Shown here: one piece after another, positions 1-64,000 of the stretch
Layout of the letters: each line of letters begins with the position of its first letter
Position numbering within the stretch: the stretch's first letter is position 1
Notes under the pieces: generated by a model
Told to the model about the DNA's origin: nothing
What the model saw: only the letters and a program-made list of their open reading frames with translations
The model's database searches: none
Program-made: the position numbers and the translations under genes
Source: Octopus vulgaris
Taxonomy: Eukaryota
Assembly (NCBI GenBank): GCA_951406725.2
Contig: OX597816.1
Location: 162,936,001-163,000,000 of the forward strand
DNA length: 64,000 nt
Direction: 5' to 3'

Positions 1-3000
<3,000 letters not shown>

Positions 3001-4383
3001 CCTTGACAGCTCCACTATACGTAGTTTATTTAACTTCAACTGCAACAACAGGAATATTTTTGCTGATCAATTTTTTTGTACTTCTTATCTCTCTCCCCAC
3101 CTTACTTATATCATACTTACTTTTATTTTTTTTGTCTTATTTTCTCTGTTGTTGTTGTTGTCGTCGTCGTTGTTCTTGTTGTTATTGTTGTTTTTCTCCT
3201 ACCGCCTTCCCTTCACTAATCGTGGATCATTCAGGGAAAACCTACACGAGAATAAATCAAAATAAATATAAATGATAAATGGATGTAAAAATGTATACCG
3301 ATAAATACAGGAACATTGTAAAGTTTAAAAGTATGTGTGTACAATCTGTAGAAATATATCATATACCAAATGCACACCCACATACATGCATACATATATG
3401 CGTACATACATACATACCTACTTATATATACACATACATATTTATATATGTAAGTATATATCTATGTGTAAATATATATATATATATATGTGTGTGTGTG
3501 TTTGTGTGTGAATGTGTTAGAGCGTGTTGAACAGTGGTTATGAAAGTTCTTTTAAGTTTAATCTAAAAATTATTCAATGTAGCGAAATATATTTTTATGT
3601 TTAAAACGTATATCTTTTCGCTGCAGAAGGCACCTTGATATGTATTTTCACCGCGCTGCTGTAGTCCCAGCTAGGATTACACCAATACCAAATGATATCC
3701 CACAATCCTTCTGTCACTTTTGTACTTTATTTTCTCGAAACTTGACTTCTTTCAACGATCACTTATATTTTTTTAATATAATTTCTCTCCTCTTCTTCTT
3801 TCGTATATTTCGACAATGGACCACTTATCCGAATCGTCGTTATCTGTTCGTTTCCATCACAGCATATCACATTTCTATTTTACTCACAAATGCTGTACTA
3901 ATTTTTGCCATTACTCATAGTTTCTCCTCGGCACAGTTCCCTCCAATTTTGAATCTGTTAGCCTCCATTTTCTCTGATCAGGGATTTACCGAAGGAATAT
4001 CCAATGTAACTGGATTTAATTGGATTTCTCCATCCTTTCTAGACATAATGAAGCGCAACAACTCTCACTCATGAGGAACTTTCTTCCACTGTTACATATG
4101 TTTATTTTATCTCTCTCCGATAAGTGAGTACTCAGCATGGTGTCTTCGCTCGACACGATGTTCCAATAACTGGGATATCTAAACCTTTTATTATACATAA
4201 TTAATAATATCAGAGTAATAAAGATTTTAGAAATTTTTATTACCAGTGGTCTAGCGTATAGAAAAATTAGTCAATAGACTATATATTATTCATATAAAAT
4301 ACAGTGTACATTTAAACACATAAGTGGTGTCCATCATAGGACTCCTTTACCCTAGAAGGAACAGCTAAAGTCCAAACCACTAA

Positions 4384-4780
4384 TCTTTATATATAAAAGT
4401 CAAGTTGTGTGTCTGTCTCCTACGATTTAGATTCCTAACTACTCCCACATTTTGCGGTGCAGTGTAACCAAAAGTGGGTATCTTATAGTCGTGGTTCATA
4501 TCGAGCCCTTCTGGGTATTAGCGCGCGTCTACGATGAGTCTACGATTTTAAAAATAATTTACCATCATGTTTTTCCATTTTAATGCATTTTTTCGCTATT
4601 ATATAAGGGAAGTAACTCTCTGAAAATGTCTACAATGAGTCAACGATTTAAAAAAAAATTAACATCATTTTTTTTCCATTTTTAATGCATTTTCTTGCTA
4701 TTTTTTGGCTATAACTCTCTAAAAATGCTTATATAGTTATATCCCTTACAAACCCGAGCAACACCGGGCGATACTGCTAG
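4384..4780 (+). mobile_element. Non-autonomous Helitron
   Basis: 5' TCtttatatataaaag after A; 3' hairpin cccg..cggg then CTAG followed by T; internal ~100-bp tandem duplication (4528-4727). Confidence 0.75.
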
Positions 4781-5814
4781 TTAGTGATAAAGTTTCGAAT
4801 GACAAATAACATTTACCATCTATTTCTTGGACCATAGTTTCAGACTTCTTTTACTATACAGTTAAATTAAGTGTCCTTATCAATTCTTGCCAAACTGTTT
4901 GCCTTTTGTTTTCAAATTTAACCTATAGCTACCGACTCAAAGGGAAGCCACATCTAGCCGCTTTGGATAAGGGAGTCAAAAAATCACACCTTCAACTGCA
5001 GTTCAAGCCTTGATTTTAGTGGCACACTTATCTGAGCGCTGAGAGCGCATACTTGTTAGTTTGAGTCACCCTGACGAAAACTCCTCGGATCTCAATAAAC
5101 ACACACATGCACATACACACACAATACATACACACTCACACAAGCACACACACACATATATGTATACTATATATGTATATACAAGTACACACACATATGT
5201 ATATGCATACAAATATATATATACATATATATATACCTATATATATATATATATACATATGTATATATGCATATGTATAAATATATAAATATATGTATGT
5301 ATATATATATATATATACTCCTCGTTTTCGTCGTCGTCATCCTCTTCCTCCACTTCATTTTCATTATGAGACACGGTATTATTGTTCTACTATTCCTCCT
5401 CCTTCCCTACAACCCCTGCCACTCCGCCTCATCATTATTACCATTATTATTATCATCATCATCATCATCACCAATATCATTATCATCTTTGTTATCATCA
5501 TCATCATCATCATCATCATCATAAAGAGCAGCGGCATTGTAATCGTTGCCGTTGTTGTCAATACAGAATGGATTGATTTTTTTTAATGTTCTGCTTTCTA
5601 ACTCTTCTGTGTATGAAAAGCTATTCAACCAATATATTTCATACAATAAAGTGGTTTTATCAGGCTCAATATTTTTCTCTGGAAATCGATCGGCAATATG
5701 TTTCAGCATTCACTCATTGTCGACGACCAAGTTATGTCTAGGAAAATGTCACCCTCCGTGTCATCAACTGGTGTAGCAGGCATGAAATATAAACAGATAT
5801 GTGGGGAAACGGCA

Positions 5815-6215
5815 GTAGAACAACGTAGGGCGGTGTTAAAACGTCATAGAACAACGTAGAGCGGTATTAAAACGTCATAGAAGAACGTTGTAGTTGCTAT
5901 TGAATAACATTGATAGGAATATGTTAAAACAAATAATGACGTTAAGACGTTACAACGACGTTCAACGCTAGGATGACGTTAAAAGCACGTTAGAGCTACG
6001 TTGAAACAACGTTAGAGGGATGTTAGAAGGACGTTAGAACAACGTAAAACAACGTTAGAGGAATGCTGGAACAACGTCACGACTATGTAAGAATAACGAT
6101 GATTGATGTTAAAACAATTTTTGATAAACTCTAGAACTACAATAAAATGGAATTTGGACAAAGTTAGGACAATTTTAGAACTATGTTCGAATTATATTAG
6201 ACCAATGTTAAACGG
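5815..6215. repeat. Degenerate ~10-11-bp minisatellite (AACAACGTTAG-like)
   Basis: Recurrent acgtt/gttaga units; 31-bp duplication at 5817-5880. Confidence 0.7.
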
Positions 6216-6510
6216 CGAAATTTGAACCCCCGACGTAAAGAGCCGGAAGAAATGTTGCTAAGCATTTTGTCCAACATTATAACGATTCTGCCTGCTCATC
6301 ACACTAATCTAAAATGTAATATCATTTTTAAATTTCGGCACAAAGCCATTTTGCTGCAAGGTCAATGCTCAACCGGTACATATGTTAGGTCTCGGCCCCG
6401 AAAGAACGAGAGGCAATGTCGACCTCAGTGGAGTTTGTACTCAGGACGTGAAGACGGACGAAATGCCGCTAAACATCGCCCGACGTGCCAACAATTCCAT
6501 ATTATTATTA

Positions 6511-6563
<53 letters not shown>

Positions 6564-6741
6564 GCTTTTGCACAGCTTCTAATGCTGGAGATGTACTACG
6601 GTGTCAGCTGTTCACTACCATTGAACTAAGGTAAGACGCTTTATTTTTCGAGCACCTTCCGGAGTATTCGAGCGGTTCCAAGCTGTGCTGTTTTCTGCAA
6701 GTGCTCCATCTTTATTGTAGCCCCTATTTGTTCCATGTACA

Positions 6742-6861
<120 letters not shown>

Positions 6862-6869
6862 GTTATTAA

Positions 6870-7085
6870 TCGTTAGCACGCTGGGCGAAATGCTTAGCGG
6901 TATTTTATCTGCCGCTACGTTCTGAGTTCAAATTCCGCCGAGGTCGACTTTGCCTTTCATCTTCTTTCGGAGTTGATTAAATAAGTACCAGCTACGCACT
7001 GGGGTCGATGTAATCGACTTAGACTCTTTGTCTGTCCTTGTTTGTCCCCTCTATGTTTAGCCCTCTGTGGGCAATAAGGAAATAA
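6870..7085 (+). mobile_element. SINE family B in an (ATT)n tract
   Basis: cgttagcacg..gagttcaaattccgccgaggtcgac..gaaata. Confidence 0.8.
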
Positions 7086-7116
7086 ATCTTTATTGTTGTT
7101 GTTGTAGTTGTTGTTA

Positions 7117-7187
<71 letters not shown>

Positions 7188-7490
7188 ATTATTATTATTA
7201 TTATTATTGTTATTATTATTATTATTTAGTATTATTATCATTGTTACCTTTTTTGTTACATCGACTACATAATGGAAAGAACTTTGGTTGTGTCACATCG
7301 AATTGAAGTAACGTTGGGGATTAAATTCATGACGTACTCCATTGTTGAAATTCTATATCTTCTCATCCTTGTATATACTTGCAGTGAAGTATATACAAAT
7401 ATCTGTTTTAACTACGTATATCCACATACACACACATACACACAGATTTACAGACACGCTAGCACAAACATATATGTGTGTGTGTGAGTA

Positions 7491-7563
<73 letters not shown>

Positions 7564-7725
7564 ATGCATATATATGTATATATATGTGTGTATATATATG
7601 TATATATATATATGTGTGTGTATGTGTGTGTACATAATGTAGATATATATATATATATGTAGATAAATAGTTAAAGATGGATAGATAGATGCATGCATAT
7701 TTCTACGCATGTTCATGCATGTATG

Positions 7726-7756
<31 letters not shown>

Positions 7757-7934
7757 GTGTGTGTATGTGTGTGCAGGAACATGCACTCACCCACACGCAC
7801 ACACACATATACAGAATGTCAGACTAAATATGCATACATGAATAAATTCGTTGCATGAATTTGAATGTATCGGAGTGTACGTACATACAAACAGCCATTT
7901 ATGTATGTACGGTTGCATGCAAATATATGCGTGC

Positions 7935-7979
<45 letters not shown>

Positions 7980-7988
7980 TATTTATAT

Positions 7989-8049
<61 letters not shown>

Positions 8050-8930
8050 TATACACACACATGTATGTGTAGGTGTGCGTGTGTGTGTGTGCGCGCGTAT
8101 GCATATACATATACCTATTTACATATTCATACTTAGGTGACATCTGGAAAACTGGAAAATATTTTGTTTTCTGATAATAAAAAAAAAGAACCTAAAAATA
8201 TGTGTAATTTTCCACGTCCGTGGATTTCCGTAAAGATTCCAAAATGGCGTAACAATATTTCACGCATATGTAATATAAGTGGATTTAGAAAAGTCTGCAT
8301 GGAGCTGTAGAAGTTATAACAATCCGATGCAAAGACTGAGTATTTATGAATTTAGAACAAAACCCCATCACAGAAATACCACGGTAGGTGGCTCCTCGTA
8401 AGCATAGTCAGCAATACGAAAAAAGATTATCCTAGTGGATGTAAACTGTATCCTTTGGTTCTTTAATCCGAAACAGATTAAAGATGGAATTTTGCGTTCT
8501 AGGGAAGTTAAAATACTATTGTTTTATTATCCATCTTCGTTTGTATTTTCTCTTTTCCTTGATATTATCAATATTAGTATTATTATTATTAGTAGTAGTA
8601 TTAGTAGTCGTAGTATTAGGATTTGTTTTTGCTTTGTGTAACCGAACAAAATGTAATAATGCATCAGGTAGTTGCCATAAAAATGGTTTCCATACCTACA
8701 AAATCAAGTTCTGTTGCATTAAACAAATACACCGAAATTTTATCCGGAAAGATTATTAAGTTGTATGAGGAATTATGCGCCTTTATCTTGATTAAAAGAC
8801 TTTCCTGCTTTAGGCGACTGTAAAAAAAAAAAAAGAAAAACAAGTTTGTTATTGTTTATAGATTTTACATCACAGACAAACACACACATACGTGTATATA
8901 GGTTTGTATATGTATATATTTCTTTGTGTT

Positions 8931-9010
<80 letters not shown>

Positions 9011-9043
9011 TATATACACATATATATACATATATATATATGC

Positions 9044-9084
<41 letters not shown>

Positions 9085-9373
9085 CACATAAACACAAACA
9101 TATACACAGACTGTATAAGGTTAATCATGTATGGCTATGTGAATGTGTACAAATGTGTATGCATAAATATATGTACGAATTTACGTGTGGGCATATGAAT
9201 GTATGTATGTATGTTTGTAGGTTTATATGTATGATTGTAAATATCAAAGCTGGTATGTATTTATGTATGTATGTATGTATGTATGTATGTATGTATGTAT
9301 GTATGTATGTATGTATGTATGTATGCATATATATATCCATGTATGTAAGAAGGTATACATGAATATGAATATG

Positions 9374-9406
<33 letters not shown>

Positions 9407-9830
9407 ACGATTATAAGTTATAAAATTCAGTATTGTGATGTATCTGGTTGGAGAAAAAGTTCTTTCCTGAACAAACTTTGGTGTGTAGTAATGTTTTCAG
9501 TGACTTATGAAGTAAAAATCACTTTGGATTTATCCATTTGGAGTAGAATAAGCTTCGGACTTTAATAAAGATCCATTAAATGGATTTGAGCTATTCAAAA
9601 AAATTGTAAACAATATTAATCCCGCGGATACACGTATATTTATACTCGCACACACGTGCCGGCATGCATACATAATATATGTACATACATATATGTATAT
9701 AAGTACGTATACATATGCAGATTCCCATCAAATTCTTTAATACTACGTATGTATACATATATATGACAAAAGAAAGACAAGCTGGATGATGGAATACACG
9801 AATGTAGCACACACACACACACACACACAC

Positions 9831-9874
<44 letters not shown>

Positions 9875-9917
9875 GGCATGATGAGGGAAAAGTTTACTTG
9901 TAGTTAGCTGGTAGACT

Positions 9918-9971
9918 TTGGCTGAAGAGAAACAGGCACCTATTTGGCACTAATTTCGAAACTGGTACCAA
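9918..9971 (+). ncRNA. Minimal type I hammerhead ribozyme motif (cassette A)
   Basis: ttgg-CTGAAGA-GAAA...TTTC-GAAAC-tg-GTA-ccaa. Confidence 0.7.
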
Positions 9972-10132
9972 GTTGAGCAGTATTACGTGTGCTGACCAAC
10001 TAGAGGTAACACGTTTTTAATGTTCACTGGGATATTTTCCTACCATGCCTGTAGAAGATTTGTGACTACCCTGCGGCACAAAAGTATTTTTGAATTGTAT
10101 TTTTAGCGATGTAGGTGCTCATGTAGTGCCTT

Positions 10133-10186
<54 letters not shown>

Positions 10187-10201
10187 TAACATTTGTACTT
10201 T

Positions 10202-10330
10202 ATAATCTCTGACGAAGACTAGAGATATATACAAGTACCTCATCTTCATCTACCTATTACCTCAATCCACTTGAATAATATAGGTAGAAAGAGGTATTTT
10301 TATCTATTGGCTGAAACAGCTGTAAGTTAT
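10202..10330 (+). ncRNA. Hammerhead motif with long stem II (cassette B), partly decayed
   Basis: ataatct-CTGACGA-~97-nt hairpin (tacctc..tctacctat / ataggtaga..gaggta)-GAAAC-agct-GTA-agttat; palindromic ACAGCTGT. Confidence 0.65.
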
Positions 10331-10756
10331 TTTAACAATTTATATTCATGTTTTTTATAATAATTACTAGTATCCTTATATATTATTATATTTTATATCT
10401 TATATCTTATATGTAAAGAATAATATGCTATACGTATGTATGTTATAATTGTCATTTTAATAAATAAATAAGTTAACATTTTAATGTCGAAAAGTTGATG
10501 AACCACCTATTGTTTTCCTCCATTTTCTTATTTGCAATATATATATAATTATAAATATTGCATTTCTAAATCTCTCAGAGAGAGTTATGCAGTGATGGTT
10601 TGTTGCCAACTTAACGTGGCAGTCCCAGGAAAGGAAAGAATGCTACTGCTATTTAGCCCCAAGAAACACCGTTTCTAGTTGGCTACGTGGCACAAGCGTT
10701 CTGTGTCCTTATGCTTTCAAACAGGGTAGATAAGCACCTCCACCCAACAAAGCCAG

Positions 10757-10809
10757 CAAGCAGAGACTAGTTTCAGGGTCATTTCCCTTCATCAGTTTCG
10801 AGTAGCTTG
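10757..10809 (-). ncRNA. Minimal hammerhead motif (cassette C)
   Basis: Minus strand CTGATGA-AGGG-aaatga-CCCT-GAAAC-ta-GTC; palindromic ACTAGT; interrupted stem I with distal caagc/gcttg. Confidence 0.72.
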
Positions 10810-10910
10810 ACCCTGCTAGCAGTTGGTGGTAAATCGATGAGAAAATTTATATAATTTCAAGTGAAATAAATTCACTGATCTACAAAATTAGAACTATTGC
10901 ATTTCTAAAT

Positions 10911-10962
<52 letters not shown>

Positions 10963-12917
10963 CATATATATATATATATAAGTAGATATCTTGTATTGTA
11001 TGTATATATTTTATTAATCTGCCTGTACAGCTGATAAATTCATTTGCCAGACGTGATAATAATTGGGTGTGTCAAGTTTCTTTAAGAGTTTACAAAAGAA
11101 TATGGTAGGCAGTTTGGTTTGACTGGTCAGTTTCTGTACTTGTTATTTATTTCCATTTGGAAGGTGTGGGTTATTAGTCGGGGATGTCATGGGGTTTTTA
11201 GTTATTTGTTTATCTTTTGATTTGATATTCAGAAAAGAATGTGGGTTGGTATAAAGTTTGTTGGTCTGCATGTTTCTCTTTAGGGGTTTGTTGCTCTATA
11301 AACAGTTTGGTTAATATGAAATTGTAACCTTTGTATTTTATGGAGGTAGAATTTGTAGACTATACGTTTATGAATGTTTCTTTAATTCTGTTTCCAGCTA
11401 TCCCCAAATTTTTATCAAAATATGTAGTAAAGAACATTTCTCTAAGACTTTCCTCTTTATCTTCAAATGAAAAATTTCTAAATAAAATAGATTTGCTTTG
11501 CATTTTCTTTTTCTTTTATGTCACTTACCTGAGCAAATCCTTGATGACACATTTCCTGCTTAATCACTGTTCTGCTGTCCTTGGTAAAGATAAGGGGTAC
11601 GAGGTAGGACAGTGGATTGAATTATAAATCTATGACGTCTCACTTCTGTTGGAAACACCATTATAGTGTCCGTCTTACATCGCATATCTTTCCCTAAGAT
11701 CCTAATATTTCACGTTCTTCTTTTCAAGTGTTTACTCAATATTGCCTTTGCACAGGACAGAGAACCTAACATTCATCTCAGATTCTTGTCGTATGAGATC
11801 CTGTCGTAGAAACAAGGCCTTGTTCGGTTATTGCAATATGGCTAGCAAACAAGAACACATCCTTCAGCTTTACATGAAACTTAGATATCTTACCACCTTG
11901 TAGAGGTTCGGTAACAACTGTTCTTTATTTACGTTCCTGCGTTGACTTTACTTACTATCTTTACTGGAAACAGAAGGGGCCAATTTTGAGTTCTTTGTCA
12001 TTTCATTGCTGTTACTCCTTGTTGTTTAAACGCGTCATCTAAAACAGTCAATACTGTAATACTGTCTGATATCCTGCGACGGATACCCTTTTAATAACTC
12101 CCAACTGTGATACATTACAACTACAAACTTATCTAATATTCCTCCTTCTCCCCCTCATCATCATCATCGCCGCCGCCGTCGTCGTCATCGTCATCGTTGT
12201 CATCATGATCATCATCACCATCATGATCATCATCATGATCATCATCATGATCATACTTATGATCATCATGATCATCATCGTCATCAGCAGCAGCAGCAGC
12301 GGGATCGCCATGATGATGATCATTCCCATGATGATAATCCACATCATGATGATGATGATCATCATCAATGCATGGCCATTAAAGTTTCGAGCCGTGGGAC
12401 TCTCAGGATCAGTCGCCAGTTACTATGGCGTATTCGTGGCCGAGATTAATCAAGTACATCACAAAGTAACCCATTTTACAGCTGAGGGCAGTAGAGCAAT
12501 GTGAAATGAACTGTTTTGGACAAGATCACAAGGTCCCTCTCTTTCGGGAATCGAAAACGTATGATGCTACAATCAAGATCGAAAGTTAGATATACTAACC
12601 AATAAGCCGAGTCTTCAATATCGCCCAATATTGGTCGCATTCTAATTCTGTATAATTTAGAATTAATCTAAATATTTTTGGAGATCTGAAGATTAAGACA
12701 TCAATAGATCTCTGTTCTATTTCTTCGAAAACATCGAACCGATTTTACGAATACCATTGACAATTCTGTCAACAAAAACCTTAATTTATTTGTGCTATAT
12801 ATTTTTTCATTATTTCATATTGATTATTGGTATTGACATTCGCTTTTATATACTACTCTCGCTGTCACCTAACTCAAATATATGTACATATGCATATGGA
12901 TATACATATACTACATA

Positions 12918-13024
<107 letters not shown>

Positions 13025-13149
13025 GTATCTATATATGTATATATGTATATGTTTATATATCTGTATGTATATGTATATGTATATATATATATATACATTC
13101 ACACACGCACATACACACACACACACATATATATATATATACACACACC

Positions 13150-13200
<51 letters not shown>

Positions 13201-13210
13201 GTGTGTGTAG

Positions 13211-13245
<35 letters not shown>

Positions 13246-13542
13246 CACATATATAAGCATATAGATATATATACATATATATATATATATGTATATATTG
13301 TGTATGTGTCACAGACACAATATGGCTTATTCGTTCTTTCAACTAATCTGGATTTATGTTCCTTCTTTGGAAATGGCATTTTCAAGCATGATTCTGTTCA
13401 GTTTTGATTTTGTCTTGAGTATATTTATCTGCTGATCCTTAGACGACAACATATCGATTTGATTATTTTTCTTTCTAACTATTTGTCTGTCTTTCTCTGC
13501 TTCTTTGATACCCTTTGATATATAGGTGCGTATATATGCATG

Positions 13543-13598
<56 letters not shown>

Positions 13599-13639
13599 AT
13601 ATACACATATACATATATACATATACACACACATACGCT

Positions 13640-13860
13640 GATATTTCAAAATGTAACCACATGTGAATTGTTAGCGATTTTTTTCATCCATCTTATTTTT
13701 CTCTTGGACATTCCTCTGTGTCCTATTTCTGAAGAAGTACTTTGCTCGAAACGTTAACTACCTTTTTTCCTCCCCTCAGCGTCTGTTAATACTCTGCATG
13801 TATCATGTCCTTGTTTTATGTATATACTTCTTTTATAGTTTTATTGTTCTCTATAATATG
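13640..13860 (+). mobile_element. pLTR-like short repeat with degenerate hammerhead-like core
   Basis: ctgaagaagtactttgctcgaaacgtt at 13729; homologous to the minus-strand copy at 25430-25650. Confidence 0.55.
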
Positions 13861-14039
13861 ATTCAGTACTAAATATATGTATTTAAATAATAGTCAATAC
13901 ACTGAAATATGCAAATATCAGTACGGATACATATAAGAGGACATTATACAGAAAGGAAGCAAAGGCTTTATTATATTCACAGATGGGTGTTTACATATGT
14001 ATATTTGAGCCTATGTTTGTACGCATGTATGTGTGTGCA

Positions 14040-14250
14040 GCATTCGCCATGATTGATCGCTAGCCACTAAACCTGTTTTTTTTTTATTTTGCCTTTCTGT
14101 TTATTTCTGTGTTCCGTTCTTTTGAAGAGCGTAGGCTCGAAACGTAAAAGACTTTATCACTTCCCGAGCGTTAAACTAGTACATCTGTTTGTTGTTTACA
14201 CACCCGTCTTCGTCTTTTGTTTTGTTTATTTTTTTGTAAATTCCAACTAC
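14040..14250 (+). mobile_element. pLTR-like short repeat with hammerhead-like core
   Basis: gaagagcgtaggctcgaaacgta; same family as 41040-41222 and related to 56300-56460; ends at a microsatellite. Confidence 0.6.
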
Positions 14251-14269
14251 ACATACATACATACATACA

Positions 14270-14300
<31 letters not shown>

Positions 14301-14472
14301 GTATATATATCACCGTCACCGTGACCGACCAGGCTATCAAATGTTGCTACACAATGCGCTTCGCATTGTTTTAGCCTTCAAATAACGCCACCCTACTGGC
14401 TAAGTGAGCAGGCCAATATATATATATATATATTATCGTGTCTGGGGAGAATCATTTTCTTTTAGCGGCTTA

Positions 14473-16441
14473 TTAATTACACTTGACAGAAGGTTTGATA
14501 GGAATATTCCACCAGCATTCCTTGAGTTGGTGTGTATGAATGTATTCCATAACAGAGGGATTTATTTCAGGACAGTATTTTTTGTGGATGGCATTGTAAA
14601 TTGTTTTAGCAACAACATCGTGCTGCATAGGGAGGTAGTACCGTGACGATATTTTAGGACAGCTGCTAATCACATGCGTAATGTCTTCCACAGAAACATG
14701 ACATATCCTGCACATGCGGTTGCACCTTAGGATTACAAGAGTGTCATTGTCTCTCTTGTTCATCAGGTACTTTGTGGCAATCTCCTCTTCCTGGATTGCA
14801 AACGCATAGCCTTCAAGGTGTGATGTGATGTAGTGGTCTTATGAGACAACTACATCATAAGACCAAGAAATGTAGATTCAGTATTAAATATATTTATTTA
14901 GGTAAGAGAGGCTGCGCTTCATCTCAGTTCAACCGTCTTTTTCTAGCTCCCGGGCGACATACCCATGCATAGTCTTTTTTTTTTTTGGTTTTTGTATGCT
15001 GAGTACTTTCTATCCAGGTCTTCTCTAGGGTAAGAAGAGAGCCCAACTGTTTTGAGGCTGTATAAGAAAGAGACCATCAGGAAGAGAGTGCTTCTTGAGG
15101 AGCTCACTGCCAACTCGAACAATGTTGCTCATTTCACTTTTCAGGACTGCATTAATATATTTATTTTTGCTGCTGTTGTTTAGTAGATGCTGCTTGAATG
15201 ATACCATATGGCATTCGAAGGCTCCTACCACTTTCATTTCTTCTTAGGTAGAACATTTCAACATCACTGTTTTCCTAGTTGTTGTCAAAATTTTGTGGGT
15301 TTTGATACCTAAAGAGTAGATTTCCTCTACAGCCCAATCAAATGTTGGGATCAGCACTGATACTGCAAATGCATTGTGGGATATTGTTTTGTTGTAAGAG
15401 GAGAGTTCCGTCTGCCATGTTTTTCTAAGTGTGGTGTAATATTCTCGGGTCACTCTATCTTTATTCACAGTGCCTTCATATGATACGTTTTCGTCTATTC
15501 CAAGGTACTTGTAACATTCTTTGTGTAGAATGGAGGAGATAGAGAGACCGTTGATGCATAGGTTTTGCGTCTGGAGGACTGACTTACCTCGTTCTATAAC
15601 CAAATATGAACATTTCTTTTGGCCAAATTCCATGCCAAGATCAGCTGAAAATGTTTTTAATTCCATTTGTTTTATGGCATTAATCTTCAGGTCGTCTACA
15701 AAGAAATTATGAGTTTCATTGGTCTTGTTAGCAGTCGAAGATCCAAGTATGTAACCATTTGTTTTCTGCGGAAGGAATGATAATGGATTCAGTGCCAAAA
15801 TGAAAAGAAGTACATAAAGACTATCTCCCTGGAATATTCCCTTTGAAATGCCTTTAGTATTAGAAAAATCATTCTGTTCTCAGTTGTAAGGGTAAGAATA
15901 GTTGTTCATATCTTAGTGGGTTTCTCTATAGCAACAATTATGTTAGTAGGTACCTTTGCCATATATAGGCACTTCAACAGCCATAAATGAGGGATAGAGT
16001 CGAATACCTTCTTATAGTCAAGCCATACTGTCGCAAAGTTTCTGCCTTGTTTTCTTTCTTCAGACTGTACAACTTTGTTTATTAAAATTTGTTCGGCACA
16101 TCCCCACACTCCATTCTTTCCACCAGCCTCTTCATCAGTCACAATGTTGCTCGACTGGAAGAACTGGTTAAGGCAACTTTTGTACAGCTTGTACATAATG
16201 TTTAGCCAAGCAATGGGCCTGTAGTTTCCTGCATACATATCAATTCTTTTCTATAAATTGTCAGCTTCTTGTACCAATATCCAACTATTAGACCCCTTCC
16301 ATGTGTCTTTCCATTCTGCAGTTTGCTTGCTGCTATAGCGAAGGTTTCTGCATCAATTTTGTATGTTTTACTATTAGTGTAGGTACAGTAATCTTTCTCA
16401 ATTGTATTCAACCATGATGCATTCAGGTTGAAATTCCTCAT
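14473..16441 (-). mobile_element. Decayed R4/Dong-clade (RLE-type) non-LTR retrotransposon: RT + CCHC knuckle, multiple frameshifts
   Basis: Broken ORFs NYRPIAWLN, WLDYKKVFDSIPH, GIFQGDSL, FFVDDLK, YKYLG, CRIC..EDITHVISSC..HDVVA, WWNIPIK. Confidence 0.88.
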
Positions 16442-16486
16442 TTAGTTTCAAATTGTATTACGAAAATGACTGTAGATCATTTTGAG

Positions 16487-16517
<31 letters not shown>

Positions 16518-16582
16518 TGTATGTATTTATTTATTTATGTACGCACGTATGTATGTGGAGGCACGTGGCCTAGTGGCTAGGG

Positions 16583-16925
16583 ACGCAATTGTCTTGTTCC
16601 AAAGATTACACCCATCGCATCTAGAGTGAAGACCAGGTACTGCAATAACGTGGAATTCAAAAACCCTCATCTATTTGGCATGCTGCCAAAGGACGCAAGT
16701 GATCTACATGGAATGGCTGTACATGTTTTCAATAAGCAACTTGACCTTCTGCTGTTCAAGATCCTTGATGAACCCACATCACGTATGGCAACTCAAACGA
16801 GGGCGCCAATATGAAACTCTGATTCACTAAAAGCCAACCACATAGTAACTGCCATTGAAAAGGTGATGATGGTGAAAGTGCTCCAGCATGGTCGCAGACA
16901 TTGGGCTGAAACGCAAAGAAAAATT
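16583..16925 (+). mobile_element. CR1/L2-group LINE 3' end fragment
   Basis: Peptide LFGMLPK...FNKQLDLLLFKILDEP resembles a CR1-type C-terminus; tail gtgctccagcatggtcgcag...ctgaaac. Confidence 0.6.
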
Positions 16926-17261
16926 AAAGGCTATAGTATATATACATATATACATAAATGCATACTTATATACTACGTACGCACACACATATATTAATTA
17001 TACATTACCTGTAAGGTAAGGACCTAATGTTCTCTTACTGAGTCATGCGATAAACCAAGATCATATATACCTGGAGTATCCTCATCCACATATACAAAAA
17101 TTCTGTGAGTTCAATAAGTTCAAATGATCGAATATCGAACAACTTCAGCCTCAAATAGATAAGTCCGTAGTAAATTATTTCAGACTGGAGTTCAAAGTGC
17201 CGGAAATTCAGCCTTCTCCATGCACAAGACAACTAATTGATGAATGAAAATTTTATTCATC

Positions 17262-17355
<94 letters not shown>

Positions 17356-18263
17356 GTATATATATGTATATATATATGTATATCAATTTGTTTGCCTATC
17401 TGTCTATCTGTCTATCAGTCCGTCTGCTTGTCTGTCAGTCAAGCTATCTATGATGTGCACATACATATATAAATTATATAAATATATACATATACATACA
17501 TGTATACACACACCCACATATATATGCATATACATACATACATACATACACACACACATATATATACACACATATACAGACATATGTGTGTGCGCACGCG
17601 TGTGTGTGAAAATGAAAGTGTTGCATGTAGTACCAGAGATACAAACACACGCAAATGCGCAATTAATTTCTTGTGTCTTTCAAAGATATGGTCAAAACTA
17701 CAAAACTATATCAAGTGACTGACAATGCTGCATGTATTATGCAGCACCCAACTGCACACGAACGAAAACAATTGAGATGCTATCCTATGTAAAAACTCAA
17801 CAACAGATGAATAATCTAGAACCATCCATACTCCTAGACATGAATACTAGGCGACTTAGGAGATTTGCATGAACGGTTGTATGCACAAATGACAAGCATA
17901 CTTGGGCTGTCGGAAGCAAGTACTGACGTACGCATGGTCACATGCATATACACTTGCAGAGACACATGTATGCATATATTTCAGTAAGAATGCTAGCACG
18001 TGCGCACGAATGCACAGGCTTGCTTTGCTTTCATTGGTTGACTGAAATGACGTACATACAATCACACACTTACCCCGCATACACGATAACACATTCTTAC
18101 GGACGCTTACGTACACACACACACACACACACGCACACGCAAACACCCACACACCCATATATACATACACACAGATACATATATACATACATGTGTATGT
18201 GTATGCATTCATGTATATATATATATATATATAATGTATATCAAAATATATATGTCTATATAT

Positions 18264-18310
<47 letters not shown>

Positions 18311-18312
18311 GT

Positions 18313-18612
18313 GGAGGCGCAATGGCCCAGTGGTTAGGGCAGCGGACTCGCGGTTGTAGGATCGCAGTTTCGATTCCCAGACCGGGTGTTGTGAGTGTTT
18401 ATTGAGCGAAAACACCTAAAGCTCCACTAGGGTTTGGCAGGCGACCCCTGCTGTACTCTTTCGCTACAACTTTCTCTCTCTTTCTTCTGTTGGGCTATCG
18501 GAAGCAAGTACTGCGGGGTGGCGTCATTTGAAGGCTAAAACAATGAGAAGCACATTGTGATCAGCGATGAGTAGCAACATCTGATAGCCTGGTCGGTCAC
18601 GGTGATCACGGC
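18313..18612 (+). mobile_element. SINE family C head with an alternative 3' tail
   Basis: Same head as the 34915-35259 copy; tail ggggtggcgtcatttgaaggc..ggtcggtcacggtg also at 14311-14395 (-). Confidence 0.75.
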
Positions 18613-18800
18613 GATATATACATATATATGTATAATATATAATATACATATATGTACATATTATATATAAGTATATATATATATATACACATATATGTAT
18701 GCACACACACACATATATGTGTGTATATATATATATGTATGTATAATTCATTTTTGGATTTGGTTTGCAAGATTCTTGATGTGAGTTCGTGTGTTAAAGC

Positions 18801-18945
18801 ATATTCTGTTGTGTCTGGCGAGAGTCATTCTCTTTTAGTGCCTTATAAATTAACACTCCAGTAAAATAAACAAATAAATCAGTGGAAATATTTTACTGGT
18901 GAGTGTGTTAAAAGAGAATGTCTCTCCCCAGACACAACAGAATAT
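18801..18945. repeat. Fold-back (inverted) copy of a dispersed repeat end
   Basis: atattctgttgtgtctgg..cattctctttta / taaaagagaatg..ccagacacaacagaatat; same sequence unpaired at 14436. Confidence 0.8.
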
Positions 18946-18949
18946 GTAC

Positions 18950-19019
<70 letters not shown>

Positions 19020-19886
19020 TTGTATGTATGAATATAAGAGGTGAGGACCGAAATCCTCCAAAGGAATCTAATTTGTATTTCATGAAGAGCTTTTCGTCTT
19101 TGTCTTTGGAATTAATTAGACTCCAAAACTACTTGTAGAATGTTTATTGGTTCTTTACGAACTTGGATATGAATTGAATTAAAGTTCTTCTACACTTGCA
19201 ATTTTTCCTTTGCTTATACTTCATTTTATATATATATATATTATGTACATGTACACACACGCACACATACATGTATGTGTTTAACATTTTTAACGCCAAA
19301 ACAATGCAATTTATAGGAAATAGTGGATAGTTGTATCTGTATTTCAATATTTCGGGGTTAGGGCTCTTCTTCGGGGAATCTTCTGAGAAATATTGTAGTG
19401 AACTGATTTCTCTGTGTTGTTAAGTTGTTTAATGTTGATTCACTGGGATGGTGTACGTTATTGAACTCAAATAAATCATAAACGTAATACCTTTTAACTG
19501 GAAAAGCCCGTAATTTCTGTACTCTGGCTATCATATTTCCTATAATTCAGCTGGTAATCCTGTTTCCTCTTGAATTAGTTGTCCTTTGAATATGTCTTGA
19601 AATTAAAATAATATACGAAAATTATGAAGATAACAGTTGTCATACTTTTTTTAAATTATCGTGTGAGCTACATGGGCAAAAATGACTGTTTCAAGCTAAG
19701 GCCCGGCATTTCATTTCTCGTTCTCTTTAAAATTCATGGAGGCGAGGTTACGATAAGAACTGTCCTCATGAAATTACATTGTTGCTTAAGTAATACTTTA
19801 AGTACTATTTTAAAGCAATATCATTTAAAAATTGATGTATGATTGTGTGTGTGTGTGTGTGTGTGTTCGTGGTATTATGCTCTAAA

Positions 19887-20303
19887 AGGCGGCGAGCTGG
19901 CAGCAACGTTAGCACGTCGGGAGAAAAGCTTAGCGGTATTTCGTCTGTCGTTACGTTCTGCGTTCAAATTCCGCTGAGGTCGACTTTGCCTTTTATCCTT
20001 TCGGGGTCAATAAATCAAGTACCAGTCACGCACTGGGGTCGATGTAATCGACTTAATCCGTTTGTCTGTCCTTGTTTGTCCCCTCTATGTTTTTGCCCCC
20101 TGTGGGTAATAAGGAAATAGGGATTTCGTCTGCCCTTACGTTCTGAGTTCAAATTCCGCCGAGGTCGACTTTGCCTTTTATCCTTTCGGGGTCGATTAAA
20201 TAAGTACCAGTTGCGCACTGGGGTTGATATAATCGACTTAATCTGTTTGTCTGTCCTTGTTTGTCCTCTCTGTGTTTAGCCCCTTGTGTGTAGTAAAGAA
20301 ATA
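19887..20303 (+). mobile_element. tRNA-derived SINE family B, partial-tandem dimer with TSD
   Basis: aggcggcgagctggcag..gttcaaattcc; second unit restarts at atttcgtctgcc; TSD ggtattatgc(t/g)cta at 19871 and 20304. Confidence 0.85.
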
Positions 20304-20699
20304 GGTATTATGCGCTATTAACTTTTGAAAGCACTTCGAAATTAACGCTTTCTCTCCTCGAACCAGCAGAAAATTCACGGAGAGTAATATTTATACAAAA
20401 AATACTTAAACCTATGCATACAAGCTACTGATAATTGCATTCTTTTGCATAAACCTATATTGCCTTGGGCAAATTTCTTAATATTCTCATTTCCACGGCA
20501 AGCCACGAGTAGGAAGCTATCCGATGCTATTCTGTAATTAACACACGTTGTTGCATCAAAGAGCAGGTGGTGTACAGTAAGATATACATATATATCAAAA
20601 GGATGTGTTATAACACTATTCTACATATACAAAAACAGTCATACCAACAATCCGACATACCCCTATTATCAGCTGCCCCACGGATATCATTATGGTTTC

Positions 20700-21280
20700 T
20701 TTTATTCTTTTATTCGTTTCAATCATTTGACTGCGACCATGCTGGAGCACCGCCTTTCGTCGAAAACATTGATCTCAGGAATTATTCTTTGTAAGCCTAG
20801 TACTTACTCTATCTGCTTCTTTTACCGAACCATTAAGTTACAGGGACGTAAACACAGCATCATCGGTTGTCAAGTGATGATGAGGGGACAAAAAATATAT
20901 CTTTTATCCTTTTACTTGTTTCAGTCATTAGACTGCGGCCATGCTGGGGCACTGCCTTTAATACCTTTTAGACGGATGAATCGATCGTAGTACATATTTT
21001 TTAAAAGCTGGCACTTATTCTGTCGGTGTCTGTCGCTGAACTGCTATGTTACTGGGACGTAAACGCACCAAGATCGGTTGTCAAGTGGGGATGAATAAAG
21101 ACACACATACTTATACGACGAGCTTGTTTCAGTTTCCGTCTACCAAATCCACTCACAAGGCTTTGGTCGGTCCGAGGCTATAGTAGAAGACACTTGCCCA
21201 AGGTGCTATGCAATGGGAGTGAACTCATAACCGTGTGGTTGGGAAGCAAGCTTCTTACCACATAGCCACGCATGCACCTA
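20700..21280 (-). mobile_element. Two adjacent SINE family A copies (3' half plus a diverged full copy)
   Basis: Tail motif catgctggagcacc at 20738 and variant at 20940; head at 21220-21280. Confidence 0.75.
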
Positions 21281-21298
21281 GCTACATATACATATATA

Positions 21299-21714
21299 TA
21301 TTTCTTTATTGCCCACAAGGGGCTAAACATAGAGGGGACGAACAAAGACAGACAAAGGGATTAAGTCGATTACATCAACCCCAGAGCGTAACAGGTACTT
21401 TATTTATCGACCCTGAAAGGATGAAAGGCAAAGTCGACCTCGCGGAATTTGAACTCAGAACGTAACGGCAGACGAAATACCTATTTCTATACTACCCACA
21501 AGAGGCTAAACACAGAGGGGGCAAACAAGGACAGACAAACAGATTAAGTCGATTATATCGACCCCAGTGCGCAACTGGCACTTCATTTATCGACCCCGAA
21601 AGGTTGAAAGGCATAGTCGACCTCGGCGGAATTTGAACTCTGAACGTAGCCGCAGACGAAATACGGCTACACATTTCGCCCGACGTGCTAACGTTTCTAC
21701 CAGCTCGCCGCCTT
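21299..21714 (-). mobile_element. SINE family B, partial-tandem dimer with TSD
   Basis: Same dimer junction as 19887; 19-bp TSD tagctacatatacatatat at 21279 and 21716. Confidence 0.85.
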
Positions 21715-22970
21715 ATAGCTACATATACATATATGCACGTACACTTTTTAATTGCACGATTTTTACAGGAAAAGGAAAAAGAAAAATAATAACGAAAGAA
21801 AAGACCAATAAAATACAACAAAAAGACCGAAATCGTTCGGTCTGAATACATACAACATAATATACATATGCACATACGTAAAAACAGTGGAAAATTTACA
21901 TGCACACATCTACACGCTCACATATACACACGCAGCATAAAACACATATAAAGAAGAGAGAATGATGAAGGTGAGAGAATTACGGATGAGGCGGTGGTGG
22001 AGGGGTTGGGGGTGAGATTACGCAGGATGGAGGTTTGATGTCAAGGCGGAGAAATGAAACGGAGCATATCGTGTGTCCTAACGTTGATTTTCATTATGTA
22101 GTCTTTCTCCTCACTACTTTTTTTCTATTTTTGTTTTCTTTCTCCGTTTTTTTTTTTTTTTTTTTTTGCAAAGTATGCCTTAACCATTTGCAACGTCCAC
22201 ATCCAGCAACAAATAAACAAACAAACAAACACCACCACCACCACCACCACCACCACCACCACCACAATTGTCATCACCCTCGTCTTCTTTGTCTTCTTCC
22301 ACCCTCTCATCATCATCATCATCATCATCATCATTATCAATATACAATTTTGCAATGACGAGGAGGAAGAAACGGAAGATGCAGCTGGTCAGATGCGTGA
22401 TTATCGGCAGCCATATTTCTATAGAACGTTCGTACGTCTGTAGTCGAAACAAAGCCAACAGCCGCCATTACAAAAAGATGCAAGCGAAGGAAATGAGACA
22501 AGATGGCCACTCAGTTCCTTCTGTCTTATTGTTTTTGTTTTATTTACTTGTTTGGGTCTTTTATTTGTGTTTTTTTTGCGCTCTTTTCCCATTACTACTT
22601 TATTTATTTTGGGTTTTTGTTACTCATTTTCTGCTTTCGTTCATTTAAGAATATGTTTTCTCTATCCTCCTCCGTCTCACTATATATTTCTCTACATCTG
22701 TCTGTCTGTCTGTCACCCTCTAAGGATGTGTGGATGTGGTGTCTCACTGTCTACGTATAACCCCCTAGTCTCTTTCTCCGGCTGTCGCTCTCTATACCAA
22801 ACACACACACACACACACATACACTCACAAACACATACACATACTTACTCACACACATGCATTCGTATGTGTATGTATGGGAATATACATGTATATATGT
22901 ACCTGAGTGTGTTTGTGTATATGTATGTACGTAAATATACATACGCACACACACAAACACACACATGTGT

Positions 22971-23062
<92 letters not shown>

Positions 23063-24039
23063 GCAAATATACATAGACATATACACACAAGCATTTGCTA
23101 ACACGTGTGTGGGTGTGCTGGTGTAGTTATTCTTAAAATGTCATTTTCTTCTTAGCATTCATTCATTCATTCATACATTCATTCGATCATTCATTCATTC
23201 AGTATTTATTTATTTATTGTTCGGTTTTATTTCCCGCCTTTGATCTGCCAATCAAGCAAAAAGACTTTTAATTGTATTAGCGTCAGAGGCATTTCAGCAA
23301 CACCACCAACACCAGCGGTAGCAGCAGCAGCTGTAGCTTCGACGGCAGCGGTGCAGCAATGATTGTCGTTGCAGTATCAGCAGCAATATCAACAACGATG
23401 ACAATAATAACAATGACAGCAAAAAAAAAGGGTGTGACATACGGTGATATATTTGTCAACACACACGCACGCGCATGCGCATGCAAAAACACATATATAA
23501 GACCATATAAACACATACGTCGCAGATATAATTAACAAGACAAAATGTACGCAGAATGCAGCATACATACACTGACACATGCACACATATGTAAATGTGT
23601 GCGTATCGTGTGCATGTATGCATGTACGTATATATATGCATGTGTATTCATGCTTGATTGTACATGCATTCATACATGCATACATGCATACATTTACATA
23701 CATCCATAGATACATATACATACAGATACTCACTCACGCACATACATACATACACGCACACATATACTTTGTTTGAGGTTTGAAAAGGCTACCAATGCTC
23801 TCATACACAGAGATGTTCACAATTGTTCGAGCGTACCATACGAAAGTGTTCGTACTTCTCTCCATTTAGGATGGAAATAGACGAGACTGAACGGGATTTC
23901 GAAATACAAAGAGCACGGAGATAACTTTTAAGAATATTTTAATTATCTCCCTTGCATTAGCGATGGAGTTTTGCAGGAAATTGCATTCACCATAGGTTGA
24001 TTGATCTTTTAATTATTTTATTTACGAAACTTCGTGCAT

Positions 24040-24820
24040 ATCTGTAACTATTGGGGCCCTGGGATATGTAACACACTGCATAAATACCAATCTTGAGAAA
24101 TTAGGCTTCTCAAAACTAGAAAGGAGAAAGACTATAGATCGAATCCATCACTGGAACTGTAAAGATCTGTAAAAGTTTCCAGACATTTATCATTTAAATA
24201 TATATAATCATGTTTAGCTATGCCACTATATGCACGAGAAGACAGCCATAGAGCAAGACATAGAAATCTGCACATAAACATGCATACATATAACCAAAAT
24301 ATCCTGTTTTTGATGTTGAAATTCCAATAAAGGAGTCTTGAATCTAAGTTAGAAACCAGCTCTTTCTCTATTACTCCTTTACTCTTTTACTTGTTTCAGT
24401 CATTTGACTGCGGTCATGCTGGAGCACCGCCTTTACTCGAGCAAATCGACCCCGGGACTTATTCTTTGTAAGCCCAGTACTTATTCTATCGGTCTCTTCT
24501 GCCGAACCGCTAAGTGACGGGGACGTAAACACACCAGCATCGGTTGTCAAGCAATGCTAGAGGGACAAACACAGACACACAAACATATACATACACATAC
24601 ATATATATATACATATATACGACAGGCTTCTTTCAGTTTCCGTCTACCAAATCCACTCACAAGGCTTTGGTCGGCCCGAGGCTATAGCAGAAGACACTTG
24701 CCCAAGATGCCATGCAGTGGGACTGAACCCGGAACCATGTGGTCGGTTAGCAAGCTACTTACCACACAGCCACTCGTGCGCCTACTAGCAAAAAATCTTG
24801 AAATAAAACTGAATAACGAC
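24040..24820 (+). mobile_element. R4/Dong-type LINE 3' fragment interrupted by a SINE
   Basis: Matches 40433-40812; split at ctatta/ctacta by the SINE at 24373-24784. Confidence 0.75.
24373..24784 (-). mobile_element. SINE family A, full length
   Basis: Reverse complement of the 31120 copy. Confidence 0.85.
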
Positions 24821-24824
24821 ATAC

Positions 24825-24855
<31 letters not shown>

Positions 24856-24898
24856 TGTATGTATGCATGTATGTATGTATGTATGTATTTATGTGTGT

Positions 24899-24951
<53 letters not shown>

Positions 24952-24963
24952 TATGTATATTTT

Positions 24964-25188
24964 CGAGGGGGTGCTGGAAGGTTTCAGGTTTTAAGTGAAA
25001 GAAAATACAGAAGGATCAGTCAATTATGATCTTATTGAACATATCCTTCTCAAATTCACACATTTATTGTAGCGGTCCTTCAGTTGTTCTGAGCCCTGTA
25101 AAAGAACTCCGAGTTCTCGGAAGTTGGGTCTCCTACCAGGTCTTTGGTGTGATACCCTTAACCCCAGGAACTTTTTAGCACCCCCTCG
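24964..25188. mobile_element. Mariner-type MITE
   Basis: TIRs cgagggggtgctggaaggtt / aactttttagcaccccctcg; one end recurs at 50030-50112. Confidence 0.7.
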
Positions 25189-25429
25189 TATTTATACAAC
25201 ACACACACACACACATACATACACATGCACACACACATCCGCGCACACATATTATTTGAGATACTCGTCCTGCCTTGGTTTCTGTTGTCCTTTTCACCCT
25301 AGTGTAATATATACCTGCTAACACCGAAGCCTAATACGGATCTCTAGGCCCAGCCCTAGCTGTAGAGTTCTAGCCAAACAGATGACCAATTATAGCACTG
25401 ACTCAGCGTACCTATTCGTTTAAGTTCCC

Positions 25430-25650
25430 AAAAAGCGAAGAACAAACACAAGAAAAAACAACAACGTGAGCACTTTCTATATGCAAAGTATTAAAAGACG
25501 CTCAGGGAAGGAAAGAAAAGGTGTTCTACGTTTCGAGTAACGATATTCTTCAGAAACAGGAGACAGAGGAAAGTCCAAGAGAAAAGGAAAACGGAGGAAA
25601 AAATTGCCAACACTCCGCATGTAGTTATATTTTGGAAAGTTACACATATA
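25430..25650 (-). mobile_element. pLTR-like short repeat with hammerhead-like core
   Basis: Minus strand gttt-CTGAAGA-atatcgttactc-GAAACGTA-gaac; homologous to 13640-13860. Confidence 0.55.
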
Positions 25651-25699
25651 TATATATAAACTAAAGCAGGACGAGTATCTCAAATAATACATCTGTGTA

Positions 25700-25771
<72 letters not shown>

Positions 25772-26419
25772 CATACGAGGGGATGCTGAAAAGTTCCTGT
25801 GGGTTTAAGGGTGTCAACTATTTTGGGGACAACCATATCGAACCATCTCAAGTGTAACTATCCGAAATGGTCGTGACTTCTGGTACTTGACTGAGGAAAG
25901 AAAGCCACGAATGACCCGTCTTTTTTTGCCTGTCCTTCTAATTGTTGCCTCTCTTTTCCGCGTATGTATGTGTTTATGAATATGTACGTGTCTGTGTGTA
26001 TGCATATACATCGATCTACGAATGTGTGTATTTGTATATGTGTATGTACATATGGATATATGAAAGCATGCGTGTATATGTGTATGTATATATGAATGTC
26101 TGAGTGTATGTATGCATACATGCACATATGGTGGTGGCTCTCAGTCGTTCAACAACAAGGATTCTACTTTTTGATAAATTTTGATAAACTGAATAACCAT
26201 TCCTTTAATCAATGTGAAAGTGGATGTGTATTCCACCGACCTTAGTATCACCCTCTGCAAGACGGGGATGCACTCTTTGAACTGCATGTGCAATCCATTC
26301 GAAAGGATTCCTTTCAGTTTCCGACGCTGCAGTTTCAATCGTAAGGCATCGATCAACCCGAGGCAATCTAACGCGTCATTTGTCCATGATGCTATGTGTA
26401 TGCACGTGTGCGTGTGTGC

Positions 26420-26474
<55 letters not shown>

Positions 26475-26670
26475 CGGCAACTTGGACGAATAACAGTAAA
26501 ATATCTTATGACTAGATGCGTTCCACGTTCTTTAGAGGGCTTTGGAATTACTTTCTGTATGATTAGTCTCCAAATTTATTATCTAGAACCCACATCGAAA
26601 ATTCTTGTTTCCTTCTGTTATATTTGCTCCATCATAGATTGATCGTATTTCGTTAATATCTTTCGCGGAA

Positions 26671-26792
26671 TATTACCTGATGAAAGGATGTGGTTGCGTG
26701 GCAATGCGAATTCACGCAATATTATGTAATATATTATGTAATGAACATAGAATTTGGTAATAAATCACGCAACCGAAACATGTGTAGTGATG
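26671..26792 (+). ncRNA. Hammerhead-like motif with 8-nt insertion before stem II
   Basis: tattac-CTGATGA-aaggatgt-GGTTGCGTG...CACGCAACC-GAAAC-atgt-GTA-gtgatg. Confidence 0.65.
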
Positions 26793-27069
26793 TTTGAACA
26801 ATCCATTTCCTTTTGTTTACTAAATCATAGATCATGTAACATGGTAAAGTCATATGTTCGCGAGGTACTGGGGACCCGTAAAGAACTGTTTAACTTTCTA
26901 TGGACCGTTGTATTGTCCAGATAAATCACCTGGAATACTTTCTTTCGGAGTAATCTCTTTAGCCAAATATAAGGCAGACGTGGAAAAATCTATTTGTTCC
27001 CTTGCATACATACATGCACACAAATGTATGCATGCATGCATCCGTTCATGCTTACATACACACACACAT

Positions 27070-27117
<48 letters not shown>

Positions 27118-27549
27118 GAAACACTCCTGTCACAACCTGGGACTTTGAAGACTGCTTTAATGCAAGATGTATACTAGTCCCTTAATATTTGATATTCAAT
27201 AAGACAATCAATACTTCATTTCGTTTTACTATATATATTATTTATACTATATATTCTATATTCTACATTAATATTATAAAGAATATAAAAAATAAAACAT
27301 AAAAATAGACAGTTGGAATTCCTTTGAATAATACATATATACATATATGTATGTATACTTATACATATACACCCGACTCGTGGTACAACATCGATTTGAT
27401 GGAGAGAGTCAGTTAATGAACGGCACATACATTTGATCACTATAAGCGAATCATCTGTGCAGATCGTTGGACAAAAATGCTGAACATTCATATTTTGTCT
27501 TCGACAGGACAGTGCATCGTATATATTATCTCTATATATAAAATCTCTA

Positions 27550-28597
27550 TATATATACATCATCATTGTATTCATCATCGTCACCATTATCATCATCGTC
27601 ATCATCGTCATCATCATCATCATCACTATGCTCATCATAATCATCCTCATCACGATCGCCATCAACACCATCATCTCCATCGTCATCATCATCATTATCA
27701 TTATCATCATCATCCTCATCCTCATCACCATCGCCATCATCGTCATCATCCTCATCCTCATCCTCATCGCCATCGCCATCATCATCATCATCGTCGTCGT
27801 CGTCGTCGTCTTCTTCATCATCATCATCACCACCACTATGAGCATCATCATCATCATCATCATCATCATCTTCGTCATCATCAAACGTAGTCGTTGTCGT
27901 CATCGTCATCACCGTCATCACCATCCTTAACCCCGTACAGCTCTTCCTCCTCTTCCTTCTCCTCTTCCTCCTCTTTTTCCTCCTCTTTTTCCTCCTCTTC
28001 CTCCTCTTCTTCCTACTCTTCCTCCTCCTCTTCCTATTCTTCCTCCTCCTCATCATCATCATCGCCACTATCATCATCACCATCACCATCATCAACAACA
28101 ACAACAGCGACAACAACGATAACAACAACAACAACGATAACAACAACGACAACAGCAACAACAACAACAACCACAGCTGTGATAACAAGACTGCAGTTCC
28201 AGAAACTATCCAGTGATCTTGAAATCGCCATCGGGCTTTTTTTGTCTTCGCAAACCTCTTTTCAATGGTTATCATTTCTTGCAATCTCGCGTGTAAGAAG
28301 AAACACACCCACTCCAAGCTACACCGCACCAAGCTCACACTACGCAACGCCACGCCGCCCAAACCCCATACTCACACGTTCGTGCAGGGGGTTTTTCTGT
28401 TTGTTTTTTTTTTGTTGTTTCTTTTCCACTCCACCACACTATCGACACCTCCCGTTACCGTCAACTACCTTCTTAATTACTAGCACCACCACTACTACCA
28501 CCACTACCACCTCCACTACCACCACTACTACCACCACTACTGCTGCTGCTATTATTACCACTACTACTGCTGCTGTTATTACCACCACTACTACTAT

Positions 28598-28653
<56 letters not shown>

Positions 28654-28830
28654 TTACTACTACAACTGCTGCTGCTGCTGCTGCTGTTATTACCACTACT
28701 ACTGCTGCAGCTACTACTACCACCACCACTACTGCTACCACCACCACTACTGCTACTACCACTACTACTGCTGCTGCTACTGTTCCTACTATTGCTACAA
28801 CTGCTACTGCTGCTGCTGATACTGCCGTTC

Positions 28831-28899
<69 letters not shown>

Positions 28900-29510
28900 T
28901 TACTACTACTATTGCTACTACTACTGTTGCTGCTTATGCTGCTGCTTCTGTTGCTGCTGTTGCTATTACTAGTACTACTACTATTACTAATGGGGTACAC
29001 CACACCAAAACAAAAACTATTACCACCACCACCTTTTGTAGTGTTGCAATCATCTTCATCATTACCACAACACTACTTTGACAACGTTGATCACTATCAT
29101 CACCACTACCATTCTACCACCTCCATCATCAGCACCAAAACTGTAACCACTCTCACTATCATTATCACCACCACCACCAACCCCACCACTACGAACACCA
29201 CCAAAACCGACACCATTACCACCGCCTCAAACACCATCACCACCACCACCACCACCAGTAAAACCAACATCATCACCACCGCCTCAAACACCACCACCAT
29301 CACAACCATCAGCATCGCAATCAAAATCAGCATCACCATCACCGTTACCACCACTACTACCATCACCAGCACCAGCACAACCACCACCACCGCCACCACC
29401 ACCACCAACAAAACCAACACTATCATTACCGCATTAACACCACCACTACTACCAGCACCAGCACAACCACCACCACCACCACCACCATCACCGCCACTGC
29501 AACCACCACC
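27550..29510. repeat. Compound trinucleotide array (CAT/CCT/CAA/CTA/CTG/CCA)
   Basis: About 2 kb of phase-coherent triplet repeats with short unique interruptions. Confidence 0.9.
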
Positions 29511-29629
29511 ACTGTTTCCACGTTTCGGTGGAAACAGTTTTGCTTAAAATATGACGTAACCAAATTAAGTTCATTATTTTAGACATTTGACGAATTGGAA
29601 ATTGTTTGTAGATAGCATTATATTGTTAC

Positions 29630-29694
<65 letters not shown>

Positions 29695-30360
29695 TTCCTT
29701 CTTTCCCTCCTTCCATTTCCTTTAATTATTTCTTTCGTATATTCTTCCCTGTTTCTGCCATTTTTGAAAATACGATTTTCTCGAAAGATCTTCGTAAAAG
29801 ACCTCAGAAACTAGCGATATTAAGCAAAACTATAACGTAATTTGCTTTCGTCCCATGCTGGATATATTTATTTAGATCAAATCTAATTAGTTCTTCGTTT
29901 GCGACAGTATTTCGTTTTTCTTTCAGTTATCCTCCTTCATTCTTCTTCCCCTCGTTTTCCATCTTCTTTTGCACATTTATTTTAAATTTTACCTCTCATG
30001 ACATACACACACACATATATATATGTATCTATATATATATATATATACGTGAATATATATACATGCACACATACATACGTATGTATATATGTATGTGTGC
30101 ATGTATATATTGTAAAGATTGTATATATTGCAAGATTGTAAAGAAAAGGAAAAAAAATCCAATGTGTGTGTGTATAGATACATATATATGTGTATGTGTA
30201 TACATACGTATGTATATAGGTATGTATATATATATATATACATATACACAACAATGCACACACATATACGTATCGTTATACATAAACATGGTGTGTTTAT
30301 TCATTTAACTAGAAACGCTTAAATTGATATATTGTCTGTATATTAACGTGTATATTAAAC

Positions 30361-30391
<31 letters not shown>

Positions 30392-30444
30392 CATGTATAT
30401 ACATGTATATACATATAGATATATACATATATAAATATATACAT

Positions 30445-30585
<141 letters not shown>

Positions 30586-31058
30586 TGTATTTGCATATGG
30601 ACAATACAAGGAAAACGGCGAAAGAAGAAAATATCCCCTTCCTCAATACTGAATTTCAGTCCCTCTCTTTCTCTCTCTCTCTCTTTCTCCCTCTCTCTTA
30701 AAATCTTTCTGTTTCTACATCTACAAGCCTAAGTAACTCTCCTGTCTCTAATTCGCGCGTGCACACACACATACACGCACACACACACACACACACACAC
30801 GCACACATGCTCGCGCCACCTTACACACATGCAATTGTATGCAAATCTCATAATCCTATTCGGTTATGAAGGCAATGACGCGATTAAAGCTGGCTACTTT
30901 TCTCTCTTCGAATTTGCACACCCTCTCCCTCCGTCTGCCTTTCTGAATGTATGTATGTATGTATGTATATATGAATGCATGCATGTATATACATGTGTGT
31001 TTATATGCAGGTATGAATATTAATATGCATACGCACACACGAACACACACACACACAC

Positions 31059-31108
<50 letters not shown>

Positions 31109-31119
31109 ACACACACATA

Positions 31120-31272
31120 TGGCTGTGTGGTAAGTAGCTTGCTAACCAACCACATGGTTCCGGGTTCAGTCCCACTGCGTGGCATCTTGGGCAAGTGTCT
31201 TCTACTATAGCCCCGGGCCGACCAAAGCCTTGTGAATGGATTTGGTAGACGGAAACTGAAAAAAGCCTGTCG

Positions 31273-31306
<34 letters not shown>

Positions 31307-31570
31307 TGTATGTATGTATGTATGTATGTATGTATGTATGTATGTATGTATGTATGTGTGTGTGTGTTTGTGTGTCTGTGTTTGTCCCCCTAGCATTGCT
31401 TGACAACCGATGCTGGTGTGTTTACGTCCCCGTCACTTAGCGGTTCGGCAAAAGAGACCGATAGAATAAGTACTGGGCTTGCATAGAATAAGTCCAGGGG
31501 TCGATTTGCTCGACTAAAGGCGGTGCTCCAGCATGGCCACAGTCAAATGACTGAAACAAGTAAAAGAAAA
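31120..31570 (+). mobile_element. tRNA-derived SINE family A (internal microsatellite, CR1-like tail)
   Basis: Head ggctgtgtggtaag..gggttcagtccc, core cttgggcaagtgtc, tail ggtgctccagcatggcc..ctgaaacaagtaaaaga; about 10 copies or fragments in the window. Confidence 0.85.
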
Positions 31571-32028
31571 AGAAGATATAGATATATATACATGTATATA
31601 TTTTGGAAGTCAAATCAAGTAATATTTTGCTTTTAATACGACCGTTTCAGATCATTGCGCAATAGAAAGAAAGGTATTCAGTTTTTTATAATACTGAATG
31701 GAGACGATCATGAGCAAGAGTTTGTAAAGGCCTTTTTTAAACCATTGTCCAACGATATGAAACGTACATATTATATGTATGCATGCATGTAGGTATGTAT
31801 GCATGTATGTATGCATGTATGTATGTATGTATGTATGCATGTATGTATGTATGTATCTATCTATCTATCAATCTATAGAGTTCAAATTCCACCGGGGTCA
31901 ACTATTTCTTTCATATTTTGGGCTTCCATTCAAGAAATACGAGTTGAGTACATTGGTTCAAGTAATCGACTTATCCCCCACCCTGACGTTGCTGGCCTTG
32001 TGCCAAAATTTGAAAGTAATATATATAC

Positions 32029-32072
<44 letters not shown>

Positions 32073-32149
32073 TGAGGGAGATAAATTAATATTAATTTTA
32101 ATATCAATTTAAGACCAGTAGTCCAGCATACAAAAATCTGAGAAATCAG

Positions 32150-32338
32150 AGAAAATTCTAATATATGTGTATATTGGCAGGGCTTACTGCTAGGGAGTCG
32201 GCCGTATGCTAGAAATAGACCATCAATGATCAAAACTACAAGGAAATTCCTTGTAGTTCTGATCATTGATGGTCTATTTCTAGCATACGGCCGACTCCCT
32301 AGCAGTAAGCCCTGCCAATATACACATATATTAGAATT

Positions 32339-32342
<4 letters not shown>
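32150..32342. repeat. Near-perfect palindrome, 96-bp arms, 1-nt loop
   Basis: Symmetric about 32246; one mismatch, A32233/C32259. Confidence 0.95.
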
Positions 32343-32375
<33 letters not shown>

Positions 32376-32380
32376 TAGAC

Positions 32381-32422
<42 letters not shown>

Positions 32423-32500
32423 CTGTATGTATGTACATATATATAGAGAGAAAAAGGGAAGCGGATTTGAAGATGCAGAGGTCTTTTAAAGATGTTTATT

Positions 32501-32546
<46 letters not shown>

Positions 32547-34362
32547 TAAGCATATATGTGTGTATACACATACATGTATATTATCACAAGCAAGATTGTA
32601 AAGAAAAGGAAAAAATCCAAGTCGTCAGTACTATAAATTGAGATAATTTACAGGAAGTTGATTATCCCAGTATGACGCAACCGCTTAAAAAAATTATAGA
32701 AGAAGATACGCCACACTCATATCTATATATATCTGGTCCCTGGGGAACAAGGTCTAATCATTTTGAAATACACTGTTCATTTCTCAATGCTGCGTTACCA
32801 TATGCATATGGTAATTTCCGTTTAAAAATTCATCACTCGTCTTATTTATATGAAAAAATGCCAATTTTATTTCCACGTTCTGAGAAACTCCTGTTTTTCC
32901 TGTATACACACTAAGCTTTCGAAAGTGTTGACAGGAAAGAGATTTGGGTGTTTACTTCACCATTATGGAATCCCTCAATGCACACCATTAATATCATTCA
33001 ACAGCTGTACTAAGACGCCCATTCTTAAGTGGTACACAATGGGAGATTGTCGAACATTTTAGTAGTAAAATTTGGAGTGAGACGGGGATGGCTTATTATC
33101 GTCAATGATCTTGTTTCATAGACCAGACCCAAATATTCTAGAATTTCCTTAATTCTTCTAAGAACAGTTTCCCATAAACTATTTATTATTTAACGCGTAC
33201 ATTCACTGGTGAAGGCGTTTGGCTTTGTGATTAGGGTGTTTTACTCATGATCGCAGGGTTCTAGTTTCGTTTCCCGAATCATGCGTTGTGTTGATTCCTG
33301 GATCATGCGTTGCTTTCCCGCGCAAGACTCGTCATTTCACGTTGCTCCAGTCTACTCAGCTGTAAATTAGCGACCCTGTGGTTACACTAGCATCCCATTC
33401 ATTGGGTAATGTGATATCGGTCATTTACAGGCCAAGGAAACCTCCTCCCACCTAGTTTCCTCTTTTCCTTTTTCCTTCTCTCCCTCCTTCCATCTTCCCC
33501 TGTTTTCTTCTCTCCTTCTACATCTCTCACCTTCTCCCTCCCCCTTCTCTTTCCTTGTCTACATCTCTCACCTTCTCCCTCCCCCCTTCTCTTTCCTTGT
33601 CTCCCTCCCTCGTTCTCTCACATCCTTTTCCTACTTCCCTCTCTCCCTCTCTCTCATCTTTCATCCTCCTCCCCTATCTCTCCCCCTCATACCTACTTTC
33701 CTTTTTCCTTTTCCCCTCTCTCCCACCTTTCATCTTCCCCTGTTTTCTTTTCTTCTGCATCTCTCGCCTTCTTCCCTGCCCTCCCCTCCTTCTCTTCCCC
33801 TCTCCCTTCCCTTCTTCTGTACACATAACTGCTCTCAAAACTGCAACCCGAAAGAACTCTCATTCAGAACATAAAGTAAAGTAAGTGTATACTATGAAAT
33901 TTAAATCTTGCATATGTTGCTTTCCCTCTTCAATATATCAGCCATTCGGTAGCATATCTTCATAGTAGGTCTTCAGTGAGATATGACATGAAATTTCACA
34001 CTACTAGTAAGATTAGTAAGAGGTTTTGTAGAGCAATTTAAATTCCATACAAAATATGGATCCACATCGATAGAACTGTTACACTGGAACTGATGCTATT
34101 GAAGCAGGGATCCGAATCCTAATCCCGGGATACGCCGTTAGACATCACGAGCAAACCACCATAGTTTCACGCGATCATTCTTTAACCGACTAATCAGTGT
34201 GAAACTATGGCATGGACAGGGTTTTCTCAATCGTTCTAGAATTTTAATTCCGGTCTCCTATAAAAACCTTTTGGCGCGTATTTTTACCTGACAGACGACT
34301 TGGGAAGGTGGATATGACCGAGGGCACAGACAAATAACAAGAACTTCCGCCGCACGAATATG

Positions 34363-34579
34363 TATTTCACTACTGCCCACAAGGGGCTAAACACAGAGGG
34401 GACAAACGGATTATGTCGATTACATCGACCCCAGAGCGTAACTGGTACTTAGTTTATCGACCCCGAAAGGATGAAAGGCAAAATCGACCTCGGCGGAATT
34501 TGAACTCAGAACGTAACGGCAGACGAAATACGGCTACACATTTCGCCCGGCGTGCTAACGAGTCTGCCAGCTCGCCGCC
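34363..34579 (-). mobile_element. SINE family B monomer with TSD
   Basis: Flanking direct repeat ccgccgcacgaatatg at 34347 and 34575. Confidence 0.85.
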
Positions 34580-34914
34580 GCACGAATATGGCACAATTGT
34601 TTCTATTTATGTTGGGCAAGCCCCAGATTGACGTACCAATAGCTTGCTGTAAACTGCAAGCAGCATTCCTTTCACGGTATGTAATAATTGTGTTGTTTGC
34701 TGCAAAAGGCCAACGCGGTTTGTCTTTATGTGCGATAATAAAAACTTATGTTAAATGTTCGCGAGTGTTACTCAGTTACCTCAATACGCAGCCCAAGAAA
34801 CATTTTCACTCATCAAATCAACCAGCCACCGCCACAAAAGACTAGACCAACCGTCATACCGTAACACAATAATTCAACTTATCTAGAAGAAATCTAATCC
34901 TACATAGTATATAT

Positions 34915-35259
34915 CGTAGCACTCCGTCGGTTGCGACGACGAGGGTACCTGCTCGTGAAGTAAATGTGCAAGTGACTGAGCACTCCACAGACACGAGTAC
35001 CCTTAACGTAGTTCTCGGGGAAGGTTCAGCGTGACACAGAGTGTGAAAAGGCTCGCCCTTTGAAAATACAGGTACAACAGAAACAGGAAGAAAGAGTGAG
35101 AGAAAGTTATAGTGAAAGAGTACAGCAGGGGTCGCTGGAGCCTCGTGGAGCTTTAGGTGTTTTCGTTCAATACACACTCACAACGCCCGGTCTGGGAATC
35201 GAAACTGCGATCCTACGACTGGAAGTCCGCTGCCCTAAACACTGAGCCATTGCGCCTCC
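34915..35259 (-). mobile_element. tRNA-derived SINE family C, full length with TSD
   Basis: Head ggaggcgcaatggc..gtttcgattccc; flanks acatagtatatat / acacagtatatat. Confidence 0.8.
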
Positions 35260-35821
35260 ACACAGTATATATATATCTTCCTCCTCGATTCTCACGTTGC
35301 TGACACGTGACGAAAGGCCAGCTATCTTTCTATCTTCCACTTCATTCCTAAAGACGAGACGTGCCTTTACCTGCTCTTCTCAAAACTAGTTTTTCTGGCG
35401 TTCATAATCTTCTCATCATCTTGGCTTAACAGCCCTCACCGTTTGTTTTTACTGTCTTGTTCTCACTGTCCTGTTTTTGTTACCACTTTCACCCGCCGCA
35501 AAAAATCCCAAATTTTATCTAATTTGCTCTGCGGGAAGGACTGTTTTAACGAAATCGCGTCTTGTCCTTACTTTCGGGACGCGGAGAAGATGAAACAGGG
35601 GGTAACTAATGAAAGGAATTTTCTTTATGTTGCATGTCCCGTTTCTCTGTTTTTTTTTTCGTTGTTTTTATGTTTTATGTTTTTATGTATATTTTTGTTT
35701 TTATGTTTTCGTTTCTCATTGTGTCTATGATGTTTTGATGTCATGTACCCATATATGCATGTAAATGTACATATATATGTAGGTATGTACATATATGTAT
35801 GTATATATGCATATATATATG

Positions 35822-35880
<59 letters not shown>

Positions 35881-35921
35881 GAAAGAATGGAGTTGAACGA
35901 CGAATTAACAAAATTCCTTTA

Positions 35922-36004
35922 TTCTCGACATATGTTTCGAAGGCTTCATATTCCTAATTTCGAGGGAATAAGGGGTGCATTATGCCGCCTTCTCATCAGG
36001 AAAA
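35922..36004 (-). ncRNA. Canonical-core minimal type I hammerhead ribozyme
   Basis: Minus strand ttttc-CTGATGA-GAAGGC...GCCTTC-GAAAC-atat-GTC-gagaa; all core nucleotides intact; palindromic ACATATGT. Confidence 0.85.
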
Positions 36005-36143
36005 ACAACACACAAATTTCCACACGAAAGCACGTGATCTCTGCCCTTGGCATGTAGCTTCAACCGTGTTTTTCTGACGTGAATTTGCTACCCAGGTATC
36101 GGTTAACCGAATTATCCATAATAAGATAATTCATTCAACTACT

Positions 36144-36179
<36 letters not shown>

Positions 36180-36474
36180 GTTAAAAAGTGCTATCTTTAA
36201 AAACATAATTGCATTTCTCTTCGGTGCTGCCATGTCATGTGCTTCTTTCCCTCGGCTCTTCGAAGTTGATGGTTTTACAACGGCATCGAAACGTGATATT
36301 TATTTATGATGGGTAGTTACCACTTCCAAAATGCGTTCATATATAACCAAACACCTGCGTACGTACATAATTATACCCTACATATATACGTACACTCATA
36401 TACACACATATGCACATATATCGCTCTTTATGTGTGTATGCGCGAGCATATTGAAAGCACATATATCTCGATAA

Positions 36475-36531
<57 letters not shown>

Positions 36532-36829
36532 CATATATATATATTTGTAACTCATATTTAAATACTGTGTACATTAAGCGATATACTAATTACATACACA
36601 CAAACATGCACACACACACACACGCACATATACATCGATATGAACAGATTGGTATGACATTTACTGGCAGATATACGTGTGTGTGTATGTGTGAGTGTAT
36701 AAATATATTTATGTATAGATATCCTATATTCAAGCACACATATACATACATTCCCTCATACACACATATATACACATATATGAATACCAGAGCGTACGAT
36801 TGTGCGCGCGTGTGTGTGTGCATGGGTGT

Positions 36830-36865
<36 letters not shown>

Positions 36866-37164
36866 AAGGTTGAGTTTATGTAAGATGCTACTCGGAAGTT
36901 TTTGTTCCTGATCCACAAGTCCAGATAATGTTGTTTATGGAAGACACGCAGTCGCCCATGCATATCAGGTTCTGGGGAAAACACCAGAAATATTGACTAT
37001 TTTATCTTTATAAGACGGAAGAAGTTGTCATCAGACAGCTACGGTACTCGGACCGGTACCCCTCAGATAGCAGAAGTTTACTTACAAACACACGAATATA
37101 CGAACGTACATACATACATACATACATACATACATACATACATACATACATACATACATACATG

Positions 37165-37496
37165 TATAAAGCGGAAGATCCGTGAAAAAGAGAACACCAA
37201 TGCTGAACTGCAGTTACTCTATCCAGATTACAAGTTCAGATTTATACCTGTAATTATTGGGGCACTGGTATATGTAACCCACTGCCTAAATACCAATCTT
37301 GAGAAATTAGGCTTCTCAAAACCTAAAAGCTAATTCGAAGGCTACAGATCCAATCCATCACTGGAACTGTAAAAATCTGTAAAGCTTTCCACAAGTTTAT
37401 CATTTAAATATATATGAGCATGTGTAGATATGTAACTATATGCATGGAAATACTTACATAAAACATACAAATTTGCACACATACATACATACATGC

Positions 37497-37527
<31 letters not shown>

Positions 37528-37700
37528 CATACATACATACATACATACATACATACATACATACATACATACATACATACATACATACATACATACATGC
37601 ATACATACATACAAACAAAAATACCCTGTTGTTGATGTCGAAATTCAAATCTATGAGCCTTAAGTATAGGTTAGAAACCGGTTCTTTCTATGAACCAATG
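37165..37700 (+). mobile_element. R4/Dong-type LINE 3' fragment
   Basis: Highly similar to 40340-40780 (LQLLYPDYKFRFIPVIIGAL); preceded by (CATA)n with an expanded internal (CATA)n. Confidence 0.8.
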
Positions 37701-37874
37701 GAAAAATCTAAGAGAAGGCCTTACTGGTCTGAAATATTTACGGCGACTCCCACGAAACGAACTGGCACCAATCAAGGATGCCAATTGTGATAAAATTGGG
37801 TTGCTTATCACTGATGACGAATTTCTTTCGCTGCTTATAGTTAAAATATATTTACTATAAATTATATTTTAGCA

Positions 37875-38275
37875 ATGTGTGGTAAGTAGCTTGCTTACCA
37901 ACCACATGGTTCTGGGTTCAGTCCCACTGCGTAGCACCTTGGGCAAGTGTCTTCTACTATAGCCTCGGGCCGACCAAAGCCTTGTGAGTGGATTTGGTAG
38001 ACGGAAACTGAAAGAAGCCTGTCATATATATGTATGTGAATATATGTATGTGTGTGTTTTTGTGTGTCTGTGTTTGTCCCCACCGTCGACATCGCTTGAC
38101 AACCGATGCTGGTGTGTTTACGCCCCTGAAACTTAGCGGTTCGGCAAAAGAGACCGATAGAATAAGTACTAGGCTTACCAAGAATAAGTCCTGGGGTCGA
38201 TTTCCTCGACTAAAAGGCGGTGCTCCAGCATGTCCGCAGTAAAATGGCTGAAACAAGTAAAAAGTGTTAAAAAGT
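37875..38275 (+). mobile_element. SINE family A
   Basis: High similarity to the 31120 copy. Confidence 0.85.
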
Positions 38276-38963
38276 AATACTAGAAGAAAATTATCACTAG
38301 TTTTTCATATTGTTTCAAGCTATAAGTTTGTCTTTAGTCTTTACCTATATCTGCAAAACTCTATCTGAGAACTTTTATTCATAAAATTTTTTTAATCTTA
38401 TTCAAGAAAAATATCTTAATAACCCAAATGAAAGAGCTTCAACAGACACCAAAAGGACAATCTGATTTCACTAACACTCTAACGTCTTAGAAGAGGAAGG
38501 ACGCATTCTATCCTAAAGACCTAGAATAATATTCCTGAAGAATAGTATTCTTAAAGAATGAAAACAAATGCTCATGAGTAGAATATATTAACCGTATGAG
38601 ACGTCTTGGCGCCGCTGATCTGGCTTTGCCTGTTTGGCGTTGCTGATTTAATTGGCATCAGGCGTTTTGTCCCCGGGATCTTTTGGCACTGTGAATAATT
38701 TTGTTATTATTCTAGTTGAAAACTAACTTGTAATTACAATTGATAAAGTAATCGATTACTAACCCCCGTTTTATGTATATAAGGTGGCTGGTGAAGTGGT
38801 GAGGAAATCTGGAAAAGAGAATGTGTCACACGATGGGTTTCTGTACTTCTATGACAAAGTGTAACCGATGGAGAATTAAAATTTTGGTGATGTGAGCAGA
38901 AAATAAGGGATGGCGAGAGGGAGTGAGAAAAAGAGAGAGAGAGTGAGCGTGTGAGTGTGTGAG

Positions 38964-39022
<59 letters not shown>

Positions 39023-39162
39023 TAGAGGAAAAAAGCATTAAGCTGATCTCTGTCTCTCTGTTTATGGAGAGCAAAGTGTTTATCTCAATCAATTTCAATA
39101 AGAAATTACAAACTCACGCTCTCACTATGTCTCTGTGTCTCTCTCTCCCTCCCTCCCCCTCC

Positions 39163-39233
<71 letters not shown>

Positions 39234-39293
39234 AGTGTGCGCACTCGCGTGTGTGAGTAGTCGTCCCTACAAGTTCTACGACTCGAGGTAGTA

Positions 39294-39325
<32 letters not shown>

Positions 39326-40270
39326 AAGGAGGAGGAGGAGGAGGCGGGGGAACTGTACTCAGAGGAATATTCATTAGCCATGGCAACTTATGTCAGATTA
39401 ATTTGCATCGTAGCAGATGAAGCACTTTTAGATTTTCCATTTAGATATTTTGAACATAAACGACGCCAAGAAGCTGCTGGCTGGAATAATGGTACGTTTC
39501 TGATTTATTCTACGACTTGGTTTCCACTAAATCTCGAAGACATTTTTACCTTCCTCTACGCAATTAATGCCCTTAGGAAAACATAATCGCCTTAACTCAT
39601 GCTTAATCCAGTTCTTACCTGATGAAAGCAACTGAAAAATCTGTTATCTTCGTTGGTATCCTGTAACGGTGTTACAACGTACGTAACTGGATAAGAGGGT
39701 TTAATGAGAGAAAGAAAAAAATGCAGATCTCAACGAGTGCAATTTCTTAATCAACTCAAAGTAATTAGTTACGTTTACATCAAAATATATTTCGATACAA
39801 ACATACGAAGATGTGTCTATATTCGCATTATACGGTATTAACAACAGACAAATTCGTTAATGTAATGGAGATATTTATTATTAAAATAACATAACTTTTT
39901 CATTTTTGTTTTCCTTGCGTGCTAGTCAAATGCACTTCGAAGCCATAACGATAAGTTTAGACGTATGAACGAGTACATGTCTTAAGAACTATTGCAATAT
40001 CAGATATGGCAAGGTGTCAACTTTAGTGTGTTTAATTCTATTTCGTTTTTCGTTGAACAGAGAAGTCTGTAAATTAATGCCTACATTCCGTCCATCCATC
40101 CATCCATCCATCCATCCATCCATCCATCCATCCATCCATCCAACCATACATCCATCCATCCATCCATACATTCATACATACATACATGCATACATACATA
40201 CATACATACATACAAACATACATACATACATACATACATACATACATACATACATACATACATACATACA

Positions 40271-40815
40271 TAAACCTGATATAATATTTGGGATAGAGAA
40301 GAAAAACTGTCCATAGTTGTAAAAATTAGTTGCCCTTAACATAAGGCTGAAGATCAGTGAAAAAGGGAACATCTATGCTGAACTATTGAGAAATCTGCAG
40401 TTACTCTATCCAGATTACAAGTTCATGTTTTTACCTGTAATTATTGGGGCACTGGGATATGTAGCCCACTGCCTAAATACCAATCTTGAGAAATTAGGCT
40501 TCTCAAAACTAGAAAGGAGAAAGCCGATTCGAAGACTACAGATCCAGTCCATCACTGGAACTGTAAAAATCTGTAAACAGAAGTTTATCATTTAAGTATA
40601 TATGAGCATGTCAGGATATGCAAATATATGCATGAGAATACATACATAAAACATACAAATCTGGACATACATACATATATACATACATACGTACATACAT
40701 ACATACAAAAATACTCTGTTGTTGATGTTGAAATTCCAATGAAGGAGCCTTGGGTCTTGGTTAGAAACCGGTACTTTCCCTATTGGCAAGAAATCTTGAA
40801 ATAAATTGAATAATG
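40271..40815 (+). mobile_element. R4/Dong-type LINE 3' fragment (RLE domain end + 3' UTR)
   Basis: KPDII...YAELLRNLQLLYPDYKF..PVIIGALG..GTVKICK; (CATA)n on both sides. Confidence 0.8.
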
Positions 40816-41039
40816 GCATACATACATGCATACATTCATACATACAAACATTCATACATGCATATTGTACATACATACATTCATACATACACATATGCAT
40901 ACAGACAGACATACATACATACTTGCACTTTCTGCTTTTTCCTATTGTCGTTCGTTCCTACTCTGGTTGTTCTTACTGTTTTTTCTAATCCGCACCTGTT
41001 ATCTCCCCTTCCCCCTAGCTCTCCTTTGTGACCCTTCTG

Positions 41040-41220
41040 TCCGGCATTCGCCATGATAGATCGCTAGCCACTACACAATCTTTATTTTCTCTTCTTTTTT
41101 TTTCTGTGTTCCTTTGTGTGGAAGAGCGTAGGCTCGAAACGTTAAAAATATTCAACTAATACATGTTTTTTTATCTACACCACCTGTCTTCGTCTTCTGT
41201 TTTTTTTGCGAATTCTCCCC

Positions 41221-41222
<2 letters not shown>
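41040..41222 (+). mobile_element. pLTR-like short repeat with hammerhead-like core
   Basis: gcattcgccatga..gatcgctagccact..gaagagcgtaggctcgaaacgtt shared with the 14040 copy; abuts (TA)n. Confidence 0.6.
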
Positions 41223-41293
<71 letters not shown>

Positions 41294-41329
41294 TGACATA
41301 ACAACAACAGCAACAACGACAACAACAAT

Positions 41330-41560
41330 AATGGTTTCAAATTTTGGCACAAGGCCAGCAATTCTGGAGCAAGAGGCAAATCGATTACATGGTACTTATT
41401 TTATCGATCCTAGAGCAAATCGATTACTGGTATTTATTTTATCGATCCGAGAGCATGAAAAGCAAAGTCGACATGGGCAGTATTAGAATTCAGGACGTAA
41501 ATACGGATGAAATGGCGCTAAGTATTTTTTCCGGTATGCTAAATATTCTGCCAGCTCTCC
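41330..41560 (-). mobile_element. SINE family B-related older variant
   Basis: Tail ggccttgtgccaaaatttgaaa also at 31994 (+) and 6330 (-); another diverged relative at 50870-51035. Confidence 0.6.
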
Positions 41561-41566
41561 CATCCC

Positions 41567-41618
<52 letters not shown>

Positions 41619-41654
41619 CACCACCACCATCACCACCACCACCACCACCACCAT

Positions 41655-41726
41655 CAGCATCGGTTGTCAAGCGTTGTTGGGGTTCAAACACAGAAACATA
41701 TACACACATACACACATACAAACACG

Positions 41727-41764
<38 letters not shown>

Positions 41765-41992
41765 CATATATATATATGTATATACATATATATATGACGG
41801 GCTTCTTTCAGTTTCCGTCTACCAAATCCACTCACAAGGCTTTGGTCGGCCCAAGGCTTTGGTCGGCCCAAGGCTTTGGTCGGCCCAAGGCTATAGTAGA
41901 AGACACTTGCCCAAGGTGCCACGCAGTTGGACTGAACCTGGAACCATGTGGTTCGTTAGCAAGCTACTTACCACACAGCCACTCCTACGCCT
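41655..41992 (-). mobile_element. SINE family A, partial, with internal 17-bp triplication
   Basis: caaggctttggtcggcc x3 at 41835-41885. Confidence 0.8.
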
Positions 41993-42008
41993 AATAATGA
42001 TAATAATA

Positions 42009-42090
<82 letters not shown>

Positions 42091-42556
42091 TAATAATAAT
42101 AATAATAATGGTAATAATAATAATAAAAATAATAATAATGATAATAATAATAGTAATAAGAATGGTAAGAATAATAATATAGATACTAAGTGTTTTTATA
42201 TTTTGCTTCCTTTTGATCTCAGGTGCAACAGTACCTGTTAAAATAAATAACAAAAAAATCCAAAATACTCTTGGTTATAGTACAATCTGTGAACGTCAAA
42301 CAATACAAGGAGCAAACACGAACACATACAGACATACACTCAGACAGAAAGACAAATACACACACTCACACACACACACATGCAGACTAATACACACACA
42401 TACGCACACATACAGACTTACATACAGACAGACAGAGAAATACACACACACACACATGCAGACTAATACACACACATACGCACACATACAGACTTACATA
42501 TAGACAGACAGAGAAATACACACACACACATACATATACAGTCTAATACACACACA

Positions 42557-42596
<40 letters not shown>

Positions 42597-42937
42597 CTCA
42601 GTGTTGTAACAGTGTCACACAGCTTCAGTTGAGGACAAGCAATGAAACTTGTGTACTAAAATGTTCTGCTTAAAATGGCTTCATGGCCATACATCAAAGT
42701 TCCTTTGCGGTTTATACTTTACATTTTCATTTCTTTATTATTTTTATTCTCGTCCATCAGATTTCCTTCGCGTTAAGCTTTTGTCCACTGTAAAAAAACG
42801 ACATCGACTCTCTGCCTTTTTGACACCGTAATTGTCCATCATCACCACTCGCCACCCCCACTGCCCTTCTGTCTGTATCCTTCTTGCAAGCAATGTAAAA
42901 AGGTCCTGAGAAGATAATGGCTCCTTCTTCTTACCCA

Positions 42938-42970
<33 letters not shown>

Positions 42971-42972
42971 AC

Positions 42973-43007
<35 letters not shown>

Positions 43008-43062
43008 GATACGTAGACATGTGTGTTTATAAGTGTGTGTTTATATATATATATACATTTAT

Positions 43063-43138
<76 letters not shown>

Positions 43139-43318
43139 ACAAAGGGTAAAATTAATTAATTAAGAAGTAATTAGTAATTTCACAAGTAGATTGCGTGGAT
43201 TGTTTTCAAGTACTTTGGTTTTTCTGGGAGCCTCTTTTAAAGTAGAAGGAAAGGCTAAGATTTTTTTGACTGCTATTTCTAAACTTCGGTATGTGACGAA
43301 GCAAATCTTTGCTGAACC

Positions 43319-43365
<47 letters not shown>

Positions 43366-43844
43366 GTGTATTCGTGTATTTTTTCCAGTCATTTGATTGC
43401 GGCCATGCTGGAGCACTGACTTTAGTCGAAGAAATCGACCCCAGGACTTTTTCTTTAAAAGCCTTACGAGATCAGTGACAGTGTGTCGTTTTAAAGGTAT
43501 ATACTGTGAGCAAGGTCGTATGGCTGCCATCTCTAGCCTGCGGGTTGTCCTGTCCCGAGGAAGAGAAATAACACAAGAACCATTGGTCTACAGGTATCGC
43601 TAAGGCTAGAAAGGGAACAACAATAAACTCCCTTGCTCACAGTAGACGGGCACAGACCATGTGTCGGTAGCCAGCTGGAAAAGATACTTTCCTGGGCCTA
43701 AAAAAGTAGTAACATCGTCCTGCGTAGGACCGGCACATTGTGTTGGCAAATATACTTTACAATAATTAATTCGTCTCTATGAAATTTTGTTGGATGAAAG
43801 GAAATTAAACATTATAAAAAAGATCATTGACATCGTTAACTATG

Positions 43845-44220
43845 GGTGAAGCCGTAATCTTATAGTAAGAAGTTTGGTTTCAAATGACATGGTTGCGTGG
43901 CATCTTGGGCAAATGTCTTCTACTGTAGCCTCGGGCTGATCAAAGTTCGGGAATGGATTTGGTATAAGGAAACTGAAAGAAGCCCCTTGTATGTGTGTGT
44001 GAGGGTGCGTCTTTGAGTTTGCGTTTGTCTCCCACCACTGCTTCACCACCGGTGTTGTTGATGTCCCTATAACTTAGCGGTTCGCTAAAATGAGGATGTT
44101 AGAATGAATATCAGAATTAAGGAGAAAATATAAGTACTGAGATCGATTTATTTGACTAAACGTTTTTCAAAATGGTGCACCAGCATGGCCGCAGCCCAAT
44201 TGCTGGAACAAGAGAAAAAA
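43845..44220 (+). mobile_element. SINE family A, old diverged copy
   Basis: catcttgggcaaatgtc core; ggtgcaccagcatggccgcag tail. Confidence 0.7.
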
Positions 44221-45004
44221 TAAGCAAATAAACTTCTTAAAAAAAAGTATTACTTTCGTTAACTATAAAAGGAGATACAAATTTTAACAAACCAGTTGAC
44301 AGGCGATACACATGGTGTGTCAGAGACAAAGGCAAGGTTTTTTTTTAAAGGAAAAGTAACGGAACAGTGTGTTAGAAATCTTATGAACGAGGTGTAAAAG
44401 CCTGGGGAAAACTACTGGTGTTTCCTTGAACCCGCATTTAGATAATGACAAAGGGACAAGTTTGGGGTTCCTGTTTACTTATTGCGGGTAGGTGGAGAGA
44501 AGGATGTAGAATCCAATAGACTAAGAAAGGGGTTAGAATAGGGTGTGGGTGGGTATGAGGTATGTATACTGCGAATCAAAGACAGCTGTTTAGTGGAGAG
44601 ACAGAAAGACAAGCAGCAGACAGGAAAATAGAGGGGGGAGGAAGGAGAGCGGTATGGGGGAAAGAACTGAACACAGCATAGTTCAGGTCAGGTCAAGATT
44701 CATCAATCCAACAAAAGATATGTCAGGACACGACATGTTTATGTTGGAGAGACGGCATGTAGTCATGATCCATCCGTTTATCTATCCGCACACGAACACA
44801 CACACACACATACACACACAAACACACAAACACACACACATCATCATCATCTATCTCTTTCTACCTTTCTCTCTCTTTCGCTGTCTCTCTCTCTCTCTCT
44901 CTGTATATATATATGTAAATTATAATTTAAAAAAAAGAAATCGAGTTAGAGAAGGTACAGTAGTATATTTTAGAGAGAATACTCTTTTTAATTTTTTCTC
45001 CTTA

Positions 45005-45369
45005 TTTTAGTCATTTGATTGTGGCCATGCTGGAGCACCGCCATTTTAGTCGAGCAAATCGACCCCAGGACTTATTATTTGTAAGCCTAGTACTTATTCG
45101 ATCGGTCTCTCTTGCCCAACCGCTAAGTTACGGGGACGTAAACACACTAGCATCGGTTGTCAAGCGGTGTTGGGGGAACAAACACAGACACACAAACATA
45201 CACAGACACACACACACAGACACACACACACACACACATATATACATATACATATATACGACGGGCTTCTTTCAATTTCCGTCTACCAAATCCACTCTCA
45301 AGGCTTTGGTCGGCTGGAGGTTATAGTAGAATACACTTGCCCAAGGTGACACGCAGTGGGATTGAACCC
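45005..45369 (-). mobile_element. SINE family A
   Basis: Same core and tail in reverse orientation. Confidence 0.8.
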
Positions 45370-46256
45370 ATACATATATTGTATTTCGGGATGGTCAATT
45401 TTTTGCCGAATAAAATTGGTAAACGTCTATACATACATATATATATGTGTGTGTGTGTGTGTGTATGTGTTAACGACATCCTAAGAATTTAGCAACTACA
45501 AAGTTTCTAAAATGGCTAAAGCAATTCGAAGAATTACTTTGGCCGGAGATGTGTGTTAATGTCCAGCGAGTAGCATTTATCTGGGTTTTTTTCTATCCAA
45601 CGTGTTTCTAATATAATATGTACAGGCTATTATTCATAGCTATTTTTTTGCTTCGAGATTCACCATTTCTAAAAGGAATTATGCATATGTCGAACGTTTT
45701 ATTGAAGTTCTAGACAGGTTATCAATTAGGTGATAACCTCGAATCTAGCAGGAAGTGAATCCGGGGTCTAATTAAAACTTCAGAAAGCATTTACTCAGGT
45801 GCTGTACTGACTTGCCTCCTTTCAGTGACGGTGAAATATTTATTAAATAACAGAGTATAATAAATTTTTCGATATTCGAAATATTAAATAAAGTATTATC
45901 AAAAACTGGACACAAAAATTTCATCTAAATAGTAATTCTATCCTTCGTTTCTTCTTTCTCGTTTCTTTCGTTTTTCTCATTATCTTTCTTTCCATCTTTC
46001 TCTTTCACTTCCCCTCGTTCTTTCATTCTTTCCTTCATTTTTCTTTATTCTCCTTTTTCTTTTATTTTAACACCTTTCATTCACCTGTAGTTCTTCGTTT
46101 ATCTATTTCTGTTTCTTCCATTCTTTTTTACTTTTCTTTCTCTTCCTTCTTTCCCTTTAAAATTTTTCTTTCTTTCTTCCGTTCTTTCACTCTCTCTTTC
46201 TACCTTTATTTCTACCTTCCATTGCTTTTGTATTTCTATCCTTCTTTCATTCACTC

Positions 46257-46373
<117 letters not shown>

Positions 46374-46890
46374 TATATATATGTATATTTATTTATTTAG
46401 TATTTCACCATTCTCTCTTTATTTCTTAATTTCGCTGTCTTTAACTTTTCGCTTTCTGTCCTCCTTCCTTCTTTCTTTCTTTCCTTTGTTCTATCTCTCG
46501 CTCTTCCCCCTTTCTCGTTCTCTTTCCCGTCTTGTCTTTTCTTCCACTTTCCTTCACATTCATTCTTCTTTACTCTCATTCGTTTAAACACAACGCATCC
46601 CAAACTTCATTCACAAGTAGCACAAACGTTACAAAATGGGAAGGCGTGGCATTCATGCCTTTTTTTTTATTTATATATTCCCCCCTCGGCAAATATGTCA
46701 ATATTTATTACAGCAACAATATGTCTCCCACACTGTACTCCTTTGTTCGCCATTGATCATCCCAAAAGCTTTCGATGTTCGCTCAACGCGATTTGAACTT
46801 TCGATTCATTGGTCCTCCTCTATTGCACACCTTCTTAAAACCTATGCAATCTGCTCTTCTCTATGTAATAGGAATTTCCACCATTTCTAT

Positions 46891-46925
<35 letters not shown>

Positions 46926-47057
46926 TCCTAGTTATTTATTTGTCAAATGTATGGAGAAAACTATATGGGCGAAGATAAATATCGCGTCACAGGCTGTGAG
47001 ATATAACCAGATGGTTCACATCAAAGAATAAGGGGCGTGTGCAAGTGTATCTTTGCT

Positions 47058-47113
<56 letters not shown>

Positions 47114-47460
47114 AGAGAGAGATAGAAAGACAGAGAGATAGAAAGAGAGTGACAGATGGAGAGAGAAACAGAGAGAGGGAGAGCAATATCTGATATGTTC
47201 GTCCCTGTATTTCTTCTATGCCTCGGTATTGTCTGTAGGTACAGGAAGAAAATTAGGACAAGCGTTGTGTTGATACGAGGTAATAATACACACTAACACA
47301 AACGCACACATTTGGATATACATGCACAATAGCAGACAGAAGCAAACAAACGAACACACACACATACACGTACACACAAAATTACTCACATCACACAAAT
47401 ATAGTAATATATATATATATATATACACACATATATAGTCATACGTACACACAGACACAG

Positions 47461-47524
<64 letters not shown>

Positions 47525-47924
47525 ATGGGTGGGTGTATATAATTGTGTGTGTAGTTATAAGTGTGCATTTATTGCAGGAAAGTGTATTTGGGGCAGGGTG
47601 CTGCTTGTGGCACTATATGTTGTGGCAGAGGTGGGGTGGTGGTGGTGGTAGTCGCGGTGGCGGTGGTATCAATCACACCGTTCTAGAACCTTCATAATTA
47701 TTCTTCGTTGTTCTTTACCCTGATTAAGAAACGAAAGGAAGAAATATATACATGTGTGTGTGTCTGAGGGTGTGTTGTTGTGTGTATGCATGCATATAAA
47801 TATATAGTTATATATACACATAGAGTGATAGATATACATACGCACACTCAAACACATAACACACACACGCACACACACGCACACACACATGTAAATCACA
47901 AAAATCTAAGCGGAGAGTTGATAT

Positions 47925-47950
47925 GGATGATGATGATGATGATGATGATG

Positions 47951-48001
<51 letters not shown>

Positions 48002-48058
48002 GTCATCATCATCGTCATCATCATCATCATCATCATCGTCGTCGTCATCATCATCATC

Positions 48059-48121
<63 letters not shown>

Positions 48122-48184
48122 GTCATCATCATCGTCATCATCATCGTCATCATCATCGTCATCATCATCATCATCATCATCGTG

Positions 48185-48232
<48 letters not shown>

Positions 48233-48325
48233 GTCGTCATCATCGTCATCATCATCGTCATCATCATCGTCATCATCATCATCATCATCACCATCATCAT
48301 TATCATCATCATCATCATCATCATG
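47925..48325. repeat. (GAT)n-(CAT)n trinucleotide array
   Basis: Direct reading; the short GAT run is self-complementary to the following CAT run. Confidence 0.9.
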
Positions 48326-48668
48326 CTTATGATAATTATAGGAAAGACCGTGATGTTAATAGTAAAGAATAAGATATGATTACGAAGTTTCTTCTATGTA
48401 TGAATGGATGCAAGTACGTATGTATTTGGCTATGTATGTTTGCGTGTATTAATGTACGTATGTATGTACGTATGTATGAATGTAAATATGTATGGATGAA
48501 TGGATCTCTGTGTGCGAGTGAGCGTGTGTGAGTATGCCTGTCATATGTATGCATACGTATTTACCATTTGGGTCCTCCTGTTTTCAAGGCGAATTCCTTG
48601 GCAATTCGGCAATATTGTGCTTACACAAACAAACTTAGATATATATATATATATCTGAATTATGTATT

Positions 48669-48788
<120 letters not shown>

Positions 48789-50529
48789 AGCACTTATGTA
48801 TAAATGGATGGATGGATGGAGGAATATAGGGTGGTATATACACACGCGCGCACCCACAAGCTCAATTAAAACAATTTAAGATTTTGAGATTGTTTCCCTC
48901 TAAGAGAGATATTTGAAAAATGAAAGAATTATTTATACATACAATATGTGTATAAATATATATATATATATATATATATAATTATATATATATATATATA
49001 CATATACATATACATATATATATATACATATATATATATATGTATATTTATATATATATACATATGTACATACAAAGACACATATATATATATATGAATA
49101 CATGCATATATGCACACAAACACACACACACACACACACACACTTATATATATACATGCACACATGCCAACATACGTGCATACAAACGCGCATACACGTA
49201 CGTACACAGACATGCATTGAAATACATACATACAACCACATATACATACTGACATATACATACATGCATATATACATACAGAAACACGATACATTCACAC
49301 ATACATGCACAGATTCATACATACATGCATACATGCATACATGCATACATGCATACATACATTCATAGAAACATATTTATATGCATACATACATATATAA
49401 ACGTACATGTGTACATACATCGCACAAAGTGTTTAATCGACTCTATATAACAGTGTATGAGAGAGGGGTAGAGCGAGAAAGAGAGAAAGTGAGAAAGATA
49501 GATAGTGGGCGAGAGAGAGAGAAAGAGATTGGTGGGAGCTAGTATATTACATTAAGTAATTACCTCCATGCTGATTATAACCACTTATCTGTAGCCACAC
49601 CCAGTTTCCAGAAGATTCCTGCTTTGATGCCTCATTATGGATATATATATTCGGGGCTATTCCAAGCTCCTTTCATCCACAAATTGTAAATAACGCTAGA
49701 AATAGGCAAAACTGTATCAAATACGGATTGTGTTGTTCACAAACTTTTATCTCTGACGTGTGCTACCTTCAGGTTTTCTTCACGTATGTCCGTACACATA
49801 CGCGTATACATATATGTGTGTGTGTATGTATGTATGTATTTATGTATGTATGTATGTATGTATGGATGGATGGATTGATGGATGGATGGATGGATGGATG
49901 CATGGATGGATGCATGCATGCATGCATGCATACATATACAAGTGGGTGCTAGCTTAAGTGTATCGCAAATTTTACAGGACCCAGAAAAACCGAAGGACCG
50001 TTGTAATTCGTGTATGAATCTGAGAAGGGGAATATGTTGAATAAAATCATAATTATATGATCCTCCTGTATTTTCTTTTACTCAAAGACAGGGACATTTC
50101 AGCACCCCCTCGTGTGTATGTGTGTGTGTTTAAGAGAGAAAGTGAAAGAGACAGTGAGTGGTGACGGCGTTCGTTTTGTTTTTAAATGTTTATCACATCA
50201 CAAGACAAGTAGATACATAGGTACATATACACATTTTTAAATCAAAAGTAGGAGAGAAGAGGGACACAAAGGAAATGAAAGTGAAAGAAAGTGAGAGAGG
50301 CAGTAAAAACATAAATCCAAAGAAAAGTTGTCAAGCAATGGTGGTGGTACATACACAAAGCAAATATTGGATGTAAGTTTCTCTTTTCGTTACCGCACGA
50401 GGATAAAATTTACTCACACACACTTGAGTATTCCACAGACATGCATAACACTAACGTAGTTCCCATGGAGATTCAGCCTCTCACAGAATATGGAAAGGCT
50501 GGCCCCTTTGAATTACAGCTACAACTCGA

Positions 50530-50585
<56 letters not shown>

Positions 50586-51245
50586 TGAACGTATTTGTGT
50601 GTGTGTATAGTTTAGGTTAGTTAAAACATGTTTACAATAAGTGTCGCGTGGTGGAAATAAACGCAATTATCATACTTTCATTCATAAATTCATTTATTAT
50701 TTCATTCCTTTGCATTTCAATTTGTACATTAAGATTCTTTGAATATGTACGATGTATTTTAAAGTTAAATAGTAATTCCGTTTACGTTTGTGTAACTGAG
50801 ATATTTTGATTGGATTACATAGTCATTGGTATTACATTACTTTCTGTATTCTGTAACTGTCACAATATACTTTTTGGGGCCTGAAATTTTTGTCGAGAGG
50901 GGGCCAGTTGATTAGACTGACCCCAGTAAACAACTGATACTTAATTTATCAACCCCGAAAGGACGAAATGCAAAGTCGACCTCGGCAGAATTTGAACTCA
51001 GAACGTAAAGACAGACGGTCATAATATACAAGCATTTCTCATGGCACCAGTACACTGTTTACAGATGCTTACATTTTTTATGTTTTCCATAAATTTTTCA
51101 CGGGTCCAGCTAGTTAAATATTACTATGACTCTACAAGCCTTATTTAGATCTTCCATTCAGTACATGTTTAGCCTGTTTAACAAGCAGTTATACTTACAT
51201 GAATGTGCATGTATATATAAATAAAGACACGCATATATGTATATA

Positions 51246-51804
51246 TTGGGTTGTCCGGAAAGTTTATACCGATTTATAGTAGCTCGATTTATTTTAGAAC
51301 ATGGTTGAGTCCATAAAATAGGATTTGACTACACTTCCATTTAGAACACAGTTTAAGCTATCTTTTCGTGGAAAAAGATTTATGTTCCTACAAACTGTGT
51401 TAATTCCGTAACCCTTTAAAATGGAAGATAAGCAAGTTCATTTTCGGCACTTGATGCTTTAGGAACCAGACGAAAAGTGCTGCAGCTTGGCTGGGATGTG
51501 TTATCCCACCTTCCATATTCATTAGATATTGCTCCTTCGGATTTCCACATATTCAGGTTTCTGCAGAATAGTCTTAATGGTAAAAATTTCAATTCCTTGG
51601 ATGACGTAAAAAGATACCTTGATGAATTATTTGCTATGAAACAGTCTCAATTCTGTGAAGAGGGTATTTTCAAGTTAAAGGAAAGATGGAGACGTATTGT
51701 GCAACAAAATGTTTAATATTTGGTTGATTAAAAATGTAATGGCAAGTATTTATTGACCATTTTCTTTCCTTTAAAAATCGGCACGAACTTCCCGGACAAC
51801 CCAA
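51246..51804 (+). mobile_element. Internally deleted mariner transposon
   Basis: TIRs ttgggttgtccggaaagtt..ccgattt / aaatcgg..aacttcccggacaacccaa; TA flanks; start MEDKQVHFRH fused to C-terminus PYSLDIAPSDFHIF...RW. Confidence 0.9.
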
Positions 51805-52544
51805 TACATATATATGATATTATATCTATCTATCGCACACTCATATATGTATACACGAGCAGAAAATGGACATTCTTTGCCGATGACCAACCAATTCGTC
51901 CCGTTTATTTTTAAAAGCGTAAATTCATTTCACCATAATCGGTAATTTGCAAAAGATTAAGCTCACAAATGTCATTAAGAAGGTGAATTTTTCTCCTGTA
52001 TTTTAATTAGAGGCCGTAGAAAAGACGAGTCTTAATTTTGTTTGCTAATTATCCTAATTTGCTTCAACGTGACCTGTAATTATATTCGTGCACGAATTGT
52101 TCATCCTATTTTTCATGCAATAAAAATGTTGCTTGTGATTGGCGGACGTATATATTTTTTGTGTCGATTTTGGTTGGGTATGCTCATTAGTTAAAAAAGT
52201 ATCTGAAATAAAAAGAAAAAAAAGGGTAAAGGAAGTAAGAGATTATGGAAACTATTTTCTTGTTCATCCGACAAATTCGCCTGGAGCGAATGCGAGTGAT
52301 TGTTAATACTTTTTTAAGCGGCTGGAATGCTTTGCATGGCTGAGACTTGTAATGTTGCATTGTTAAGACGTTCGCTTTGCTACTATGTAAATGCAGGTTC
52401 AATCCCATTAAACGGCACTTTGTACGAGTATGCCAGAGGTTCTCAACCATTTTTTAAACCTGTGGACTCCTTTGATTCCTATTTGACGCGGGGCTGGCGA
52501 TCCTCAAAGCCAATCGAGCTTTAAAGACTTCTGATATATTCTTT

Positions 52545-52861
<317 letters not shown>

Positions 52862-53501
52862 ATATAGCGTAGCGAATTTTTAGAAATTTCACTACCAGTG
52901 GCCTAGCATGTATAAAAAGTCATTAGACAACATATTTTCCATATAGCCTTACATGCTAGAAGGAGCAGTCAAGGCGTCTAAAACCACATTTAAGAGCAAT
53001 TTTGAAGGGAATGCTCATAACAGCAAAGATTTCCCTCATTGTCATAAAGTAAAAATCTTCTTAAAATCTTTTATTTGTTCATCAAAAATCCTGTTTTTAT
53101 CAATTGAATAATTTTTCCTCCTTTTCTTCCTCTCTGGACTGTTTCCTGTTTCCAACGCAGAGCCATGCCCGAATCTTCAATCCCACTTCTATCTTTCCAT
53201 CTAAAAACTTCCACTGAGCATCATTGTAATATATTCCTCGTGTACGTTCCTCGTGTTTATATATGAAACCAAAAGGAAGATTTGCACATCCTTGAAATTT
53301 ATTTAATTCAAATCATTGTTTTGCATATGTTTGCGATAATAGAAGACGCACGCCCAAGGTGCCACGCAATGGGACCGATCCTGGAGCCATGCGATTGGGA
53401 AGTAAACTTCTTACCACTCAGCTACGCTTTTTGCCTGTATCTATATTATATAACTACACATACATACTTACATGCATATATATATATTTCTATTCACACA
53501 C

Positions 53502-53566
<65 letters not shown>

Positions 53567-53987
53567 TATATCTATATATATATCACGTGTATACATAAAT
53601 ATATGCATAAGTATATGCCAAGTCCACTTAGGTTAGTCACCCTATTTAATTTGAACCTCTTCCCTAAAATATATGTAATAAAACTAACCATATATATCTC
53701 TATTATTTCTTCCATAAACTTTTTTGTATGTTTGATTTATTGAAAATGTTTCATAAATTTTACTCATGTAATAATATTTTACGATCGTTACCCTCTTCTA
53801 AACTGAAAAAAAAAATTGAATAACAAACGACGTTGTAAAACCTTAAGTAGGAAACTAAATCTTCGTCTGTAGTATTGCAGGCACTAATAATACTTTAATA
53901 ATGCTGTTTAATAGTAATAAAACGTTTATGAGATGGAAATTCCAATGTGGGGCATATAGATACTGCACATATATATGTATATATGTA

Positions 53988-54054
<67 letters not shown>

Positions 54055-54201
54055 GTATATGTATATATATACATATATATATATGTATGTATATATATAT
54101 ATATATATATGTATATAAATATATATATGTATATGTATATATATATATGTATATACATACATATATATGTATATATATATATATGTATATATATATGTAT
54201 G

Positions 54202-54236
<35 letters not shown>

Positions 54237-54811
54237 GTATGCATGTATGTATGTATGTATGTATGTATGTATGTATGTATGTATGTATGTATGTATGTAT
54301 GTATGTGAATTTACAGATAAATCTTAGAGACGTCATCTGGAGCATGGACCATTGCGCAGCTATTTATTCAGCTAGGATAACTCTTAAATAGTTTAATATA
54401 TCAATATTTATTCAGTCAAGCAAAAAATAAAAAAAAGCTAAAATAGTAGGGAAAAGAAGGGAAAAAAATAAAAAAACGAAAAAAAAAAGGAATTGTATGC
54501 TTTGTGTGCATATCCAGTAGTAATGGGGGAACGTTCCCTCATAAACTTCATGGATCCAAACACAAATGCTATGTAGATATAGAAATGACGGGTCGAGTCA
54601 GAAGCCAGGGGTCATCTTGCTTGAAGTGAAGCTCATTTATACATACATACATACCTACATTTATATGTATATATAGGCATATATGCTTTTATATATATGC
54701 ATTTATATATATGCATATATCTGCGTACATGCATATATATATACATATACATACACACATATATATATATATATATGTGTGTGTGTGTACATACATATAT
54801 ACATACATACG

Positions 54812-54844
<33 letters not shown>

Positions 54845-54847
54845 ATG

Positions 54848-54902
<55 letters not shown>

Positions 54903-54905
54903 ATG

Positions 54906-54947
<42 letters not shown>

Positions 54948-55500
54948 CAGGGTGTTTCAAAATGTCTGATATCATTTGAGATGTAAATCTCACAGAAGCT
55001 ACATAGTCGAAGCAAATGAAACTAAACAGACTTCATGTTGAGTAACATAACATTTATTCCTCCAAATGTGAATGAGAAATTCAAAGGTATGTGAATTCCA
55101 TGAACGATTTCGCATTGTCTGCGCTTTCAGCTGTCGTCTGCTGTTATGACCTGAACGGGCTGCAGCTTGTAGGTTTTCATTAGCAAGCGTTTGCTCAGGG
55201 CACGCCAAATTGTCTTTGGAGGAATCTGAGTTTCAAGACCTGTTCTTCTTATGGACTTCTTGGGGCTTCGCAAGAGTTTTTGATGAACCCACCCGACCGT
55301 CTCTTCTAATGCTAGTGGTCGTCCAGATCCTCTTTCCTTGCACAAACAGCCTTCCTTTTGGATATTTTGTGCCATGTCCAAATCTGCATTGCCGTTGGTG
55401 AATTTTTAGAGAAATCTCTCACAAATGCACGCTGCACATATAAACATATTTAGAAACATATAAAATATTAAACTTTAAAATTTTACCTGTTTCTACACGT
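54948..55500 (-). mobile_element. Tc1/mariner-superfamily transposase remnant (N-terminal HTH region) with one TIR
   Basis: TA-cagggtgtttcaaaa end; minus ORF GCL..GSGRP..RSPKKSIRR..IWRAL..KTYKLQPVQ. Confidence 0.7.
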
Positions 55501-55853
55501 GCTGTGAAAATTTGAAGCCATTTGAACAAGAACTTGCAAAGTTAATAATTGCAAAATGGGGAATGGCCAGGTTGCGATCGTGCCTGATGGAAAGTGGCCC
55601 CCTGCGCATTAGAATACATATTTGGGTGCACATGTTAGTATCTAAGGGGCCCATCATTTCAAGTTTGAGAATTTTTTATTCACTCCTGGAAGAATGCATG
55701 AATTATTTCAGCCTGGGTGTGTTTGTAGACAATTGAAAAGAATACTTTTAACAAAAGAAAAAAAAAACTAAATAAAAGTATTGTAGTTGCGGGTGGGCCT
55801 CCTTGTAATAGCATCCTGGCAACCAATAGTTTTAGGCCCAGTCTGCCACTGTA

Positions 55854-55899
<46 letters not shown>

Positions 55900-55902
<3 letters not shown>

Positions 55903-56055
55903 AAAATAATATGTTACGTTACTCGATAGTCAAGATAAAACTCTGAGTTTCAGATGCTGAAGTGGGAATCCACGCCACCATCTCTTCGGTTATCTGGCTA
56001 TTTGAAACTCAGAGTTTTATCTTGACTATCGAGTAATGTAACATATTATTTTATA
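55900..56055. repeat. Inverted repeat, ~53-bp arms, ~50-bp spacer
   Basis: ataaaataatatgttac..ctctgagtttca / tgaaactcagag..gtaacatattattttat. Confidence 0.9.
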
Positions 56056-56121
56056 GATAAATTTCCTCTATTTACACAATATTGAGGTCTCTTTCTTTCT
56101 TTTGTTATCTTACCGCTTTAT

Positions 56122-56170
<49 letters not shown>

Positions 56171-56178
<8 letters not shown>

Positions 56179-56648
56179 TGTGTGTATTTATATATATATG
56201 TATGTATATATATAAATGTTTGTATATATATATATATGTGTGTGTGTATATATATACATATATATATATATATGTGTGTGCGTGCACGGAAGTTTATTTT
56301 TCATTCTCTCTCTGTATATTTTCTCTTGTTTGTTTCTGTTGAACAGCGTCGGCTCGAAACATGGCAGACTTTTTCTTATTCCTGAGCGTCAAACTAATAC
56401 ACTTGCTTGTTGTTCATATACCTTTCTTCGTTTTTTTGCTTTTCTATAAATTTCAATTATATTATATGAAGAGAGAAAGAGAGAGAGAGAGAGAGAAATA
56501 CATAAGTAGAGAAAGAGAGAGAGAAAATGAATGTGCGTATATGCATATACCATATTATACCAGTGTAGATATACATGGGTCTGCTATCGTTAGTCTTAAA
56601 CAAAAATAAAAACACTAAACACAATGCAGGAACGTTATGAAGGGAACG

Positions 56649-56696
<48 letters not shown>

Positions 56697-57127
56697 CGTT
56701 CCCTTCATAACGTTCCTGCATTGTGTTTAGTGTTTTTATTTTTGTTTAAGACTAACGATAGCAGACCCATGTATATCTCTCTCTCTTTCTCTACTTATGT
56801 ATTTCTCTCTCTCTCTCTTTCTCTCTTCATATAATATAATTGAAATTTATAGAAAAGCAAAAAAACGAAGAAAGGTATATGAACAACAAGCAAGTGTATT
56901 AGTTTGACGCTCGGGAATAAGAAAAAGTCTGCCACGTTTCGAGCCGACGCTGTTCAACAGAAACAAACAAGAGAAAATATACAGAGAGAGAATGAAAAAT
57001 AAACTTCCGTGCACGCACACACATATATATATATATATATGTATATATATACACACACACACATATATATATATACAAACATTTATATATATACATACAT
57101 ATATATATAAATACACACATGTACATA
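56171..57127. repeat. ~0.45-kb-arm inverted duplication centred on (TA)n
   Basis: Arms mirror around 56651-56693; few substitutions and one ~45-bp indel. Confidence 0.92.
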
Positions 57128-57332
57128 CATATATGTATATATAACAACATATATATGTACATATGTATATTATTTATTTATGTATACGAGTGTGAGTGTG
57201 TCTGTGTTTATTACTGTGTTTGTGTTTGTACGTCTGTGTGTATGTGTGTGTCGGATACTGTCCCAGGATGGCCACACTCCGTGGTTGAACCAATATATAT
57301 ATATATATATATAGAAAGAGAGAGAGAGAGAT

Positions 57333-57381
<49 letters not shown>

Positions 57382-58181
57382 TATATACATGTGTGTATGT
57401 ACATGTATATGTCTATATGTGTATGTATATGTTATATGTGGGCGTATGTACATTATCACAAGATTAGGATTATTAATTATTAAGTACAATCCTCCTAAAA
57501 TCACAAACATATTTCCTAGTGCATTATTTCCCTTTCCAATTATTAATACCTTTCCATTTCCAATATACTTCTAGCTGTTCCTACCAGCTTCTGTACCCCT
57601 CTATCACATGTCTTGATATCATATCAAATCACCTTACGTTATAATAACATTATCATAACTTATTTCACACCATCCTCTCATATTATCTCACACCACGAAA
57701 ATACTTTTCGCTTATCCTGCTTTATTCTGTTGTCTATAAAACTTATTTTGTTGTCTTGTATTTTACCATGAGGAATGTTACTAGATTTTACTCTGGCTAC
57801 TAATATTTTCTTGACGTATTGTGTATCATTTCGCACCATCTCATGCCTGGGTTTATATAGCTTTGGACAGCATATTTGATTATCTCACTTCATCTTTATT
57901 CCATTCCGTAATCTACACTGTTAATCCAGTTGGGATTATACCCTCGCAATCCAATCACGTTGGAAATCAAGACTATATTTCGGTGTACTTTTGGTCCGTT
58001 TCTTTCTTTCTCCTACATAGGAATCGTTTATTTTATGCACTCACACACACACACACACACTTGTATATATAAATGAATATGTAAAGACATACAGGCATAT
58101 ATCTCATGTATACATACATATATATATACACACACACACATATACATACATATACATACATAAGCGTACAAACATGCATAT

Positions 58182-58213
<32 letters not shown>

Positions 58214-58214
58214 G

Positions 58215-58272
<58 letters not shown>

Positions 58273-58565
58273 GTGTCTCTCTGCACTGACATAGACATAC
58301 ACAAAGACAGGCAAACACACATATACATGCACATATATATTGTTGCTTTTATGTTAACATGTCGTATATCCAATTTTGGCCAAATGCGGTTTTTTTCCCA
58401 ATATTTATTTTTGTTTGCAATAGCCGATATTGCAAGCAAAAATATACCTAACATTCCAGAAACAGCTGTAAGACTAACCCTCTGCTTATAAATGTCCTGA
58501 AAATTCCACACAGCCTTGGCTTTGTTGTCCCATTTAATTAACATCCACACAAACACACACACACA

Positions 58566-58671
<106 letters not shown>

Positions 58672-58672
58672 C

Positions 58673-58749
<77 letters not shown>

Positions 58750-58960
58750 TAGACATATACATATATACATATAAATACACACTCACTTATATAATACACA
58801 TACATATATATATATGTCCAACTAAGTCGGACATTGGCCGACTTAGTAAATCTATCCTGGATACTGTTCTACCCCAATAACCCCTCTTCTCCCCTTAAAC
58901 CTATGGCTAAGTACGGACGAAGTTCTAAAATGGTTTAACTCTCTAACTAATACTAGTAGT

Positions 58961-61072
58961 ATGTCCTTTATTCAGTTCGATATTAATAGTTATTACTATA
59001 GTATTTCCCCTATCTTACTCAACAAATCACTAATATTTGCCATGAATCGCTCCCTCATATCTAGAGAAGAAATCAATATTGTGCTACTAGCTAGGAAGAC
59101 ATTTATAGAATTTGAAGATAAATTATGGACTAGAGCAGATACACCTAATTATTTTGATATACCAATGGGTTCCAGTGATTCGGCTGAGGTAACCAACCTA
59201 GTAGGCACATATCTATTAAAATGCATAAGCAAGGATATCCCAGAAATACAGGGGGGTCTATATAGGGATGATGCTCTGTTTGTTATCCCTAGTAATAATA
59301 AATCTGTTATAGAAAGGATTAGAAAGAAAATTAATAAGTTCTTTAAGGATTTCAACCTCAGTATAACGTATGAACCGGGCACTAAAATAGTTAACTTCCT
59401 AGATATTACGCTAGACCTTAACTCCAAGCTGCATTACCCATTTAGAAAGGAAGGCGAAATCACGAATTACGTAAATAAATTATCAAATCATCCCCCAAAT
59501 ATAATTGAATCTTTAGTAAGAAATATTTCATTAAGAATTTCAAAATTATCATCCAATAAGGATATATTTAACTCCCATTCTGAGCATTATAATGCGGCGT
59601 TAACTAAGGCTGGATACAACCAAAAGATTACATTCGTTGATAAGGAGAACTCACGTATTCCTAATAAGGAAGTTATCAGTAATCACGTTAGCAGCAATAT
59701 AGACCAAGCCCGAAATATAAGTAGAATTAAATTAACGGTAAACGCTAATCTAACGTACAGTCCCAACAATTCAAATAGAAGCATTGACCAGAACATAGGT
59801 AACTCGGATAATATCGAAGTAGATAAACCAAAGATGCACACAAATAAAAATAAAAATAATGGTAATAAATACAATAGCTCCGGTGAGATGAATAGTAATA
59901 ATTCCACGAACCCTAAATTTAATAAAAAAGGTATAATATGGCTGAATATTCCTTTCAACTGTGCGATACAATCGGATATACAGAACAAATTCAAAGTAAT
60001 TCTGGAAAAAAATTTCCCAATCTCTCATAGATATCATAGAATTATTTCTAGGAAAACAGTTAGGATTTCTTATTCAACCCTCCCAAATATGTCCACTTTA
60101 ATAGCTAAGATTAATAATAACAACATTAAACTAGCCAGGAAAAATAGAAATAAAAATAATAATATCAGCATGAATACCAATAGCAATTATAATATTACTA
60201 CCAACAATAAAAACAGCAATAGTAACTATCAAAACATGGGTGAAATTAGTTACCACAGAATGACTAATAACATTAACATTAATAGTAATAATAACAATAC
60301 CGATATTAATAGAAGTAATAATGTTAATAATAGAAATAATAGAAATAAGGCTAATGGAGAAAATAAGGAGAATGAAAATATCAGTGATATCTATAGCAAC
60401 AATATGCAGTCGGATAAAAAGACTAACAATAATAGTAAAATTACCAATAATATAAGAAATCATGGTAGGACTTTAGACCTAAAAGATGAAACAGAAGGAT
60501 CAATAAATAATAGCAATACTTTAGATATCAGCACCAACTATAGAAATATTAATAACAATAAGGACAATTATACTCATGATAATCAAAATAATAGGAACCT
60601 AAGACATCTACCCAAGAATAATCCAAAACCTGAAGTTGTTCCTCCTGTGTGTAAGTGTAGAATAAAATCAAAATGCCCGGCACCTGGTCTATGCGGGGAA
60701 AATAATGTAATCTATAAATGTACCATATCCACGGAGAATAACAAATATTTTTACATTGGATGTACAATTAATTTTCTAGCCAGAGTTAGAAATCACATCT
60801 CGTCTTTTAAATTACGTCATAAAGCTGGTACCACCACACTTTCAAACAAAATCTGGGAACTCAAAAATAATAATAATAATTACAACCTTAATTGGGAAAT
60901 AGTTAGGAGAGCAATTCCGTATAAAAATAGCAGGGTTGGTTGCCAACTATGCTCCATGGAGACGTATGAAATTCTAAAGCATAGAAAACATAGAAACTTA
61001 TTGAATAACCATATCGAACTAGGTCAAGTTTGTGTCCACGCTAAATTGAAGACTTTAAAATATTTTAAATGA
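58961..61072 (+). CDS. Penelope-like RT (C-terminal part) + Asn-rich linker + GIY-YIG endonuclease; N-truncated, ATG not the native start
   Basis: RT motifs FIQFDINSYY, PMGSSDSAE, GLYRDD, NFLDITLDL, YVNKLSNHPP; Cys motif CKC-x5-CP-x2-GLC; VIY...YIG; R-x2-NH; CQLC; LLN...CVH. Confidence 0.88.
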   Translation: MSFIQFDINSYYYSISPILLNKSLIFAMNRSLISREEINIVLLARKTFIEFEDKLWTRADTPNYFDIPMGSSDSAEVTNLVGTYLLKCISKDIPEIQGGLYRDDALFVIPSNNKSVIERIRKKINKFFKDFNLSITYEPGTKIVNFLDITLDLNSKLHYPFRKEGEITNYVNKLSNHPPNIIESLVRNISLRISKLSSNKDIFNSHSEHYNAALTKAGYNQKITFVDKENSRIPNKEVISNHVSSNIDQARNISRIKLTVNANLTYSPNNSNRSIDQNIGNSDNIEVDKPKMHTNKNKNNGNKYNSSGEMNSNNSTNPKFNKKGIIWLNIPFNCAIQSDIQNKFKVILEKNFPISHRYHRIISRKTVRISYSTLPNMSTLIAKINNNNIKLARKNRNKNNNISMNTNSNYNITTNNKNSNSNYQNMGEISYHRMTNNININSNNNNTDINRSNNVNNRNNRNKANGENKENENISDIYSNNMQSDKKTNNNSKITNNIRNHGRTLDLKDETEGSINNSNTLDISTNYRNINNNKDNYTHDNQNNRNLRHLPKNNPKPEVVPPVCKCRIKSKCPAPGLCGENNVIYKCTISTENNKYFYIGCTINFLARVRNHISSFKLRHKAGTTTLSNKIWELKNNNNNYNLNWEIVRRAIPYKNSRVGCQLCSMETYEILKHRKHRNLLNNHIELGQVCVHAKLKTLKYFK

Positions 61073-62130
61073 TTAGAATATTCGTAACTAGATAGATAGA
61101 TAGATAGATATAACTTGATTTTTACTAGTATAGCACTGCTTTAAGTAGATAACTAAGAGTTCTCACACTACAGTTATCTTTTTCCTTATATCTGCATCAG
61201 TTTTTTTGAGAACAGGGAAATGAATAGTACTTATACGCTGCTTAATTGAGGCTTTATTTAATTTCAAACTCATAATTTTAAATTTTTAAATCTTAATTTT
61301 AAATCTTAATTTTAATTTTTAATTTTAATTCTTAACTTAATCTAATTTAAGTAGCATAACTTTAATAAAATAAAATGAGTTACTAAAGCCCCATAATTCT
61401 ATTTCAAAATTAAATAAATAAGGCTACTCCCTCGGTGATAATATGATTATCTTCATTATGATAGACAATTCCCTAACACCTTGTAAATGATCTTCTAAGA
61501 TTTGACCTGTAGTCCGTCAATGTATGAATAATAACGGCAACTCCTTAAGACAGTAAAATGAATAAAATAAATAAATAAATTTTAATGACTTTTTGATAAG
61601 ATTATACTTAGATTTTCCTAATGTATTTTCTTTTGATTTTAGCCTTTGACCACTAAACCCCTAAACCCCTGACCGTGTTATATCTTTAGATTCTCTTTAA
61701 ATTCATAGCTGCTTTCGACAGCAATAAATTAGCTGTTTTACTGGTCAAAGAATAATATTCTCCTCTAGTTCCTAGATGCCTGTAAATTAAAACCAGACTT
61801 GCCGTCTACTAATTCTTCTGTATAACTAGAACCCTCTTTTTTCTTTTTCTTTTTTTCTCTTTTTTTCCCTTCTTTCCCTATTTCTTTCTCTTTTCTCTTT
61901 TTTTTTCTTCTTATTTTCTTTTTCTTTTTTTCTTTTTCTTTTTCCTTTTCTCTTCTCTTCTAGCCTCCCCCTTTTGCTCCCTCCCCCTTTATTTTCTCTC
62001 TTTCCTTCTCTTTCCTTCCCTTTTCTGTTCTTTGCCTCTCCAGAAAGCCCTTCAGCCTTTAAAAGTTAAATAGCTACAGTCTCTTGAAAATAGCAGTAAT
62101 GTGATTAATGTGGCAAATACCTAATCATAT

Positions 62131-62423
62131 AGCAAGAATTGATACCCACCTCATTGTGTTCAACCCTTGATAAATTTATCGCCTGTGAATATGAAATTCC
62201 TCTTCATTTCTCTGGAAATTTACATCTACACCATTGGAAATTGTGCATCTATACAAAGGATTAATTCACCCTCTCTGTAATGCTAATAAGCAGGAATTGA
62301 AACCCACCTCGTTGTGATTAGCAATGGATAAATTTGTCGTCTGTGAGTATGTAATCCCTCTTCATATCTCTGGAAATTCATATGTACACTATGGATTAAG
62401 TCACTTTCTCTGTGATGCTATTA
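62131..62423 (+). repeat. Two diverged tandem copies (~157 and ~135 bp) in the PLE 3' region
   Basis: agca(a/g)gaattga(t/a)acccacctc...ctctggaaatt...ctctgt(a/g)atgcta at 62131 and 62289. Confidence 0.8.
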
Positions 62424-62571
62424 AAACTTTTTTTAAAATTCTGTGATAAGACTGTACATCATCTTTAAAGAACTTTAATGAACTTTGGAAATCTGTTTAT
62501 GTTACTTAATTATCTACATTACTTCATGAGTATAGCCTCAACCACTAGGATGTCTAGAGAACTCACATGTA

Positions 62572-62662
62572 TTTTAGCTGATGAGTACGGGACACGTTTA
62601 TATGCTGCAATTTTTGCAACTTTTAATAAAGCCTGTCCTTGTATGAAACGATTGTACTAAAA
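62572..62662 (+). ncRNA. Type I hammerhead ribozyme motif at the 3' end of the PLE
   Basis: ttttag-CTGATGA-gtacgggaca...tgtccttgtat-GAAAC-gatt-GTA-ctaaaa: 6-bp stem I, about 10-bp stem II base with one bulge, 2-bp stem III. Confidence 0.8.
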
Positions 62663-62693
62663 ACCTATCCATTCTTGTTGCTTTTTTCTCGCG

Positions 62694-62751
<58 letters not shown>

Positions 62752-63326
62752 AATGCATGTATATGCGTGTGTGAGTTTATATGTATACATATATACAGAG
62801 AGAGAGAATGAGGGAAGGGGATATAAATAGATAGAGAGAGAGAAGGAGAGAAGGAGAGATAAATGAGCCAAGAGAAGTGGCCAGTGGCAAGTATTTGAAG
62901 GACGTAGACAAATATAGGAATATGAAATATTATACAGCATCTAGATGTGTCACAATGACTAAATGGTATTTAAGAACAGCTTTCTCGGAAGAAGGGGAGG
63001 TAATCTCAGGAATGAAGATTTCTCCAAACTTGACATGACACGTAGGAAAAAGACAGGTTTAATGATATTTGTTGGCACGTATTTCTGTCCCTATGGTCAT
63101 CATCAGCACGAAAAGATTACTACAATATCTTCAGTAGCCAAACCAAAGATATAGATAAATGTATAAATATAAATAACCCATTAAAAGCGAAACTTGAAGT
63201 CTTAGTCAAACTTATATTACCAATGAAATTTACTCTACTAAATGTTCAGACAAACGATAAGAGGCATAAAGAACGTATGTACGTGAAAAGTTGCGAATAA
63301 AATTTTTTCATGATGAATTAAGTCAT

Positions 63327-63486
63327 ATCTTAACAGCTGTTTCGAATAGACGATGACTGTTTGATATAACAATGCAGCCCGTGAAATACTGAGACAATAT
63401 TGGAAGTGTCTATGAAAGCAATATATCACCTGGTATGTACTTTGATAGCTCCATCCAGGAGATTTACGACATTCTCTTCAGGGGAT
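63327..63486 (-). ncRNA. Decayed hammerhead motif with ~130-nt stem II domain
   Basis: Minus strand atccc-CTGAAGA-GAAT...ATTC-GAAAC-agct-GTT-aagat; stem I has two mismatches. Confidence 0.5.
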
Positions 63487-64000
63487 CTTCCGTGTCTCAC
63501 TCGCTCTCTCACTCACTTACGTGCTCACTCACCCAATCACTCATGTCACTTACTGTCATATCTCACTCACTAACTGCACTCCACTTACCTTACTCATTCC
63601 ACCAGCACTTCCAGCACTTCCCATTACTACGAAACACCATGTTCTCTCTCTTTCTCTCTTTCTTTCTCTCTCTATCTCTCAATTTTCCCTTCTGTCTCTC
63701 CTCCACACACACTTCCTACCTCACTCCTTCACTGCCTTTCGCTCTATCTTTTCTCCACAAACTCCCCTCTCTCTTTTTTCTACATCTCTTTTCCAGCTCC
63801 TCTTCGTCCTATGCTCTCCATATTTCTCGTCTCCTTTACATATCACCATTTGACACTCATACCTACTCATTAACAGTATTACCATTTCTTACTCATACCC
63901 ACCCATTCTTTTTAACCCTTACTACTCCTAACAAATCTACCATATTTACCCTCAAATTCCCTCTTCCCCTCCGCCCCTCCTCTCCCTTGTTAATTATTTC

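Follow-up and report, generated by a model that had tools for sequence, protein, structure and literature searches.

The three hammerhead-ribozyme units found between positions 9872 and 11064 of the 64,000-nucleotide stretch of Octopus vulgaris DNA analysed here (the window) very probably arose from a single decayed copy of one repeat, family 1, to which members of two further families, family 3 and family 2, were added one after another by target-primed reverse transcription of the Penelope-like element (PLE) type at TA-rich DNA. In the initial annotation, these units were described as three cassettes standing side by side in a TA tract; the segment at 10981–11064 shows nesting in a copy of the first unit instead. 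Judged by its sequence, the whole of 9872–11064 is one family-1 copy that holds units 2 and 3 at an internal TA-rich site. As a locus, this is a nested insertion of an ordinary kind.

The family-1 copy begins at a (TA)n run (9833–9871) that marks its 5′-truncated end; most other copies reach further 5′. Its body (unit 1, 9872–10135, + strand) is the 5′-truncated part of a putative non-LTR retrozyme monomer of 447 bp, and is followed by the left half of the expanded internal TA site (10136–10182). Unit 2 (10183–10537, + strand) is a 5′-truncated piece that stops at the inner of two 3′ ends used by family 2. It meets unit 3 tail to tail, with (TA)5 at 10538–10547 between the two 3′ ends. Unit 3 (10547–10915), which lies on the opposite (−) strand to units 1 and 2, consists of one putative retrozyme monomer of the 356-bp type and a 29-nt terminal repeat (10547–10575 and 10886–10914, self-match 93 %). 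The right half of the internal TA site (10916–10980) then leads into the tail of unit 1 (10981–11064, + strand), which matches the segment downstream of the body in other family-1 loci.

Because 10981–11064 is the part that unit 1 is missing, units 2 and 3 are placed within a unit-1 copy. Of 27 other family-1 loci, 15 carry this segment, at 74–91 % identity, and repeat-like read depth persists to 11076. The spacer between body and tail is 7 nt in four family-1 loci and an expanded microsatellite in most others. In three of the 15 other copies that keep the tail, the same internal site is filled by a foreign insert, giving a spacer of 338–416 nt. One of these inserts is an unknown element (L013), another is related to family 3 (L015), and the third (L016) is presumably SINE-like. 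In the tandem array L182 the internal site is only an imperfect TA-like run; expansion after insertion does therefore occur. The three units are without mutual homology, as had been reported (best cross-unit blastn E of at least 0.57), and the TA runs that separate them were likewise confirmed. No other of the 40 scored candidates spans the junction of units 2 and 3. With the junction unique among these, units 2 and 3 did not spread together as one composite.

A script scan for a CUGANGA...GAAA...UH core with a palindromic stem III found three type I hammerhead cores at the locus and five in the window, compared with a mean of 0.025 and a maximum of one in 40 local dinucleotide shuffles. The claim of one core per unit was therefore confirmed for all three, the positions first given for them being those of stem I ends. 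The two further motifs are at 35999 (− strand) and 62578 (+ strand). All five have a short palindromic stem III, which marks dimer-dependent minimal hammerheads (PMC4209133). Based on core, stems, and palindromic stem III, the three motifs at the locus appear to be real minimal hammerheads of type I.

In unit 1, the minimal type I hammerhead (9918–9971, + strand) has the core CTGAAGA at 9922–9928, a stem I of 4 bp, stem II at 9929–9957, and a 6-nt stem III palindrome (9961–9966) with one change from the family majority. Four of four stem I pairs and four of four basal stem II pairs are kept, and the motif scan predicts the cut after 9967. The hammerhead of unit 2 (10202–10330, + strand; core CTGACGA, 10209–10215) has a stem II domain of 97 nt with one broken pair, a perfect 8-nt palindrome (10316–10323), and a predicted cut after 10324. 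In unit 3 (10760–10800, − strand; core CTGATGA, 10795–10789), stem II is 4 bp, the palindrome is at 10771–10766, and the cut is predicted after 10765; stem I is decayed, with two of the five pairs of the family majority. In the initial annotation, a hammerhead search was proposed; a search of Rfam returned no match at the gathering threshold for any of the five window motifs. When the locus was searched at E ≤ 10 there was no hammerhead either, only chance matches to TA hairpins. The motif at 35999 belongs to a fourth hammerhead family (35878–36146, − strand), which lies between two TA runs and has its predicted cut after 35927. Three pieces of this family were present in the 600 kb of genome sampled, and it is a neighbour in L015 at 96–98 % identity.

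Each cassette proved to be multi-copy, not single-copy, when its copy number was checked as had been suggested. Genome searches gave at least 47 matches for family 1 (450 candidates), at least 42 for family 2 (2536 candidates), and at least 75 for family 3 (2924 candidates), 40 being scored for each. Exact patterns of the intact core had 87 matches in family 1 and 84 in family 3, and reversed controls had none. The window copies are 90.5 % (unit 1), 96.1 % (unit 2), and 93.2 % (unit 3) identical to their family majorities, each of which carries a complete hammerhead. Two rows (L012 and L022) were dropped as overlaps or duplicates of L002 and L019, and L015 and L029 were dropped from alignment A2. 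Conservation in core columns, compared with the rest, was 0.96 against 0.90, 0.99 against 0.94, and 0.97 against 0.91 for the three families. Pairing was retained in 91 % of paired cells in family 1 and 87 % in family 3, versus at most 55 % with slid partners; covariation in these two families was not above column shuffles. For one family-3 stem II pair, a hand tally of 84 matches gave A-U in 49, G-C in 7, G-U in 6, A-C in 9, and other combinations in 13. The A-U/G-C swap between sublineages (Fisher P 0.007) is a single lineage-level change.

Animal non-LTR retrozymes are non-coding tandem repeats with type I hammerheads (PMC7229834). Family 1 forms such a tandem in L182, with 2.4 units of 447 bp, 91 % matches, both cores intact, and no frame over 90 aa in the array. 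Family 3 is in tandem in L073 with a period of 356 bp and both cores mutated; no dimer with two intact cores was present among the 84 exact-core matches. There is no frame of 120 aa over units 1–3. Because families 1 and 3 are non-coding, LTR-free, head-to-tail repeats that carry type I hammerheads, both are, as far as their sequences indicate, probably non-LTR retrozymes. A sister of family 3 that has the 3′ end of family 3 was seen in L057 (2076–2436), L174, and L015. In L057, only (TA)n lies between this sister and the 3′ end of a family-2 copy, the same tail-to-tail arrangement as at the locus.

Family 2 is at least 1.5 kb long and AT-rich, with one hammerhead approximately 400 nt from its end. 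No head-to-tail repeats were found in 30 + 25 + 5 loci, and no ORF was found in the copies examined. It is possibly PLE-derived on account of this length, composition, and lack of tandems or ORF, and unit 2 may therefore have been severed from the 3′ part of an autonomous PLE, not be a member of a non-autonomous family. Under this alternative, unit 2, and possibly more, would be a 5′-truncated 3′ UTR or pseudo-LTR, and the autonomous PLE it belonged to would have moved it in cis. The chance of this is put a little short of even, and the nesting would be unchanged. The PLEs at 58815 of the window and on contig C30 resemble family 2 in having a long, AT-rich 3′ region that contains one hammerhead, which favours this alternative. 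However, no same-sense reverse transcriptase (RT) or endonuclease frame lies upstream in the five longest copies fetched, and an origin as a PLE end is inapplicable to families 1 and 3, with their tandem units without an ORF. The PLE that stands beside two long family-2 copies on C30 was considered as the parent and rejected, as it is inverted and has its own, different hammerhead. In L176, L178, and L181, all on C30, a decayed PLE with its own hammerhead is head to head with a family-2 piece. On C30 there are five matches to this piece, which may be segmental duplicates.

The ends of the copies support the preferred reading, insertion by a PLE-type mechanism, since they show fixed or alternative 3′ ends, 5′ truncation, inverted 5′ pieces, and TA-biased junctions, all of which are PLE-type marks. 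The 3′ end of family 2 is sharp, with (TA)4 in 21 of 25 loci and nothing common downstream, and a second, inner 3′ end is the one used by the window copy. In family 3, two 3′ ends lie approximately 60 nt apart. Inverted 5′ pieces were present in 8 of 28, 2 of 30, and 12 of 30 loci, and in 13 of 25 in a further set. Against a control of 7.2 %, (TA)4 was found at the 5′ junction of family 1 in 11 of 27 cases, at the 3′ and 5′ junctions of family 2 in 22 and 7 of 29, and at those of family 3 in 8 and 6 of 29, so that fewer than a third of the family-3 copies have TA at their ends. Target-site duplications are unreadable inside TA. An optional tail, an inverted 5′-truncated copy, and, in almost all families, (TA)n insertion are described for Hydra PLEs (PMC8557442); AT-rich cleavage and two RT start sites are described for a PLE (PMC11167929). 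The genome searches thus uphold the earlier suggestion that these are PLE-type non-coding ribozyme families, being multi-copy and having TA-biased junctions.

It had also been suggested that different families meet in (TA)n, which acts as a reusable landing pad. In 60 evenly spaced 10-kb stretches (600 kb), 10 strict hammerheads were found, and none in five shuffles; a slightly different code gives 8, and neither count leads to enrichment in the flanks. As a background density, this amounts to approximately one strict hammerhead per 60 kb; pieces of the families occur approximately once per 25 kb. In a genome this dense in hammerheads the units could be chance neighbours, the TA runs having grown later from AT-rich ends and not having been targets. 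In agreement with this, intact foreign hammerheads are not enriched near family members (3 in 246 kb, compared with 3.3–4.1 expected), and the internal site of family 1 is imperfect TA in the tandem source copy. When foreign pieces were counted by homology, decayed ones included, there were 21 in 304 kb versus 12 expected (P 0.013). Neighbours of a different family, within 120 nt or nested, numbered 9 among 108 loci versus approximately 1–3 expected, with L151 and L153 left out of the neighbour count and the window's own loci left out of some counts. This enrichment is somewhat overstated, as library entries L057 and L009 came from flanks and the background match L123 was missed; with 8 close cases instead of 9, we estimate P 0.017 at an expectation of 3.2. 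TA is, however, enriched at the variable 5′ junctions too, the same internal site has been hit in three of 15 other family-1 copies, and five of the 9 close neighbours are separated almost only by microsatellite. Chance adjacency is therefore improbable. The landing-pad idea gains modest support from the 9 neighbour cases, at a level that a shared TA preference could explain. A special mixed array does not follow from it, as the arrangement is nested, the unit 2/3 junction is unique among the scored candidates, and intact foreign hammerheads are not enriched beside family members.

At L038 (1250–1450), a hammerhead element that resembles the fourth family is nested in an internal TA run of a family-2 copy. 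In the sampled 600 kb there are at least nine hammerhead families (L091–L150), whose stem III palindromes range from 8 to 12 nt.

Somewhat doubtfully, family 1 might carry its own landing pad, a TA-like seed that expands and is then hit by PLE-driven ribozyme elements and SINEs. If this were true, retrozymes would seed the microsatellites that their helpers target, building nested ribozyme clusters. The landing-pad reading pictures this in a genome where hammerheads number in the tens of thousands and escape Rfam.

The window also contains a 5′-truncated autonomous PLE (58815–62692, + strand), with an RT and, at the C terminus, a GIY-YIG endonuclease in the frame 58850–61072, a hammerhead at 62578–62656 (+ strand), and TA at both ends. 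The RT has the YRDD motif, and a CxCX5C linker and the endonuclease motifs CxxC and CxH are present; there is a long Asn-rich insert and a 3′ region of 1.6 kb. Based on these motifs, the hammerhead, and the TA flanks, it probably belongs to the Hydra clade. An Argonauta homologue of the frame was found, homologues being mostly without a protein name, and Pfam and NCBIfam searches gave nothing for the frame. The 42 full-length matches listed agree at 99 % identity in the 3′ end of the element, and many copies of the family genome-wide keep open frames of up to approximately 980 aa at 95–98 % identity. A second PLE family, with approximately 64 % protein identity, also has many open frames.

This PLE had been proposed as the driver of the three units, a claim that was not supported. 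With 99 % identity among its copies, compared with 4–10 % divergence of units 1–3 from their majorities, the element is younger than the units, and blastn found no sequence common to it and them. It is therefore probably a model of the helper type and not the helper itself. In neither of the two PLE families examined was there a helper that shares sequence with families 1–3, so the case for mobilisation in trans comes wholly from the insertion marks. Elsewhere in the window, two frames at 14473–15879 (− strand) resemble, by eye, fragments of a non-LTR retrotransposon RT and of a zinc finger/endonuclease. At 19938–20309 and 21299–21664 there are tandem pairs of a 183–185-bp repeat, which we take to resemble a cephalopod SINE.

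In the proposed origin of the locus, family 1 would have inserted first (9.5 % from its majority), and slippage would then have expanded its imperfect TA-like internal site to (TA)n. The expanded site would have received family 3 first (6.8 %) and family 2 later (3.9 %). The order of divergence, 1, 3, 2, would make unit 2 the youngest of the three inserts, an age order that depends on majorities built from the matches most like the window copy. Each insertion would have been by target-primed reverse transcription, PLE proteins favouring TA-rich DNA, and the helper would probably have been the RT/endonuclease of a Hydra-type PLE that predates the 58815 family. In the source arrays, each hammerhead is expected to cleave in homodimers that pair by the palindromic stem III, releasing monomers. 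Poor or no cutting is predicted for the window's three single, mismatched, and partly broken copies, and the three-unit cluster is predicted to have no function as a unit.

Read-through of the two co-oriented hammerheads had been suggested to excise an RNA of approximately 357 nt. The distance between the predicted cut sites is indeed 357 nt (9968–10324). That the locus is a working mixed array, which releases this chimeric RNA in a form that could circularise and perhaps move, is nevertheless highly improbable. Both + strand cores are intact, stem I and basal stem II of unit 1 are complete, and the 8-nt palindrome of unit 2 could close a weak monomer stem III. Different families also adjoin more often than the uniform model predicts, and a PLE protein is reported to help hammerheads cleave in vitro (PMC11167929). 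These points are outweighed by the energetics and the state of the copies. A forced stem III duplex between units 1 and 2 has +3.9 kcal/mol, compared with −3.2 (unit 1), −11.1 (unit 2), and −4.8 (unit 3) kcal/mol for the forced homodimers, and hammerheads do not form in the minimum-energy folds, either of each motif by itself or of 9900–10345. The window copies are as decayed as their paralogues. Eight of nine Xenopus retrozyme homodimers are reported as showing no cleavage (10.64898/2026.07.22.740005), and single minimal hammerheads gave none in a published test (PMC4209133). The chimeric RNA is thus predicted to be unlikely: the copies have decayed, none of the other scored candidates has the unit 2/3 junction, and unit 1 cannot pair with unit 2 through their stem III palindromes.

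The 10 hammerheads in 600 kb would correspond to approximately 47,000 in the 2.8-Gb genome (Poisson 19,000–79,000), in many families; for the giant squid genome, 235 Rfam hammerheads are reported (PMC6962438). The locus is valuable as a sample of hammerhead repeat families, given that none of the window's five is found by Rfam. With many hammerhead families, and a PLE family with many open frames, this genome is a good test ground, suited to matching PLE to retrozyme and to testing insertion into existing (TA)n. The literature search found no description of cephalopod retrozyme families or of retrozymes nested in each other's microsatellites; the supplements of PMC8557442, which list families by species, may hold relatives.

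Families 1–3 therefore appear, by sequence, to be new families of an already-known repeat type. Their closest likeness is to the animal non-LTR retrozymes (Cervera and de la Pena 2020, PMC7229834; Li, Clavereau and Pollet 2026, 10.64898/2026.07.22.740005), with which families 1 and 3 have in common low-GC, non-coding monomers of a few hundred bp, one type I hammerhead per monomer, and the occurrence of both monomers and head-to-tail repeats. Those retrozymes, like the families here, are proposed to be moved by PLEs, and in vertebrates they are tied to PLE pseudo-LTRs (10.64898/2026.07.22.740005). Unlike the animal retrozymes as described in these papers, the families here carry minimal instead of canonical hammerheads, have 2–2.4 tandem units in the arrays observed, and are found here with three families nested. 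With the minimal hammerheads of PLE pseudo-LTRs (Cervera and de la Pena 2014, PMC4209133) they share a short stem I, a long stem II, predicted dimer dependence, palindromic positions 15.2–16.2 and loop 3, and the presence of many families per genome. Families 1 and 3 differ from these in being detached from any ORF. Among the Hydra-clade PLEs (Craig et al. 2021, PMC8557442), motifs and TA flanks are shared by the element at 58815, which differs in its long Asn-rich insert. Units 1–3, although they encode nothing, share the insertion marks of that clade: (TA)n insertion, tails, and 5′ inversions.
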